Assembly: GCA_965202645.1 (NCBI GenBank)
Contig: OZ241840.1
Location: 735,523 to 799,522, forward strand
From: Bdellovibrionales bacterium
GTDB taxonomy: Bacteria > Bdellovibrionota > Bdellovibrionia > Bdellovibrionales > UBA1609
Direction of reading: 5' to 3'
Length of the DNA: 64,000 nt
The notes beneath the pieces are model-generated. The model did not search any database. It was given only the letters and a program-made list of their open reading frames with translations, and had not been told where the DNA came from. This document shows, piece by piece, positions 1 to 64,000 of this stretch. Numbering within the stretch: the first letter of the stretch is position 1; the number at the start of each line of letters is the position of its first letter. The position numbers and the translations under genes are program-made.

Positions 1-573
1 TCCAAAGCTTCCGCCAATGCACATTACACAAAAAGCGACAGCCAAAACTCTCCCCAGCTTTGGCCAGCCCATCTCCGACAAGCCCCTTTGCAAATACTCC
101 ATAGGGCCGCCCATAATGCGCCCATCCTCGCGCTCCTCCCTATACGAGACAGCCAAAACGCACTCTGTAAATTTTGTGCTCATGCCGATAAACCCCATAA
201 TCAGCATCCAAAAAACAGCGCCTGGCCCTCCCACAGAGACCGCTATAGCCACGCCGGCAATATTGCCCAGCCCGACAGTGGCTGAAAGAGCTGTGGTTAA
301 AGCTTTAAAATGGGATATTTCCCCTTTTTTGTTTTTGCCTTTGTCCAAAACGCCCAGAGCCATTAAAATAGAATGGCGAAACAGGCGAATGTTTACAAAA
401 TTCATCTTAAAAGTGAAAAACAGCCCGCAGACAAAAAGAGCAAAAACAACCAGAGGAAATTTAATTCCCTCTATAAAAAAGAAAACATCAAAAAAGAAAA
501 ATTGGGCTAAAAACCCGTTTATCGCCTCAAAAAAAAGATTGATTTGCTCTGTGGCTCTGTCAAAAAACAGCAT
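1..573 (-). CDS. Amino acid (alanine/glycine):cation symporter, AGCS family; N-terminal 191 codons, gene continues past the left edge
   Basis: Not in the ORF track because the window edge cuts it. Reverse-strand translation from ATG at 573-571 gives MLFFDRATEQINLFFEAINGF...HFKALTTALSATVGLGNIAGVAIAVSVGGPGAVFWMLIMGFIGMSTKFTECVLAVSYRE. This carries the AGCS signature blocks (ALSxTVGxGNIxGVA, GGPGAxFWM). The + strand ORFs 17-679 and 88-285 are its antisense shadow. Confidence 0.75.
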   Translation of the reverse strand, partial: MLFFDRATEQINLFFEAINGFLAQFFFFDVFFFIEGIKFPLVVFALFVCGLFFTFKMNFVNIRLFRHSILMALGVLDKGKNKKGEISHFKALTTALSATVGLGNIAGVAIAVSVGGPGAVFWMLIMGFIGMSTKFTECVLAVSYREEREDGRIMGGPMEYLQRGLSEMGWPKLGRVLAVAFCVMCIGGSFG

Positions 574-750
574 GGCTTTTTCCTCCTTTGGCTATGGCGC
601 TTTTATACCGGTTGAATATAAAATTTCATATTTTTTGCCCCTGTCAAAAGGCTTTCAGCCATCCCCAAAAAAGACATAAAAGGGGCGGGCTGAAAATTTT
701 TTAAACTATTTTTACAAAGCTCTTCCATCAAACGGCGGACACGCCCTTCA

Positions 751-2337
751 TCATATAACAGCTGGGGAGTCTTTCCCATGATCCTTATCCATTTTAGGAC
801 AGCGATCCCCTATAGAGCGGGCAAACTCATCTATATCACTTTGTTTAACATGCGGTTTCGGTTTTTCCTTATCATGATGAAGCCGTTCCAAGTGAGACTT
901 TAAACTGTTGCTGTTTTGCAAATATCTCATGTCCTTTTTTACATTGGAGACAAACTCCCCCACTTCCTTTCGCCGGCTTAGCGGCGCCTTGCCTTTCCTA
1001 TAATTTGACTGAAGATAGCTTTTAAATTTTTTTGTGTCAAAAGGCCAGCTGTGGCCTTGGCGGACACGCTCGCCATTTTCACAGCGCGCCGGCCCTCCGC
1101 ATTTTTTGAATAAAGCTTTTTTCTCCTCTCTTATAAATTCTGAAAGATACTTGCTGGCCACAGAGGCGCCTCCATTATACATCCAATACAAAATATCCCA
1201 TTTTTTGCCCCTGTCAAATTGAAACAGCTGAGATTTTTTGATTTCCAGATCTTGAGGATTATATTGAGCCGCCCTCATCTTTTTATAAACCTCATTGTTG
1301 TCTTTTAAAACCCAATTTATCTTTTGTTTTTTGCCGTTGATTGTGACTGTCCCTTTCACATAAAGAGCCTCATTGATCTGAATGGGAAATAAAAAATCCT
1401 TTTTTATTTTGCCCGAGATCTTCGCTTTTTTTGAAACATCCTTATCTGTTTTGCTTAAATTATTCTCTAATATGAGCATATTGTTTTTTATATGATACAG
1501 AGAGTAAAAAAAACAAGCGGAGGGATCCTGTGTGAGACGGCAGGTGACTCTTAGTCCCTCTTGGGTTTTTTTGAATCTGCCATGGGTTCTTTTTCCCTTT
1601 GGCCCTCCCAGATCAGCCGGAAGAATTTTTAAGGGAAAAATATTATCATTGAGATCTGCGCATTTTTGAAGAGCTTTTCTATAAATGCCGTTTCCCGGCT
1701 TAGAGTTAAGGTAAATGTTCTTATTGATGTCCTTCACAGCGTCCCGGGTGAGCTGTCCATAACAGCGGGCGCCGCTATGGCTTTTGTTGTTGAGGATAAA
1801 AGAGGACTCATGATTAAAAAGAGCAAACAGATAATCCTTTTCTTTTTTGCTAAAATCAAAACAATCCGTCATATAGTGAAACGCCTCATGAGTCATTAAA
1901 GCGTAAGACCGGCTCAAACAGGGCTGTCGGGGGTATAGGGTTCTTTTTTTGCCTTTTGAGTCAACAAGCCTCCTTCTAGTAAAGTTTTTTCGGCTGTTTT
2001 TGCTTTTGCAGTAATAGTAATTTTCAGGACCGGCCAGTTTTGGCACAGCTCTGGAGGCGCTGGCAAAAAAACACTCAACAGGTATGCTCTCTTTTTTAAG
2101 GCTGTCCCGCAGTCTGTGTATCCAATTAAAAAAGCCGGCTTTTTGATCGGTTTTTGTTGGGCGGGCGATACAGTCCATGCAAGCCTCTGTTTTTGAAAAA
2201 GATTTGCTGTACTCATCAACCAGCCGGTCAGTAAAATCTTTATTTCTCCAATCGCATCGCTCATAAGGCGCGGCATATCCAGCGCCTCTAAAAGCTAAAA
2301 GCAAAATAAGCAGATAAATACTTGTTTTTATAGTCAT
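751..2337 (-). CDS. Secreted protein with a divergent SLT-type lytic transglycosylase-like core
   Basis: 528-aa ORF with an N-terminal signal peptide (MTIKTSIYLLILLLAFRGAGYA). NHESSFILNNKSHSGARCYGQLT resembles the SLT catalytic block (E-S-x-F...S-x-x-GA-x-G-x-x-Q) and YWMYNGG resembles the downstream AYNxG block. The rest is unrecognised. Confidence 0.5.
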   Translation of the reverse strand: MTIKTSIYLLILLLAFRGAGYAAPYERCDWRNKDFTDRLVDEYSKSFSKTEACMDCIARPTKTDQKAGFFNWIHRLRDSLKKESIPVECFFASASRAVPKLAGPENYYYCKSKNSRKNFTRRRLVDSKGKKRTLYPRQPCLSRSYALMTHEAFHYMTDCFDFSKKEKDYLFALFNHESSFILNNKSHSGARCYGQLTRDAVKDINKNIYLNSKPGNGIYRKALQKCADLNDNIFPLKILPADLGGPKGKRTHGRFKKTQEGLRVTCRLTQDPSACFFYSLYHIKNNMLILENNLSKTDKDVSKKAKISGKIKKDFLFPIQINEALYVKGTVTINGKKQKINWVLKDNNEVYKKMRAAQYNPQDLEIKKSQLFQFDRGKKWDILYWMYNGGASVASKYLSEFIREEKKALFKKCGGPARCENGERVRQGHSWPFDTKKFKSYLQSNYRKGKAPLSRRKEVGEFVSNVKKDMRYLQNSNSLKSHLERLHHDKEKPKPHVKQSDIDEFARSIGDRCPKMDKDHGKDSPAVI

Positions 2338-2460
2338 TTCAACAACTTAACCTCTATCAAACAGATCTTAAGCTGTCATGAGCCATACATAAGAAATCGC
2401 TGCTGATTTCGAAAAAATTTTGACAAAAATCTCCATGATGCCCTCACAAAAAAACCGCCC

Positions 2461-3762
2461 TTAGTTTTTGCCTGTTTTTTCATTGGCGACACATGACAGG
2501 CCCTGAAGAATTTTTTTCATCCAAGGAGTCTGAATCCTCTCTTGATCGCCCATGTTATAAGCCAAGCGATAATTGCGCCTTAAGACACTCTTTAAAACAG
2601 AGCCTTTTTCCGCCCAAGAGGCGTCCTCTTTTATAATTTCCTTATAAGGGTATTTTTCGCTTTGTATCTGATTGAGAATATCGATTAAAAAAAACCTGTC
2701 CGGCCGCTCTAAAGGGGTTCTGAGCCTCTCCTCAATGTATGTTTCCAACTGCTCCATATATTTCGCAAAAGCCAGCAGTTTTTGCTCCGCGCTCATTCCG
2801 CCTTTTTTGCAAAAATTTGAGATGGCTGTAAAATATTTGTCCAAAGGCTTTTTTATCTCCTGAGAGCTTGTTGCCCTGTAAATTTGAGAAGATCCGTTTT
2901 TAGCCTTGTTTAGCAAGGGCGCTTTAGAGGGCGGAGCCTTAGGCTGAGCCTTGCCTTGAGACTGCGCTTTGCCTTGAGCCTTGCCTTGAAACTGCGCTTT
3001 GCCTTGTGCCTGAGCTTTGCCTTGAGCCTGAGCTTTGCCTTTGGACTGCGCTTTGCCTTGAGCTTTGCCTTGTGCCTGAGCTTTGCCTTTGGACTGCGCT
3101 TTGCCTTGAGCCTTGCCTTGAGCCTGAGCTTTGCCTTGTGCCTGAGCCTTGCCTTTGGACTGCGCTTTGCCTTGTGCCTGAGCTTTGCCTTTGGACTGCG
3201 CTTTGCCTTGTGCCTGAGCTTTGCCTTTGGACTGAGCTTTGCCTTTGGACTGCGCTTTGCCTTGTGCCTGAGCTTTGCCTTTGGACTGAGCCTTGCCTTG
3301 TGCCTGAGCTTTGCCTTTGGACTGAGCTTTGCCTTTGGACTGAGCTTTGCCTTTGGACTGAGCTTTGCCTTTGGACTGAGCCTTGCCTTGTGCCTGAGCT
3401 TTGCCTTTGGACTGAGCTTTGCCTTTGGACTGAGCCTTGCCTTGTGCCTTGCCTTGTGCCTGAGCCTTGCCTTGTGCTTTGCCTTGTGCCTTGCCTTGTG
3501 CCTGAGCCTTGCCTTGTGCTTTGCCTTGAGCCTTGCCTTGTGCCTGAGCCTTGCCTTTGGACTGCGCTTTAGGCTGGCTTTGAGCCTGCGCTTTAGACTT
3601 GCCTTGCGCTTTTGATGAGGGTTTAACCTCATTTTCAGCGCTGGCTTTTTTACTCTCAATTAAAGCGGGCGGCGCCGCTATAGCGCTTAAAACCGGAGCC
3701 TCTCCCCTCTCATAGCCCTTATTGGCCATCAAACCTAAAATCAGAAAAAAAAGAAGATTCAT
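2461..3762 (-). CDS. Secreted low-complexity repeat protein (KAQG/KAQS/KAQAQG array) with a unique C-terminal domain
   Basis: 433-aa ORF. Hydrophobic N-terminus (MNLLFFLILGLMA), then about 200 aa of K-A-Q-G/S repeats, then a non-repetitive ~130-aa C-terminus. The other long ORFs over 2910-3659 are repeat-driven shadows in other frames. Confidence 0.6.
   Translation of the reverse strand: MNLLFFLILGLMANKGYERGEAPVLSAIAAPPALIESKKASAENEVKPSSKAQGKSKAQAQSQPKAQSKGKAQAQGKAQGKAQGKAQAQGKAQGKAQGKAQAQGKAQGKAQSKGKAQSKGKAQAQGKAQSKGKAQSKGKAQSKGKAQSKGKAQAQGKAQSKGKAQAQGKAQSKGKAQSKGKAQAQGKAQSKGKAQAQGKAQSKGKAQAQGKAQAQGKAQGKAQSKGKAQAQGKAQGKAQSKGKAQAQGKAQAQGKAQFQGKAQGKAQSQGKAQPKAPPSKAPLLNKAKNGSSQIYRATSSQEIKKPLDKYFTAISNFCKKGGMSAEQKLLAFAKYMEQLETYIEERLRTPLERPDRFFLIDILNQIQSEKYPYKEIIKEDASWAEKGSVLKSVLRRNYRLAYNMGDQERIQTPWMKKILQGLSCVANEKTGKN
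2940..3590. repeat. In-frame short tandem repeats (units of 15/18/24 nt, gcctttggactgagctttgcc-type) encoding the KAQ array
   Basis: Direct reading shows dozens of near-identical units. All six frames stay open across it. Confidence 0.9.
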
Positions 3763-4112
3763 AATTTTCTAAGAATAATACAAGAAAGCTCTATTGCAAA
3801 GCTTTTTTTAAACAGCTGATGGAAAACCAGTTGGCTGGCTCCATTAACAGGCTAGCTGGCCTCCGCTTTATTGGCTGTTTTACAAGCTGAGCGTTTTAAC
3901 TAGCCGATTCTGAAAAGTCTCTCAGAGAGGGGAAAAAGAAAAGAATCTCCGATTTTTTCAAGGATCTAAACCTTTTTAAGTCTCTTTCCTCGCCATTATT
4001 TTTCTTAAAAATTCTTTAAATTTCAACTCATTTTCAAATGACTAGGGCTTTTTTTTTAGGGCCAGCTAATTACACTGAGGGCTTTTATAAAACGAGGCGG
4101 ACTCACTCCAGC

Positions 4113-4340
4113 CTTGACAATAAGATCTTATTGATTTGTGAACAGGGCTATTCTAAGAAAGATGTCCATTTTTCGAGGACGATCCATCACTTGACAATAA
4201 GATCTTATTGATTTGTGAACAGGGTTATTTCAAGTGAACTGTCCATTTTTCGAGGACGATCCATCAGTCTTGACAATAAGATCCTATTGATTTATAAACA
4301 GGGCTATTCTAAGAAAGATGTCCATTTTTCCAGAGACAAT
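4113..4340. repeat. Three tandem copies of a 77-79 bp unit, each starting with TTGACA fused to a palindrome
   Basis: Unit: cttgacaataagatcttattgatttgtgaacagggctattctaagaaagatgtccatttttcgaggacgatccatca. Copies start at 4113, 4190 and 4269. Copies 1 and 2 contain the perfect 16-bp palindrome CAATAAGATCTTATTG. Copy 3 has it degenerate (aataagatcctatt). Confidence 0.9.
4270..4298 (+). promoter_or_regulatory. Candidate sigma70-type promoter (TTGACA-17 nt-TATAAA) inside repeat copy 3
   Basis: TTGACA at 4270-4275, a 17-nt spacer, TATAAA at 4293-4298. In copies 1 and 2 the equivalent -10 position reads TGTGAA. It faces the small ORF and the ABC-2 permease downstream. Confidence 0.45.
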
Positions 4341-4461
4341 TCAATATAGCATTTCAAAATCAGCCAGTTATAAAGAGGGAATTATAGGCATTAATTTATA
4401 TTAAAAATATTGAGAAATAGGCTACTTAAAGCGCGCCATGATAGAAAATCAAGGAGGAATT

Positions 4462-4620
4462 ATGACTCAAACACTATGCCTTTGCGCCAGCAAAGCAGAG
4501 ACGGGCCGCAAAAATATAAAAAATAATAAAAAGAGCTTATGCCCAGCCGGCCAAACAAGAGCTGAAAATTATTATGAATCCAATAAAAAAATATCTGTCT
4601 CTTTACCAAGAGTTTTTTAA
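4462..4620 (+). CDS. Possible small Cys-containing peptide ORF (52 aa)
   Basis: ATG at 4462 sits 5 nt after a strong SD (AAGGAGG, 4451-4457). Product: MTQTLCLCASKAETGRKNIKNNKKSLCPAGQTRAENYYESNKKISVSLPRVF. It overlaps the start of the permease gene. No homology recognised. Confidence 0.3.
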   Translation: MTQTLCLCASKAETGRKNIKNNKKSLCPAGQTRAENYYESNKKISVSLPRVF

Positions 4621-5356
4621 AATCAGTTTGAGCGAGGAGTTGAGCTTTCGCCTCAATTTCACTCTTCAATCTTTGATGAATGTCTCATTTATCGGCGTTT
4701 ATTTTTTCACTTCAATTTTTATTTTTAATCATGTGGAGCGCATCGGCCTTTGGGATAAAACAGAGTTTCTCCTTTTTTTATCTTTTGTTTTTGCTGTGGA
4801 TCAAACTCATTACATTATGTTTGCTCCAAATTTTTGGCATTTTAGCGAGGACATAATTTTAGGCGGGCTGGACTTTCATCTTTTAAAGCCCGCCTCCAGC
4901 CTGTTTATTGTGTTTTCCAGACGGCTGGCCATTCCCGGAATTTTTACCGCCCTTTTAACTTACTCTATGGTGATTTATTTTGGAATCCAAGCGGACTTGA
5001 GCTTTATGGCCTGGCTGTCTCTGCCTTTTTGCCTGATTTTATCGCTTTCTCTGTTGCTGGGAATAGAGATCCTGATTTCTCTGCTGAATTTTTTTACAGT
5101 GGAGGGGATGGGCGTCAATCAAATCCGCCTGCAAATCCAGCACCTTTGCCGATGGCCGGATTTTATTTACAGAAACCCGGCCCGGCTGTGGCTTTTGCCC
5201 TGTCTGGCCATCACCTCTGTCCCCGTCCGCTGGCTGTTGGATTTAAAATATTGGGATTGGCTGGCTATTATGCTTGTTGGAGCTGTGGCCTTATGGTCTT
5301 TTATTTTTTTGTTGTGGCCAAAAGCCTTAAACCTGTATGTTTCGCCCTCCAGCTAA
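4574..5356 (+). CDS. ABC-2 type transporter permease (ABC2_membrane_6/DUF990-like)
   Basis: 260 aa and polytopic. N-terminus MNPIKKYLSLYQEFFKISLSEELSFRLNF and the GGLDFHLLKP block match this permease family's pattern. No ATPase or partner permease is adjacent. Confidence 0.6.
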   Translation: MNPIKKYLSLYQEFFKISLSEELSFRLNFTLQSLMNVSFIGVYFFTSIFIFNHVERIGLWDKTEFLLFLSFVFAVDQTHYIMFAPNFWHFSEDIILGGLDFHLLKPASSLFIVFSRRLAIPGIFTALLTYSMVIYFGIQADLSFMAWLSLPFCLILSLSLLLGIEILISLLNFFTVEGMGVNQIRLQIQHLCRWPDFIYRNPARLWLLPCLAITSVPVRWLLDLKYWDWLAIMLVGAVALWSFIFLLWPKALNLYVSPSS

Positions 5357-5468
5357 AAATCTTTTTCGCCTCTTCCCCAGCTAAGGGATTTGCAAAGCGC
5401 TCTCACAACAAAATCAGCTGAATGAATGAGCATTTTATATTGAAACAATATCATAAAATTCCACTTAA

Positions 5469-6626
5469 TTAGGGGGGCAAAACGCTGGACTTGTTTTTGA
5501 TTCTAAAACGCCTAAAGATGTTTAGGCATCGCTTCGAAAAGGGGATTTTTGACTCTGACAAAGCCGGAAGCTCCGCCGGCTCCTCTAAGTTTTTTATGTC
5601 TGGCGGCTTTTGGCTTATCATTTGCTTGGCAGTTTCCATATTGTTAAGAGCGCCCTCATGATTAGGATTCAAAGCCAGAGCCTGCTTGAAATCTTCTAAG
5701 GCGGCATAATAATCTTGTTTCAACTCGAGATGCGCTTTCCCCCGGTAAAATAAAGCGTCAAAGCTCTGTGGATCCAGCTGAAGAGCTGTATTAAAATCTT
5801 TTAAAGCCTCCTCGTAGTCATTCAAGTAAATTCTAACAAAGCCTCTTACACTGTAAGCGTCATCAAAGTTTGGGTCTAATGAGAGAGCTTGAGTAAAATT
5901 TTTTTCCGCTAGCTCCCACATTTGATCTTGATACGCTTTTCTTTCAACTGCACTACTTTCTTCATTCTCTAATTGCTCTGCTTTTTTTGCTTCAAACAGC
6001 GCATCCATTCCCTTGTTATACCGCTTCAGCGCTTGACTGTGTCCAATATATGTTATTGGCAGAAAAAAGGGCAGGATTGTAAAATTTCTTGCTCCCAAGT
6101 TTTTTTCTTCCGCTACTTGTTGGCTATTTTCTATATGTTTACGGATAATTTCACTATATCTGAAACCTAAAGCAAGGGTCTCCTCATAGTCTTTTCTAGC
6201 TTTGTCGTAATCCCCTAGAATTGTCCAGACAATTCCTCGATTGTTGAAAGCCAATATATAGTTTGGATATAATTTAATAGCTGTATCAAAATCTTTTAAG
6301 GCCTCCTCATAGTTATTCAAGTAAATTCTAACAGCGCCTCTTGCATTGTAAGCGTCATCAAAGTTTGGTTCTAATGAGAGAGCTTGAGTAAATTTTTTTT
6401 CCGCTGCCTCCCATCTTTCAGCTTGAGCAAATTGTATTCCCTTAGAGTAATCACTCTGAGATTCACTTTCCGAGAATGATATTGACAAAAAAGTATAAAA
6501 TTGAAGGGCCGCCAAATCGTCAGGCAAAGATTTCAAATTCCTATCAGCCGGCTCTTCAGAGAAAACCGGGCAAACCACTGCAAAAGCAAAACAAATAAAA
6601 ATACGAAACAAATTTCCCAACATCAT
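5469..6626 (-). CDS. TPR-repeat protein with signal peptide
   Basis: 385 aa, signal-like N-terminus MMLGNLFRIFICFAFAVVCPVFS. There are two similar halves with TPR consensus (FTQALSL-PNFDDAY..RG.VRIYLN.YEEALKDF.TA..L.P). Confidence 0.8.
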   Translation of the reverse strand: MMLGNLFRIFICFAFAVVCPVFSEEPADRNLKSLPDDLAALQFYTFLSISFSESESQSDYSKGIQFAQAERWEAAEKKFTQALSLEPNFDDAYNARGAVRIYLNNYEEALKDFDTAIKLYPNYILAFNNRGIVWTILGDYDKARKDYEETLALGFRYSEIIRKHIENSQQVAEEKNLGARNFTILPFFLPITYIGHSQALKRYNKGMDALFEAKKAEQLENEESSAVERKAYQDQMWELAEKNFTQALSLDPNFDDAYSVRGFVRIYLNDYEEALKDFNTALQLDPQSFDALFYRGKAHLELKQDYYAALEDFKQALALNPNHEGALNNMETAKQMISQKPPDIKNLEEPAELPALSESKIPFSKRCLNIFRRFRIKNKSSVLPP

Positions 6627-6857
6627 GTCCTCATTTAAAAGCGCGCCCCAATTTTTTGGCTTGATTTAAAATTTCCAGCTGAGTTGTCCATTTTTTAGGG
6701 GCGATTTAAGCTCAAATAGTAGAGAAAAATCCGCGAATCCACAAGCAAAAAATTTGTCAGACTGGAGTGAGCTTGGGAAAAAAACCCATAAAATAAGCCT
6801 TTGCGGACTTTTAAATCTTAAATTATTGAGTTTCTTTTTGGCTCCCATCGGAAAATT

Positions 6858-7025
6858 TTACAATAATATTTGCTGTTTTGAAGTTTGAGACTCCTCTAAG
6901 GAGGATTTTAATTGAGGCTCCGCCGAGCTGTCCGGCGAAGCTTTATCAGCCGGCTCTTCAGCAAAAACCGGGCAAATCACTGCAAAAGCAAAACAAATAA
7001 AAATACGAAACAAATTTCCTAACAT
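6858..7025 (-). pseudogene. 55-codon ORF created by duplication of the 5' end (leader plus signal peptide) of the TPR gene
   Basis: Region 6945-7050 is about 90% identical to 6543-6650. It retains an ATG (7025) and encodes MLGNLFRIFICFAFAVICPVFAEEPADKASPDSSAEPQLKSSLEESQTSKQQILL-stop. It is below the ORF-track length cutoff. Confidence 0.4.
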
Positions 7026-7107
7026 TATGTCCTCCTTTAAGGGCGCGCCCTCAACATTTTTTTATTGATTTTGATTGTAACTTAATGATTTGATGTCCAG
7101 ATCAAAT

Positions 7108-7139
7108 AAAAAAAAGCCGGCGAGCTAAACTCACCGGCT
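7108..7139 (-). terminator. Rho-independent terminator downstream of 5S rRNA
   Basis: Minus strand reads agccggtgag-tttag-ctcgccggct followed by T8. Confidence 0.75.
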
Positions 7140-7149
7140 AAAATAAATG

Positions 7150-7260
7150 CTGGCGCCTTGCTGCTCTCCCATAGAAAACTCTATAGTACCATCGCCGTTT
7201 GCGGGCTTAACTTCTGTGTTCGGAACGGGAACAGGTGTGGCCCCGCAGCTATTGACACCA
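7150..7260 (-). rRNA. rrf: 5S ribosomal RNA
   Basis: The reverse complement reads tggtgtcaatagctgcggggccacacctgttcccgttccgaacacagaagttaagcccgcaaacggcgatggtactat...gcaaggcgcca. It has the conserved CCGAACACAGAAGTTAAGC core and the terminal helix I pairs (UGGUGUC / GGCGCCA). Confidence 0.9.
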
Positions 7261-7301
7261 ACAATCTTTTACATATCAATTTCAATCATTCCTGGCCTCA
7301 A

Positions 7302-10287
<2,986 letters not shown>

Positions 10288-10775
10288 CTCTTGATATAAT
10301 GAAATTTCTCCTTAAAAGATCAAAAAATCTCTTAAGTTAAAAATGCCAAGAATGATTGAAATTGATTAAAAAATCAAAATAAAATCATTTAATTGATATC
10401 TACTGATATACTGTTTTTCAGCTAGAGCAAAACTCAAAAAGCCTTGCTTTTTTAAAGCGCTCTTTACAAAGCGCCTCAAGCTGAAAAATTTTTTTATCAC
10501 AAAAAAAATATTCAGTTGTCAAAGAGCGAAGCGGAAAAAAGCTCTATGGGAAACGGGCAAATTCAAAAAAGCCCTATCTCATAAAAAGCCTGACCGCTTA
10601 TTGAGCCTGCCGGCAAACACCAAAGATTATAAAAAGCCCGAAAAAACGCGCTTTTCTCCAGAAATTCACCTTGAGGCCAAGTGAAGACACTATTAAAGCG
10701 CAAAAGAGGAGTCAAGGCTTTTTTTTATTTTTTTGAGCCATACTGTCATATTATGCCAAATTTTTAAGCTGGGCT

Positions 10776-10886
10776 TAGTCTTGGGCGTTGATCTTGGAGC
10801 GCCGACCTTGAGCTGGTCTTGAGCCAACCTTGGAGCGCCGATCTTGGAACGCCGATCTTGGAGCGCCAGCCTTGAGCCGATCTTGA
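10776..10886. repeat. Short tandem repeat (11-14 bp units, cttggagcgccgat-type, about 8-9 copies)
   Basis: Direct reading. ORF 10693-10899 (-) is just its translation. Confidence 0.8.
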
Positions 10887-11555
10887 TAATGCAGAGCAAA
10901 ATAAGATTATTGACCTAGGCCCTCCAGCCATACATTTAGCCATACACTTAGCTTATGGCGAGCTGTTTTGCCTTATACGGCAGTGTCCGCCCGCGGATGG
11001 CTTAGCCGGCCCCAAGGACAGATCTGCCAGAGCCTTAAAAAGCTCCAAAAAAGGCAAAGTGAGGCTGATATGGAAGGCTTAAAGTTTAATCGTGACAACA
11101 GGGATATGTTGGCCCGGCTTGTCTGGGACACCAAAAAAAGCTAATATGGAGGGCTTACAGTGAATTGTGACAACAGTTATTGCCATTTTAGAGAGTTTTG
11201 CGGCTTTAGGTTATTTTATCAAATGGCAGTCAAACCCCATCCAAAAAGATTAAGCTGTTTTTCGCCTGATTTTTCGCGATCTTTTCAAACACAAAATTCG
11301 TCAAACCCCATTTAAAAAGATCAGGCTGTTTTTCGTCATAATCTTGACTTGTTTGAGCGCCGATCCCCCCACCCTGTGTTATATAGGCCACAGCATAATC
11401 TTGCAATATGGGGCGTCTCAGCGGCTTTAAGATCCCCGCCCAAACCGCTAAAAGATCAACACAGCATAATCTTCGTCTCAGTGGCTTATTTTTTGCCGGC
11501 TGGCCAGTTTTTAAAAAAAGCTTGATTTTTTTTGCTAGCGGGATAAGCTTAAAGT

Positions 11556-12005
11556 ATGGATTGGCCTGCTATATTAAGCCTTTTTGATCAAGCTGTTCCT
11601 GTGGGAATAGTGGCTTTGCTTATTTGGCAGGCCATTATAAGCCGGGACATTAAACATATAAACGAAAAATTGGGCAATCACATAACAGACACAAACAAAA
11701 AGATTGATAAGCTGGATGCCAAGATTGAAAAACACACTGAAAAGCTGGATGCCAAGATTGAACAAAACACAGCCAAGCTGGATGCCAAGATTGAAAAGCT
11801 GGATGCCAAGATTGAACAAAACACAGCCAAGCTGGATGCCAAGATTGAACAAAACACAGCCAAGCTTGAGGCTGGACAAGCCCGCTTTGACAGTGAGCTT
11901 CAAGCCATAAAAGCTGGACAAGCCCGCTTTGACAGTGAGCTTCAAGCTATAAAAGCTGGACAAGTTAAGATAGAAAGCAAGCTTGACCGTCTCTTAATAA
12001 AATAA
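11556..12005 (+). CDS. Small N-terminal-TM coiled-coil repeat protein (paralog 1 of 3)
   Basis: 149 aa. One hydrophobic segment (VPVGIVALLIWQAII), then the NHITDTNKKIDKL motif, then 11-aa units (KLDAKIEQNTA, about 6 copies), then 16-aa units (AGQARFDSELQAIK, about 2.5 copies). It shares motifs with 31866-32054 and 38524-38814. Confidence 0.65.
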   Translation: MDWPAILSLFDQAVPVGIVALLIWQAIISRDIKHINEKLGNHITDTNKKIDKLDAKIEKHTEKLDAKIEQNTAKLDAKIEKLDAKIEQNTAKLDAKIEQNTAKLEAGQARFDSELQAIKAGQARFDSELQAIKAGQVKIESKLDRLLIK

Positions 12006-12227
12006 AGCCCCGCCTAAAATCTCAATAAATTATCCACTTCAAAAAAAGCGGAAAGCTTAACTGGCTTTTAAAGAGTATGATTAAAATGCTCCGGACAGTT
12101 TTCTCCCCCTTAGTTAGTTAAATGCCATAGATCGCTTAAAAGCCGGTCAATTCAAGCTGAAGAGCAGAAGAGAAAAAGTTAAGCTTTTGCTAAAATCTGC
12201 TGGCGCTCAGGCTTTGTGGATATAAGA

Positions 12228-12312
12228 CCCGACTTTGACACTTAATTGGCGGAGCAAAAACAAAAACCCCGGAAATATGGGATTTTTTTGTGATATTTTT
12301 GGATTTTAAATA
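12228..12312 (+). mobile_element. Solo terminal fragment (~85 bp) of the IS1634-family element, transposase-proximal end, inverted relative to the full copy
   Basis: cccgactttgacacttaattggcggagcaaaaacaaaaaccccggaaatatgggattttttt... aligns at roughly 90% with the reverse complement of 15430-15519. Confidence 0.8.
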
Positions 12313-12707
12313 AGATATAGAGAGAAAAGCTGGATTAAACCGCTTTGCGGCCGGCGGAGATAGAGTCTCTGGGGGCTGAATAAAAAAAAGAGCCGTCTCC
12401 ACATTCCCCGCTTTTAAAGCGGCCTATTTTTCATTCATGCCATACGGCTCAATCAAAATCAGAGAGCCGCATGCCCGATTGAGGGGGTTTATCTTTTTTT
12501 CATAAAAATCCCGCTTTAGACTTCCCCGGCCAAAAAAGCCAGAGCCATGTCTTTCCCGGCGCTCCGCCATTTTTTGCTCTTGCTCTTTGAATTGTTTCCT
12601 AATAAGCCTTGCCCAGCTCTTTTTGACTTTGGCGTTTAGGAAAAAGCTCTAGCCCGCTTATTTCCGGCTTTGAAAAATCTCCACACAGGCTCTTCTTTAA
12701 TAAGCAA

Positions 12708-13385
12708 CTATTTCATCTCAATCAAACACTTACTGTCTAACTCGTATAGAGCGTCACTCTGCCCATTCTCTCCAGCAAGCTTATACCACTCACAAGCCGC
12801 CTCCAAGTTTCGCTCCACACCCCAGCCATACGCATAAAGCCTGCCTAACCGGTATTGAGCGCCTGCATCCCCTTGCTCTCCAGCAAGAGCATACCACTGA
12901 AAAGCCGCAGGAAAGCTTTGCTCCACACCAAAGCCAAGCTCATAAAACCAACCTAACTGGAATTGAGCGCTCAAATCCCCTTGCGCCGCCGCAAGCTTAA
13001 GCCACTTAAAAGCCGCAGGAAAGCTTTGCTCCAAGCCCTGGCCAAACGCATAAAGCCCGCCTAACCGGTATTGAGCTTCCGCATGCCCTTGATCTGCCGC
13101 GCGCCTATACAACTGAAAAGCCGCAGGAAAGCTTCGCTCCATGCCCTGGCCATACTCATAACACCAGCCTAACCAGACTTGAGCGTCCGCATTCCCATTC
13201 TTTGCCGCGTGCTTATACCACTTAAAAGCCGCCTCTGTCGTCATCGGGTCAAGTTGAGGTAAACGATCTTTAGAGGCTAGAGCGCTTTGACAAGACAGGA
13301 CAGCCACAACGGCCAAGACTCTGATAATGCCGATTTTTCTTTCTTTGGTTAAGGCGGAGAAAAGCCTTATAATAATTTTTTGCAT
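12708..13385 (-). CDS. Sel1-repeat (SLR) protein, secreted
   Basis: Repeated A..WY..AA.QG...AQ..LG..Y..G.GVE.. units (5-6 copies) and a signal-like LAVVAVLSCQSALA. The preferred start is the ATG at 13385, preceded by AGGAGG. The track ORF extends to 13424. Confidence 0.85.
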   Translation of the reverse strand: MQKIIIRLFSALTKERKIGIIRVLAVVAVLSCQSALASKDRLPQLDPMTTEAAFKWYKHAAKNGNADAQVWLGWCYEYGQGMERSFPAAFQLYRRAADQGHAEAQYRLGGLYAFGQGLEQSFPAAFKWLKLAAAQGDLSAQFQLGWFYELGFGVEQSFPAAFQWYALAGEQGDAGAQYRLGRLYAYGWGVERNLEAACEWYKLAGENGQSDALYELDSKCLIEMK

Positions 13386-13497
13386 AAATCCTCCTATTGG
13401 TTTGTTTAAGCGCTTATTTGCCATTTATCGGAGCAAAAAAGGCTGAAAACAATCAGCCTCCCGGCCCCCTAAGCAAACAAACACATTGCAAATTTTA

Positions 13498-13514
13498 CCC
13501 CCCCCCCCCCCCCC
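13498..13514. repeat. Homopolymer C17 (G17 on the coding strand of the Sel1 gene)
   Basis: Counted directly as 3+10+4 C. On the minus strand it reads cTTGATTtttc-G17-TAAAAT. Confidence 0.9.
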
Positions 13515-13560
13515 GAAAAATCAAGCTTTTTTTCTGACTTTTGCAAAAAAATTTATCTAA

Positions 13561-15521
13561 ATCCCGACTTTGACACTTAATATGTTTGAGGAAATTTAAA
13601 AGTCAATAAAGACAAGGGTTTCAGGAAATATTGCCTAAAAAACAGGCAACATTGTAGTGTAATACTTTAAAAAAAAGGGGTTTTTAATGCGGTTTTTTCT
13701 CCTCAGAAGATATTTGCAGTAATTTCGGAGGTATTTTGAGCTTAATCGCCTGAAAGACAGCCGCTGCATTTCCCTCTATCTCTGTCCTCATCCACAATAT
13801 GCGATCCCGCATTTTCACTGGAACAGCCCGAACCTCCAACAAATCCCTCATAGCCTCTTTAGCGCTCAAAGGGCGAGCCTTCACCAGCCCCTTCTTTATA
13901 GCGGCGCTCTTTAGCTTTAAACCCTTAATCCTAAAAACTTTGGTTAAATAAGCCTCGCATAAATAAGCTATAAAACACATCAGCAAATGCCCCACTATGC
14001 GCTTGTCTGTCCAATGAAACACAGGACGCGCTTTTAATGTTCCCTTCAGCTCGCCAAAAGCGCTCTCCACCTTCCATAGATCCTTATAATGGCTGATCAA
14101 ATGCCCAGCGCTCATATTCTTAACATTCGTAATCACTCCAAAAAAGCCATCTCTTTTAGCCTCTTCCTCTATCGCCTTTTTATTTAAAACCGCAGGGCCT
14201 TTTTGGGATAAGCGCACATACTTTTTATAAGCCTCATTCGTTATAAAGCCCTTGACTGAAGATCCGCTGGAGCTTAACTTCTTCTCAATTTTTAACAAAA
14301 GCTCCTCGCGGGCCTTCCGATCTCTCTCCGCCCTTTTAGCCGACCAAGCAATAATAAGCCTCTTTCCCTCATACTCTGTCTCATACACAGACAAGCCCTC
14401 TTGAACTCTTTTAAACAGCCTTTTATTATAAAAATCCTTATGCCGGCTCTTTATAACTCCTAACTTCATGCCCACAATAAACTCCCCTTTTCCCCGATCC
14501 AAACTCTCTAAATTCCTCTTGGAGAAAAGGCCTCTGTCCCCAACAAAAATAAAGCGCCCCACATTAAACTTTTTCCTCAGCTTTCTCTCTATATCAAACA
14601 CTGTCTTTCCCTCAAAAGTGTTCCCCGGATACACCTCAAAACCCAATGGCATTCCCTCCCTATTTACTAAAAGCCCTAAAACCACTTGAACTAAATCGCC
14701 TCTCCTCTCCTTGCTATATCCAAACTTCCTCAACCGCCCTAAGTCTGCCCTCTGACTCTCAAATCGCAATGTTGTCAAATCATACAGCACAACATCCACC
14801 TCCTGATTAAACAAATCCCGATCATGCCAATATAAAGACTTTTCTATCTCCTCCTTGTTTAGAGCTAAATAATCTAAAACCCTGTATATCTGATGAAGCT
14901 TTATATCCGGAGTGAAAAGGCCCGGATAAAAATTATTCTGCCAATGCTCATAAACTTTAAGCTTTGAGCCCGGATTAGCAAAACGGGAGGCCACAAGGGC
15001 AAACAGAACTTTCCGAACATCAAAAACAGCTTTCCCGCTTTTTGGAAGCTTCTCCAGAGCTTGATTTATCCCTAATGTCTCAAAAAGCTTTTCCAGTATA
15101 AGGAGAGGGCCTAAAGTGAAGGTTTTTTCAATGGAGAGTTTTTTGGCCAGCTCAGAGGCTGTCAAAAAACTGCTATGGCGGCGGACAGCTTCCACCAGGT
15201 TTTCCAGCCTTCCCTCTCCCGCTCGTCCGAGAGGCAGGAGAGTTCGTTGGCGGACTTTGCCTCCTTCACGATAGGATTCCACTAAGTGAAAATAGTCTGT
15301 TCCCTGGGGAGTTTTAATCTTGCGGATGAACATAATTCATTCATTACTTGATCCCTCGAACAAAGTCAATATGTTTTATTGAATAAAAAACAAAAAACTA
15401 GACCTTTTCCCTAAAAAATAATTCACTACATTTTTAACTCAAATCCAAAAAAAATCACAAAAAATCCTATATTTCCGGGGTTTTTATTTTTGCCACGCCA
15501 ATTAAGTGTCAAAGTCGGGAT
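13561..15521 (-). mobile_element. IS1634-family (IS4 superfamily) insertion sequence, apparently intact
   Basis: Terminal inverted repeats: atcccgactttgacacttaat (13561-13581) and attaagtgtcaaagtcgggat (15501-15521). They enclose a single 549-aa DDE transposase ORF. Confidence 0.85.
13684..15333 (-). CDS. IS1634-family DDE transposase
   Basis: 549 aa. N-terminus MFIRKIKTPQGTDYFHLVESYREGGKVRQRTL and the blocks VVLYDLTTLRFES, FIFVGDRGLFS and YKDLWKVESAFGELK are typical of IS1634/IS4-type transposases. Confidence 0.85.
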   Translation of the reverse strand: MFIRKIKTPQGTDYFHLVESYREGGKVRQRTLLPLGRAGEGRLENLVEAVRRHSSFLTASELAKKLSIEKTFTLGPLLILEKLFETLGINQALEKLPKSGKAVFDVRKVLFALVASRFANPGSKLKVYEHWQNNFYPGLFTPDIKLHQIYRVLDYLALNKEEIEKSLYWHDRDLFNQEVDVVLYDLTTLRFESQRADLGRLRKFGYSKERRGDLVQVVLGLLVNREGMPLGFEVYPGNTFEGKTVFDIERKLRKKFNVGRFIFVGDRGLFSKRNLESLDRGKGEFIVGMKLGVIKSRHKDFYNKRLFKRVQEGLSVYETEYEGKRLIIAWSAKRAERDRKAREELLLKIEKKLSSSGSSVKGFITNEAYKKYVRLSQKGPAVLNKKAIEEEAKRDGFFGVITNVKNMSAGHLISHYKDLWKVESAFGELKGTLKARPVFHWTDKRIVGHLLMCFIAYLCEAYLTKVFRIKGLKLKSAAIKKGLVKARPLSAKEAMRDLLEVRAVPVKMRDRILWMRTEIEGNAAAVFQAIKLKIPPKLLQISSEEKKPH

Positions 15522-16331
15522 ATAATTTTGCTGTAAATGATTTGGATCTGCGCTGGATGAATCCAAATTTTTTGGATTGGCAAATAAAAACTTATGCTCA
15601 GGGAATTTGAGAAAAATATCAACAGCGATAATATTAAACTCATCTTTTCTGGGGGTTGCCTGTGTCCTCTCGCTTAATCCGCCAGAGCCAGAAACAAAAT
15701 GTGTCTCTAATACTTGGATTTTTTTTGCTATATACGCCAATCTGCCGTTAATCATTTGATTGATTTCTTTTCTTGAATATTTTTTTAAATTAGAAATACA
15801 TTTTGATTTTTGAGTTTCTTTTTCCGGCGGCTTATATTTTATAATTTCCTCATAATCGTATAGAGTGTCTTTGTATTCATTTAAAAATTTAGGAAGATTA
15901 TCTTGTATCCATTTATCAATTTGCGGCTCTATCTCTTTGTTTTGTTTTATCCATTTAATTTTTTTATGCTCAAAAAAAAGAAAAGCTTTTAAGCGATCAT
16001 AATTATAAAGTTTATGCCATTTTTCGGAATTAGATTTAAGCCCTTCCGACTCTAAGACAAACCAATATCCGTCTTTATTTTGAAAATAAAAATCACCATA
16101 ATGGCTGGGATGTTTTTTCCCCTCCCACTTTTCTTTGATTCTTTTTACAGGGTAATTCAGGGATTCTAAGCGCTTTTTTATCAATAGCTCTGTCACTGAG
16201 CCGCTGACATAACCTTGCGCGCCAGGGCTTAATTTTAGAGCTTCCAGAAAAACATCCAATGTTGTTTTAAAAACTTTAGAGACAAAATATTCCAATTTTT
16301 CAAAAATTGTTTTCTTGGTTTTTTCCGGCAT
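15426..16331 (-). CDS. Hypothetical protein whose 3' end is replaced by IS sequence
   Basis: The ORF crosses the IS boundary at 15521. The last 31 aa (IPTLTLNWRGKNKNPGNIGFFVIFFGFELKM) are encoded by the IS terminus. Only 270 codons are native. Function unrecognised (a nuclease-like fold was considered but cannot be supported). Confidence 0.5.
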   Translation of the reverse strand: MPEKTKKTIFEKLEYFVSKVFKTTLDVFLEALKLSPGAQGYVSGSVTELLIKKRLESLNYPVKRIKEKWEGKKHPSHYGDFYFQNKDGYWFVLESEGLKSNSEKWHKLYNYDRLKAFLFFEHKKIKWIKQNKEIEPQIDKWIQDNLPKFLNEYKDTLYDYEEIIKYKPPEKETQKSKCISNLKKYSRKEINQMINGRLAYIAKKIQVLETHFVSGSGGLSERTQATPRKDEFNIIAVDIFLKFPEHKFLFANPKNLDSSSADPNHLQQNYIPTLTLNWRGKNKNPGNIGFFVIFFGFELKM

Positions 16332-16864
16332 GTTTATTTTTAGAATTAATATTGTAAAAAATTAGCCTTTCTCAATCATAGCATTATCTATAAAGAGTTT
16401 AAACAGCGCATTTTTATTTAAGAATTTATGACGCTATAGGTTAATTTATAGGCTCATGGGGCGCCTTAAGGGGCCTATTTAATTGCTCATAAATTGGCCG
16501 ATTATGTAATCATTTCGGCCGGAATTTTGCCATATTTTAAAGCCTTGACAGCCCCCCGTTTTTGATATGTTGCGCGGTCTTTAAGCGTCAAAACCAATTC
16601 CCTTTAAATTTGCTTCCCACAAATCCGCTTTAGAAACTTGCCCGCCCCTAAACAGACAGGTTTAGCCTCGTGAATAGGTCAAGAGATCTAGCTCAGTTTA
16701 CTATTTTCTCCCTTTGACGGGGAATAATCTCTAAAATGAGGGCATTATGGCGGATATTTTGCGGCAAACAGCTCAATTCCGCAAGATCTTTAGAGGCAGT
16801 TGAGCTAAAAAATTTAACTTTTCTCCCCCTTTTTCCGACAAGATATTAGACTATTGGGGGAATT

Positions 16865-18322
16865 ATGGGCAATCAAACTAAATTAAAACAAGCGTTGGAA
16901 AATTTCATTGATATAACAGGGGCCAGAAAAAAGCGGCCGGCTAGGGCTAAAAAAGCTCAAATTGCCCCTTTGCGCAAGCGCCGGCAGGCTAAACCGCTAA
17001 ACACATTGGAGCAAAGTCCAGCCACCTCCTCAGCTCAGCTCCAAAAAGAAGACTCTATGCCAGCCTTAGAGAGCAAAACAGCCCAGAGCCAAAAAGAAGA
17101 CTCTATGCCGGCTTTACAGAAAAAAACAGCCCAACTCCAAAAAGAAGACTCCATGCCGGCTTTACAGAAAAAAACAGCCCAGAGCCAAAAAGAAGACTCC
17201 ATGCCGGCTTTACAGAAAAAAACAGCCCAACTCCAAAAAGAGGACTCTATGCCGGCTTTACAGAAAAAAACAGCCCAACTCCAAAAAGAGGACTCCATGC
17301 CGGCTTTACAGAAAAAAACAGCCCAGAGCCAAAAAGGGGACTCTATGCCGGCTTTACAGAAAAAAACAGCCCAAAGCCAAAAAGAAGACTCCATGCCGGC
17401 TTTACAGAAAAAAACAGCCCAGAGCCAAAAAGAAGACTCCATGCCGGCTTTACAGAAAAAAACAGCCCAACTCCAAAAAGAGGACTCTATGCCGGCTTTA
17501 GAGAAAAAAACAGCCCAACGGCAAAAACCAAAGGAGGATAAAAAAGACTCAACACTCATTACAGAGCTTTCCGCAAAAAATATAAAGCCAGATCCGAATA
17601 AAAAAACACAGACAAGAGCCGCCTATCAAGGGATGGACACGCTAAAAGCGGTGGGCGCCAGAAAAATTCAAATGATGACTCAGCCGGGAATAAACCCGGC
17701 CCCTTCCTCTCCTTTGCAAATGCATCTTGTTCAGTCGGAAAGCCTGAAAATCGCTCAAGAAAAAATCACTGAATTAGAAGAGGAGCTAAACAGCCTGCGC
17801 CAAAAAAATGAATCTTTGCTTTCCGCCTCTGATGTTTTAAAAAGCCAAAATGATCAAATGACATCCAAGCTGGAGGATTTAAAATATGCCCTTAAAGATG
17901 AAAAAAACAATTTTAAAAATGAGAAAGAGGTTCTTCTCTCCACTTTAGAGGAGGCTCAAGCGCAAATCCAACAGCTGAAAAGCAAAAAGCAGGAGCTGGA
18001 AAATCGCCTGTCCAGTGACTTTCACGGCATCCGCGACAGAGAAAGCTCCTTGGAAAGCCGAATGGAGATTTTGAAAATGGAAAACTCCGTGCTTCAAAGG
18101 GAAAAAGACAAAAAAATTATTGAGCTAAAGAGGCAAATTCAAAAAACAAAAAACAGCTTGGATGGAGCTTATCAAAAAAATAAGGATTTGCAAATTTTAA
18201 ACAACAAGCTTCAGGAAGGCTCCCGAAGGGCTGTCTTCGCCCTAAGAGCCACAATTTACAATCTGGAGGGCGCTAAAGCTGTTGAGGAAACCATTGCGAC
18301 AGAAATCAGCAAGAAAAAATAA
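16865..18322 (+). CDS. Repeat plus coiled-coil protein (10 copies of a 16-aa unit QKEDSMPALQKKTAQ[LS])
   Basis: 485 aa. 48-bp in-frame repeats run over about 17040-17520, followed by a C-terminal ~230 aa of heptad-rich coiled coil. GGGGGAATTATG provides an SD. Confidence 0.65.
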   Translation: MGNQTKLKQALENFIDITGARKKRPARAKKAQIAPLRKRRQAKPLNTLEQSPATSSAQLQKEDSMPALESKTAQSQKEDSMPALQKKTAQLQKEDSMPALQKKTAQSQKEDSMPALQKKTAQLQKEDSMPALQKKTAQLQKEDSMPALQKKTAQSQKGDSMPALQKKTAQSQKEDSMPALQKKTAQSQKEDSMPALQKKTAQLQKEDSMPALEKKTAQRQKPKEDKKDSTLITELSAKNIKPDPNKKTQTRAAYQGMDTLKAVGARKIQMMTQPGINPAPSSPLQMHLVQSESLKIAQEKITELEEELNSLRQKNESLLSASDVLKSQNDQMTSKLEDLKYALKDEKNNFKNEKEVLLSTLEEAQAQIQQLKSKKQELENRLSSDFHGIRDRESSLESRMEILKMENSVLQREKDKKIIELKRQIQKTKNSLDGAYQKNKDLQILNNKLQEGSRRAVFALRATIYNLEGAKAVEETIATEISKKK

Positions 18323-18342
18323 TATTCTGATCTCTCAAAAAA

Positions 18343-19473
18343 ATGAAGCTCTTATTGGAATTTTCCCCTTTTAAAGCCAGTAAACGCGAAAAAGTTTTTT
18401 TATCCACTGCTTTAAAAAAATTTTTGTCCAGCCCTCTGTCTCAAATTTCAGAGCAAGACTTAAAAGCAGGCAAAAAAATATGGGCGGGCGCTCGCTCCTC
18501 CGGCTCTAAAGCTCTTATTTTCGCCTTTGGCGGGGCCGGCTCCAGCGCCAAAATTTTAAGCTGGCTCTTCCCCGCAAAAAGCGGCTCTGTGCGCTTAATA
18601 GATTCTATGGACAGGGAATCTTTTGATCGCCTCTCTTCCCTGACAAAATCGGAGCTTAAATCCCACAGCTTTCTTTTCATCTCCAAAAGCGGACAAACAA
18701 AAGAGAGCCTGATTTGGGCGGATTTTTTAAAAAGCGCTCATTTGCGCCATAAGCTCTCTTTAAAAAAAAGAGCAACAGTTTTAACCCAAAACGCCCAAAG
18801 CCCTCTGGGGAAATGGGCCAAAAAAGAGAGAGGCTCCGTTTTGATCGCCAACAGCCCTTTGCCCGGCCGGTTTTCTTTTTTTGCTTTAAGCGGCTTGGCG
18901 CAGGCTCAAGCTTACGGCTTTGATTTTTCAGTCAAAGATCTTAAAGCCCGGCCATCTCCCATTCAGGCTTTGGAGTTTTTTATTCATCACTACAGCGCTA
19001 AAAAAGAGATATTTCTCTGTCCCTTGGCCCCGGAGCTAAAAGGCCTCGCCCGCTGGCTGGAGCTGAGCTGGTCGGAGTCTCTTTTTCAGCCGGGAGCTAA
19101 AAAACAAGCTCCTATTTTGAGGAGCGTCTCCCCTTCTGACTTTTGCCACGCTTTTGCGGAAGAGCTGATAGCCAAAAAAAGCAAGTCTGTTTTTTGGGCT
19201 ATGGATATAACATCTAAAAACCGCCCCTTCTCCCCTTATGAGCCAGCCATTAAAAAAATGCTGAAGGCAAAAAAAATTCCTCATGTTTTTATGAAGCTCC
19301 CTCTGGGCGATAAAAACTCTTTAGCGGAAATCCTGCTTATATGCCATAAAATTCTTTTTTGCGCCGGCGCTTTTTTTAAGTCGGACATTTACACACAGCC
19401 CGGAGTGGATTATCTTAAAAAGGGATTGTATTCTGATCTAAAAATCCCCTCTTTTTATAGCAAAAACCCCTAA
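18343..19473 (+). CDS. Glucose-6-phosphate isomerase family (SIS fold) protein, short and divergent
   Basis: FISKSGQTKESL matches the PGI SKSG(T/Q)T.E block and SPLPGRFSFFALSG matches the PGI signature (G-R-[FY]-S). At 376 aa it is shorter than canonical Pgi. Confidence 0.5.
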   Translation: MKLLLEFSPFKASKREKVFLSTALKKFLSSPLSQISEQDLKAGKKIWAGARSSGSKALIFAFGGAGSSAKILSWLFPAKSGSVRLIDSMDRESFDRLSSLTKSELKSHSFLFISKSGQTKESLIWADFLKSAHLRHKLSLKKRATVLTQNAQSPLGKWAKKERGSVLIANSPLPGRFSFFALSGLAQAQAYGFDFSVKDLKARPSPIQALEFFIHHYSAKKEIFLCPLAPELKGLARWLELSWSESLFQPGAKKQAPILRSVSPSDFCHAFAEELIAKKSKSVFWAMDITSKNRPFSPYEPAIKKMLKAKKIPHVFMKLPLGDKNSLAEILLICHKILFCAGAFFKSDIYTQPGVDYLKKGLYSDLKIPSFYSKNP

Positions 19474-19489
19474 AAATGGCATAAAAAAC

Positions 19490-20521
19490 ATGAAATTTCT
19501 CAAATCTTTATTCTCTAAAATCAAAAGCGGCGCAAAAAGAGATCCGGCGAAGGGCAAATCGCAAACCGCGCCCATTCCGGGGAGCGAGACGGCAACAGGC
19601 CAATCGCAACCAGATGAACAGCTTTCTCCCTACACACAAACCAATGTCACAAAAATTGCGGATGAGGAGGATACTTTAGTCACAAAAAGGCAGTCAGCTG
19701 AAAAGGCTCCGGCCTCCCTTCTGCTTTTAAACGGGCCTCAGGAGCTTATGGGCCTGTTTTGGCCTCTCAATCAGCCGGTGACCAGCGTTGGCCGCTCCAG
19801 CAGATTAAATGACATTATTATCCCTCATAACAGCCTCAGCAAAACTCATTTTCAAATTATAAAAGAGAAACAGATGTTTTATATTGTGGATTTGAGGTCA
19901 ACAAATAAAACCTATATCAATGACAAGCAAATAGAGCCTTATCAAAAAACAGCTTTGGAAAACAACTCCTACATTCGGGCCAGCCACTTGATTTTTAAAT
20001 TTCTGGATAAAGGAAACATTGAGATTTTGCCCTCTAAACAGATATTAAGCGCAACGCACACCGACTCTCTCACAGGGGCCGGCAACCGCCGCCTCCTAAA
20101 AGTCAAAGGCCCTGAGTATTTTTTCTCAAACCAAGTTTTATCTTTGATTGTGTTTGACATTGATAAGTTTAAAATGATCAACGACAATTTTGGCCATACA
20201 GCGGGAGACTATATTTTAAAAACGCTGTCCCGGCATGTTTTAAAAATTATCCGCAAAGAAGATATGTTTATTCGCTATGGCGGAGACGAGTTTTGCATAT
20301 TTACGCCCAATCCCCGCTCTTCCGCAAAAAGCATAGCGGAGAGAATGGAGCGGCAAATTCAAGCCAATCAGTTTATTTTTAAAGGCCAAAAAATTTCATT
20401 GAGCCTTTCCATAGGCATAGCGGAAAAATCCCCTTCAGACAAAGCTTGGGAGGATATTTACCAGCGGGCGGATAAGGAGTCTTATGAGCAAAAACGAAAG
20501 AAAAAGGCTGGGCCAAATTAA
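19490..20521 (+). CDS. FHA domain - GGDEF diguanylate cyclase
   Basis: FHA-like segment VTSVGRSSRLNDIIIPHNSLSKTHFQI...VDLRSTNKTYIN. The GGDEF domain has an intact RYGGDEF and an RxxD I-site (RKED) 5 residues upstream. Confidence 0.8.
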   Translation: MKFLKSLFSKIKSGAKRDPAKGKSQTAPIPGSETATGQSQPDEQLSPYTQTNVTKIADEEDTLVTKRQSAEKAPASLLLLNGPQELMGLFWPLNQPVTSVGRSSRLNDIIIPHNSLSKTHFQIIKEKQMFYIVDLRSTNKTYINDKQIEPYQKTALENNSYIRASHLIFKFLDKGNIEILPSKQILSATHTDSLTGAGNRRLLKVKGPEYFFSNQVLSLIVFDIDKFKMINDNFGHTAGDYILKTLSRHVLKIIRKEDMFIRYGGDEFCIFTPNPRSSAKSIAERMERQIQANQFIFKGQKISLSLSIGIAEKSPSDKAWEDIYQRADKESYEQKRKKKAGPN

Positions 20522-20818
20522 AGCCTCCTCCAGCTCCATTTGCGCTACCGGCCTTTTGAGCAAAAGAGGCCAGAGATGGGCCGCAAAAAAGCCCTAAAAA
20601 GTTAAAAAATTCTCTTGCTTTCAAAGCCTTTTAAAGGAGGCGTGAGCGGCTCTAGCGCTTTTAGGAGGCATCATATTTACCAACGGAGGAGGGAGCAGAT
20701 GAGACAGCCAGGAGAGGCCGGCGGGAATTAAGCCAACTTTGAATTTTCTAATGCCTGTCACAAACATAAAATGGATTAGGAGTTTTTTTCTCAGCGGCCG
20801 GCTTTTTAACCTCCCCCT

Positions 20819-22186
20819 TTAAAGATAAGGGGACCACTTAGGGGATTTGTATTGCCAGCGGTCAAAGGTGATTCTCTCCACAGAGAGATCATCTACATTC
20901 ATCACATACAGCTGATAGATCCCTGAGAGATCACTGCTAAACACAACAAAACGCCCATCGGGCGAAAAGCTGGGCGATTCACAGTTGGCCCAGCGGCCAT
21001 TGCTTTTTTTCAAACTGGTCAATCGCCTTAAGCCTGTCCCGTTAGCGGAGATGCGAAACAAATCCATTCTCCCTTTGGATTGGCCGGAAAAAACCAAATC
21101 GCTTTTTACAGGGTGCCAATCGGGATTGGAGTTGTAATGTCCGGCAAAAGTGACCTGCTTGACATTTTGCCCATTCGGGCCGGCGACATAGATCATTGTT
21201 TTTCCCCCTCTGTCAGACGAAAAGGCTATCTTCCGCGTTCTGGGATGAATGCTAGGCTCCACATTGATCGCCCCACGCGGCCCTCTGGTCAAAGGAGAAA
21301 GAGCTTTGGCTTTTAAGCTCATTTTAAAAATATCCAAGAGGCCTGGGCCTGAATTTAAAGTGATCAGAAGGCTCTTTCCTCCGGGAAAAAAGTCAGAGCC
21401 TAGGTTGGCGCCGCTTTGGGCAGACAGCAATTTGACGGTTTTAGATCTAAAATTATAAAGAAACAGCGCCGCCACTCTTTTTTTGAGCTTTTTGTTATAA
21501 ACAAAAGCGCTGTAGCCAGCTTGGCTGGCATTATCAGACCAAGAGGGGGAGAGCGCTATGGAGCGGTGATAAGTCAGCCTCTTTTGATTTTCTCCATTCC
21601 AGTCCATAACAAAAAGCTCTTTTTTTGACCCGCCAACGTTTCGAATGGCTAAAATTTTTGTTTCAAACACGCTTTTCTTTCCGCTAAGGCTCTGAATGAT
21701 ATCATTGGACAATCGATCAATCGTTTGTTTGGCTTGGCTAAGCTCCGCCCGATATGTTTTTTTAAGAGCGATTCTTCTCAGATTGACATTATAAAAAGAG
21801 ACTTCTAAAGCCATTTTCCCCGCCGATACAGAATAATCAGCAAAAAAAAGAAAATCCGCCCCGGCCAGCCTCCAATTTTTCCAGCGGAATCCTTTGGGAT
21901 CTTTGGGATAGGGAACAGAGGATCTGACAGCCGGATTTTCTATAAACGCTTTGGGGGACAAGAGATGAAAGTAAGAGGAAAACTTTAAATTTTTGCCCAG
22001 CCTTTCACGCATCTTTTGTCCGGCGGACAAAGCCTTTGGCCCAGGGTTTTGGCCCCGCAATTTAAAAGGGGATATGGCGATGAGGCTTTTTTTAGCCTTC
22101 TCCGGCGCCCCTATATTGATATAAATTTTGGAATGGGCGGAGAAAGAAAACAACAGGCAAAAAATAAAACAAAATAGCTTTTTCAT
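20819..22186 (-). CDS. tolB: TolB-like periplasmic beta-propeller protein
   Basis: 455 aa with a signal peptide and an N-terminal TolB-type domain (IYINIG...IAISPF). Repeated propeller blades have SPxWSPDG-like motifs (SPSWSD, NPDWHP, SPSFSPDGRF, SPKWSP). No pal or tolQRA genes are adjacent. Confidence 0.8.
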   Translation of the reverse strand: MKKLFCFIFCLLFSFSAHSKIYINIGAPEKAKKSLIAISPFKLRGQNPGPKALSAGQKMRERLGKNLKFSSYFHLLSPKAFIENPAVRSSVPYPKDPKGFRWKNWRLAGADFLFFADYSVSAGKMALEVSFYNVNLRRIALKKTYRAELSQAKQTIDRLSNDIIQSLSGKKSVFETKILAIRNVGGSKKELFVMDWNGENQKRLTYHRSIALSPSWSDNASQAGYSAFVYNKKLKKRVAALFLYNFRSKTVKLLSAQSGANLGSDFFPGGKSLLITLNSGPGLLDIFKMSLKAKALSPLTRGPRGAINVEPSIHPRTRKIAFSSDRGGKTMIYVAGPNGQNVKQVTFAGHYNSNPDWHPVKSDLVFSGQSKGRMDLFRISANGTGLRRLTSLKKSNGRWANCESPSFSPDGRFVVFSSDLSGIYQLYVMNVDDLSVERITFDRWQYKSPKWSPYL

Positions 22187-22266
22187 TTTTTTAAAAGTCA
22201 GCGCAAAATATTATGCTTTTAAGCGCTCAAATTTTTGCAAAGGCTGTTTTAACACATTTAATAAAG

Positions 22267-22487
22267 CTCAGGCAACTAAGAAGCCTGGTTTCTCAACATT
22301 TTTAATAATAGCAGAATACATAAGGTCAGGCAACTAAGAAGCCTGGTTTCTCAACATTTTTAATAAGGTTCATGGTGACTTAGATGGCTCGTTTCTCAAT
22401 ATTTTTAATAATAACAAAACACATAAGGTCAGGCAATTTAAGAGGCCCGTTTCTCAACATTTTTAATAATAGCAGAATACATTATTT
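22267..22487. repeat. Four tandem copies of a 45-58 bp unit between mpg and tolB
   Basis: Unit: tcaggcaactaagaagcctggtttctcaacatttttaataatagcagaatacataagg. The marker tttctcaa recurs at 22289, 22347, 22392 and 22450. Confidence 0.85.
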
Positions 22488-22517
22488 TGTCTATGATTAA
22501 ATTCAAATTCATATTTT

Positions 22518-23129
22518 TTAAACTGAGCAGGATAACTGGCTCTTTCGCACAGACACAAAGGGATTTCCTTTGATATAAAATCTTAAGAGCCAATAAGCGG
22601 AGTCCTCATGCAAAGGAAGGCCCACCCGGCTGTCCGTCTCCAATTCTTCAGCCTTTTTCCCTGGAGCGATATAAAGCTCCCCCTCTTGGCTTAAGTTTTT
22701 GGCGTTTAAGGCTTTTGTGATATGAAAGGCCTGGCAAAGCTTTCCGGGGCCGGAGCAAAGCTCTGTCTCTTTTTGTCTGTTTCGATTTTTGCGCATTTCC
22801 GACAGCCCCTGAACAGGCTGAGCCGCGCGAATCAAAACAGCCTCCGGCTCCCTCTCACTGCCTGTGACCACATTCATACAATAGTGCATTCCATAAGTAA
22901 AATAGACATAGCTATAGCCGCCGGGAAGATACATGGTTTTAGTTCGATCCGTGCGAGAGCCTGTAAAACTATGACAACAGGGATCATTAAGCCCCAAATA
23001 AGCCTCTGTCTCCACAATGCGGGCTGTAAGAGTTGAGCCTTTAAGCTTTCTGACCAAATAACAGCCTAAAAGCTCTTCAGCCACTTGAACAGTGTCCCGC
23101 ATAAAAAAACTTTGCCTTAAAGCTTTCAT
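22518..23129 (-). CDS. mpg: DNA-3-methyladenine glycosylase (Mpg/AAG family)
   Basis: VAEELLGCYLV...ARIVETEAYLG..DPCCHSF.G.RT.RT..MY..GGYSYVYFTYGMHYCMNVV...AVLIRAAQP...GPGKLCQAF matches the AAG family pattern. Confidence 0.85.
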   Translation of the reverse strand: MKALRQSFFMRDTVQVAEELLGCYLVRKLKGSTLTARIVETEAYLGLNDPCCHSFTGSRTDRTKTMYLPGGYSYVYFTYGMHYCMNVVTGSEREPEAVLIRAAQPVQGLSEMRKNRNRQKETELCSGPGKLCQAFHITKALNAKNLSQEGELYIAPGKKAEELETDSRVGLPLHEDSAYWLLRFYIKGNPFVSVRKSQLSCSV

Positions 23130-23450
23130 AAAGCGCCTCCGCTGATTCTTTTTTATACTGCTCCTGTCTGAAATTTTAGTTTTTTACATCCCTTTTTTTC
23201 AGTCGGCAGGCGAAATCTCTCAAGTTCGGCATCCGGTCATGGAGTTCAGCTTTGAGCAAAGCCACGGCTAAAAGCGGATAGGCGGCAAAACATAAGGCTG
23301 AAAATTATAACCAGACAGCGCTCTTGAGAGATATTATTACCTCGCTAAAGAGCGGAACATTCAAAGTTTTCAAACCAGATCATCATAACATCAAAAATCA
23401 TTGTTAAATCCACAAAAAAAGTGTATATAAAAAACAATAAAGGAGCTCTG

Positions 23451-24146
23451 ATGTCCAGTCAAATCCAATTAACAGCCTCATGGAAAAGCCGGCTTTTGCC
23501 TGAATTTCAAAAAGGCTATATGCAAGACCTTAAAGCTTTTTTGCTGGAGGAAAAACAGAAAAACAAAACAATATATCCCAAGGGTGAGGAGTATTTTTCA
23601 GCTTTGGATCTCACCCCTTTTGAAAAAGTCAAAGTGGTCATACTGGGCCAAGATCCTTATCATGGCCGAGGCCAAGCGCATGGCTTATGCTTTTCCGTTT
23701 TGCCGGGGGTCTCCATACCGCCCTCTCTTGTAAATATTTATAAGGAGCTTCAGCAGGATTTGGGCGTCCCTATAGCCTCTCATGGCTTTTTAAGCTCATG
23801 GGCTAAACAGGGAGTCCTGCTTTTAAACAATACTTTAACTGTGGAGGCGGGAAAAGCCGGCTCTCATAAAGGCCGGGGCTGGGAGATATTTACCGACCGA
23901 ATCATCCAGCTTTTAAATGAGGAGCGAGAGCAGTTGGTTTTTCTCTTATGGGGCCGTCCGGCCGGAGAAAAAGGCTCTATCGTGGATGACTCCAAACACT
24001 GCGTGTTAAAGGCGCCGCATCCCTCCCCCTTTTCAGCGGACAGAGGCTTTTTTGGCTGTAAGCATTTTTCAAAAGCCAATGAGTTTTTAAAATCCAAAGG
24101 GATTGAGCCTGTGGACTGGTCCTCTCACCTCCTGCCTCAAAACTAA
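23451..24146 (+). CDS. ung: Uracil-DNA glycosylase (family 1)
   Basis: [16 protein letters not shown] and HPSPFS motifs. The ATG at 23451 follows AAAGGAG. The track ORF starts earlier, at 23421. Confidence 0.9.
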
Positions 24147-24321
24147 AACTGCCTGAAGGCTCTTTCTGCTCACCAAAAATATATTAAAAACTGATGGACA
24201 ATAGAGCTGAAAAGGCTTAAAATAAAACTATCATACCCCCTTCAAGAAAGAAAAAAATTGATAAAAAGCGGATTATTTGGTAAAATATCAGTTTCCGGCC
24301 TCTTAGGCCAAGTCGGAGAAT

Positions 24322-24447
24322 ATGCAAATTACAGACTATCACGCTAAATACTATGTCCATGAGCTGAAAAAGCGCTGTCAACCGGATGAGAAAAAAGGCA
24401 TTATTCTTAAAAACTTTGAATCAAAAATTTCAAGGAGGCTAAAATGA
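24322..24447 (+). pseudogene. 41-codon stub resembling the N-terminus of an SNF2-type defence-associated helicase; overlaps the Fic start (ATGA)
   Basis: MQITDYHAKYYVHELKKRCQPD... resembles the conserved M-x-L-T-DYHAKYFAHELT-KR N-terminus that I recall from SNF2 helicases found in restriction-like operons. After about 20 aa the similarity ends and a stop follows. An SD (GGAGAA) is present. Confidence 0.35.
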
Positions 24448-25526
24448 GCAAAAAGCCATTCTCGCCAAAGTTTAAAATTACCCAATCTATACTAGGCGCT
24501 TTAATGAAAATTGAGAAAGCCAGGGGGTTTTTAGAAGCGGCCAAATTTTCTGATCAATGGATAAAAAAGATGAGCCAAAACGCCTTGCTTTTAGAGACTC
24601 ATCACACAACCCATATAGAGGGAACTCAGCTTACCCTCAAGCAGTCGGCCAGGATTTTGGCCGGCCATCCTCCTTCCGGAGCGGATAAAGAGGATATAAA
24701 AGAAGTGAAAAATTATAGAGACGCTTTCAATTTGATGGTAAATTATCTAAAAAAAGAGAGTGTGATCAAAGAGTCCCTTATCAAAGAGATTCATAAAGAG
24801 CTGGTCAAAGGGGTTCGGGGAGACCGGGCCAAACCCGGGCGATATAGGGATATACAAAATTATGTGGGAAACGCCGTTACCGGAGAGATTATTTACATGC
24901 CTCCCAAGCCACAGGCTGTCCCCGCTCTTATGAAAGATTTTGTGAAATGGATCAATCAGGAAACAAAGATTCATCCGGTTTTAAAAAGCGGCATTATTCA
25001 GTTTCAGTTTGTTCATATCCATCCTTTTGTTGACGGCAATGGGCGAGCCTCGCGGCTCCTTTGCGCCTTTTATCTCTACAAATCAGATTACGATTTTAAA
25101 AAACTTTTTTCCATCAGTGAATACTACGATAAAAACAGAAGAGGTTTTTACGACGCTATTCAATCTGTGCGAAAAAGCAATATGGATATGACTTTTTGGC
25201 TTGAATATTTTGTAAAAGGGCTATTGTCTCAAATGAATGAGGTTATAGAAGCCGGAAAAAAAGCGATAAGGACGGGCGCTTTTGCGCAAAATCACAATTT
25301 ATCCTCAAGACAAAGCGTCATTGTGGAGCATATTTTAGAAAACGGGAAGCTTCTGCCAAGGGACTTTGAGGCATTGCGGGAGAAAATGGAGCTTTCCGGC
25401 AAAACAATAGCCAAAATAACAAAAAGAACATTTCAGAGGGATTTAAAGGAAATGGTTGAAAAAAAAGCGCTCCGGATTCAAGGGGCAACACATAAAATAT
25501 TTTATATCTTAGGAGATCAAAGCTGA
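24444..25526 (+). CDS. Fic family protein (class II, N-terminal inhibitory helix) with C-terminal wHTH-like region
   Basis: Fic motif HPFVDGNGRASR. Inhibitory motif (S/T)xxxE(G/N) present as TTHIEG. Strong SD (AAGGAGG). Confidence 0.85.
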   Translation: MSKKPFSPKFKITQSILGALMKIEKARGFLEAAKFSDQWIKKMSQNALLLETHHTTHIEGTQLTLKQSARILAGHPPSGADKEDIKEVKNYRDAFNLMVNYLKKESVIKESLIKEIHKELVKGVRGDRAKPGRYRDIQNYVGNAVTGEIIYMPPKPQAVPALMKDFVKWINQETKIHPVLKSGIIQFQFVHIHPFVDGNGRASRLLCAFYLYKSDYDFKKLFSISEYYDKNRRGFYDAIQSVRKSNMDMTFWLEYFVKGLLSQMNEVIEAGKKAIRTGAFAQNHNLSSRQSVIVEHILENGKLLPRDFEALREKMELSGKTIAKITKRTFQRDLKEMVEKKALRIQGATHKIFYILGDQS

Positions 25527-25588
25527 GTTATGCCAGAAACTTTGAAAAATATCTGTAAAAATATAAAACGAGAAAGAGACAAAAATAA

Positions 25589-28525
25589 ATGAAACTCAAA
25601 TTTAATCCTAACCAAAAACATCAACTGGACGCCATATCCGCAATAACGGATCTATTCATTGGCCAGGAGCCTGATTCTTATAAAATTTTTGGTGAGTTCA
25701 TCGGAAGAATCGGTGAATTGTCTGAACTGTCCACATTGGGGGGCGGTTACACCGGAGGATATTACGGCAATAAACTTATTTTAAATAATGCAACCAATAG
25801 AGAAAAAGTCCATGAGCAAATCAACAAAAATCTAAAAGCCGTCCAAAAAAGAAATCAAATCATTTCTCTAGAGAGCGTGGAATCTAAGGGACTGAACTTT
25901 TCCGTGGAAATGGAGACAGGAACAGGAAAAACTTATGCTTATCTCAGAACCATATTTGAATTACACGCTCAATACGGCTTTAAAAAATTTATTATTGTTG
26001 TTCCCTCAGTGGCTGTTAGAGAGGGGGTTTTAAAATCTCTTGAAATGATGAGAGATCATTTTGATGAATTGTATAATAAAACGCCATTTTCCCAATTTGT
26101 TTATCAATCTAAAAAGCCTGGCATACTCAGAGTTTTCGCCAGAGGCAATGATTTGCAAATTATGATTATCAACATAGACGCTTTCAATAAAGACAGCAAC
26201 ATCATCAGACAGCAAAGAGATCATATAGGCGGGGCAAGACCCATTGATTTTATACAAGCTGTGTGTCCCATTGTCATCATTGATGAGCCTCAAAATATGG
26301 AAAGCGAAAAATCCCGCTCCGCCATTGCGTCCCTTAATCCGCTTTTCACCTTGAGATACTCTGCCACACACAGAGATCTTTATAATCCTGTTTATTGTCT
26401 GAACCCTGTTCAGGCTTTTCAAAAAAAGCTGGTTAAGAAAATTTCTGTAGCCTCTGTAGTGGCGGAAAATGATCCTGTGCGAGCATACTTAAAAGTTTTA
26501 AGGATTACGAATAAGAATAATAATTTCCGATGCGCCGTTCAGTTCTTTCAAAACACAAAAGAGGGCCGCAAGCTGACAAAAAAAGTTTGCAAACAGCACG
26601 ATGACCTGTTTGTTCACTCAAAGGAAAATTCAATTTATAAAAACGGATTCAAAATTACAGAAATCAACTGCAAACCCGGAGGAGAGTTTATTAAATTTTC
26701 TAATGGATTGCGGATGTCTCAGAGAGAGGAGCAAGGAGGATTTAAAGAGTCAACGCTTAAAATTCAAATCAAGGAGACTATCAAAGCCCATTTTGAAAAA
26801 GAGTTGCAATTAAAAGGCCGGGGGATAAAAGTTTTATCCCTTTTCTTTTTAGATTGGGTGGAAAACTATAGAATTTACAAGAATGGCCGCGCCTTTTTGG
26901 GGCCTTATGGAAAATGGTTTGAGGAAATTTACAAAACAGTCTCAAAAGAATATGAGAAAGATCTGAATATAACCCCTGTCTCAGAAGCTCATAATGGCTA
27001 CTTTTCAAAAGACAGAAAAGGCGCCTTAAAAAACACAAAAGGAAGCGCTAGAGAAGACGCGGACACTTACAGTTTGATTATGAAAGACAAGGAAAAACTG
27101 CTGGATATAGAAAACCCATTGAAATTTATTTTTTCCCATTCTGCCTTGAGAGAAGGGTGGGATAATCCGAATATTTTTCAAATTTGCGCGCTTAACGAAA
27201 CAGGATCTTCCATTAAAAAAAGACAGGAAATAGGCCGAGGCTTAAGATTGCCGGTTAATCAAGAGGGAAAAAGAATCAAAGATGATCTAATCAACAACCT
27301 AACGGTTGTAGCCAATGAAAGCTACAGCGCTTGGACAGACAGTCTGCAAAAAGAGTTTGAAGCAGACTGCGGAGTTGTCTTTGGAGATCTTCCACTAAAC
27401 GCTTTTATTGGCATGGCTTTTGAAACAAAGGACAAAGAGCGGACAATTACCGCTGAGGAGTCAAAAGAGATATGGGAGCATCTGAAAAAAGCAAATTGCC
27501 TTTCTGAAACCGGATTTATCACAAAACAATTTAATCAAACTGTTCAAAATAACAGCTTTTTTGTCCCAGATAAATTTAAAGCCATTGCCAATAATATCAT
27601 TCAGACATTGGAGCAATATCAGTTGGAATCTCATATAAAAAAGCGTGTAGAGAAAAAAAGAGCGCGCTTAAATCAAAAGGCGCTTTTAGATCCTGAATTT
27701 CAGAAATTCTGGAAAGCCATCGCACAAAAAACAATTTACTCAGTTTATTATGACAGTCAAAAGCTGATTGAAAAAGCTGGCCGCGCAATCAAAAAGAGCG
27801 CTCCTGTTCAACCTCTGCAAATCATCACTCAAACAGCAGATATTGAAGTGCGGTCCAGGGGTGTCAGCGCTCATGCTGTGAAAACAGCTGATTATTCCCC
27901 TCTTCCTGAAAGAGCAAGAGCGCCTGATATCTTGTCTTATATTGAGGAGAAAATCCCTATTACAAAAAAAACTGTTTTAAATATATTAAAACAATCAGAA
28001 AGGCTTGAGGATTTTTCCATCAATCCGCAACAATTTATGGATTTGGCGGTCCAAAAAATAAAAGAAGTTTTACATGGGCTTATAATAGAAGGAATCAAAT
28101 ATGAAAAATTGGATAAAATCTCTTATGAAATGTCTCAATTTACAAAAGATGTGCATCAAATGGAGTTTGTTGGAGATAAAATTATCCCGACTGAAAAATC
28201 TGTTTATGATTATATTTATTATGAATCAGGGATTGAAAAAAAATTTGCTGAGGCTCTTGAAAATATGAGAGATATAAAATACTTTATTAAACTGCCAAAC
28301 TGGTTTAAAGTTCCGACTCCGGTTGGAGATTATAATCCCGATTGGGCCATACTCAAAAAAAATGGGAAAATTGTTTATATGATAAGGGAAACAAAATCCA
28401 CTTTAAAAGAATTAGGTTTGCGCGGTCTGGAAAAAGCAAAAATTAAATGCGGCCAAAGACATTTTGCAAGCATCGGGATCAATTATAAAGTTTGCTCTTC
28501 TGTTAAAGATGCGGATCTGGGGTGA
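25589..28525 (+). CDS. Type III restriction enzyme Res-like helicase/endonuclease subunit (orphan, no Mod gene nearby)
   Basis: 978 aa. Blocks FSVEMETGTGKTYAYLRTIFEL..YGFKKFIIVVPSVAVREGV, IVIIDEPQNM, LRYSATH and HSALREGWDNPNIFQI are typical of Res subunits. The C-terminal region (DYNPDWAIL...IRETK) looks PD-(D/E)xK-like. Confidence 0.8.
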   Translation: MKLKFNPNQKHQLDAISAITDLFIGQEPDSYKIFGEFIGRIGELSELSTLGGGYTGGYYGNKLILNNATNREKVHEQINKNLKAVQKRNQIISLESVESKGLNFSVEMETGTGKTYAYLRTIFELHAQYGFKKFIIVVPSVAVREGVLKSLEMMRDHFDELYNKTPFSQFVYQSKKPGILRVFARGNDLQIMIINIDAFNKDSNIIRQQRDHIGGARPIDFIQAVCPIVIIDEPQNMESEKSRSAIASLNPLFTLRYSATHRDLYNPVYCLNPVQAFQKKLVKKISVASVVAENDPVRAYLKVLRITNKNNNFRCAVQFFQNTKEGRKLTKKVCKQHDDLFVHSKENSIYKNGFKITEINCKPGGEFIKFSNGLRMSQREEQGGFKESTLKIQIKETIKAHFEKELQLKGRGIKVLSLFFLDWVENYRIYKNGRAFLGPYGKWFEEIYKTVSKEYEKDLNITPVSEAHNGYFSKDRKGALKNTKGSAREDADTYSLIMKDKEKLLDIENPLKFIFSHSALREGWDNPNIFQICALNETGSSIKKRQEIGRGLRLPVNQEGKRIKDDLINNLTVVANESYSAWTDSLQKEFEADCGVVFGDLPLNAFIGMAFETKDKERTITAEESKEIWEHLKKANCLSETGFITKQFNQTVQNNSFFVPDKFKAIANNIIQTLEQYQLESHIKKRVEKKRARLNQKALLDPEFQKFWKAIAQKTIYSVYYDSQKLIEKAGRAIKKSAPVQPLQIITQTADIEVRSRGVSAHAVKTADYSPLPERARAPDILSYIEEKIPITKKTVLNILKQSERLEDFSINPQQFMDLAVQKIKEVLHGLIIEGIKYEKLDKISYEMSQFTKDVHQMEFVGDKIIPTEKSVYDYIYYESGIEKKFAEALENMRDIKYFIKLPNWFKVPTPVGDYNPDWAILKKNGKIVYMIRETKSTLKELGLRGLEKAKIKCGQRHFASIGINYKVCSSVKDADLG

Positions 28526-28782
28526 AGGAAAAAATTAGAGCGTGTCCTCATTTTCAAGTTTAAAATATAGAATGAAGAGAAAATACTTAACAGCATTCAA
28601 ATAAATAACTTGCTCCGCGCCCACTTTACAAAAAAAAGGAGAATCTATAATAGGCCTGTTTACAAAAATCATGAGCAAATTCTCTAATAAAGTTGAGTCT
28701 GATAACCCTGCCATTGAAAATGCAATAAAAGCCTATTTTTGAAAAAATCCTATTTCAAGCTTGAGAGGTAAAAAAATAGTCT

Positions 28783-29692
28783 TTAAATATCCCAAGGCCC
28801 CAGAGCTTTCCAATATTTTGGCAAACGCTTTTTTGTTGTAAGAGCTTTCACTATAGGCAAAAGAAATAATTTTAAAGATTCTATAACATCAGAAAAAGAG
28901 GGGGAATCCTTCTGATCCAATGTTTTTATAAAAACATTCCACTCCTTTTCTTTCTTTTTTATAAATTCCTGATTAAAGGCCGTAATTTCTTGTTTTAAAG
29001 AGGCGCCTCTATTTTTAAAGGTCAGATCAATAGCTTTTGATAACCTATGGCCTTCAAAGTTGTATTCTCGGGATAATATCCATAAGTCATAAAAGTCTTT
29101 CATCCGACTATTCCAGTCTCCTAACTTCATCAGAGCTTCAAATTTTTCCGCAACAATACTTTCCAAACTATAACACCAAAGCTTAGGGGCGGGAAAATCC
29201 AAGATACAAGGAAAAGCCATTTTCTTTAGGTTCAGGAAAAATGACATCATGAAAGCTTATATCAATTTGCATATTGATTTTTGCTGAATCCAAAGTCCCA
29301 TAAAATAACACCCGTATACCCTTATAAGAGGCATCTCTTTTAATATCCTCAAGGCAAATGCTTTGTGAATCAAAGACAAGACCATCTTCTTCTGCTTTGA
29401 TAGATAGAACATCTTTTATTTGTTTTATTATTTCAGATGCTTCATCATTTCTTTTTTGTGATATATCAATATCCATAGTGGGACGAAACTTCTCTGCTTT
29501 TCTAACTTGCAGAGCTAAAGCTCCCTTAAGAATAAAAGAGTCCACATAATCAGATTGAGATAAACGATACAAAAACCTCTCTATAGCATAATACTGCAAA
29601 AGCTCATTAAAAGGCCTTTTGTCTTTTCTGGATATATTTAAAAGCCTCTGCCTCACAGAGGCCGGAACATTTGTAATTTGTTTTTTTGTCAT
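28783..29692 (-). pseudogene. AbiEii/DUF1814 nucleotidyltransferase toxin, split by a frameshift
   Basis: Two overlapping ORFs (29183-29692 and 28783-29250) together give a full-length AbiEii-like protein (N-part ...RQRLLNISRK...ERFLYRLSQS...ILKGALAL...RPTMDIDI; C-part ...SIVAEKFEALM...). The frame changes within 29183-29250. Confidence 0.7.
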
Positions 29693-30309
29693 ATTATGCT
29701 TTCTATATAAGGTTTCATAACATTTTTAATATGGCATACTTTTGCATATTTGATCAATTTTGAAGGATTAAATGTTTTTCTTTCTCTATAAAAAGCCAAG
29801 GCTTCCAAAACAACGCTCATGCCAATTTTATTTCTAAATTTAAAACAATCCACTACTGTTTTTTCAGGGTTGTATATTTTAACAGGGATTTTATCAAAAA
29901 TATATGTGTCAGCGCCTGAAGAAAAACTTTGACTAGAAAATTGATGAATAGAAACAGGAGGATAATCTATTCTGGGTCTGTGAGCGCCTCGTTTTACAGC
30001 TACCCAAATTTTATGAGGAATCTGTGTTGTTAAATTATGAAAAGCCAAAGCGGAAATTAAACAAATAATCCCATTTGGAGCTCTTAAGGCCACTGTCACA
30101 AAATCAGGATGAGAAACCTTATTTTGTTTTAATTTATATAAACCATAAGAAATTTGCTCTAAAACCCCTTTATCCCTCAAGCTATATAAAGTTCTTGGAT
30201 GAATATGTTTTTTTATGGCTTCATTGGCCTTTATAATGCCCTTATTGGCTTTTATAATATGAACGGCATTTTTTTCTTTAGAGGCATTCATGGATAAAAA
30301 CCTTTTCAT
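29689..30309 (-). CDS. AbiEi-family antitoxin / transcriptional regulator (type IV TA)
   Basis: 206 aa. It sits immediately upstream of AbiEii with a 4-nt overlap. The N-terminal wHTH-like segment (IHPRTLYSLRDKGVLEQISYGLYKL) and C-terminal domain pattern fit AbiEi_4. Confidence 0.7.
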   Translation of the reverse strand: MKRFLSMNASKEKNAVHIIKANKGIIKANEAIKKHIHPRTLYSLRDKGVLEQISYGLYKLKQNKVSHPDFVTVALRAPNGIICLISALAFHNLTTQIPHKIWVAVKRGAHRPRIDYPPVSIHQFSSQSFSSGADTYIFDKIPVKIYNPEKTVVDCFKFRNKIGMSVVLEALAFYRERKTFNPSKLIKYAKVCHIKNVMKPYIESII

Positions 30310-30435
30310 TTATTTATATATGAGTATAATCTTATCCATATTTAGAATAAAATCAAGAATAAAGCTATAAAATTATCAGAAAAAGCCTCGTTTTCATTCA
30401 GAATGCCCAAAATAAAGGCCATTAAATTTGATAAA

Positions 30436-30516
30436 GAGCGGCCCCGATCCCTAATTGATTGAACAGGAGGGGCTAAACTTTAAACCTTTCCTGTTCAATC
30501 AATGGGGCTCAGTTCA
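30436..30516. mobile_element. MITE-like hairpin derived from an IS3-family terminal repeat
   Basis: attgattgaacagg (30454-30467) and cctgttcaatcaat (30490-30503) are perfect inverted repeats around a 22-nt loop. The right arm continues as cctgttcaatcaatggggctcagttca, about 90% identical to the IS3-type end at 63631-63658. Confidence 0.6.
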
Positions 30517-30762
30517 AACCTTTTCAAAAAAAACAAGAGCCTGCCGGATACCGGAAATAGCCGGCCAAATCATCCTTAAAACTTAAAAAAATCTCTGCGC
30601 CTAACAGGCTGTTCCTCCCTCGCCACCGGGTTTTGATCGGAAAAAATCGCTTATTTTTAGCCTTTCATTTCAATTTAAAGCCACAGCCCCTGGGTATGGA
30701 ATCTTTTTTGCTATGTGTATATAGCTGGAGCTTATCTCAAACAAAAAGAAAGGAGAATAATT

Positions 30763-31638
30763 ATGAAAAACCAAGCGTTTCGCCTTAAAGATCTAAAAAA
30801 AGATCGGGTTTTCAGATACTATTTTAAAAAATATGAGGATGATCTGATTCATCTGCTGAACAGCTTTCTTCCCCTCCCTGATAAAACAGCAATCAAGAAG
30901 ATCAAGCTGTTGGATGAGCAATTTCAGCCTGATGATTTCACAAAAAAAGAAAGCCTGATGGATATTCGTGTGGATTTAGACAGTCAAGGCTTAGCCAATG
31001 TGGAGATGCAGAGGATTCCGGAAAAATACTTTAGGTCTCGGGCATTATTTTACGCCTCTAGACTGCTGGGCTCGCAGTTGGAGAAAGGGGCGAAGTATGA
31101 GCGGATTCAGCCGGTATATTCCTTATTATTTTGCGGCAGGTCTTTATTTCCTGAGCTGAGGGAGCATTACAGCGTATTCAGTTTAAGGTGCGACACTCGG
31201 CCGGATATTTTATGGACGAGGGATTTAAGGCTTGTATTGGTGCAGTTGGATCAATTTCGGAAGAGTTTAGATAATTTGGTTGATAATGTGGATAGGTGGT
31301 GTTATATTTTAAAGAAGGCCCCCCAGCTGGATGAGCTGGAGTTTAAGAGGCTCTCTGGCAGTGGCGGGGGATTTGGAGGTATTATGTGGCATTTGCGAAA
31401 GCTTTCGGAGGATGAGAAGGCCAAAATACTGGAGGAGTATGAGGAGATGAGGTGGCGGGATGAGCAAGCTCGTCTGGATGGCGCAGAGGAAAGGGGAATG
31501 AAAAAAGGCATAGAGCAGGGCATGAGGCAAACAGCTTTGCGAATGCTTAAAAAAAACCTTGATCCCGCTCAAATTTCAGAGTGGACAGGCTTGTCTGAAG
31601 AGGAAGTTAAAGCCCTAAAAAAGAGGGATTGTTTTTGA
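30763..31638 (+). CDS. Rpn-family recombination-promoting nuclease / PD-(D/E)xK putative transposase
   Basis: DRVFRYYFKK...LLNSFL, K.SLMDIRVDLDSQGLANVEMQ, RALFYASRLL..Q and the C-terminal GMKKGIEQGMRQTAL...LDPAQISEWTGLSEEEV tail are characteristic. The ATG at 30763 follows AAAGGAG. Confidence 0.8.
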   Translation: MKNQAFRLKDLKKDRVFRYYFKKYEDDLIHLLNSFLPLPDKTAIKKIKLLDEQFQPDDFTKKESLMDIRVDLDSQGLANVEMQRIPEKYFRSRALFYASRLLGSQLEKGAKYERIQPVYSLLFCGRSLFPELREHYSVFSLRCDTRPDILWTRDLRLVLVQLDQFRKSLDNLVDNVDRWCYILKKAPQLDELEFKRLSGSGGGFGGIMWHLRKLSEDEKAKILEEYEEMRWRDEQARLDGAEERGMKKGIEQGMRQTALRMLKKNLDPAQISEWTGLSEEEVKALKKRDCF

Positions 31639-31865
31639 TCCGCGCCACAGGGGACAGCGCCAGTCTCGTCAATGATGAGAGCTTTAAGCTAAAGGTTTTT
31701 GCTTAATCAAACAAGCCCGTTTATTTTCTTTCATGCAATCAAGCTATACAGCCTGTGGCTGGCATTATCATCAGGCAATATGCCTCTCTCCGCCTATAGA
31801 TTAAGCCCTAAGCTTTTTGCTCCCGCCCCGGCCATCTATTTGCACTGGCACACCATGATTGCTTT

Positions 31866-32054
31866 TCAGTTTCGATCAAGTTTGGCTTTTATCTCTTTTA
31901 GATCTTCTTTTATGCTGGCTGAAAGCTTATCAATTTTTTTGTTTGTGTCTGTGATATGATTGTCCAAATTCTCTTTTATATGGCCGATCTCTTGATTTAA
32001 AAGCTCAAACTTATGGCCGATCTTTATGTAAAGAAACCAAAACAAAGCTTTCAA
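31866..32054 (-). CDS. Small coiled-coil protein (paralog 2 of 3), probably N-terminally damaged
   Basis: Encodes ...IKENLDNHITDTNKKIDKLSASIKEDLKEIKAKLDRN. About 38 nt around the NHITDTNKKIDKL motif are ~90% identical at DNA level to 11681-11715. It starts at a TTG, and a hydrophobic N-terminus (MIMPLGFSFESFVLV) lies in another frame just upstream, suggesting a frameshift. Confidence 0.4.
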   Translation of the reverse strand: MKALFWFLYIKIGHKFELLNQEIGHIKENLDNHITDTNKKIDKLSASIKEDLKEIKAKLDRN

Positions 32055-32133
32055 AGCTGAAACCTAAAGGCATAATCATTGACAGCTCTAAAAATACGCT
32101 TTCGTTTATAGAAGGAGAGTGAACAGCTCTTTT

Positions 32134-33318
32134 TCACTTATGAGAAAAGGTAGAGTTAAAGTCCTCCTTTAAATTTTTGCAAAAAAAATCAAAAGGCCAA
32201 ATTTCAACTCCCTGTTCAGTTTTCCTTATAGTCTGGCCTAAATACACAACGATCCGCCTTTTAACAGCCGGCAATTTGCTAATAGCTTTTAGCCCTCTAT
32301 AATCTTGAGGGGAAACTTGAGTTTTAGCCTTAACCTCAATGGCTATTAAGTCCCCTCCCCGCTTAAGCAAAAAATCAACTTCTGTTTTTTTTGCTTCCGA
32401 AGAAGACCAATAATAAATATCATCATAAAGCTCCCGATAATCTTTATACGCCCGTAAGAGCTGAGCTATTAAGCCTTCAAAAAGAAAGCCTTTTTCCTCA
32501 ACAGAAACCGGGCCAAAGTTTTTCTTTAAAGCTCGCGCAATTCCGGGATCAATAAAATAAAATTTACTGCTTTTTTGCTCTTTCACACGGAGTTTTGGAT
32601 AATAGGCGGGCAAGAAAAAGCCTAGCATTGTATCCTCTAAAATAGAAAAAAAATCGCAAGCGCAGTGTCTGGAAATTTGAGAATCTCTCGCGACAGCAGT
32701 CATGTTTACAACTTGCCCATGACATAAGCCGGCTACTTCCAAAAAGCGGGCAAAAGCCGGCAAATCTCTCGCTAAAGCCTCAGCTTTAATTTCCTCTGTA
32801 AGATAGGTTTCAGTATAAGCTTTTAATTTACTGCCTCTGTCAGCGGAAGACCACACAATCGGGAGCAAGCCATAGCGCAAAGCCTGGCTTAAATCAAAAT
32901 CCTCCCCTAATTCTTCAGGAGTAAAAGGATGAAGCAATTTTTTGCCCGCCCGGCCGCCTAAAAGGTTTACTCCTTTAGCGGCTTTAATTTTGCGGGCGCT
33001 GGAGCCTGTGAAAATAAAACGGCGCTGGGAAGATTCAATAAGACGATGAGCCTCATCTAAAAGCTGAGGTATTTTTTGAATCTCATCCACAATAACCAAG
33101 CCATCATTTTTGAAAGCGTTGACTTTTTCATAAAACTGCCCAATATTGGACAAATAGCTCTGATAGATAGACGCATCTAAAAGATCAATATAAAGGACTG
33201 AAGGTGAAGACGGAGGAAAAAGCTTTTTTAAAAGCTGAGTTTTGCCGCTTCCTCTAACTCCAAACAGAAAAATGTTGTCGTTATCTGAAATTTTAATAAT
33301 CCGATTTTTTAAAATCAT
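32134..33318 (-). CDS. AAA+ ATPase with DUF4143-type C-terminal domain
   Basis: Walker A GVRGSGKTQLL, Walker B VIVDEIQ. The C-terminal part (YYWSSSEAKKTEVDFLLKRGGDLIAIEVK) is typical of the AAA_14/DUF4143 family, with a restriction-endonuclease-like fold. Confidence 0.75.
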   Translation of the reverse strand: MILKNRIIKISDNDNIFLFGVRGSGKTQLLKKLFPPSSPSVLYIDLLDASIYQSYLSNIGQFYEKVNAFKNDGLVIVDEIQKIPQLLDEAHRLIESSQRRFIFTGSSARKIKAAKGVNLLGGRAGKKLLHPFTPEELGEDFDLSQALRYGLLPIVWSSADRGSKLKAYTETYLTEEIKAEALARDLPAFARFLEVAGLCHGQVVNMTAVARDSQISRHCACDFFSILEDTMLGFFLPAYYPKLRVKEQKSSKFYFIDPGIARALKKNFGPVSVEEKGFLFEGLIAQLLRAYKDYRELYDDIYYWSSSEAKKTEVDFLLKRGGDLIAIEVKAKTQVSPQDYRGLKAISKLPAVKRRIVVYLGQTIRKTEQGVEIWPFDFFCKNLKEDFNSTFSHK

Positions 33319-34077
33319 ATTACAATTTTCGCCGATTTTTTAAAATTATTTTACAATTTTCGTAGATTTTTTTAAAAAAGTCAAAGAAAATCGTCTATTT
33401 TTCCGTAAAAACACGATTTTTTAGGAAATTATATACCTAACACAGCAAAAAATCTGTGACAGCCTTTAAATATAAGGCTTATAGGAGGTTTTAATGATTT
33501 CGCTCAAAAAGCGGGTGCAAAATATGGAATTTAATATAAAGTGTTGATTTTGCTTTTAACTTTTTTTGCGTATAAACCGCTCAAGGCGCAAAAATGCTGT
33601 GTCAAATATATAATTCCCGATTTTTTAGCTCTTTTCATTATTGTTGGCTTATATTTCCACAATATTATCCGCCGATGATAAAAAAGCCCCTGTCATAAAT
33701 CTCTCTAACTTTGCGACATGTTTGCGACAAAGTTTGCGACATATTCATGCTATGAGGGCTTACAAATATAGACGGGGTGGGAAAACAGCCTATCAAGGGA
33801 AAATCACGCTATACAGCAGAGAATTAGACGATCCGCTGCTTAAGAGCTGGCGCCGCGGGCAGAGAGATCAAACAAAAGAAAAGAGATTGAGACAAGCTTG
33901 TTATGGCTGTTTAAGCGGCCTCCCGGCGAGAGGAGATTAAGCCTCAATGGTTTGCCTCCCGCTCCGGCCAGTTTAGTCCACGGCGGGCTTTGCTCAGTGT
34001 ATAGTTGCAGGTAATGATAATATAGTGAATATTAAGATACGCGCGAGCAAAAAAAGCGAGAAAGATAAAGGATCAGG

Positions 34078-34174
34078 TTGACTTCTCCTAAAAGTGAATG
34101 ATATATAGAAGATAACCTTCCCACTTGTTTCGGTGAGTGGGTGCGAGCCGGCGCAAGCCGGCTTTCGCGTTTTT
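34078..34174 (+). promoter_or_regulatory. Promoter plus two-hairpin leader/sRNA ending in a U-run, 6 nt before the NYN start codon
   Basis: TTGACT (34078-34083), an 18-nt spacer, TATATA (34102-34107). Hairpin 1 is cccact/agtggg (34120-34141). Hairpin 2 is gcgagccggc-GCAA-gccggctttcgc (34143-34168, GNRA loop), followed by gttttt. No SD lies between it and the ATG at 34180. Confidence 0.5.
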
Positions 34175-34179
34175 AAGCT

Positions 34180-34824
34180 ATGAAAACAATCGTATATATT
34201 GATGGCTGGAATCTTTATTATCGCGTCCGGAACGCTCCCTATAAGTGGCTAAATCTTAAAAAATTAGTCCAGTTTTATTTGCCCAAAAAACACAATGTCA
34301 TAAAAATCAAGTATTTTACCGCAAGAACGCAAAGTTTGCCGGAAGATCCTTTAAAAGACACCAGACAGGATATATATTTGAGAGCTATTAAAACTATTCC
34401 TCATTTAGAAGTTATTTTTGGCCAGTTTAAAAAAAGGCAAATAACAGGCTTGCGCTGTCATTATAAAAATGGGCGGTATGTGGAGGGGACTGAACTTATA
34501 ACTATTAGCAAATGGGAAGAGAAAGAGACAGATGTAAATATCGCGACCCATATTCTCGCGGACACACCACAGTATGATTGTGCTGTTTTAATTTCCAATG
34601 ACACAGATTTGAGAGCGCCATTAAAACATATAAAGAAAATCTTAAGAAAAAATGTTGGAATTATAAGCCCGCGAAGGAATATTCATATAGAATTAAGAAA
34701 TGCCAGCCATTTTCAAAAAAGAATATCCAATCAAATTTTAGAGCGATGCCAATTTCCTGAGATAATGAGAGATATCAAAGGAGAGTTCTTTTGCCCGCCA
34801 AAGTGGAAACAGATAAAGGGTTAA
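34180..34824 (+). CDS. NYN domain (LabA/PIN-like) protein
   Basis: The N-terminus MKTIVYIDGWNLYY and the later EKETDVNIA...VLISNDTDL supply the acidic residues characteristic of NYN/PIN-like nucleases. Confidence 0.75.
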   Translation: MKTIVYIDGWNLYYRVRNAPYKWLNLKKLVQFYLPKKHNVIKIKYFTARTQSLPEDPLKDTRQDIYLRAIKTIPHLEVIFGQFKKRQITGLRCHYKNGRYVEGTELITISKWEEKETDVNIATHILADTPQYDCAVLISNDTDLRAPLKHIKKILRKNVGIISPRRNIHIELRNASHFQKRISNQILERCQFPEIMRDIKGEFFCPPKWKQIKG

Positions 34825-34906
34825 ACAAACTGGTTGTTTCCCTGCCTGCGCTTTTCAAATAAAAAAAACCTGCCATGAGAGAGGCTTTTTTCCCTCACTC
34901 CACCGC

Positions 34907-35056
34907 TTAAAAAATAGGGTAAAGGGCCGGCAGGACAGGAGCTGTTTCCACAGCCAAAATAATTAAGCCTAAAGCCAAGAGAGCCAAAATCAAAGGGATC
35001 AGCCAATATTTTTTTCTGATCGCTATAAACTTTATAATGTCCTTTATAAACGCCAT
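34907..35056 (-). CDS. DUF5989-family small membrane protein (49 aa)
   Basis: Found by translating a frame not in the track: MAFIKDIIKFIAIRKKYWLIPLILALLALGLIILAVETAPVLPALYPIF-stop. The RKK[FY]WL[LI]P[IL]IL pattern and its position after carbamoyltransferase/SxtJ fit DUF5989. This replaces the listed ORF 34821-35075. Confidence 0.65.
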   Translation of the reverse strand: MAFIKDIIKFIAIRKKYWLIPLILALLALGLIILAVETAPVLPALYPIF

Positions 35057-35130
35057 AAGCCAGCGCTCCTTCCAATATGACAGCCGCTTTGGCTTATAAT
35101 GTTCTTGATAACACCCATAAGCCAGCGCCT

Positions 35131-35361
35131 TTAAAATGGGTTTTTAAAATGATCCGGAGGCAGTGGAGGAGATTTTTTAAGCCAGCTGGCCCTTATCTTT
35201 GGGCGGGGATAAAATAGCCTTAAAAAAACCCTTCTGATTATGGCTGTTGGAGTTAAAATCATCCACCAGATTATGGCCAGAAAAAAGAATATAACAAACC
35301 GGTTCCACAAAGACACATATTTAATCCATGATTTTTTTATAGAGCGTCTATTCATAAGCAT
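35131..35361 (-). CDS. SxtJ-like small membrane protein
   Basis: 76 aa with one or two TM segments. C-terminal pattern ILTPTAIIRRVF...SWLKK and the position directly after a carbamoyltransferase support the call. Confidence 0.45.
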   Translation of the reverse strand: MLMNRRSIKKSWIKYVSLWNRFVIFFFLAIIWWMILTPTAIIRRVFLRLFYPRPKIRASWLKKSPPLPPDHFKNPF

Positions 35362-35397
35362 TTACCGCTTCTTTATTATTTTAAGCGAACAGCCTTG

Positions 35398-37266
35398 TCA
35401 ATCCGGCTTCAGGCTGGAGATATACAAATCTTTGGATTTTATTTTTTGATCCTCTTTTCTTAACACACAGTCTTCTATAACACAAAGATCCAGGCCTGTA
35501 TTCATAAAACAGCGATAGGCTTCATAAGGAGAGCGGACAATAGGCTCTCCGCGAACATTAAAAGAGGTGTTGATCAGCCCCGGGCAGTTTGTTTTTTTGT
35601 AAAAGGCCTCTATGAGCTTTTTAAATCTAGGGTGAGCGCTTTGCCCCACAGTCTGTATTCTTGAGGAGTAATCCGCATGGACCGCGGCGGGCAAAGGGGA
35701 TTTGACAATATCTTGCTTGTCCAGCCCTTTAGCGCGTTTGACTCGCTCCCCGTTTTTTCTATGGCGGGGCAGAGTGTATGAGACCAACAGCATATAAGGG
35801 CTTTCCATTGGCTCAAAAAAATCAGCTGTTTTTTCCTCCAAAATACTAATGGCAAAAGGGCGGAAAGACTCCCTAAATTTTATTTTTTGATTCATTTGTT
35901 TTTGTATATGCTCTAAGCGGGCATCCGCCAAAATAGAGCGACAGCCTAAAGCTCTCGGGCCAAATTCCATAGCCCCCTGAAACCACCCAACAACTTTAGC
36001 CTTTAAAATTTCATCAACAACAAGGGAAATAAGCTCCTCCTCTTTATATGTTTTATAAACAGCGCCCTCCTGAGTGAGAATTTCCTCCACAGATGGGGAG
36101 GAGTAAGAGGGTCCCAACAAAGCCCCTTTCATGGAGTCCGGCTTCCGGGGATGGCGCGGCTTCCTCAAAAATTCATGCCATGCGCTGTAGGCGGCGCCCA
36201 AGGCCCCGCCGGCGTCTCCCGCCGCAGGCTGTATCCATAACGATTTAAAGGGGCTTTGGCTTAAAATTTTTTGGTTAGCGACACAGTTGAGAGCCACTCC
36301 TCCAGCCATGCACAAACTGCTGGCTTTTGTGTTTTGATAAAGCGTCCGGCTGAGTTTAACGACAGCCTCCTCAATAATTTGCTGAGCGGAGGCGGCGACA
36401 TTCATATAATGAATATCGATCTCTGTTTGAGAATCCGTCCGGCGGGGAGCTTTGTTTAAGAGTTTTTGCAAAAGGGGGCTGAACATTTGATGAGAATGCG
36501 GATAGCTAAAATACTCCATATTTAACTGAAAGCTTCCGTCCTCTTTAATGTCAATCAGATGCTCTTTAAAAAGGGAAACAAATATCGGCTCTCCATAAGG
36601 GGCTAAGCCCATAAGCTTATATTCCCCGGAATTAACCTTAAAGCCGCAATAATCAGTGAAAGCGGAATAAAACAGGCCCAGAGAATGGGGAAAGTCTATT
36701 TGCCAAAGAGGCTCAATTTGCGCTTTATCGCCCATCCAAGCTGAAGTTGTAGCCCACTCTCCAACGCCGTCCAGACACAAAATAGCGGCTGACTTATAAG
36801 GGCTGGGGTAAAACGCTGAAGAGGCGTGAGACAAATGATGATAATTAAAGAGAATTTCCGGAGCCTCTTTTTTAGAAATGGCAAAAGCTTTTGAGAGCTT
36901 TTTCTTTATCAAGGAGCGAATATTTAATTTTCCCCCCAGCCATACGGGCATGGCTTGTTTAAAAGAGGCAAAGCCTTTAAACGGGGCATAATCCATGTAG
37001 GTTTCAATGAGCCGCTCAAAAGTCAAAAAAGGCTTGTCATAGTAAGCGATATAATCGATTTGCCTTAAAGCCTCCTGATGGGAGATTGGCTTAGGGGATA
37101 ATTTGGAAATTTGATCCAGACAAAACCGAAAGGAATGAATGGGAAAGCTTGAATCATGCTTTTTTCTTGTCCATCTCTCCTCCTGAACAGCGCAAATTAA
37201 TTCTCCATCATCAATAAGAGAGCAAGCGCTGTCATGATAAAAAGCGGAAAGGCCAAGTATTGTCAT
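35398..37266 (-). CDS. Carbamoyltransferase (NodU/CmcH family)
   Basis: MTILGLSAFYHDSACSLIDDGELICAVQEERWTRKKHDSSFP, plus the HHLSHA, GGVALN and NTSFN(V/I)RGEPIV blocks. Confidence 0.9.
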   Translation of the reverse strand: MTILGLSAFYHDSACSLIDDGELICAVQEERWTRKKHDSSFPIHSFRFCLDQISKLSPKPISHQEALRQIDYIAYYDKPFLTFERLIETYMDYAPFKGFASFKQAMPVWLGGKLNIRSLIKKKLSKAFAISKKEAPEILFNYHHLSHASSAFYPSPYKSAAILCLDGVGEWATTSAWMGDKAQIEPLWQIDFPHSLGLFYSAFTDYCGFKVNSGEYKLMGLAPYGEPIFVSLFKEHLIDIKEDGSFQLNMEYFSYPHSHQMFSPLLQKLLNKAPRRTDSQTEIDIHYMNVAASAQQIIEEAVVKLSRTLYQNTKASSLCMAGGVALNCVANQKILSQSPFKSLWIQPAAGDAGGALGAAYSAWHEFLRKPRHPRKPDSMKGALLGPSYSSPSVEEILTQEGAVYKTYKEEELISLVVDEILKAKVVGWFQGAMEFGPRALGCRSILADARLEHIQKQMNQKIKFRESFRPFAISILEEKTADFFEPMESPYMLLVSYTLPRHRKNGERVKRAKGLDKQDIVKSPLPAAVHADYSSRIQTVGQSAHPRFKKLIEAFYKKTNCPGLINTSFNVRGEPIVRSPYEAYRCFMNTGLDLCVIEDCVLRKEDQKIKSKDLYISSLKPD

Positions 37267-37584
37267 AAAAAAATAACTCTTAATCCGGCGATGGCTATTA
37301 TTATACTGATTGAGTTTTGAGATTTCACGGCTTTTTAGCTGTCCCCCGATAATTTTCAGATAGCCCTCGTTTTGGCGCTGAGGGAATCTAAAGCGAGTCC
37401 CTCCACATTAGCCCTCGTTTTGGCGCTGAGGGAATCTAACCAAAACCCTGATAACATTTTCAAATGCTGTCCGCCTTCCGGCTCCTCTAAAACACAAAGC
37501 CTCTTTTGTAATTCTTGAAAAATCACACGGGCCCGCGCGCTCAGAAGCTGTTTAACGATTTTATTTGTTTTCAAGCATTGCCGT

Positions 37585-37938
37585 TTAAGAGGATTTGCCG
37601 GCGGGCGGATATTTTATGGCGTTTTTAGCCAGCTTGTCCTCTAAACAGCTGGCCAGATCAAAATTATAAAGCTGGGCAAATCTCAAAAGAAAGCATAGAG
37701 TGTCTGCCAGCTCCTCGCTTATTCTCTCTCTCATTGGCTCATCCTGTGTCATTTTATAGCTTTGCTCTTCAGAATGAAAGCGAAAAATATCCAACAGCTC
37801 ACAAGCCTCTGTAGCCATTCCAATAGCTAAATCTTTGGGATTGTGGGGCTTGTCCCAATGCCTTTGAGAGCAAAACTCAGCAACTGTTTCCTTTAAGCCT
37901 TCCAAAGAGACATGGCTGTCTTTTTTTAAATTATCCAT
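37585..37938 (-). CDS. MazG-like nucleotide pyrophosphohydrolase (all-alpha NTP-PPase)
   Basis: 117 aa. The pair ATEACELLDIF and ELADTLCFLLRFA carries the EExx(E/D) metal-binding helices. Confidence 0.7.
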   Translation of the reverse strand: MDNLKKDSHVSLEGLKETVAEFCSQRHWDKPHNPKDLAIGMATEACELLDIFRFHSEEQSYKMTQDEPMRERISEELADTLCFLLRFAQLYNFDLASCLEDKLAKNAIKYPPAGKSS

Positions 37939-38116
37939 AATTGAATCTCCTTATCTTTTAATTGAAAATTTTTTAAGCAAAGCGCTCACCCATGACCCCA
38001 TTTAAGCGAATGCTTTTCCTTATTTCAAAGAGAAAGACTGCGCTTTTTTCAGGACCGGCATCCCTATCCCTATCCTTAGGAGCCGCTACAGCCAGTCCTC
38101 GGCGGAAGATGCCTTT

Positions 38117-38435
38117 TTAAAATAGGGAAAAAGTTAATATATACCCGATAATACATTAAAAAATAGGGAAAAAGTTAATATATGCCTGCCAATACATTAA
38201 AAAATATGCGAAAAGTTAATATATGCTTGCCAATACATTAAAAAATAGGGAAAAAGTTAATATATGCTTGCCAATACATTAAAAAATAGGGAAAAAGTTA
38301 ATATATGCTTGCCAATACATTAAAAAATATGGAAAAAGTTAATATATGCTTGCCAATACATTAAAAAATATGGAAAAAGTTAATATATGCCTGCCAATAC
38401 ATTAAAAAATATGGAAAAAGTTAATATATGCCCGC
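38117..38435. repeat. Eight tandem copies of a 41-bp unit
   Basis: Unit: aatacattaaaaaatagggaaaaagttaatatatgcttgcc. The marker agttaa recurs at 38132, 38173, 38214, 38255, 38296, 38337, 38378 and 38419 (period exactly 41). There are no spacers. Confidence 0.95.
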
Positions 38436-38503
38436 TGTTTTTTCGGGATTTGCGGCTTTTTTAGTATTTTATAAAAAAATTTTATAGTATTTTAATAAGA
38501 ATT

Positions 38504-38512
38504 TGGTATAAT
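38504..38512 (+). promoter_or_regulatory. Extended -10 promoter (TGgTATAAT), 11 nt upstream of the ATG at 38524
   Basis: TGGTATAAT at 38504-38512 with no SD before the ATG. This implies a leaderless or near-leaderless mRNA. Confidence 0.45.
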
Positions 38513-38523
38513 AACCGAGAAAC

Positions 38524-38814
38524 ATGGAAAATTTAGATCCAAATACTATTATTGCTATTTGCGCTTTTATGGGTGTTCAATTTGGTATAATATATTTTCT
38601 GCTTACCTTTACCAAAGGCTCAATAGAAAAAGATATAGCTCAGCTTGAAACTAAGCTTGAAAAGAGAATTGACAGCTTAGAGGCTGGCCAAGCCAAACTT
38701 GAGGCTGGCCAAGCCAAACTTGAGGCTGGCCAAGCCAAACTTGCCGCCGATCTTGATAAAATGTTTGGACTTATAAAAGAGATTGTTAAGAATCCATCAA
38801 ATAAGCGGCCATAA
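38524..38814 (+). CDS. Small N-terminal-TM coiled-coil repeat protein (paralog 3 of 3)
   Basis: 96 aa. TM segment IIAICAFMGVQFGIIYFLL, then a coiled coil with three copies of LEAGQAK (21-bp repeats). It shares the EAGQA(K/R) motif with paralog 1. Confidence 0.6.
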   Translation: MENLDPNTIIAICAFMGVQFGIIYFLLTFTKGSIEKDIAQLETKLEKRIDSLEAGQAKLEAGQAKLEAGQAKLAADLDKMFGLIKEIVKNPSNKRP

Positions 38815-38852
38815 GCCTCATGGCCAAAAGTCCGCTTATCCAATAAATACTC

Positions 38853-39002
38853 TGATCTGTCCCTGATATTCGGACAATTTGCTAAGAATAAGGCGGCGTG
38901 TTAAACATAAAGTAGGTGTCAGCAATGAGGGACAGCCAAAATAAAAAGAGAAGACGCTATTCAGAGGCGTTTAAGCTGGAGGCCGCTCAATATCCGCCAT
39001 AA
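38853..39002 (+). mobile_element. Relic of an IS3-family element (left end plus first 25 codons of orfA)
   Basis: The TG-initiated end tgatctgtccctgatattcggacaatttgc is followed by ATG (38925) MRDSQNKKRRRYSEAFKLEAAQYPP-stop. RRYSxEFKxxA is the hallmark N-terminus of IS3/IS911 OrfA. Confidence 0.5.
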
Positions 39003-39135
39003 TGCTCTTACTTGAGAGATTATTTCCCGGAGAGAGGGGAATAGCTAAACCTGCTATGCCTGTTTAAAGTGGCTCTGTGGGTTTTCTCAGTTCAGCTCTT
39101 AAATTAGCAATCAGCAATAGCTTCGGCCTAAAATC

Positions 39136-40393
39136 TCAGTTGGTCAGAAGATTTGCGGCGCCAACCTTGCATAGCTTATCCACCCAGTTGCCGCTTATAT
39201 CGCCCACATACTCATATAAGTTGGTTGAGGCGCCCCAATAATGAACCCCACTGGTTGTTCCAGATTTATTTACTCCCTCTTCTATAATGTCATTGATATA
39301 GTCTTTAAAACTCTTACGGTTCAGCCAATCCTCCGCGCTGTCATCATCTATGCCATCTCCAATTTTGCAATAAACTGTAAAACAGGACACGCTGGTTTCA
39401 TCGGTCTCACAATCGCTGTTCTTTTCGTTAATATAGTCTTGAAACCACTCAACCACCTCCTCATTGCCGCTTGCCACAGCCACTTCCATCAACTTGTCAC
39501 TGCCATCCACTTTTGTGATAAAAGGCTCATGATGAGCATTGCCGCTAAAGCTATTCAGCCGCTTCAAAAGAGTATCAAAAGCGTCATAATCATCATCCGC
39601 ATTTTTAAAAACTTTCGCAATATTCGGATTTTCTATTAGCCAAATCAGAAATTCCCTAGCCTTGCTAGTGCTGTATCTCCCAATGAATTTATCTAAAGGG
39701 GCAATGCTAATATTGACATAGACAGCAAAATCATTATGAGCCACATTATCCAGGTTATCATTATTCGGAGCCTTTAAACGAGAATGCAGATCCTCCAGCC
39801 GGTCAATCTGACTGATGGAAAGCTCCTCACAATCCTCCCTGTCCGATCGGCGGGCGTAAATCTCCAGACACTGCCTTTTGCAATCATGATCCATGTCCTC
39901 ATCCTTACAGGCCCCTTCTTGAACTGACGGAGGCGCGGGAGTCGGGGCCGGAGCGGGAGTCGGAACTGGAGTGGGAGTCGGAGCTGGAGTCGGAGTCGGA
40001 GCTGGAGTCGGAGTGGAAGATCTGGAGCTATAGCGGCGGTTAGATCGGCGATAGGAGCGGCGGCGATAGGTGTTGTTTGAGGCTGTCTGTTTATTTGCTT
40101 TTACATAGCTGTCCAAAGCCCGGACAGCCGCTCTGTCACAATCGCTAACCGATCGAAAGCCGGCGGGGAGACGCCCTGTGACGCAAAATTGAAACTCAAT
40201 ATACTCATGCGCACGATCCCAAAAGCAGTTTGATCCGCCGCGCCGACAATCGCTCTCTATCTCCTCAAAAATTTGATTTAAGCCAGCCACAGAGGGGACA
40301 TTGCTATAGCCGGTGGAGGGTAAATTTACCCCCCCCCCCCCCGATAAAGCAGGAGGTTAGGAAAACAAAAAGAATAATTATTATAGAACGCAT
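39136..40393 (-). CDS. Lipoprotein with a PT-rich linker; signal peptide out of frame with the mature part because of a G14 tract
   Basis: ATG at 40393 (SD GTGAGG upstream) encodes MRSIIIILFVFLTSCFI (lipobox LTSC), then G14. In this sequence that frame stops 8 codons after the tract. The 384-aa body (track ORF 39136-40290, GTG start, no SD) is open in the -1 frame back through the tract. The body contains (P/A/V)TP repeats. Confidence 0.7.
40329..40342. repeat. Homopolymer C14 (G14 on the coding strand)
   Basis: Counted directly (2+10+2). Confidence 0.9.
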
Positions 40394-40583
40394 GAGACCT
40401 CACTTATCTTTTCGGCTATTTATTTCAGCGAGTTAAATAATAGGGTTAAAGCAAGACCTATGTTCTAGGGGAAGAATAGCTTGCTCTCCCCATAGATAGC
40501 TTGCTCTCTCCATAGATAGCTTGCTCTCCCCAAAATTAAGCGCTCACCTTACCCCAACAACCAAAAAAAGCAGGGAGAGGCCA

Positions 40584-41363
40584 TTAGCGCCCCTTAAACA
40601 CAGGCTCTCTTTTTTGTATAAAAGCCTCCATGCCCTCGCGGCTGTCTTGTTTGTTAAACAGCTCGCCAAAATGTTTGGCTTCCCTCTTCAGCCCTTCCGC
40701 TAAAGGCAGGCTGTGGCTTTCTTGAATAAGCTCTTTAGCTTTGGCTATCGCCAAAGGCCCTCTTTTAGCAAAAAGCGAGGCATACTCCTCCGCCTTTTCC
40801 ATAAGCTTGCTTTTTGAGATAACCGCATTGGCCAAGCCCATTTTGTAAGCCTCTTGCGCTGTATAAAAGGCTCCGGAAAAAATCATCTCCTTAGCTTTAT
40901 AAAAGCCAACGGAGCGGCAAAGCCTCTGTGTGCCCCCAAAAGCGGGAAACAAGCCCAATGTCACTTCCGGAAGGCCTATCTTTGCCTCTTTATCCATAAT
41001 TAAAATATCGCAGGCCAGCGCCAGCTCCAACCCGCCGCCTAAAGCAAATCCCTGTATGATCGCAATGACAGGGATAGGCAAAGCCTCCAATAAAGAAAAA
41101 GCCCTCTGGCCTTTTTTTGCAAACTCTTCCGCCGCTGGAGCTGTCAATGAGGACATCTCTTTAATATCCGCTCCAGCCACAAAAGCCTTTTCCCCCGCGC
41201 CCTTAATAATTAAAGCCCTTAAGCTTTTTGTGTCCAGCTGGCTTAAGCAGTCCGCCAACTCCTCCAGCAGTTTAGAGTTTAAAGCGTTTAAGGATTTAGG
41301 CCGGGAAATAGTCAAATAAGCTGTCGCCCCTTTTTGCTCCAGCTGTAAAGTCTCAAAAGCCAT
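40584..41363 (-). CDS. Enoyl-CoA hydratase/isomerase (crotonase) family
   Basis: 259 aa. AFVAGADIKEM, GGGLELALACD and the C-terminal EGMEAFIQKREPVFKGR are typical. Confidence 0.85.
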   Translation of the reverse strand: MAFETLQLEQKGATAYLTISRPKSLNALNSKLLEELADCLSQLDTKSLRALIIKGAGEKAFVAGADIKEMSSLTAPAAEEFAKKGQRAFSLLEALPIPVIAIIQGFALGGGLELALACDILIMDKEAKIGLPEVTLGLFPAFGGTQRLCRSVGFYKAKEMIFSGAFYTAQEAYKMGLANAVISKSKLMEKAEEYASLFAKRGPLAIAKAKELIQESHSLPLAEGLKREAKHFGELFNKQDSREGMEAFIQKREPVFKGR

Positions 41364-41635
41364 ATCTCCTCCCAGTTTTCCCTATTTGATTGATCGGATA
41401 TAAGGCCCGCTGTTCTTAATTTTTTTTAAGCTCCGCTCTATACTCTGCCTGCATTTAAAATATCCGCCCTCTATGGAGAATAAAAACTCAAAACCAATAT
41501 TCCCGCATGTTTATTATCCGGATGGAGAAAACACGCAAAAAGCGACAGCTCTTTCTTTGAATCTTAAAAAAACCGCTCTATACGCTGCCTGAATTTACAA
41601 TTTCCGCCCTCTATGGAAAACTCAAGCCAATATAA

Positions 41636-42928
41636 TCAACTGCTCAGAAGGCTCAAAACAGACTGGGCTTGAGGCAGGCGCTCCGGCTGAACATAAATTC
41701 TTTGTATTTTTCTGTCCGGAAGAGGCAAAAAAGCGGGATCTTCATAAAGCTCTGCAGTTTGATTTAGAGCTTTGTTTTTCAAATAAATATTATATTGCTT
41801 TAAAATATTTTTAGAGGGCTTGATGGTGTCTTTTTCTGAGCTGGCTGAGATAAAATCCACCCCTTCCCCCTTTAAACGCTCTTGAAGCGCCTCCATCTCC
41901 TTTTTTTGCCTGACGCCGGCGGAGAACTCAAAAAAAAGAGTCTCATAAAGCCGGAGATAAGCTTTTCGCTCCGAGATTCTTTTCGCCCATATATTATCAT
42001 CCGATTTTATTTTTTCCATGAGCCGGCTGTCTGTCCAAAGGGCATAGCCCTCAATATCCGAAGGGAGCCTCCAATCGCAAATTTTAGCATACTCCTTAAG
42101 CATTTGATTATAACTCACTGATTTATGATGAAAATACACAATCAGCCTCATGTGCTGTCTCCCTAAAATAAAGCTCTCCAGCGTGTATAGCCCCTCTCGC
42201 CTTATAGCCAGAAACGCCCGCCGGCTTTCAATATGGCAGTCAAAATGAGAGATCAGCCACATAAAGTCAATCAAGCCATACTTGACGCCGCAATAAAGAG
42301 AATCCCTTTGCAGGTAATCCATCCGATCCACATCAAAATCCGAGCTGATAATTTGCCGGAGCAGGGGCAAAAAATCCACTCCCCCCTCCATAAAAAACCC
42401 CTCGCCTCCCGAAAACTCCCTATGCAAAATTTGAGACACAGCGGAAGGCTCCGCTCCCGCGGACCGAATGGCCGATCCAAGCCCCTTCTCCTCCATAATA
42501 AACTTTACGCTGTAATCCTCATGCCGGGCCGGCCTTTCAAAATCCGCTTTTTTTAAGAGATTTTCCAGCCCCAGCGCCTTTAAGGGAGGCATAAGAGCTT
42601 CACTGGAATGGCTGAGAGGGCCATGCCCCACATCATGAAGAAGAGCCGCTATTTTCAAAGTTTTTCTAAAAATCCGCCTTTTGCCGGCGGAAACGGGCAA
42701 ATCTTTGTTTTTATCAAAAATGCTGTCAAAGGCCAGCCCCGCTAAGTGGCAGACGCCTAAAGAATGGCTCAGGCGATTCCCTGTCCCGGAGGGAAAGGCC
42801 CGCTCAGAGAAGCCCAACTGCTGAATGGATCTCAGCCTTTGAAATATCAGATGATCCGCCAGAGATTTCTCCCCCTTATCCAGATAAATATAGGCATAAA
42901 GCGGATCACAAATTTTTGAATGAGACAT
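41636..42928 (-). CDS. HD-domain phosphohydrolase, dNTP triphosphohydrolase-like (SAMHD1/EF1143 type)
   Basis: RLSHSLGVCHLA, AALLHDVGHGPLSH and DVDRMDYLQRDSLYCGV motifs. Confidence 0.8.
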   Translation of the reverse strand: MSHSKICDPLYAYIYLDKGEKSLADHLIFQRLRSIQQLGFSERAFPSGTGNRLSHSLGVCHLAGLAFDSIFDKNKDLPVSAGKRRIFRKTLKIAALLHDVGHGPLSHSSEALMPPLKALGLENLLKKADFERPARHEDYSVKFIMEEKGLGSAIRSAGAEPSAVSQILHREFSGGEGFFMEGGVDFLPLLRQIISSDFDVDRMDYLQRDSLYCGVKYGLIDFMWLISHFDCHIESRRAFLAIRREGLYTLESFILGRQHMRLIVYFHHKSVSYNQMLKEYAKICDWRLPSDIEGYALWTDSRLMEKIKSDDNIWAKRISERKAYLRLYETLFFEFSAGVRQKKEMEALQERLKGEGVDFISASSEKDTIKPSKNILKQYNIYLKNKALNQTAELYEDPAFLPLPDRKIQRIYVQPERLPQAQSVLSLLSS

Positions 42929-43286
42929 AAGGAATCTTTTAAAAACTCTATGATTAACAAACCACAGCCTAGCTTATTCTTTTACCATTAGAGCCGTAAA
43001 ATCAAGAGAGAATATAAAAATATAAGCCGGCGCGCTTATTCACAGCCCGTAAAATTCTTTTTCAGATGGAGCGCTCCTGATTCTTAGGACAAGCTTGAGC
43101 CTCCCAGCGGGCAGGGCCGCAAAAGCGCTGGCTCTCCCTCTGCAATGAGAATCAGCCCAACAATCAAATAATGAATAAGCTTTTTGACAGAAATTTAATT
43201 TATAAATCTCTATAAAACCGCTTGATCACATCCTGTTTTGCCATTATACTGCCTGCTCTTAAGCCATTTTTAACAAGGAGGCCATT

Positions 43287-43814
43287 ATGCTAGGTGTTGG
43301 AGATCAGCTCCCTGAATTTAATCTCAAAGCCGTTGTTCCCGGCTCAAAGGATTTTAAGGATATCAGCCACGAAACCTATAAAGGCAAGTGGGTTGTTCTT
43401 TTTTTCTATCCCAAAGACTTTACTTTTGTCTGCCCTACAGAAATTAAGGGCTTTAGTGATATGAACAAAGATTTTCAAAATCGGGGGGCGCAAATTTTAA
43501 CAGCTTCAGTGGATTCAGAGTTTGTCCATCTGGCCTGGAAAACTCATGAAGAGGATTTAAAAAACATTCAATTCCCTATGCTGTCGGATATAAAAAGAGA
43601 GCTTTCCGCCTCTTTGGGCATTCTGGACATGAAAGAGGGAGTGTCTCAAAGAGCGGCTTTTATTATAGATCCAAAGGGAGTGATTCGCTTTGCCTATGTG
43701 ACAGATCTCAATGTGGGGAGAAGCCCTAAAGAGGTTTTGAGGGTTTTAGACGCTCTTCAAACCGATAAGCTTTGCCCTTGCAACTGGGAAAAAGGCCAAA
43801 AGACTTTAAGCTGA
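43287..43814 (+). CDS. 2-Cys peroxiredoxin (AhpC/Prx1 family)
   Basis: FYPKDFTFVCPTE (peroxidatic Cys) and C-terminal LCPCNW (resolving Cys). SD AAGGAGG. Confidence 0.9.
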   Translation: MLGVGDQLPEFNLKAVVPGSKDFKDISHETYKGKWVVLFFYPKDFTFVCPTEIKGFSDMNKDFQNRGAQILTASVDSEFVHLAWKTHEEDLKNIQFPMLSDIKRELSASLGILDMKEGVSQRAAFIIDPKGVIRFAYVTDLNVGRSPKEVLRVLDALQTDKLCPCNWEKGQKTLS

Positions 43815-43899
43815 TCCCCATTATTTGCCAAGCTGACAAATCAGCTGAAAAAAGCTTGCCATTTCCCTAAATTTAGGCTCAGAAATTCCTGAGCGGAGA

Positions 43900-44080
43900 T
43901 CAAACTGTCATAAGCTAAGCTATTTGTTCTGCCCGAACAGCAGAACCAAAACAATGCGCCTTTCCAGCTCAAGCTGGCACAAGCCAAAGCTATTTTTTGG
44001 CCCGAACAGCAGAACCAAAACAATGCGCCTTTCCAGCTCAAGCTGTCACAAATCAAGCTATTTGTTCTGCTCGAACAGCC
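43900..44080. repeat. About 2.6 tandem copies of a 69-bp unit, each with a 7-bp-stem hairpin
   Basis: Unit: tcaagctgtcacaa..caa.ctatttgttctgcccgaacagcagaaccaaaacaatgcgcctttccagc. The marker cccgaa recurs at 43932, 44001 and 44070. Hairpin gttctgc-ccgaaca-gcagaac. Confidence 0.85.
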
Positions 44081-44339
44081 CCGCGAAAGCGCCAAAAATG
44101 GTCAATACCCCGCTTTCCGGCTCAAAGGCCAGCTCCCCCACTGTCAACTCTTCCGCTTTATGATAGATACAGCCCCGCTTTTCATCCAGCTGGACTACAG
44201 CCAGCCCTTCAGGAAAGTTTCCTTCGCTATCAAACTCTAGCTCAATAACGCAGTCATGCTCGTTTTTTGCTTGATCCGCCTCTTCCCCCAGCGCCTGAAC
44301 AAAGCCAAACATCACAACAACTGTTATTAAATATCTCAT
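44058..44339 (-). CDS. Small secreted protein (93 aa), unknown function
   Basis: Strong SD (AAGGAGG) and a signal peptide MRYLITVVVMFGFVQALG. The 3' end overlaps the last repeat copy. Confidence 0.55.
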   Translation of the reverse strand: MRYLITVVVMFGFVQALGEEADQAKNEHDCVIELEFDSEGNFPEGLAVVQLDEKRGCIYHKAEELTVGELAFEPESGVLTIFGAFAGLFEQNK

Positions 44340-44488
44340 AAGGGCCTCCTTATAAATTTTTTAAAATTCTCCTATATGCGCCTATAAGATCTGTGTTCAT
44401 ATACTAAACTTCTAAATTTTTCAAAAATTTTTTTAAAAAATCCGCTATTTTGTAATTTTTTCACATGCTGTTCTTTGCCAGCGCTCCA

Positions 44489-44910
44489 AAAAGCTCATCC
44501 GGAGCTTTACATCGGCGGCCCCTTGCTTATCCGTTGATGATAAGCGCCGGCGAAACAGAAAACTCTCAAAAATTCATCGGATGCCCTCCCCATCATCCGT
44601 TGATGATAAGCGCTGGCGGAACAGAAAACTCTCAAAAACTCATCAAATGCCCTCCCCATCATCCGTTGATGATAAGCGCCGGCGAAACAGAAAACTCTCA
44701 AAAACTCATCGGATGCCCTCCCCATCATCCGTTGATGATAAGCGCTGGCGGAACAGAAAACTCTCAAAAACTCATCAGATGCCCTCCCCATCATCCGTTG
44801 ATGATAAGCGCCGGCGAAACAGAAAACTCTCAAAAACTCATCGGATGCCCCACATCATCCGTTGATGATAAGCGCCGGCGGAACAGAAAACTCTCAAAAA
44901 CTCATCGGAT
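44489..44910. repeat. About 6 tandem copies of a 66-bp unit (alternating A/B variants, giving a 132-bp higher-order period) upstream of topA
   Basis: The marker atgccc recurs at 44581, 44647, 44713, 44779 and 44845. Each unit contains the hairpin atcatc-cgtt-gatgat. All frames on both strands stay open, producing ORFs 44465-44971, 44581-44865 and 44507-44833. Confidence 0.9.
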
Positions 44911-45067
44911 TAAAATGCCCGTTAAGACAGACTATGAAAAAATCAGAATCCCTATATTTATACTGAACTAAAGTCTTAAACGGCGAACTCAAAATAAGCC
45001 AGAATTTTAGCCTAAATTCAAACTTAATGAATAAAGAGCTTGAATCCTAAAACGGGAATAGCTAATA

Positions 45068-47650
45068 ATGTCCTCTATGCCAAAGACAAAGCTTCTTATT
45101 GTGGAGTCTCCGACAAAAGCCAAAACCATTGGCCGTTTTTTAGACTCCAGTTATGCTGTGTCAGACTGCATGGGGCATATTAGAGATCTTCCTGAATCCG
45201 CAAAAGACATTCCGGAAAAATATAAAGAAAAAGCTTGGAAAAATTTGGGCGTCAATGTGGAGGAAAATTTTGAGCCTATCTATTGCGTCCCTAAATCCAA
45301 AAATAAAATAGTTAAATCCTTAAAAGAAAAGCTCAAACGGGCCAATGAGCTTATTTTGGCGACAGATGAGGACAGGGAGGGGGAAAGCATCAGCTGGCAT
45401 CTTTATCAGCTTTTAAAGCCAAAAGCGCCTGTCAAAAGAATTGTTTTCCATGAAATCACAAAAGAGGCCATCAACAAGGCTCTAAAAAATCACCGGCAAA
45501 TCGATAAAAGGCTTGTTCAAGCTCAAGAGGCGAGAAGAGTTTTAGACCGGCTGGTTGGCTACACCCTATCCCCTCTTTTATGGAAAAAAATAACCACCCG
45601 ACTCTCCGCGGGGCGTGTTCAATCTGTGGCCGTCAAGCTAGTCTGTGAAAGGGAAATGGAGAGGATGAGCTTTGTTCAGGCGCCCTACTCCAGCTTGGAG
45701 GCTCAGCTGGCGCCTTACCAAAATAATCTTCCGTCCGATAAGGTTAAGAATGCCCCTGACAAACAAAGCGCTAGTTTTTCCGCCTCCCTCTATTCATGGA
45801 AATCTAAAAAATTGGCTGGGAGCAAGGATTTTAACAGCAAAGGCCAGCTCAAAAACAAAAAGCTCCTGCATTTAAAGGAGCCGGCGGCTAAAGAGCTTGT
45901 CAAAAAGCTCCACAAAGCCCAATGGACAGTGAAAAGGGTCGAAAAAAAGCCCATCTCCCGATCTCCTAAACCCCCTTTTATCACCTCCACTTTACAGCAG
46001 GCGGCCAGCGGAGCGCTCAGCTTATCCCCCCGCCAAACTATGGCCACAGCCCAAAAGCTTTATGAAAAGGGACTCATTACTTATATGAGGACCGATTCCA
46101 CAAACTTATCATCGGAAGCTATAAAGGGAATCAGACAAACAATAGCTGATATTTATGGAATTGGCGATCTTCCTAAAACCGCCAGAGTTTATAAAACAAA
46201 AGTCAAAGGGGCGCAAGAGGCCCACGAGGCCATTCGGCCGGCGGGAAAGTATTTTAAAAATCCGGAAAAAACAGGATTAACCGGCCATGAATTACAGCTT
46301 TACCGGCTGATTTGGCGGAGAACATTGGCCTGTCAAATGAAAAATTGCGAGCAAGAGCAAACCAGCCTGCAAATCCAGGCGGAAGACGCTGTATTTTCTG
46401 CCTCTGGGCTAAGGATTGTGTCCCCCGGTTTTTACAAAGTCTACAAAGATCAGGAGGAAAACGCCCCTCTCCTTCCGCATTTAAAAAAAGGGCATCCATT
46501 AAATTGCCGGAAGCTGGAGATCAAAAGCCGGGAGACTCAGCCTCCTTTTCGCTACAATGAGGCCTCGCTCATTCAAAAGCTGGAGAAAGAGGGAATTGGC
46601 CGACCCTCCACTTATGCTCCCATCATCTCCACTATTCAAGACAGAGGCTATGTTAAAAAACAAAACAAAAGCCTGGCGCCCACTTTTACAGCTTTGGCTG
46701 TCACAAAGCTTTTAAGCGGCCATTTGCCGGACTATGTGGATTTAGCCTTTACCTCCAAGATGGAAAAAGCGCTGGATGACATAGCTTTGGGCAAAGCCAA
46801 TTATGCGCAATACCTCAGCGCTATTTACAGAGGCAAAAAGGGCTTAAAAAAGCAAGTGGAGGAGCGGGAAAAAGCCATAGACGCCTCAGAGTCCAGAGTC
46901 ATGACCTTTCCGCCATTTAAGGGAGTCAAGTTCCATGTCGGGCGCTTTGGAGCTTATATCACACAAAAAAAAGGCAACAAAGAGTTAAAATCCGATCTGC
47001 CGGAAGACCTGTTTTTATCGGACATTACTCCTGAGAAAATACAGGAGATTCTCGCTGTCAAACAAAAGATGGATCAGGCTTTTGGAATAGAGCCAAAAAC
47101 AAAAAAGAAAATTTTTATAAAAACGGGGCGGTTTGGCCCTTATTTAGAGCTGGAGGGAGGAGAAAAGCGGGCGGGAATCCCTAAGTTTTTATCTCTTGAA
47201 AAGCTCAGCTTGGATCAGGCCCTTAAGCTTTTGGAGCTTCCAAAAATTTTGGGGATTCATCCTAAAACAAAAAAAGAAATCAAAAAAAGCATCGGAAGAT
47301 ACGGGCCTTATATCGCGCATGATGGGGATTTTCGATCTGTCCCGGCCCATGAGGATTTTCTGTCATTAGATCTAAAAGAGGCTTTAAAAATTCTGTCTCA
47401 AGAAAAGAAACAGGGAAGAAAAACATCCGCCAAAAAGACCTTAAAAGAGTTTAAAAGCGGCAAAGAGACTATAAAAATTTTAGAGGGCTATTCCCCCTAT
47501 ATCAAATTTAAAAATAAAAACTACAGCCTGCCTAAAGGAGCTGACCCTCTGAAAATCACTTTAAAAGAGGCTCTTGAAATTATAGAAAATGGCAAAAAAG
47601 CCAATCGAAAAGCCAAAGGCGGCTTTAAAAAACGGAAAAAAACAGGCTGA
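45068..47650 (+). CDS. topA: DNA topoisomerase I
   Basis: TOPRIM start LLIVESPTKAKTIGRFL, active-site region LITYMRTDS, and C-terminal GRFGPY/GRYGPY repeat modules in place of zinc fingers. Confidence 0.92.
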   Translation: MSSMPKTKLLIVESPTKAKTIGRFLDSSYAVSDCMGHIRDLPESAKDIPEKYKEKAWKNLGVNVEENFEPIYCVPKSKNKIVKSLKEKLKRANELILATDEDREGESISWHLYQLLKPKAPVKRIVFHEITKEAINKALKNHRQIDKRLVQAQEARRVLDRLVGYTLSPLLWKKITTRLSAGRVQSVAVKLVCEREMERMSFVQAPYSSLEAQLAPYQNNLPSDKVKNAPDKQSASFSASLYSWKSKKLAGSKDFNSKGQLKNKKLLHLKEPAAKELVKKLHKAQWTVKRVEKKPISRSPKPPFITSTLQQAASGALSLSPRQTMATAQKLYEKGLITYMRTDSTNLSSEAIKGIRQTIADIYGIGDLPKTARVYKTKVKGAQEAHEAIRPAGKYFKNPEKTGLTGHELQLYRLIWRRTLACQMKNCEQEQTSLQIQAEDAVFSASGLRIVSPGFYKVYKDQEENAPLLPHLKKGHPLNCRKLEIKSRETQPPFRYNEASLIQKLEKEGIGRPSTYAPIISTIQDRGYVKKQNKSLAPTFTALAVTKLLSGHLPDYVDLAFTSKMEKALDDIALGKANYAQYLSAIYRGKKGLKKQVEEREKAIDASESRVMTFPPFKGVKFHVGRFGAYITQKKGNKELKSDLPEDLFLSDITPEKIQEILAVKQKMDQAFGIEPKTKKKIFIKTGRFGPYLELEGGEKRAGIPKFLSLEKLSLDQALKLLELPKILGIHPKTKKEIKKSIGRYGPYIAHDGDFRSVPAHEDFLSLDLKEALKILSQEKKQGRKTSAKKTLKEFKSGKETIKILEGYSPYIKFKNKNYSLPKGADPLKITLKEALEIIENGKKANRKAKGGFKKRKKTG

Positions 47651-47749
47651 CCGCCGGCCAATTCCTAAAGCTGAACCAGCTCAAAGTTTGAAAGGGTGAA
47701 CTCAAGCCTTTTTCAGCGCTTTTGTGAATAGCGGATTTTTTAAATCCGA

Positions 47750-49702
47750 TTAATATATAATTTTCATCTCTTTAGAAAAATATCTCAAAAGCTCGTCCTC
47801 ATAAAACATCACACGGCAGGCGGAAAAAGAATTGCGCCTAAAATATTTTTTAATATCAGAATTTAAAAAAAGCGCCTGCGCTGAAATAAACTGATCATGA
47901 GCGCCATATGGCCAGGAAAACCTCAGAGGAACAGCCTCTCGCCCCTTTTTGCGAACGCCCTGGCAATTCAAGCGAATCTGATCCAGTTTGTGGCCCTCCA
48001 CTTGAAAAAATGGATCATCAATTATATCAAAAAAATTAAGCTTGAAATAGCCGGCTTTGTCTTTATAAATATCCTCTTTTAAGCTCAAAAACGGCTTTTC
48101 TGTTTTTTCCAACGCGCTTAAGCCTCTTTGATCATAGATCACTCCATGCCTTTTTTTGGCGCCCACTGTGTGTAAAGTCAAATAAGCGTAAACCTCTGGA
48201 TGACTCACGCCATAAGAGTCGCCTGTCCAAACCAGATCATACCCTTTGTCAACAAACTCCTCTCTGATTTTTTGCCCCGGCTTATCCCGCAATCCAATCC
48301 GATACACACAGTGGCTGGCATAAGAGCCTCTCTCCTCAGCAATCAATTCAAACTGATTTTTATCATAGTAATTCTCTTTAAAGAGCCGGATCAGATCAAG
48401 CCAATAATTATAAAGCTTTTTTTTCTTCTTTAATAAAAACATCTGCGGAGGAGTTACAGCCATAATAGGAAATTTTTTGCGAAAGGAAAAATGGGATTGT
48501 TTTGACAGCAGGCGATTTCTCCCAAAAAGCCTTTTATTAAAACACTGAGCGCTCACTGTGATCTGAATAGAGCTGTAATCAGAAATAAAATCGCCGTCCG
48601 CCTTTAAATCTTTAAAATGAAAATAGCTGTTGAGAGGTATCTCACTGCCACCGGCCCGCTTTCTTCCCTTATCTGTCCTGACAGAAACGGAGCGGGCCAA
48701 TTTTTCCAAATCCACAAGGCTTTTTGATGGAGGCTGGCCGGATTGCAAAGGGGATGGACTGTGTTCACTGCTTTTGATTTCCCGGCCTTTCTGATTTTTC
48801 CCGTTTTTCCGCAAACTGTTAAAATTCAGCTGAAAAAAAGGAGTCATTCCTGTTATTTTGCTGGTCTGGCCTTCGGAAAAAAACCGGCACTTTAAAACGC
48901 CATCCGGCAAAATGTTAGATTCAGAATTTTGCAAATGAAGAAAAACAGGCTCCTGGCCCCATTGAAAATCAGGGATTGTGAGAGCCTTTAAGCCCGCGCA
49001 AAACAAATGATAATTTTTAACCGGCGCCCCTGTATTATTTAAAAGCAAAATATCATTTATATTTTTTTTCTGAATGGCGTCCGCCACAGGCAAATAATGG
49101 CCCCTCGCTGTTTTTCGGACTAAAGACAGCGCATGAGGCTGGGCTTTGGCGAAAAAAGGCTGAACAATCTGCTGGGCTATATTATAGTGATTGTATACTC
49201 CCCTCTCATCTTTAAAAGCAAAAATGAAACTGCAATAAAAAGGCTTATCTGAGCTGTCCAAAAGAATTTCATAAGGAAGCAGCTCAAAAACAGAAAAAGA
49301 ATGCTGATAGGAAAGCCCTCCGGTTTCCTGAACTATTCGGCTCACTGCCTCATCCGCCGCTTGATCCGCATTCAATTTTGTATAAGAGCAAAAAGAGGAA
49401 ATTTTAACCTTTAAGCTCTCATCCTCTTTAATATTTTCCAATTTGTCCCAGCGAGGCGGAGCGCCCTCCTCCCGCTGGTCTGAGAAAATAATTTTATCCG
49501 ACAGATTCAAGATAAAATTTGATCTATTAATCTCTTTTAAGCTCACAAATTTATCCTGCCGGCTTAAATAAACACGAGGCTCTTTAAAAGAGCGATCCAG
49601 AGGCGGCAAAGTCTCTGTCTGTCCCCCTATAGAGGGAAATTCAAAAGGGCCGGCGCAGGAGGCTAAGCCAAACAGCGCTATAAAATAAACTATTGCTCTC
49701 AT
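47750..49702 (-). CDS. Lipoprotein, unknown function
   Basis: 650 aa with lipobox MRAIVYFIALFGLASC. No recognisable domains. Confidence 0.6.
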   Translation of the reverse strand: MRAIVYFIALFGLASCAGPFEFPSIGGQTETLPPLDRSFKEPRVYLSRQDKFVSLKEINRSNFILNLSDKIIFSDQREEGAPPRWDKLENIKEDESLKVKISSFCSYTKLNADQAADEAVSRIVQETGGLSYQHSFSVFELLPYEILLDSSDKPFYCSFIFAFKDERGVYNHYNIAQQIVQPFFAKAQPHALSLVRKTARGHYLPVADAIQKKNINDILLLNNTGAPVKNYHLFCAGLKALTIPDFQWGQEPVFLHLQNSESNILPDGVLKCRFFSEGQTSKITGMTPFFQLNFNSLRKNGKNQKGREIKSSEHSPSPLQSGQPPSKSLVDLEKLARSVSVRTDKGRKRAGGSEIPLNSYFHFKDLKADGDFISDYSSIQITVSAQCFNKRLFGRNRLLSKQSHFSFRKKFPIMAVTPPQMFLLKKKKKLYNYWLDLIRLFKENYYDKNQFELIAEERGSYASHCVYRIGLRDKPGQKIREEFVDKGYDLVWTGDSYGVSHPEVYAYLTLHTVGAKKRHGVIYDQRGLSALEKTEKPFLSLKEDIYKDKAGYFKLNFFDIIDDPFFQVEGHKLDQIRLNCQGVRKKGREAVPLRFSWPYGAHDQFISAQALFLNSDIKKYFRRNSFSACRVMFYEDELLRYFSKEMKIIY

Positions 49703-50320
49703 TATATTTTCTCCTTATTTTCAATGGGGCCAGGAGCCTGTTTTTCTCCTTTTTATTTTGATCCTGTTTTGCATGTTTGCGCAGTCTCTTGGATTTTTTG
49801 GCTAGCTCCGCAAACTTAGCTCTTTCATAAATTAAAATTCAAAAGCCTAAACCATAAATTTTTAAACTCGGCCGGTTTATCCTCCATCAAAGACTCCACT
49901 AAACGGGCCTAAACCGCAAATTTTTAAACCCGGCCTGTTTATGTCGTCCCTGGCGCTTTTTAAATAACACAAAAACATAAAGGCCAGCTCAATTTTTTAT
50001 TTGCATTTTGGAAAAGCCGCAACCCTTTTTAAAAAAATTTACAGCGCAATTTTTAAAAGTCTGTAATTTTGCGGATAAAGCTGGAAAAAAATTCGTATAT
50101 CGGATGGCTGTTTTATTCTTATCTCATTTTTCTAAAAATATTTATAATAATTTTTTATTTAAGGTTTCTTAAGAATAACCAGCTCAGGTATGTTTTGCCA
50201 TAAAGCGGCTTGCAGCAGAGACTGCCTCCAATTAAAATCAAGCAAAGCGCTTGGCTGTTAGCATATAATCTTTGTTTAAAATATGAAATTTTCAAAACTC
50301 TCTATATAGAGGCAAAGCCA

Positions 50321-52435
50321 TTAAAACATATCATAGCGAAACAAGGCGGCTAAGGAAAGCCCCTCCGGCAAATTTAATGGAAAAGGAAGGTAAAAAAGCG
50401 CCATTTTCTTTTGGCTCAGAGGAATCCATCCCCGCTCAAAATCCTCTTTATTATAAGGACAGCCTTCTGTCAAAATAAAAGCGCCCTCCTTCCGCTGAGG
50501 GCAATTTATGGCTTTTTGTATGGGTCTATTATGAGAGTCTAAATACAGATAAGAGTATTTTCTGGATGACTCAGGCGCTTTTGTCTCTAAAGAGGATAAA
50601 AGAAATCGCAAGGCGATTTTTCCTCTTAAAAAATCTGTTTTTTGGCGCTGAATAGCGCCCCGTTTGTTTTTGTGAATAGGCCGGATCTGTTTTTGATTTT
50701 TTGAGAGCGGAACTGCCCGCACGCCAATGGCCTCTCTTATTCCAGCGGGAGGCTTTTGGCTTGGCAAAGAGAAAACATCAACAGCGATAAGGCTCTGAGC
50801 GCCGGTTTTCTCAGCAGCTAAAGAGTTTGCTTTTCTTGGAGATTTTGCGCTCATAGCCCCTCTTATTCCAGCGGAAGGCTTGAGATCCCAAGAGTCACCA
50901 GCTAAAGAGGGATTTTGATTATTCACTGTCAACAAACTTGAGACATTTTCCGCCTCTATCACAAAAGCTTTATAATAGACATGGCTCTTTATATTGATAT
51001 ATTGAAAGGAGGACGGGATCGTCCTCGAAAAATGGACAGTTCGCTTGTAATGCGCCAAGTCAAACAAGCTCAAAAATCGGGAGGCCAAAATCACATCAAA
51101 ATTATGTTTGATTAGATAAGATTTAAGCGCTTTGGGCCATTTTTTGTCATATAAAATATATTTGCAGTCTGTTTTTTTGCTATACAAAACACAGGCTGGA
51201 TCAAAAATAGAAATTAAAGGATCTGCTTTTGAGTAAAACTTGTTTAAATTTTCCACCAGCTCCCTTTGCGCTTGATTATTTCTCTTTGTATACACCTTAT
51301 AGCTAAAATGGGAAATATAGAAAAAGCTGTATATAAAGGCGCCCGCTAAAAGAAAAGTCTTAAATTTTAAGCTGTAGCTGTGATTGAGCAACCGCCTCCA
51401 TTGCCAGTCTGTAAAAAAAGAAATAAACACAAAAGGCGCAAGGGCGCATAAAAAAAACAGCTTTTGTTTGGGGTGAAGCAGGAATACAGCCATCACAATT
51501 AAAAAATAAAGATCTGATAAATCCCATTTTCTCTTTTTTGAAATAACCACAGCAAAAACAGCAAAACAGGCTTTTAGGAGAATCAACAGGACAAGCAGTG
51601 GGTTTCTCTCTATAAAAAAGCCGATATGGGAAAATTCAAATAAATTTTTCATCCAGCCATGCGCAGAGACAAAATGAAAAGCTTGATGAATATCTGAAAA
51701 ATAAAATTTAGCGCTTTCATAAATGGATTTTATAAAAAAAGGATCTTTAAACAGAAAACTTAAAAAATAAAAAGCCATATAAGCTGCAAACACTGTCACA
51801 ACAATAGGCCAAGAGGAGACAAATCGCTTAGCTCTTAAATCATAAAAAGCCAAACAGAGGGCAAAACAGATCCAATAAACAGCTTTAGGGCTAATCATCA
51901 GCGTGGATAGCAATAAAAGAATGGATAAATAAAATTTCCAAAGCTCTCTGTTGTTTTTTGCGCTTAATGAGAGGCATAAAGCCATTAAGCTGACAGAGGA
52001 GGATAACAGATCGGAGCGCGCGCGAAAGCCTCTGTCTAAAAAAATATTTGCGCTGGCTAAAAGGAGAACCGCTAAAATAGCGTTGTATTTGTTTGTTTTC
52101 TTTTGAATATAAAGTCCCGTAAGAATCAAAATTCCCAAGCCGTTTAAAGCAAACAAAAATCTGGCTGTTGTCATAGGCGGCAGAGAGAGCCAATCAGAAA
52201 GCTGGGAGGACAGATATAGAAAGAGGTAAAACACAGGCTTTAAAGCAAATAAAAAACCTGTCATATTTTCTGTCCATAAATGCCGTGCGCTGTGAACAGG
52301 ATATATTTCCGTTTCAGTCCAGAAACTGAAATAAGAAAGGCTCAGAAAAGCCAAAATAAAGAATACGCCAAAGACAAAAAGCGCTTTGGTCTCCAAAATG
52401 CTCTTGAAAGAGGAAAACACAACAGGGGTTATCAT
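50321..52435 (-). CDS. Polytopic membrane protein, possibly a GT-C (ArnT/PMT-like) glycosyltransferase, with a soluble C-terminal region
   Basis: 704 aa with about 11-12 predicted TM segments in the first ~400 aa. The layout resembles the ArnT/GT39 family, but no catalytic motif was verified. An internal imperfect duplication is present (PSAGIRGAMS... / PPAGIREAIG...). Confidence 0.4.
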   Translation of the reverse strand: MITPVVFSSFKSILETKALFVFGVFFILAFLSLSYFSFWTETEIYPVHSARHLWTENMTGFLFALKPVFYLFLYLSSQLSDWLSLPPMTTARFLFALNGLGILILTGLYIQKKTNKYNAILAVLLLASANIFLDRGFRARSDLLSSSVSLMALCLSLSAKNNRELWKFYLSILLLLSTLMISPKAVYWICFALCLAFYDLRAKRFVSSWPIVVTVFAAYMAFYFLSFLFKDPFFIKSIYESAKFYFSDIHQAFHFVSAHGWMKNLFEFSHIGFFIERNPLLVLLILLKACFAVFAVVISKKRKWDLSDLYFLIVMAVFLLHPKQKLFFLCALAPFVFISFFTDWQWRRLLNHSYSLKFKTFLLAGAFIYSFFYISHFSYKVYTKRNNQAQRELVENLNKFYSKADPLISIFDPACVLYSKKTDCKYILYDKKWPKALKSYLIKHNFDVILASRFLSLFDLAHYKRTVHFSRTIPSSFQYINIKSHVYYKAFVIEAENVSSLLTVNNQNPSLAGDSWDLKPSAGIRGAMSAKSPRKANSLAAEKTGAQSLIAVDVFSLPSQKPPAGIREAIGVRAVPLSKNQKQIRPIHKNKRGAIQRQKTDFLRGKIALRFLLSSLETKAPESSRKYSYLYLDSHNRPIQKAINCPQRKEGAFILTEGCPYNKEDFERGWIPLSQKKMALFYLPFPLNLPEGLSLAALFRYDMF

Positions 52436-52556
52436 AGCGCTTATACCGCTCAGAGTAAAAAATAACAGAGCTTATCATAGCGCTTATACCGCTCAGAGCA
52501 AAAAATAACAGAGCTTATCATGGCGCTTAAGACCGCTCAGAGTAAAAAATAACAGC
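52425..52556. repeat. Three tandem copies of a 43-44 bp unit that includes the start codon of the gene at 50321-52435
   Basis: On the minus strand ctctgagcggtataagcgctATGATAA occurs three times. The marker cgctcagag is at 52447, 52490 and 52534. Only the proximal ATG (52435) is in frame with the long ORF. Confidence 0.85.
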
Positions 52557-52759
52557 CCGTTGTCAATGCGCAAAAATTCATAGCGGCGGCCCCTTAAATA
52601 ACTGCTAATTTGAGCGGAAGGGATTGGATAGAAGCGGATGGAATTGGAATTTTGCCTCTGACAGCCATTAAGCGGTGGCTATCCCTCGCTTTTTCTTTTA
52701 TATTGTCCAATATTGCTATATTTTTATAGGATTTTCAAAACCAACATAAAAGGCTGAAT

Positions 52760-53569
52760 ATGCTGTCTGTTGCTGTGTCCTGCAAAGGATCATTCGGCAT
52801 TTTGCGAAAAAACCTGTCCGCTTTAAGCCGGCAAAGCTTAAGCCGAGAGCTTTGGTCTCTTTTATTTCTATTTAGGGAGCAGGAGTCGTCTTCAGAATGT
52901 GTCTCATTGATCTATGAGTTTTTCCCTTCCGCTCAAATTTTATTTTTGCCCAAAGGCTCGCCTATTTATGAAATGAAGAGCTTGGCGCTTTCCAAAATCG
53001 CCTCTCCTTATATTTATTTTATTGATGAGGATGTCATTTTGGAGGATTTTAATCACTTGAGCCGGTTGATTGAGCTTCATAAAAAGCATTCTTCGGCGAC
53101 AGCTCTGGGAGGCGGCTATCTGGATCACCTGGAATGCTCTTTTTTAGGGAAATGTTATAATTGGATCGCCCGGCTTTGGATAAAAAATCAGGCTATGCCC
53201 CCGGCGGGCAATTTGTCAGTGAAAACAGAAAAAGCCTTTAAAGCCCGTTTTTACAGCCCCGGCCCTTTTGGCTTTGGAGGGGAGGAGGCTCATTTTTTGC
53301 GATCTCTTCAGGCTGAGGGGCATAAACTCCTTTTAGATAGGGAGCTGGACGCTCAGCACTTGGCCAGACATAATTTAAAAGACTTTATAAAAAGAGCCTG
53401 GCTCCATGGCGCCAGCCAAGCTTTTGAAAAGAGCTTGAGCCGGACATCTTACGCTCTTTTTTTGAAAGAGCCGGCTCCCTTATCTATAAAAGCCACAGCT
53501 TTTTTATATCTTCTTCTGGTCCGTTTCACCTGCGCTCTTTATAAGATAAAAAAGCGCTGGCCTAAATAA
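52760..53569 (+). CDS. Glycosyltransferase family 2-like protein
   Basis: 269 aa. IYFIDEDVIL provides a DxD-like motif in a GT-A context. Weak call. Confidence 0.45.
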   Translation: MLSVAVSCKGSFGILRKNLSALSRQSLSRELWSLLFLFREQESSSECVSLIYEFFPSAQILFLPKGSPIYEMKSLALSKIASPYIYFIDEDVILEDFNHLSRLIELHKKHSSATALGGGYLDHLECSFLGKCYNWIARLWIKNQAMPPAGNLSVKTEKAFKARFYSPGPFGFGGEEAHFLRSLQAEGHKLLLDRELDAQHLARHNLKDFIKRAWLHGASQAFEKSLSRTSYALFLKEPAPLSIKATAFLYLLLVRFTCALYKIKKRWPK

Positions 53570-53586
53570 TTTTTGCCTCCAATGGC

Positions 53587-53685
53587 TGGCTGATCCCTTT
53601 GATTCTGGCTTTTTTGGCTTTGAGCTTAATTATTTTAGCTGTGGAGACAGCTCCTGTCCTGCCGGCTCTTTATCCTATTTTTTAA
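53587..53685 (+). pseudogene. 5'-truncated relic of a DUF5989 gene (paralog of 34907-35056)
   Basis: Encodes WLIPLILAFLALSLIILAVETAPVLPALYPIF-stop with no usable start codon. A second 3' fragment (PALYPIF-stop) lies at 53716-53743. Confidence 0.6.
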
Positions 53686-53945
53686 ACAAACTCTCCGCGC
53701 GGGTTATTGAGGCGGCCGGCCGGCCTTTACCCTATTTTTTGAGCAATCCCTCCGCGGGGGCAATCAAAAAAAATTCTTAACATTTGTCTCTCAAAGGTTT
53801 ATAACTTTCACAGCGCGTAGATCAGGCTCAGATTTTGCTCTTGTAAAAGCCAATTTTTAAGCCTGGCCAATTGATGGCTTTTGTTAAGCGGCTTGGCCGC
53901 AAAACTGTGGGAAAACCAGCGCGCAGGCTTATAAGGAGAGGGAAA

Positions 53946-55079
53946 ATGGAGGCTTTTTTCACAAGCGAGTCCGTTTCAGAAGGGCATCCCGATAAATTAG
54001 CTGATCAAATCAGCGATGGCGTCTTAGACGCTTTTTTAAAGCAGGATGAAAAAAGCCGTGTGGCCTGTGAGGTTTTTTTAACAGGAGGGCAGGCTTTTAT
54101 TTCCGGTGAATTTGACAGCTCTGCTGAGATTGACGCTCTTCAAGTGGCTAGAGATATTATAAAAAAAGCCGGCTATGATTCTACAGATAAAGGCTTAGAT
54201 TACAACTCTTGCTCTATACAAAGCTTTTTAAAGCCTCAAAGCGCGGACATTCGGCAGGCTGTGGGCTTTGGCGAAAACCAAGGGGCGGGGGATCAGGGGA
54301 TTATGTTTGGCTATGCTGTGGATGAGACAGAAACAGCCATGCCTCTAAGCATTCATATCGCCCATCAGCTGGTTGAAAATCTGGCAAAATTGAGAAAGCA
54401 AGGGCATGATTTTTTATGGCCGGACTCTAAAAGCCAAGTCACTGTCAGATATGAGGAAAATCAAGTCAAAGACATTTCCACAGTCATTGTTTCCACGCAA
54501 CATGATCCCTCTTATGCTTTGAGCCGGCTAAAAGAGTTTATTCGCGAGGAGCTAGTCAAAAAAACCATTCCGGCGAAATATTTAACACCGGGGACAAAAA
54601 TCCTAATCAATCCGGGCGGAAAATTCGGCATTGGAGGGCCAAAGGCCGATTGCGGGCTGACGGGCAGAAAAATCATTGTGGACACTTATGGGGGGCATAG
54701 CCCTCATGGAGGAGGGGCTTTTTCCGGAAAAGACCCTTCAAAAGTGGATCGCTCCGGGGCTTATATGGCTCGCTATGCCGCTAAAAATATAGTCAAAGCG
54801 GGTTTGGCTAAAAAGTGCCTGATTCAGCTGTCTTACGCTATAGGAATGGCCGATCCCATTAATATTTGGCTGGATCATTTTGAATCTTCGCCCATTTCAA
54901 AAGAAGAGCTGAAAAAAAGAGTATGTGAGCTTTGGAGCTTTAAGCCCTCCGCCATTATTAAAGAGCTAGATCTTCTTAAGCGGTCCTATACGCCCTCCGC
55001 GTGCTATGGGCATTTTGGCAGAGAGCATGAAAATTTCACTTGGGAAAAAACAGACAAAGTTTCTGACTTAAAAAAATAG
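53946..55079 (+). CDS. metK: S-adenosylmethionine synthetase
   Basis: FTSESVSEGHPDKLADQISD, GAGDQGIMFGYA and GGGAFSGKDPSKVDRS. The ATG at 53946 follows AAGGAGAGGG. The track ORF starts at 53871. Confidence 0.92.
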   Translation: MEAFFTSESVSEGHPDKLADQISDGVLDAFLKQDEKSRVACEVFLTGGQAFISGEFDSSAEIDALQVARDIIKKAGYDSTDKGLDYNSCSIQSFLKPQSADIRQAVGFGENQGAGDQGIMFGYAVDETETAMPLSIHIAHQLVENLAKLRKQGHDFLWPDSKSQVTVRYEENQVKDISTVIVSTQHDPSYALSRLKEFIREELVKKTIPAKYLTPGTKILINPGGKFGIGGPKADCGLTGRKIIVDTYGGHSPHGGGAFSGKDPSKVDRSGAYMARYAAKNIVKAGLAKKCLIQLSYAIGMADPINIWLDHFESSPISKEELKKRVCELWSFKPSAIIKELDLLKRSYTPSACYGHFGREHENFTWEKTDKVSDLKK

Positions 55080-55081
55080 AC

Positions 55082-55320
55082 GGCCTCAAACTAGCGAAAG
55101 CCTTTAAAATTCTGAATTTGCGCGAAAACCGGCTGGCCTCAAACTGGCGAAAGCCTTTAAAACTCTGAATTTGAGCGAAAACCGACTGGCCTCAAACTGG
55201 CGAAAGCCTTTAAAATTCTGAATTGGCACGAAAACCGGCTGGCCTTAAACTGGCGAAAGCCTTTAAAACTCTGAATTTGAGCGAAAACCGACTGGCCTCA
55301 AACTGGCATAAGCCTTTCAC
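55082..55320. repeat. 4.5 tandem copies of a 53-bp unit between convergent metK and the HU/IHF gene
   Basis: The marker ggcct(c/t) recurs at 55082, 55135, 55188, 55241 and 55294. The last copy overlaps the stop codon of 55317-55616. Confidence 0.9.
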
Positions 55321-55616
55321 TTTTTATTTAGTTTTTCGCGAAACAGGCCCGTCTTAAACCAGGGGCGTTTTTTGGCTCGAACTGTAACTGTCTGCTGATT
55401 TTGCGGATTTCTCCCTTTATAGGCCTTATATTTTTTCACGCCAAAAGAGCCGAACCCTCTTAATTCCGCTTTTTGGCCTTTGAGAAGGGCTTGAGTGATT
55501 TTTTCAAACACCGTATCCACAAATAAATGGGCCGTGGCCAGAGACAGCCTTTTTTTACGAGCGACTTCAGCGGCAATATCAGACTTTGTTTTGAGCTTTT
55601 TGGCTATTCTTTTCAT
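55317..55616 (-). CDS. HU/IHF-family DNA-binding protein
   Basis: 99 aa. ELRGFGSFGVKKYKAYKGRNPQN...V.V.AKKRPWFKTG fits the HU/IHF beta-arm pattern. Confidence 0.8.
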   Translation of the reverse strand: MKRIAKKLKTKSDIAAEVARKKRLSLATAHLFVDTVFEKITQALLKGQKAELRGFGSFGVKKYKAYKGRNPQNQQTVTVRAKKRPWFKTGLFREKLNKK

Positions 55617-56079
55617 CTTTTTAGAATTATAAGCACAAAATTGGGCAAAAAAGAATAAATTTTCGCCTAAAAAACTTTAAAAACAGCATTTTTTAAGTTT
55701 TGCGAAAAAAAATCAAAAAAAGTTTAAAAAAGCTTTTGTTTGTGCTATTTTTTAAAAAAAGATATGTTTCAAGAAAATTCTGAAGAATCCGCCGATAGGG
55801 ACTCCTCCTCATCGAGCCCCGCTTTTCTATTGATATTATTTGAGCGCTCTCGGCGGTTTGCCTTTGCGATAAGCGGTGTTTTTAAATTCAGCCGATGGAA
55901 TAGGAGCTGTTTTGGCTTTTAAGAGCTTAGGCAAAATTTTTTTGTCGCTTTATATGTGTAAAAATCTGTTTTCTTTGTTTTCTCACTCCTTTTATTTGAT
56001 ATTGATCTGGCGGAGGCTTTCCAGGCTCTTCGCTTTTGCAAAAAACAAATTCAGCCGGCATTCAGATTTCTGATATTTT

Positions 56080-57120
56080 ATGTTTCTGCTCATATTTTAT
56101 TTTTCTTTAGCTGTTTTCGCCTCCTTTCTCTGCTCATTGCTGGAATCTGTGATTTTATCAGTCTCCTATACCCATGTTGAGGCTTTGTCCCGCAAAGGGG
56201 CTCGCTATGCCCCTTTGCTTAAAAAAATGAAGTATCAAATTTCCCAGCCCCTATCAGCTATTTTAACAGTCAACACAATAGCCAACACTTTAGGCGCCGC
56301 GGGGGTGGGAGCGCAGGCTTATCAGCTTTATGGCAGTTATTTTGTCACTGTTTTTTCTGTCATCTTGACTTTGGTTATTTTATTTTTTTCTGAAATTTTG
56401 CCAAAAACTTTAGGCGCCTCTTATTGGCGGGTCCTGATCCCTTTTTCTGTATATGTTATACAGGCTTTGATTTTTATTTGCTGGCCTTTTGTCAAGCTGT
56501 CCCGCTTGGTTCAGCAAATTTTTCACATCCGCTCACGGCATATCACGAGGGAGGATATTTTGGGGGCGGCCAAAATGGGGGTTAATGAGGGGGCCATTTA
56601 TAAAAATGAGGGAGAGCTTGTTCAAAATATCTTAAAGCTAAAAAGCAAAAAAGTTTATGAGATTATGACTCCCCGAACAGTGATTACCGCTTTTGAGAGA
56701 AAAATGACAGTGGGGCAGGCTCTTAAAAAATATCAGCCTCTTCGCTTTGCCCGAATCCCTGTTTATGAGGGGAATTTAGATCAAATAATTGGCATGGCTC
56801 ATCGCTATAAAATTTTGGAGGCGCGATCTCAAGGCTGTGAAAAGCTCACTGTGGACAACTATTTAAGCCCTATACACACAGTGCCGGAGAATATTTCTGT
56901 AACGGCGGCTTTGGATCAATTTATAAAGAGGAAAGAGCATATTTTTTTGGTTGTGGATGAATATGGCTCTTTATCCGGCTTAGTGTCTATGGAGGATGTT
57001 GTGGAGACTATTCTGGGCATTGAGATTGTGGATGAGCTGGACACTGTCGCCGACTTGAGGGAGCAGGCTCTCAAGCAATGGAAACAGAAAAAAAGCCGTC
57101 TGGCCAAACCTCCTTTTTAA
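56080..57120 (+). CDS. CNNM/HlyC-CorC family transporter (DUF21 plus CBS pair)
   Basis: N-terminal 4-TM DUF21 (SEILPKTLG) followed by a CBS pair (IMTPR..., ...FLVVDEYGSLSGLVSMEDVVETILG). The CorC_HlyC C-terminal domain is absent. Confidence 0.8.
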   Translation: MFLLIFYFSLAVFASFLCSLLESVILSVSYTHVEALSRKGARYAPLLKKMKYQISQPLSAILTVNTIANTLGAAGVGAQAYQLYGSYFVTVFSVILTLVILFFSEILPKTLGASYWRVLIPFSVYVIQALIFICWPFVKLSRLVQQIFHIRSRHITREDILGAAKMGVNEGAIYKNEGELVQNILKLKSKKVYEIMTPRTVITAFERKMTVGQALKKYQPLRFARIPVYEGNLDQIIGMAHRYKILEARSQGCEKLTVDNYLSPIHTVPENISVTAALDQFIKRKEHIFLVVDEYGSLSGLVSMEDVVETILGIEIVDELDTVADLREQALKQWKQKKSRLAKPPF

Positions 57121-57150
57121 GGCGCTTTTGCCACTGCATGCGGCTTTATA

Positions 57151-57849
57151 ATGATCTCTTTAATACAAACAAAAACAGCTCTGCTCTCTGTAATTTCCTT
57201 ATCGCTTGTCTTGTTTTTTTATTTTGGCTTGAATCAATATTTGGATCTGGAGTTTTTTGTTCAAAAAAAGCGCGAGCTGGATTCCCTCTACAGGGATTCC
57301 CCTATTTTGTTTGTGTTGGCTTTTTTTGTTTTTTATGTGTTTTGCGCGGCTTTTAGCATTCCCGGCTCCGCTCTTCTCACTTTGGCCGCCGGCTGGCTGT
57401 TTCATTTTTTTGTCGGGGCCGCTGTGGTTTCCTTGGGAAGCGCCACAGGGGCGGTTGTCGCTTTTTTAATCTCCCGGCTCTTTTTAAAAAACTTTGTTCA
57501 AAGGCGATTCCATTCCCATCTGAAAGCCATCAACCGGGGATTTAAAAAAGATGGCGCTTTTTATCTTTTTTCCCTGAGGCTTATCCCCATTTTCCCTTTT
57601 TTTGCTGTCAATTTGTTTATGGGGGTGACTCCCATTTCAGTTAAGCAATTTTTTATCGCCAGCTTTTTGGGGATGCTTCCGGGGTCTCTTGTTTTTGTCA
57701 ATGCGGGGAGACGGCTGGCGGATATTAAATCTTTAACCGAGATATTTTCTCCCGTCATTATTTTGTCTTTTATTTTATTAGCCAGCCTCCCTTGGATTAT
57801 GAAATTTTTGTTAAAAGCTTTCCCATTAAAGCCCGCTGATCCCGCTTAA
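57151..57849 (+). CDS. TVP38/TMEM64 (DedA-related) family membrane protein
   Basis: 232 aa. The FSIPGSALLTLAAGWLF and LRLIPIFPF..VNL.MG.T.I pattern. Confidence 0.75.
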   Translation: MISLIQTKTALLSVISLSLVLFFYFGLNQYLDLEFFVQKKRELDSLYRDSPILFVLAFFVFYVFCAAFSIPGSALLTLAAGWLFHFFVGAAVVSLGSATGAVVAFLISRLFLKNFVQRRFHSHLKAINRGFKKDGAFYLFSLRLIPIFPFFAVNLFMGVTPISVKQFFIASFLGMLPGSLVFVNAGRRLADIKSLTEIFSPVIILSFILLASLPWIMKFLLKAFPLKPADPA

Positions 57850-57851
57850 CG

Positions 57852-58120
57852 GCTGACTTTGGCGCTTAATGTGTTTGAGGAAATTTAAAAGTCAATAAAG
57901 ACAGGGGTTTCAGGAAACATTGCCTAAAAAACAGGCAAAATTGTAGTGTAATACTTTAAAAAAACAGGGTTTTTAATGCGGTTTTTTCTCCTCAGAGGAT
58001 ATTTTCAGTAATTTTGGAGGTATCCTAAGCTTGAAAGACAGCCGTTGCATTTCCCTCCTATCTCTGTCCTCATCCACAATATGCGATCCCGCATTTTCAC
58101 TGAAACAGCTCGAACTTCCA
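57852..58120 (+). mobile_element. Degenerate relic of the transposase-distal end of the IS1634-family element
   Basis: ggctgactttggcgcttaatgtgtttgaggaaatttaaaagtcaataaagacaggggtttcagg... aligns with 13562-13835 with substitutions and a short internal deletion. Confidence 0.8.
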
Positions 58121-58155
58121 GAAAATCTCCCATTAACCACTGTCAAAGGCTGGCC

Positions 58156-60852
58156 TCACTCAAACTCTAATTGAACAGCGGGCTTTTTGGAATCCGCCTG
58201 CTCCGCCAGGGATATGTTATCTAAACAAACATGAGCGGCTCGGGCTATATCCTCTTTATAAAGCTCAAACTCTTTTAATTGGCGGGAAGAAGCTCTGATC
58301 TTTAAGCGTTTTAAGGGGCTGGCCAGGCTTTTATTGCGGCCGGACTTCCCGCCCCGAATTTGCTCTAAAATGGAAAAAGCGCTGTCCAGCAAGGGCAGGC
58401 TGTCTCCCTTTGTTTTTTCGTTTTGGCTTTTTGCTGTCGCCTCTACTGCTTGTTTTAAACTGTCCAGAAGTTTATCCTCTATGCGCTTTAAGCGCTCTTC
58501 GCCCAGCCACAGGGAATTATGAAGGCTGAGGCTCTCTTTGCTGTATCGCCAGGACCAAATCTCTTCTGTGACATAAGGCAAATAAGGCGCAAAAAGCTTT
58601 AAAAAAATATACAGACTGCCATCTAAAGCCCTTTGCCCCGAAAGGCCCTCCGCCCGATCCTTTAACTGATACACTCTGGCTTTCGCCAATTCCAGATAAT
58701 TGTCGCAAAAAGCCCAAAAGCTTTTTTCAATTAAATCCAAAGCTTCGGCATGGCTGTAGTTTTTAAGACTGCTTAAAGCTTGAGCTTTTGTTTTGAGGAG
58801 AAATTTTATCCAGGCCTGATCTAAAGGAGTTGAAATTTCATGAAGATGGCTCTCCAACTCTGAAAAAGGCAGGTCTCCCATTTGCATTTGAACAAATCGG
58901 CCGGCGTTAAAAAGCTTTACAGCCAGCCGTTTTCCTGTTTTAAAAAGATTTTCATCATAGACTGTGTCTTGGCCCAGCCGGGCTTTAGCCGCCCAATAGC
59001 GGACGGCGTCCGCCGAATAAGCTCTAATTAAGCTCTCAGGAGTTAAAGCGTTCCCTTTGGATTTGCTCATTTTCATCCGCTCCGGAGTAATGACCCAGCC
59101 ACTGACAGCAATGTTTTTCCAGGGGATTTTTCCCTCATGAAAATAAGCTTTCGCAATCGTGTAAAAAGCCCATGTTCTGATAATCTCATGCGCTTGAGGG
59201 CGAAGATCCGCTGGAAAAAGCTTTTTATGTTTTTTCGCGTCAAACAGCCAGCCGCTGTTGATATAAGGAGTTAAAGAGGAGGTGGCCCATGTATCCATTA
59301 CATCTGGATCAGCTGTAAAGCCGCCAGCTGTGTCTCTCTGCTCCTCCTTAAAATTTTCAGGGCTTTGTTTTAAAGGATCAATGGGGCTGTAATCAGATAA
59401 ACTGCCGAAGGATGGCTGAGACAGATGTTTTTTATTGAGGAGGCTCTTAATCTCAGGCATTAGGGGCTGGCTGTAATCCGTCTGGCCTTTTTCATCCACC
59501 CTATACCAGACCGGAAAAGGAGCGCCGTAGGGCCTTTGTCTGGAGACGCACCAGTCTTGATTTAATCCCTCCACCCATTGCTCATACCTTTTTCTCATAG
59601 AGGGAGGATGCCATTCAATCTTTTCTCCCTGCTGAAGCAATTTCTCCTTATGCTCTAAAATTTTGATGTGCCACTGCCTTTTAGGCAATATCTCCAGCGG
59701 AAAATCCCCTTTCTCATAAAACTTTACGCTGTGCAGGCATTCTTTTGGCTCTCCTTTTAAGCGCTCTTTTGCTTTTAAAATTTCCACAATTTTTTTTCTG
59801 GCCTGTTTAACTCTGAGCCTTTTTAAATGGGAATAATTGGCGTTGGCCCGCTCCGCTTGGGAGCTTTGAAATTTCCCTTCCGGGCTAAAAGCAATGTCCA
59901 TTAAAAAGCCCTCGTCATCAATAATGGGCAAAATGGGCAAATTCTGCTTTTGGCAAAAAACCGCGTCCTCCATATCTCCAAAAGTGCAAATCATTAAAAT
60001 CCCTGTTCCTTTTTCAGGATCCGCGTGAGAGGAGGGCATAATGGGGACAGACCTGTAAAATAAAGGGGTGACAGCCTGACGGCCAAAAAATTTTTTATAG
60101 CGATCGTCTTCGGGATGAGCCGCGACTGCGACACAGGCGGGAAGAAGCTCCGGACGGGTGGTGGAGACAGCAAACTCGCCTCCTCCCTCCACACAAAAGG
60201 CAATGTCATGATAAAAGCCTTTTTGCTTTCTGTCCTCAATATCCGCTTGGGCCACAGCTGTCTGAAATTGAGTGTCCCAAAGCGCTGGAGACAAACGGCT
60301 CTCCGCCAAGCCTTTTTTATACAGATCCAGAAAAGAAATTTGAGCCAAGCTCTGCGCGTAAGGGCATATAGTTTGATAAGTCTGACTCCAATCCACAGAC
60401 AAAGCGATATGCTTCCATAATTTTTTATATTTGATCTCATCCTCTAAAACTTGCTTTTGGCAAATCTCCAAAAAATTTTTCCGGGACACTGATTGATAAG
60501 AGGGATTTTTGTCTCCTGTTTTTTTTGCCTGAAAAGAGGGATCATAATTCAATTTGGGATCACAGCGAACAGCGTAAAGATTTTGCGCTCTTTTTTCCGT
60601 AGGCAGGCCATTGTCATCCCAGCCCATAGGGTAAAACACATTTTTGCCCATCATTCTATGAAAGCGGGCTAAAATATCTGTTTGTGTGTAGCTGAAAATA
60701 TGGCCAACATGCAGGGAGCCAGACACAGTGGGCGGCGGAGTGTCTATAACAAAACTTTTTTTATTGGAGGAGGGGTGATAAGCGTAAAGATTTTGCGCCT
60801 CCCATTTTTTTTGAAGTTTCTCCTCTATTTCTAAATGCTTGTATGCGCCCAT
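58156..60852 (-). CDS. valS: Valyl-tRNA synthetase
   Basis: 898 aa. PPPTVSGSLHVGH (HIGH region), KMSKSKGN (KMSKS), CP1 editing domain and C-terminal coiled coil. Confidence 0.92.
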   Translation of the reverse strand: MGAYKHLEIEEKLQKKWEAQNLYAYHPSSNKKSFVIDTPPPTVSGSLHVGHIFSYTQTDILARFHRMMGKNVFYPMGWDDNGLPTEKRAQNLYAVRCDPKLNYDPSFQAKKTGDKNPSYQSVSRKNFLEICQKQVLEDEIKYKKLWKHIALSVDWSQTYQTICPYAQSLAQISFLDLYKKGLAESRLSPALWDTQFQTAVAQADIEDRKQKGFYHDIAFCVEGGGEFAVSTTRPELLPACVAVAAHPEDDRYKKFFGRQAVTPLFYRSVPIMPSSHADPEKGTGILMICTFGDMEDAVFCQKQNLPILPIIDDEGFLMDIAFSPEGKFQSSQAERANANYSHLKRLRVKQARKKIVEILKAKERLKGEPKECLHSVKFYEKGDFPLEILPKRQWHIKILEHKEKLLQQGEKIEWHPPSMRKRYEQWVEGLNQDWCVSRQRPYGAPFPVWYRVDEKGQTDYSQPLMPEIKSLLNKKHLSQPSFGSLSDYSPIDPLKQSPENFKEEQRDTAGGFTADPDVMDTWATSSLTPYINSGWLFDAKKHKKLFPADLRPQAHEIIRTWAFYTIAKAYFHEGKIPWKNIAVSGWVITPERMKMSKSKGNALTPESLIRAYSADAVRYWAAKARLGQDTVYDENLFKTGKRLAVKLFNAGRFVQMQMGDLPFSELESHLHEISTPLDQAWIKFLLKTKAQALSSLKNYSHAEALDLIEKSFWAFCDNYLELAKARVYQLKDRAEGLSGQRALDGSLYIFLKLFAPYLPYVTEEIWSWRYSKESLSLHNSLWLGEERLKRIEDKLLDSLKQAVEATAKSQNEKTKGDSLPLLDSAFSILEQIRGGKSGRNKSLASPLKRLKIRASSRQLKEFELYKEDIARAAHVCLDNISLAEQADSKKPAVQLEFE

Positions 60853-60970
60853 TTTGCCGGTATTTCCCGTTTTTTTGAGGTTTCTCTTTTATTTCTGAAT
60901 GTTTGTATGCGCCCCGTTTGCCATAGCCTCTTTTGCCTCTAAACGCTTGTATGCGCCCCGTTTTGCCACA
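60853..60970. repeat. Two degenerate upstream copies of the first ~45-65 nt of valS
   Basis: Minus strand: ggcaaaATGGGCGCATACAAGCATTTAGAAATAGAGGAGAAAC (true start) is preceded by ggcaaaCGGGGCGCATACAAACATTCAGAAATAAAAGAGAAAC and ggcaaaaCGGGGCGCATACAAGCGTTTAGAGGCAAAAGAG. The ATG is replaced by ACG/CGG in these copies. Confidence 0.8.
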
Positions 60971-61159
60971 GCCTCCCAGTGTTTTAAACTGCGGAATCCA
61001 ATTAAATTTTTCAGCCTATTCTAATGCCTGTCAGCTAAAAACACAAACTGAATTGTGAAAATTCCACGCATAAATTTCAGCCCTTTATCCGCCGGACAAC
61101 AGCATAAAAAGGCAGTGAAATATGGGTCAGCGGCTGATTGGCCGTCCCGCTATTATCCT

Positions 61160-61285
61160 TTGAATAAATAGTCAGGAGCTGGATAACCTGATCAGAGGCT
61201 GGATAAGTGGAGCAGGGGCTGAATAAATGGAGCAGGGGCTGAATAAATGGAGCAGGGACTGGATGAGTGAAGCAGAAGCTGGACA
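61160..61285. repeat. About 6 copies of a 20-bp tandem repeat (tgaataaatggagcaggggc)
   Basis: The marker agcagg recurs at 61211, 61231 and 61251, with degenerate flanking copies. Confidence 0.8.
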
Positions 61286-61467
61286 AAACACATTATATTT
61301 TATATAACAAAATTTATATTGATTGGATTTGCGCGGCTCTTAGTTTTTGTGATAAACGAATTTTTCAAATCTAACCGATATAAAAATATATTTGAGCGAT
61401 TATTTGCGGCAGGCTCATCGGAGGAACAATTTTTTGATGTCAGCCTATGTTTAACAGCTTATAAAAA

Positions 61468-61544
<77 letters not shown>

Positions 61545-61686
61545 TTTTACAAATGCGCGAGCTTTTTTTCTTCACTTTATCTATTATGCCCTCACAGCCC
61601 GCAATTATACTTCTGAGGCTATTATGACTCTCAAGCGCAAAAAGCCGGTTTCAGCAAGCCAAAAAAACAAGCGGGATTCCAGCCTA

Positions 61687-63264
61687 TTATCTTTTTGATT
61701 TTGTCTCCAGCACATCTCGATATTCCAAGAGAGCTGAACTGCCTATAATGTGAATAACTTTAACGAGTTTTTCCATTCCATTGGAATCCTGTAAATACAG
61801 CTCCTCTCCAAATTTAAAGTTCGCGGGTTGTTGCGTCCCTTCATTGATAGAGATATTATCAGCATAAAGATATGTTCTGTTTGATGTGTCCAGAATCGGG
61901 TTAAGGCGGCCATTTAACCCTGGAATATAGCCTGTGTCATTTGGAAAAATAACAGATCCCCCATTTGGCAATTCTTCCAGCTCAATGGTTAAATCCCCTT
62001 CCACCGGCAGAAAATTTTTTTTGAGATAAGCGGAATAATTTTCAGCCCCGGCAAAAATTGTCATTGGCGCTTTTGTTGAATGCAAATAAACTTTCGCCTC
62101 TCCATTTTTATCAGTTATGGCCTCCTTCCATGTCTTGTTTTCAAACAGAAATAGCAATGTTGCTCCTTCTATATTTTTGCCGGAAGAGCGCGCTCTGACA
62201 GCAACTAAAGGATTCGCCTGCCATTTGACTCCTCTTCCAACGCCTTGAGATTGAATCTCCCCTTTATCTCTTAACTGCCGCAAGACATGGCGAATCATAT
62301 CCCGACTGATCTTCGGGCAGTCTTTTTCAATGTCTGAAATAGCAAAAGGCCCTATTTTGCTCTTAATGGAAAATTTGATTAGCTCTGCTTTAGAGCCTTT
62401 GCCTCCTACAGTTTCCTTAATAAGAACAACCTTATCCTCAAACTCTTTATAAGCTTTGATGACATCTCCCCAAAAATACTCCATCCAGGGAAAAGGATTA
62501 TGTTTAGCCTCATGCCAGCCTTGGGAGCTTTTATGAAGGGTTCTATAATACCCTTCTTTAGACTCTTCAAATATCCTCTCTAAGCTTATATATTTGCCTA
62601 CTTCATAACCTTGACGATGCAATAACAAAAGAGTCAACAATCTGGATATACGGCCATTCCCATCTTTGAAAGGGTGAATACAAAGAAAATCTAAAATTAA
62701 AAGAGGAAGGAGAATAAGAGGATCAGCATTGGAATTATTTAAACAGTTTTTGTGGTTTTGGCAAAGATCCTCCATAGCTTGAGGAGTTTGAAATGAGGAA
62801 ACAGGAACAAAGCGGATATGCCTCTTTCCGCTTTTTTCATCTTTTTCAATAATCTTGTTTTCAACTGACTTAAACTTTCCGCCATCTTCCGGCAAATAAC
62901 GATAAATCATTGTATGCAGTTGTTTAATGACATTAACGGACAATTCCATATCCTTATGAGACTCATGGATCAAACCAAGAGCGTCTCTGTAGCCTAAAAT
63001 TTCCTGTTCAGATCGGTTTTTTGGTGTAGCTGATTGATCTACAAGCCCTTTGATTCTCTGATAAGGAGCTGTAATTTGCTCTAAACGGTTAGAGGATTCA
63101 ACAGATTCAATAACAGCATGCTGTTTAAGAATTTTTAGAGATTCTTTTGATTTTTTACTAAAAAGATCTTGTTTTCCTCTAAATTCACCGAGTTTTCTCA
63201 AATCAGCCAAGTGAGAGCTGGTAAAACTAAGAGAATCAATGAATTTAGCGTTTAATGACTGCAT
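61687..63264 (-). CDS. Fic family protein (Fic_N type) with an extra ~170-aa C-terminal beta-rich extension
   Basis: Fic motif HPFKDGNGRISR. N-terminal helix ESSNRLEQ (inhibitory Glu kept, G/N replaced by Q). A wHTH-like middle section, then a C-terminal segment GATLLFLFENKTWKEAITDKNGEAKVYL that resembles carboxypeptidase-regulatory-like beta-sandwiches. Confidence 0.8.
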   Translation of the reverse strand: MQSLNAKFIDSLSFTSSHLADLRKLGEFRGKQDLFSKKSKESLKILKQHAVIESVESSNRLEQITAPYQRIKGLVDQSATPKNRSEQEILGYRDALGLIHESHKDMELSVNVIKQLHTMIYRYLPEDGGKFKSVENKIIEKDEKSGKRHIRFVPVSSFQTPQAMEDLCQNHKNCLNNSNADPLILLPLLILDFLCIHPFKDGNGRISRLLTLLLLHRQGYEVGKYISLERIFEESKEGYYRTLHKSSQGWHEAKHNPFPWMEYFWGDVIKAYKEFEDKVVLIKETVGGKGSKAELIKFSIKSKIGPFAISDIEKDCPKISRDMIRHVLRQLRDKGEIQSQGVGRGVKWQANPLVAVRARSSGKNIEGATLLFLFENKTWKEAITDKNGEAKVYLHSTKAPMTIFAGAENYSAYLKKNFLPVEGDLTIELEELPNGGSVIFPNDTGYIPGLNGRLNPILDTSNRTYLYADNISINEGTQQPANFKFGEELYLQDSNGMEKLVKVIHIIGSSALLEYRDVLETKSKR

Positions 63265-63361
63265 TATAGGGGTAATATGTTGTTAAAATAGGGTAATGTC
63301 AAGCTATATATTACCCCCTTTTTTTAGGAATTGCCTCATTTCTTGGATTTTTTCCGATTTT

Positions 63362-63658
63362 TGAACTGAGCCATTGACCGGGCAGGGGCTGTTTTCAGCT
63401 CTGGCGGCGCCATCCTCTTCTTCCTGAGTTCGATATTTCAGATATGGTTTCCCTTGGATTCAAAGGTTTTTTTGGACATATTCAGAGAAAAAAGACAGAT
63501 TGCGCCTATCAAGCTCTTCCCCCAGAAAAACAGGAAAAGACTGCACTCCTCCCTGGGATACTTGACTCCTCATGAATTTGAAGTTAAATTAAAAAAAAGG
63601 CGAAATGGCAGAACCTAAACTTCAAGCTTTTCCTGTCCAATCAATGGGGCTCAGTCCA
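63362..63658 (+). mobile_element. Internally deleted IS3-family element (both terminal repeats plus the last ~55 codons of orfB)
   Basis: Left end tgaactgagccattgaccgggcagg; right end cctgtccaatcaatggggctcagtcca. The internal frame encodes ...FPQKNRKRLHSSLGYLTPHEFEVKLKKRRNGRT-stop, the typical IS3 OrfB C-terminus. Confidence 0.75.
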
Positions 63659-63702
63659 ATTATCTTTGATCATTTAAACTATTACAATACAACTCGCTTT
63701 TA

Positions 63703-64000
63703 TCACTTTCTTTTCTCTAAAGACAAAATTCTTTTTTCCCCTTCTTTTATATAGTCTGCGTGCTTGTCCCATAGAGGAATTGGCAAATTCTTCTTATCAA
63801 AACGATGATTTCTTATAAAATTCTTATATTTCTGAGAATGAAAAAGGCCTACTATATAAGAAAATATATCTTTCTTATTAAGGGTCACTCTATATTTTCT
63901 CCCAAAAAGCTCATTCGCATTTCTTTTTAAAAAACTGTAGGTAGATATTCTGGTTGTTGCTCCAGATTGAATCCCAAAATAATCACTGGATACGGGTCTA
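63703..64000 (-). CDS. C-terminal ~99 codons of a gene running off the right edge; possibly a type ISP/IIG-like restriction-methylase C-terminal domain
   Basis: The frame is open from the window edge: ...DYFGIQSGATTRISTYSFLKRNANELFGRKYRVTLNKKDIFSYIVGLFHSQKYKNFIRNHRFDKKNLPIPLW.... The D-I-F-x-Y-I-x-x-x-x-H-S-x-x-Y...P-x-I-P-L pattern recalls the type ISP C-terminal domain. The track lists only 63703-63888. Confidence 0.3.
   Translation of the reverse strand, partial: RPVSSDYFGIQSGATTRISTYSFLKRNANELFGRKYRVTLNKKDIFSYIVGLFHSQKYKNFIRNHRFDKKNLPIPLWDKHADYIKEGEKRILSLEKRK

Follow-up and report, generated by a model that had tools for sequence, protein, structure and literature searches.

The window analysed here is a stretch of 64,000 nucleotides from a Bdellovibrionales bacterium (contig OZ241840.1 of assembly GCA_965202645.1). 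Judged from its sequence, the segment 34078-34824 of the window is best explained as a self-contained two-gene cassette, in which a gene for a structured small RNA is followed by a gene for an NYN ribonuclease. The features of the cassette are the following.

34078-34083, + strand: -35 hexamer TTGACT of the small-RNA promoter, read from the sequence
34099-34107, + strand: extended -10 element TGaTATATA (TG at 34099-34100, TATATA at 34102-34107), read from the sequence
34115-34174, + strand: predicted small RNA of about 60 nt (covariance-model match at 34113-34177)
34120-34141, + strand: hairpin 1, with a 9-bp stem, a UUCG loop and a CCC(C)/GGG base (RNAfold)
34143-34168, + strand: hairpin 2, GC-rich, with a GCAA loop and a bulged UU (RNAfold and terminator scan)
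34170-34174, + strand: terminator U-run, U5 (terminator scan; a G precedes the run and the tail spans 34169-34174)
34180-34824, + strand: gene for an NYN (PIN-like) ribonuclease of the HEC-09 family, 214 aa (PF01936, PADLOC PDLC04163)

The promoter lies where the original prediction had put it, with an 18-nt spacer between TTGACT and TATATA, and in addition it has an extended -10 element. The promoter scan accepts only -10 hexamers that end in T and thus leaves this promoter, whose hexamer ends in A, unlisted. Transcription would start at a conserved A located 8 nt past the -10 hexamer, and the 3′ end of the RNA would fall within the U-run. Hairpin 1 had been described as a cccact/agtggg stem; this pairing is present, but the stem is longer than that, with nine pairs between the arms CCCACUUGU and GUGAGUGGG, including G-U pairs, and a UUCG loop at its tip. 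Hairpin 2, with the sequence GCGAGCCGGC-GCAA-GCCGGCUUUCGC and the conserved base GCGAG.../...CGC, folds in RNAfold as the GC-rich, GCAA-capped structure that had been proposed at this place. It also serves as the stem of an intrinsic terminator, and the terminator scan calls hairpin 2 together with its tail. The terminator-like U-run that had been claimed ahead of the NYN gene can be read in the sequence, as can the lack of a Shine-Dalgarno motif before the NYN ATG (34180, 6 nt beyond the U-run), where the pre-start sequence is UUUUUAAGCUAUG. The window carries a single RNA unit and no repeat array, and RNAfold gives both hairpins with a free energy of -32.8 kcal/mol (z = -3.5 against dinucleotide shuffles).

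No + strand gene is found upstream of the cassette for about 2.5 kb, the nearest + strand ORF ending at 31638. A minus-strand gene is located between that ORF and the cassette. The cassette adjoins a DUF4143/PDC-S01 ATPase and a carbamoyltransferase, a PD-(D/E)XK protein is also encoded nearby, and at a greater distance upstream come AbiEi, a type III restriction enzyme and Fic. The defence-island setting recognised at the outset is therefore borne out by the type III restriction enzyme, Fic, AbiEi and the PDC-S01 ATPase. Homologues of the NYN gene are found in 387 plasmid records, and many of these records are 3.4-4.6 kb long. Both the defence-island setting and the carriage on plasmids are compatible with a toxin-antitoxin or defence role. 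The sequencing runs covering the window (X1-X4) and the locus of one relative (X12-X16) display a flat, DNA-like depth.

The ORF had been identified as an NYN protein, and the profile searches agree. PF01936 is matched with an E-value of 1.3e-10 from residue 2 onwards, and the PADLOC profile PDLC04163 (HEC-09) is matched over its full length with an E-value of 4.7e-39 (residues 2-209 on positions 3-202 of 203). An AF2 model of the protein (pLDDT 96.5) has the NYN fold. Its best fold matches are VPA0982 (PDB 2qip) and the NYN domains of MARF1 (PDB 5yaa, 6fdl), with Foldseek E-values from 4e-9 to 2e-4. As had been stated, NYN is not a known type III toxin: PF01936 is the sole Pfam match, and the fold search with the model returns NYN/PIN-like proteins only. 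The window protein has the acidic active site in common with MARF1 NYN and VPA0982. Residues D8, E114, D118, D141 and D143 are invariant among 86 NYN homologues and, on the evidence of sequence and model, the nuclease active site is intact. Unlike these structures, the window protein has at residues 82-115 a 34-residue Lys/Arg-rich β-hairpin arm, and its C-terminal tail carries the conserved motif SQFP...P..W. Neither arm nor tail is covered by MARF1 NYN or VPA0982, and the TM-score normalised to the query is about 0.5. In the model, the basic arm could be the part of the protein that holds RNA.

For the RNA, a 67-position covariance model (R1) was built from 12 copies with the structure supplied by hand, since a MAFFT-only alignment shifted hairpin 2 out of register; R2 is a broader model. 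The motif in the window (34113-34177) scores 67.8 bits with R1 and 52 bits with R2, and an R1 search yields 96 matches in 91 loci. In the R1 alignment of these 96 copies, 91.7% of the cells are paired, against 73.1% in shuffles, and double compensatory changes are observed in 19 of the 20 pairs (9/9 in hairpin 1 and 10/11 in hairpin 2). The covariation score is 0.538, compared with 0.199 in shuffles (none of 500 reaches 0.538) and 0.05-0.12 when the pairing partners are slid, all covariation being counted on the model-fitted alignment, which leans towards the structure. RNAalifold, run on the plain MAFFT alignment, predicts both hairpins independently, with only 15 pairs. About 12% of the paired cells are G-U, from summed pair counts. 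As these would become A-C mismatches on the opposite strand, the structure is specific to one strand, the one that bears the promoter. Such strand specificity points to a structure formed by RNA. It is this conservation in relatives, and not the window sequence alone, that establishes the motif as real beyond chance.

The consensus reads A-Y-C-C-CCCC, stem 1, UUCG, stem 1′, GGG, Y, GCGAGGCC, loop, GGCCUCUGC, UUUUU. Its strongest sequence conservation is at the bases of the two helices, and the tetraloops are conserved or stable, the UUCG loop of hairpin 1 being found in about 85% of the copies. The lower stem of hairpin 2, GCGAGGC/GCCUCUGC, is kept across phyla, and U occurs at 83-93% at the positions of the U-run (96 copies). 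An A four bases ahead of CCCC, present in 86% of the copies, sits at the expected transcription start. Rfam 15 contains no match to the motif at E<=1, either for window positions 30000-38000 or for the loci of 10 relatives. Two Rfam matches that were returned, mir-3136 and mir-1275, are chance hairpins away from the motif. A guide RNA could also be ruled out, as the RNA has no variable single-stranded segment and its loops are mostly UUCG or GNRA.

How closely is this RNA tied to the nuclease? Among 301 genomes of the same phylum, NYN homologues are present in six, and ahead of each stands the same architecture, its stems differing in sequence. Strong RNA matches (E<1e-9) occur in exactly these six genomes, and five others of the 301 have marginal RNA matches only (E ~1e-4). 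A wider profile search, with one genome per species, gave more than 581 NYN relatives, of which 80 loci were kept. These come from more than 10 phyla, including Chloroflexota, Acidobacteriota, Gemmatimonadota, Verrucomicrobiota, Planctomycetota, Pseudomonadota, Bdellovibrionota, Armatimonadota, Actinomycetota and others. The motif can be seen by eye ahead of most of the 80 loci, and under default filters R1 places a match adjoining NYN in 75 of them. The five R1-negative loci consist of two that are cut by contig ends (L025 and L065), two in which the RNA is found with R2 and weakly with R1 (L082 and L084), and one (L072) with a diverged copy, recognised by eye, that has its own promoter and terminator. 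A further nine NYN copies from Dehalococcoidia and Acidobacteriota were missed by R1 or matched weakly; with R2, an RNA is found beside all nine. No intact NYN gene without a candidate RNA was encountered in the genomes and loci examined. The original prediction had named as a check the presence of the same structure, with compensatory changes, upstream of NYN homologues, and the outcome is strongly positive.

No other conserved neighbour was found, the largest flanking family being present in 5 of the 80 loci. A third protein component is ruled out on the same count. With no conserved protein neighbour, the cassette consists of the RNA and NYN alone. There is good support for the structured RNA gene and for its partnership with NYN, and we regard both as nearly certain.

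The RNA also behaves as a gene in its own right. A sigma-70 promoter that matches at 9 or more of 12 positions is located at a fixed distance from the motif in 50 of the 96 copies, compared with 1 of 94 stretches of control DNA taken 200 nt further upstream, and the -10 hexamer ends 11-15 nt ahead of the first invariant C. The proposal of a discrete unit, made up of promoter, structured RNA and terminator and tied to NYN, is thus upheld, and the promoter of this unit is its own and is conserved. The arrangement of RNA and nuclease gene varies among the 80 loci as follows.

Same strand, RNA immediately upstream of NYN: 63 of 80 loci, with a median of 12.5 nt from the model end to the NYN match
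Same strand, with two to three RNA copies: 4 of the 63
Same strand, with an additional downstream RNA copy: 1 of the 63
Divergent: 8 of 80 loci, in Acidobacteriota
Convergent, RNA just downstream of NYN: 4 of 80 loci, in Actinomycetota and others
R1 match absent under default filters: 5 of 80 loci

In the convergent loci, the 3′ end of the RNA and that of the NYN ORF share a few bases (offsets of -8 to +2). A mycobacterial example is the prophage prophiGD43A-1, in which NYN is gene 6, with the integrase on one side and the immunity repressor on the other; here the RNA is again convergent and just downstream of NYN, with its own promoter. An earlier view of the RNA as a leader of NYN therefore describes most loci, where it is upstream on the same strand, but not the 12 of 80 loci, nor the mycobacterial prophage, where it is on the opposite strand. 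Tandem copies are found as well. Dehalococcoidia carry two to three tandem copies of promoter plus RNA, and one locus (L045) has three tandem RNA copies, each with its own promoter. The statement that the RNA is not tandemly repeated thus holds for the single unit of the window but not for the family, in which 2-3.6 tandem units or 2-3 copies occur. Taken together, the promoter of its own, the freedom of orientation and the tandem copies indicate that the RNA is encoded by an independent partner gene and is not just a leader.

RNA and nuclease gene differ in how they persist. The genome of the window has seven RNA copies, each with promoter and terminator, and two intact NYN genes. One NYN paralogue (48% identity) stands behind the same promoter, two hairpins and U-run, and a 78%-identical copy of promoter and leader is followed only by a degenerate 5′ stub of NYN; two orphan RNAs in this genome precede such 5′ stubs. 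In a second genome (G219), six RNA matches accompany an intact NYN gene in two cases, a split one in one case and a truncated one in another; the remaining two matches are weaker and have no NYN match nearby. Three more genomes (G306, G312 and G317) contain intact RNAs beside a truncated NYN gene or without any NYN. The orphan copies retain promoter and structure. An asymmetry in which the RNA persists and NYN decays is what would be expected, on sequence grounds, if prior loss of the RNA were lethal. It would partly fit an RNA with a second role too, and it rests on few complete genomes. RNA copies also occur in IMG/VR (three strong and two weak), where one record is a provirus rated complete and another record is rated 84% complete. 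No NYN was found anywhere in the RNA-bearing IMG/VR records. PHROGs gave nothing informative on the neighbours of these RNA-only copies, so their phage nature is that of the IMG/VR classification. They would fit decoy antitoxins, and equally mere orphans. Decoys of this kind would be reminiscent of the pseudo-ToxI RNAs of phages.

What, then, might the RNA do for the nuclease? The reading that we favour, with a probability of roughly 55%, is that it acts as a type III-like, inhibitory RNA antitoxin for an NYN RNase toxin, as suggested by the sequence and by analogy with known systems. The sigma-70 promoter would drive synthesis of an RNA of about 60 nt consisting of a 5′ A, hairpin 1 with its CCCC/GGG base, hairpin 2 with the base GCGAGG/CCUCUGC and a bulged pyrimidine, and its own intrinsic terminator. 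Only a minority of transcripts, those running past this terminator, would yield NYN, and these would be poorly translated, there being no Shine-Dalgarno sequence. The terminator ahead of NYN would thereby hold the RNA in large excess over the protein. In ToxIN, likewise, it is read-through of the terminator that yields the toxin, so that the RNA is necessarily in excess. Read-through is the simplest route of expression for NYN because the same-strand layout leaves no room for an NYN promoter, although it is possible that such a promoter is hidden within the RNA gene. The RNA would bind NYN through the conserved bases of its helices and keep the RNase inactive, much as type III antitoxins do and as RCd22 does for AbiF. 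Once transcription of the cassette stopped, upon phage take-over or upon loss of the plasmid or prophage, the RNA would decay and NYN would be freed. The free RNase would then cut cellular or phage RNA, leading to growth arrest or abortive infection. Counted against the antitoxin reading are the NYN fold, which is unrelated to ToxN, CptN and TenpN, and the single RNA unit of the window. HEC-09 is counted on the same side, the only published test having found no protection from the phages tried.

Why does an intact NYN gene nearly always keep this RNA at its side? It is possible, though improbable, that the RNA is an obligatory positive subunit without which NYN would be unable to act, for instance a scaffold, a specificity factor or a sensor. 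A subunit would explain the near-obligatory linkage whatever the orientation, the sequence conservation at the helix bases would suggest a specific protein-RNA interface, and HEC-09 cloned with its native upstream region was reported to show neither toxicity nor defence. However, a subunit predicts that broken RNAs beside intact NYN genes should be equally common, and only RNA without NYN is seen; the RNA-only copies in viral records are hard to account for in the same terms. The RNA also lacks a variable single-stranded segment that could guide the nuclease, its loops being mostly UUCG or GNRA. A terminator before the nuclease gene and RNA genes in several copies, a design for RNA excess, fit an inhibitor better than a stoichiometric subunit. 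Alternatively, the element might be mainly a cis-acting leader, either an attenuator or a structure that NYN cleaves in a feedback loop, with the small RNA as a by-product; we consider this slightly less probable again. Nuclease genes such as rnc and rne set their own expression by feedback. In 63 of 80 loci the RNA immediately precedes NYN on the same strand, at a median of 12.5 nt from the NYN match, the SD-less ATG of the window is 6 nt past the U-run, and RCd22, too, acts in cis on abiF. Still, cis action cannot operate in the eight divergent and four convergent loci or in the mycobacterial prophage, orphan copies keep both promoter and structure, and some viral records contain the RNA alone. 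Nor was an alternative antiterminator pairing evident on a non-rigorous look.

That the RNA controls the NYN mRNA by base pairing, as a type I-like antisense RNA, is less probable than either of these. The overlap of a few bases between the RNA 3′ end and the end of the NYN ORF (offsets -8 to +2) would suit it in the convergent loci, and in several loci the C-rich 5′ end could, by eye, pair with G-rich ribosome-binding regions past the terminator. However, antisense overlap is absent from the same-strand and divergent loci, which make up about 90% of the total; the C-run is locked in the stem of hairpin 1, and the conserved positions are structural and not complementary to the mRNA. Finally, the element might have no specific function and be just a chance hairpin or an ordinary terminator. 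Hairpin 2 and the U-run do form a canonical intrinsic terminator, and the original prediction had itself allowed for the terminator of an upstream + strand transcript. The chance of this is negligible, as there is no + strand gene upstream for the element to end, the motif has its own promoter, and it covaries in more than 10 phyla, where it is specifically linked to NYN.

The inhibitory antitoxin reading places the cassette close to known RNA-based toxin-antitoxin systems. The type III systems ToxIN, CptIN and TenpIN share with it the order of promoter, structured RNA, intrinsic terminator and endoribonuclease gene, which in those systems gives an RNA excess. This type III-like gene order, as originally put forward, is observed in the window and in 63 of the 80 loci, with the terminator between RNA and NYN. 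The NYN module is likewise found on plasmids, in prophages and in defence islands, and in its relatives on E. coli plasmids the terminator comes after RNA repeats of about 33 nt arranged in tandem. The toxin fold differs, however, being NYN/PIN-like here and that of ToxN/AbiQ, CptN or TenpN in the type III systems. The RNA usually consists of one two-hairpin unit with its own start, in contrast to a toxin-processed repeat array, and its gene can be divergent or convergent. None of the Rfam type III antitoxin families matches window positions 30000-38000 or the loci of 10 relatives. Since the toxin folds were compared and differ, the cassette is not a member of ToxIN, CptIN or TenpIN; it resembles them in layout.

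RCd22, from a C. difficile prophage, neutralises AbiF by direct binding, whether in cis or in trans (PMC12373285). As in the NYN cassette, a structured, non-repeat ncRNA is located immediately upstream of the protein gene (PMC12373285). AbiF is a toxic RNA-targeting protein with an Abi_2 fold, structurally linked to ancestral Cas13, and thus differs from NYN. The abiF motif, RF03085, has no match at E<=1 in window positions 30000-38000 or in the loci of the 10 relatives. HEC-09 was described as a single-protein candidate defence gene, found embedded in Hma systems; its product has a MARF1-like NYN domain in which the aspartates are conserved (Payne et al., bioRxiv 10.1101/2024.01.29.577857). 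With the phages tested no defence was seen, and the study reports neither toxicity nor an RNA (bioRxiv 10.1101/2024.01.29.577857). In contrast, the window gene is outside any Hma (helicase-methylase-ATPase) system and has an RNA partner, embedding in Hma being the context in which HEC-09 was discovered and not a requirement of the family.

In the literature searched, no paper ties NYN to an RNA antitoxin or to type III systems, and this layout of RNA and RNase is found neither there nor in Rfam. AbiF/RCd22 was added only in 2025. To our knowledge, no more than three toxin families have so far been distinguished among type III systems. A paper from 2026 names tenpIN as one of the classes (PMC13682666). 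It is tempting, if rather tentative and at somewhat less than even odds, to go one step further and regard NYN and its RNA as a new and very widespread type III-like family, with a toxin fold new to that role, that is distributed over more than 10 phyla and over plasmids and prophages by the hundred from enterobacteria, Xanthomonas, Leptospira and mycobacteria, with the stand-alone RNAs of viruses and proviruses as decoy antitoxins. If the antitoxin reading is true, NYN would be a new fold among the toxins and its RNA a new one among the antitoxins. HEC-09 would become a two-component system, which would change what has to be cloned and tested. As the NYN-linked RNA is absent from Rfam, genome annotation currently overlooks it. 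The natural variants (cis, divergent, convergent, tandem, orphan and viral) amount to ready-made experiments. The antitoxin reading would also account for an unannotated RNA that many phyla contain and that is carried by very small E. coli and Klebsiella plasmids, on which the pair may serve as an addiction or defence module. Such small plasmids include a 4.6-kb ColE1-type plasmid of E. coli, in which a 33-nt unit, composed of a hairpin-1-like element and an A-rich linker ending in CCCC, is repeated 2.6-3.6 times ahead of NYN and is followed by the terminator, and a 3.5-kb E. coli plasmid with two full RNA units in tandem ahead of NYN.

On contig C1 of the source genome (G000), the small-RNA gene is found at five further positions, each copy having its own promoter and terminator and none an intact NYN gene. 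In two of these copies, a short remnant of the 5' part of the NYN gene follows the RNA.

Further small-RNA gene copies on contig C1 (position; locus; features)
104680; L109; promoter and terminator, short NYN 5' remnant after the RNA
1150360; L113; promoter and terminator, without intact NYN
1162347; L115; promoter and terminator, without intact NYN
1942402; L095; promoter and terminator, without intact NYN
2133566; L106; promoter and terminator, short NYN 5' remnant after the RNA

The RNA gene also stands without its nuclease partner in viral records: the three IMG/VR contigs L121, L124 and L128 hold a complete RNA gene with promoter and no NYN gene anywhere in the record, and a PHROG search with the ORFs neighbouring these RNA copies gave no informative matches. 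In Mycobacterium phage prophiGD43A-1 (L138, 2501-3189), the NYN protein is encoded by gene 6, annotated as a ‘hypothetical protein’ and flanked by the integrase on one side and the immunity repressor on the other; a small-RNA gene lies downstream in convergent orientation. On plasmids, an NYN homologue is present in 387 records, 207 of them from Klebsiella. Two tiny enterobacterial plasmids carry tandem RNA units 5' of the NYN gene, a 33-nt unit repeated 2.6-3.6 times in E. coli plasmid pRHB40-C03_3 (L120, 570-720) and two full two-hairpin units in pKMi006_5 (L119, 290-405).

Within the window, the RNA-NYN cassette is preceded by a run of defence-type genes (23421-33318).

Genes upstream of the cassette (window positions)
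23421-24146, uracil-DNA glycosylase, ahead of the defence-type run
24444-25526, Fic protein, in the run
25589-28525, type III restriction endonuclease, in the run
28783-29692, two short overlapping ORFs ahead of AbiEi, which may be a split AbiEii
29689-30309, AbiEi, in the run
30715-31638, PD-(D/E)XK_2 protein, in the run
32134-33318, minus strand, DUF4143/PDC-S01 ATPase, in the run

Between AbiEi and the PD-(D/E)XK gene lies a long near-perfect hairpin (30446-30510), probably either a terminator or a repeat; its match to an Rfam microRNA family is at chance level, scoring 27 bits where the gathering score is 86. Directly 5' of the ATPase gene lies a dispersed repeat of ~210 nt (33417-33626), with at least 23 copies across the genome at 70-90% identity, over which read depth rises in the DNA sequencing runs. 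Possible readings of this repeat are a MITE-like element and a shared regulatory region. Further along, in the 860-nt gene-free stretch 5' of the small-RNA promoter, TTTGCGACA occurs as three direct copies (33710-33741) with a spacing of 11-12 nt, roughly one helical turn, an arrangement that looks like a regulator binding site or a set of iterons.

Follow-up and report, generated by a model that had tools for sequence, protein, structure and literature searches.

A lipoprotein gene broken by a 14-G tract in a Bdellovibrionales genome: a candidate slipped-strand ON/OFF switch

Genes and features at the locus

The window analysed here, by which we mean the whole 64-kb stretch of DNA, carries on its minus strand a short open reading frame that begins in the manner of a lipoprotein, a run of 14 G residues, and a much longer open frame, displaced relative to the first, that would encode the body of such a protein. 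The features of the locus, in the order in which the minus strand is read, are the following.

40594-40576, minus strand: terminator-like site of the upstream gene (terminator scan)
40476-40532, minus strand: 20-bp tandem repeat, GGGGAGAGCAAGCTATCTAT, present 2.8 times between the terminator-like hairpin of the upstream gene and the start of the lipoprotein; the motif is unique in the window
40398-40401, minus strand: Shine-Dalgarno (SD)-like GAGG, 4 nt 5' of the ATG, within gtGAGGtctcATG
40349-40393, minus strand: start codon and predicted lipoprotein signal peptide, from M1 to the lipobox Cys15, MRSIIIILFVFLTSC (translation, pattern match, Cys alignment)
40329-40342, minus strand: G14 homopolymer (C14 on the plus strand), the proposed slippage site, coding for four to five Gly (sequence, frame table)
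40326-40328, minus strand: TAA abutting the tract, read as a stop when the number of G is divisible by 3 (rebuilds with n = 12, 15 and 18)
40304-40306, minus strand: TAG stop of the ATG frame, which closes the 29-aa OFF product (ORF list, translation)
39136-40328, minus strand: lipoprotein body in the neighbouring frame, open through the tract, with its stop at 39136-39138 (ORF list, translation, alignment)
39938-40014, minus strand: coding region of a PT-rich linker, an imperfect 6/18-bp repeat, TPTPAPTPTPAPTPTPVPTPAPAPTPAPP (periods 6 and 18)
39139-39912, minus strand: conserved Cys-rich, acidic, all-alpha C-terminal domain, common to the whole family (tblastn, family alignment A1, AlphaFold2)

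Read directly, the upstream part of the gene on the minus strand is aagtGAGGtctcATG CGT ... TCC TGC TTT ATC, followed by 14 G and then by TAAATTT; the start region is gtGAGGtctcATG CGT TCT ... ACC TCC TGC TTT ATC, and the sequence 3' of the G14 is TAAATTTACC. The frame of the ATG at 40393 (ORF 40304-40393, 29 aa) translates as MRSIIIILFVFLTSCFIGGGGGKFTLHRL and then a stop. The body frame is open from 5 codons 5' of the tract, where it reads S, stop, PPALSGGGGVNLPSTGYSNVPSVAGLNQ, down to its own stop at 39136, and the first start listed for it is a GTG at 40290, which would give a product of 384 aa. The original prediction had placed 14 G at 40342-40329 behind an ATG-led signal peptide, MRSIIIILFVFLTSC-FI, and had described a 384-codon body that is open back through the tract and has that GTG as its first listed start; the former is confirmed by sequence and translation, and the latter by translation and the ORF list. 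Two of its details are to be adjusted. The tract does adjoin the FI codons and does not lie directly after the lipobox, since two codons (Phe and Ile) separate the Cys from it; and a stop does follow the tract in the OFF frame, 7 sense codons past the last Gly codon rather than the 8 codons that had been counted. A role for the tract as a promoter of the signal-less GTG ORF was considered and rejected: no SD precedes the GTG at 40290, and the promoter scan gave no match near the tract on that strand.

The gene was rebuilt in silico with 9-20 G, and the length of the product was computed for each rebuild. Within this range a product of 417-420 aa is obtained only at n = 10, 13, 16 and 19 G, the product being 20-31 aa otherwise: 14 G gives the 29-aa product, and with 12, 15 or 18 G translation ends at the TAA right after the tract. 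Loss of one G or gain of two puts the signal peptide and the body in one frame, and in this full-length form the junction of signal peptide, tract and body reads ...FIGGGGVNLPSTGYSNVPSVAGLNQ.... The frame arithmetic by which 13 or 16 G had been predicted to fuse the signal peptide to the body is right, and the same fusion arises with 10 and 19 G.

Family evidence for a single lipoprotein gene

Lipoprotein signal peptides were recognised with a PROSITE-PS51257-style lipobox pattern, which asks for a positively charged n-region, a hydrophobic h-region and [LVI][ASTVI][GAS]C within the first ~35 residues; MRSIIIILFVFLTSC fits it. With the 13-G reconstruction as the query, a search of a protein collection gave 19 true relatives, 13 of which were taken into an alignment (A1). 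These 13 are intact proteins of ~300-350 aa, lipoproteins of this family being ~320 aa long; the column of the lipobox Cys is invariant among them and is aligned with Cys15 of the reconstruction, and the residues that follow the Cys are usually F-G-P-P or F-G-P-G. Of the 19 relatives, 13 fit the lipobox pattern, as do 93 out of 164 family proteins that were checked, and a profile search of 1.84 billion representatives returned 426 family cluster representatives at E <= 1e-10. The proposal that a lipoprotein signal peptide starts at the SD-led ATG is upheld both by the pattern match and by the alignment of Cys15 with the invariant Cys of the homologues. Because the homologues are intact, their lipobox Cys is invariant, and members of the family fit the lipobox pattern, the signal peptide behind the ATG and the body of 384 codons are, to judge from sequence, two halves of one ancestral lipoprotein gene.

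The body reaches the end of A1, keeps every invariant Cys, Trp and Tyr, has no internal stop, and is 73% identical to the paralogue P0001 over 259 aa (tblastn). It is without any other defect; the gene is not decayed, and the tract is its sole lesion. Relative to its relatives the protein has ~60 extra residues after the Gly run, together with the PT-rich linker, and this N-terminal segment is lineage-specific. AlphaFold2, run on an alignment of 18 sequences, gave a model that is confident for the all-alpha C-terminal domain, with a pLDDT of ~90 over residues 125-340, and poor for the N-terminal segment and the linker. No Pfam match was obtained for the lipoprotein, the family being without a Pfam model; NCBIfam gave only low-complexity matches to Pro-rich regions, and a Foldseek search of the C-terminal domain against the PDB gave no match at E <= 0.001. 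From the features of the product we infer an exported, disulfide-rich, acidic lipoprotein on a flexible stalk.

At the site of the tract the DNA of homologues reads TGT TTT GGC CCA GGG, TGT TTT GGG CCA GGA or TGT TTT GGG GGC, and the tract looks like an expansion of this pre-existing Gly-rich site. No G/C run of at least 8 was found in ~58 kb of eight related loci, and poly-Gly follows the Cys in none of the other 93 lipobox-bearing family proteins. Since the other family members examined have no tract, the tract is recent and comes with no comparative record of its upkeep, a point against a switch.

All six of the family's genome matches are to metagenome-assembled genomes (MAGs) of Bdellovibrionales, Bdellovibrionaceae or Oligoflexia, several of them with tandem paralogues; locus L002 has a tandem pair of lipoprotein-family genes at 5809-8028, and locus L005 gave four tblastn matches. 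In the protein collection there is no close orthologue of the window lipoprotein, the best match being 64% identical, and the genome scan likewise yielded no close relative. A profile scan of metagenome contigs found no relatives of A1, a search of metagenome contigs for the flanks of the tract with a variable gap between them gave no match, and exact-product look-ups of one window protein, of P0001 and of P0006 found none on record.

Length of the tract and soundness of the assembly

The G+C content of the window is 41.8%. Its 64 kb contain 498 C runs of length 3, 145 of length 4, 28 of length 5 and 6 of length 6, and G runs behave alike; the counts drop ~4-fold per base added, which gives ~1e-4 expected runs of at least 14 in 64 kb versus 2 observed. 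These two are, on the plus strand, the C14 at 40329-40342 and a C17 at 13498-13514, and the longest other run of G or C is 6, a length reached by 11 runs. The G14 tract is not a chance feature of the window; it is a gross length outlier. In both tracts the G's lie on the minus strand, which is also the strand that carries the 23S and 5S rRNA genes, and the GC skew of the plus strand is negative.

The window also contains 41 A/T runs of 8 or 9, and large ORFs (978, 898 and 860 aa) run through it unbroken, so homopolymer errors are not widespread in the assembly. That two-colour Illumina chemistry had produced an internal poly-G artefact was judged unlikely, the flanks of the tract being contiguous parts of one gene with a Gly-rich joint. 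The original prediction had invoked the second long G tract, at 13498-13514, as making a single artefact less likely, and on this point it stands: the second tract is real and a lone artefact is less likely, the link of that tract to a gene being less clear than had been implied. The idea that a single segment was duplicated and gave both tracts was rejected, as they have in common only TC-Gn-TAAA(A)TT and a stray GCAATGT.

Paralogues and genome setting

Protein P0183 is 100% identical to the window ORF at 15426-16331, its IS-derived tail included. The contig recorded for P0001 and P0004 is as long (2,207,895 bp) as the one that has P0183, and these two are therefore probably intact paralogues of the lipoprotein, without the tract, in the same 2.2 Mb genome. 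The window lipoprotein is itself missing from the protein collection, which has other proteins of the same genome, and this absence suggests that the source annotation leaves the lipoprotein gene without a protein call. Phase-variable surface families usually show such a pattern, with one member that has a tract and paralogues that are stable, and it fits a decaying redundant copy equally well.

The window is unusually rich in intergenic minisatellites with units of 20-77 bp in 2-8 copies (for example at 38119-38432, 38680-38743, 40476-40532, 4113-4330, 55082-55317 and 61173-61287), and a 41-bp x 7.7 array begins or lies ~0.7 kb beyond the stop of the lipoprotein gene, on its downstream side. 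Three ORFs, at 2461-3762 (minus strand), 16865-18322 (plus strand) and 44465-44971 (plus strand), consist largely of in-frame tandem repeats, with units of 18 bp x ~30, 48 bp x 10 and 66 bp x 5.8, respectively, and are candidates for size-variable proteins. The 23S and 5S rRNA genes are at 7148-10286 (minus strand), with no 16S gene beside them and no rRNA or tRNA match in the 1.2 kb that precede the 23S gene. The rRNA operon may thus be unlinked, an arrangement seen in many genomes that are small or host-associated. At 28783-30309 (minus strand) there is an AbiEi/AbiEii toxin-antitoxin pair whose AbiEii toxin is divided between two ORFs that overlap (Pfam positions 1-123 and 117-237), and because the frameshift is not at a long homopolymer the split AbiEii is probably a true pseudogene.

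A second G tract upstream of a Sel1-repeat gene

The second tract lies outside any coding region.

13498-13514, minus strand: G17, intergenic, 113 nt upstream of the SD-led ATG at 13385 of a Sel1-repeat gene (run scan; Sel1 E = 2.8e-38, Pfam)

The Sel1-repeat protein has, by eye, a hydrophobic N-terminus ending in VLSC/SALA, and it does not fit the strict lipobox pattern. The order TTGATT, 4 nt, G17, TAAAAT makes a spacer of 21 nt, and the consensus promoter scan made no call here. Between the G17 and the Sel1 ATG there is a hairpin followed by U6 (~13455-13430, minus strand), which lies inside a longer stem (z = -3.25); the hairpin and U6 could be a structured leader, an attenuator, or a terminator left from an older arrangement.

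The G17 is preceded by an 18-mer, AAAAAAAGCTTGATTTTT, that is present in exact inverted copies at 11513-11530 (plus strand) and 13516-13533 (minus strand). Between the copies lie 2 kb in which an ORF of coiled-coil repeats (11556-12005) and the Sel1 gene (12708-13385) converge, and a G tract follows the second copy only; the tract-free copy stands upstream of ORF 11556 with a similar spacing, to TAAAGT.

An IS1634-family element (13558-15524, transposase 13684-15333, terminal inverted repeats imperfect) ends 45 bp from the G17 and truncates a nuclease-like gene (ORF 15426-16331, minus strand) that is ~70-90% identical in MAGs labelled Desulfococcaceae, Omnitrophota, Nitrospirota, Bacteroidetes and an archaeon. 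The window lacks the final ~52 codons of the nuclease-like gene, and the insertion of the IS therefore came with a deletion or rearrangement. That the G17 might be the former 3' end of ORF 16331-15426 was considered and rejected, since the ~52 further residues of the homologues are not encoded beyond the IS.

Discussion

We consider it probable that the locus is a single lipoprotein gene broken only by its G tract and that the tract acts as a slipped-strand translational ON/OFF switch, the deposited sequence then representing the OFF state or the modal read length. The structural marks of a contingency locus are present: the tract has 14 G versus the ~8 needed, it lies inside an ORF, and both of its sides belong to one otherwise intact gene. 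The contingency-locus architecture that had been proposed for this site is borne out in that there is one gene, the lesion is only at the tract, the frame is restorable, and the length of the tract is an outlier.

The comparison with homologues shows the signal peptide and the body to be the two parts of a single gene from a conserved lipoprotein family. A ribosome that translates the 14-G form exits the tract in the wrong frame and stops after 29 codons, the 13-G and 16-G forms (and those with 10 or 19 G) yield a prolipoprotein of 417-420 aa, and the forms with 12 or 15 G stop at the TAA. During replication the tract would gain and lose single G's at a high rate, as G/C tracts of at least 8 do in Neisseria, Campylobacter, Treponema and Bifidobacterium (on such tracts in general, PMC2831843), and a clonal population would always be a mixture of ON cells (13/16 G) and OFF cells (14/15 G) from which selection picks. 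In ON cells Sec would export the protein, Lgt would add the lipid to its Cys15, and LspA would cleave it. Its destination is probably the outer membrane, because the residue at +2 is Phe and not Asp (the E. coli rule), and there the Gly run and the PT-rich linker may hold the Cys-rich alpha-helical domain off the membrane.

Simple-repeat phase variation is a textbook matter for host-adapted pathogens; in the open-access literature we found no report of repeat-mediated phase variation in Bdellovibrio-like bacteria. Among known systems, the Neisseria meningitidis hpuA gene, which encodes the lipoprotein of the HpuAB haemoglobin receptor, is phase-variable via a poly-G tract in its ORF (PMC3786947). 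The likeness to our candidate lies in the poly-G inside a lipoprotein ORF, in ON/OFF control by frameshift, and in the setting of a set of surface proteins; the difference is that hpuA belongs to an unrelated protein family and phylum, whereas the tract in the window sits 2 codons after the lipobox Cys and is a candidate switch. According to PMC524362, which cites Zhang and Wise 1997, the surface adhesin gene vaa of Mycoplasma hominis has a 5' poly-A tract with 8 A in the ON state and 7 or 9 A in the OFF states. It resembles our candidate locus in having, close to the 5' end of a gene for a surface protein, a homopolymer with a localised reversible frameshift, and two OFF frames that both end quickly, and it differs in that its tract is of A and much shorter, its host is a wall-less Mollicute, and the proteins are unrelated.

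Intragenic G-tract contingency genes are also found in Campylobacter jejuni and Bifidobacterium breve (PMC6321876, PMC9187656), in the latter among pilus genes (PMC9187656), and there too G/C tracts far above the expectation from composition occur in genes for surface structures, several per genome; those phasomes rest on many genomes and on read-level variation, whereas here we have two tracts in 64 kb. For the G17 alone, a tentative comparison is with promoter poly-G/C switches such as those of N. meningitidis porA and opc and of the Treponema pallidum tpr genes (PMC7864442): the G17 lies upstream of the Sel1-repeat gene and between TTGATT and TAAAAT hexamers, but the spacing is 21 nt versus 16-18 and a hairpin with U6 stands between the tract and the gene.

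The switch has to be weighed against other accounts of the same sequence. The frameshift might exist only in the consensus, the true tract being 13 or 16 G in essentially all cells and the gene intact. Long G runs are a classic site of indel errors in long-read and in Illumina chemistry, 14 G is within the range of lengths where every sequencing platform miscounts, a one-base change restores the frame, and the body is perfectly intact, all of which speaks for a homopolymer miscount; the study of G tracts in B. breve used an error-excluding sequencing strategy for exactly such indel errors (PMC9187656). We nevertheless regard a miscount as unlikely, given that the rest of the window, with its 41 A/T runs of 8-9 and its long intact ORFs, has no signs of homopolymer indels. 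Moreover, a tract of 13-16 G would remain after the correction and would still be hypermutable, so that a miscount alters the state of the locus (to ON) and not its nature.

A plain pseudogene, in which a redundant paralogue underwent G-tract expansion and frameshift and is on its way to decay with no selection on switching, seems to us more improbable still. It is the reading with which the two intact paralogues seemingly in the same genome agree, as do the presence in that genome of other broken genes (the split AbiEii and the IS-truncated gene) and of IS activity, the apparent lack of an annotated protein here, and the fact that the tract was seen in no relative examined; yet the lesion is single and exactly at a reversible site, 384 codons are open with all invariant family residues kept, the signal peptide, the SD-like motif and the start codon are intact, and the inactivation would not be stable because a tract that long would revert often.

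Rescue at the level of decoding, by which DNA fixed at 14 G would give a constitutive low level of full-length protein through RNA polymerase slippage or ribosomal frameshifting, is in our view highly improbable. A 14-base run is long enough in principle, and transcriptional slippage on homopolymers is established for bacterial A/T runs of 9 or more, but it is on A/T runs that slippage is known in bacteria, and the realignment of G:C hybrids is poor. The site also lacks the marks of programmed slippage or frameshifting: the run is of G, it comes with neither a slippery heptamer nor a stimulatory structure downstream, and the relatives examined are without the tract. Such rescue is, besides, compatible with slippage of the DNA and could only add leakiness to it.

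For the slipped-strand switch, which we prefer, a wider form can be proposed, in which the 2.2 Mb genome, to all appearance that of an uncultured, repeat-rich Bdellovibrionota-like bacterium, carries a genome-wide set of unusually long tracts (14-17 G) that randomly switches surface lipoproteins and Sel1-repeat proteins and forms the first simple-repeat contingency system in the phylum; we offer this as a tentative and rather doubtful extension. If such a set exists, it would suggest that selection on the cells is frequency-dependent, with a host or prey as its source, as it is for mucosal pathogens, and the flanks TC-Gn-TAAA(A)TTT would hint at a common origin or a common reading of the tracts. 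A gene that is seemingly uncalled by the annotation may be working and switchable, and homopolymer-aware analysis of reads may reveal more of them. If the switch at the lipoprotein gene is real, the lipoprotein family, with its 426 cluster representatives, would be a surface determinant under fluctuating selection, and the locus would offer an initial clue to the interaction partners of these uncultured cells.
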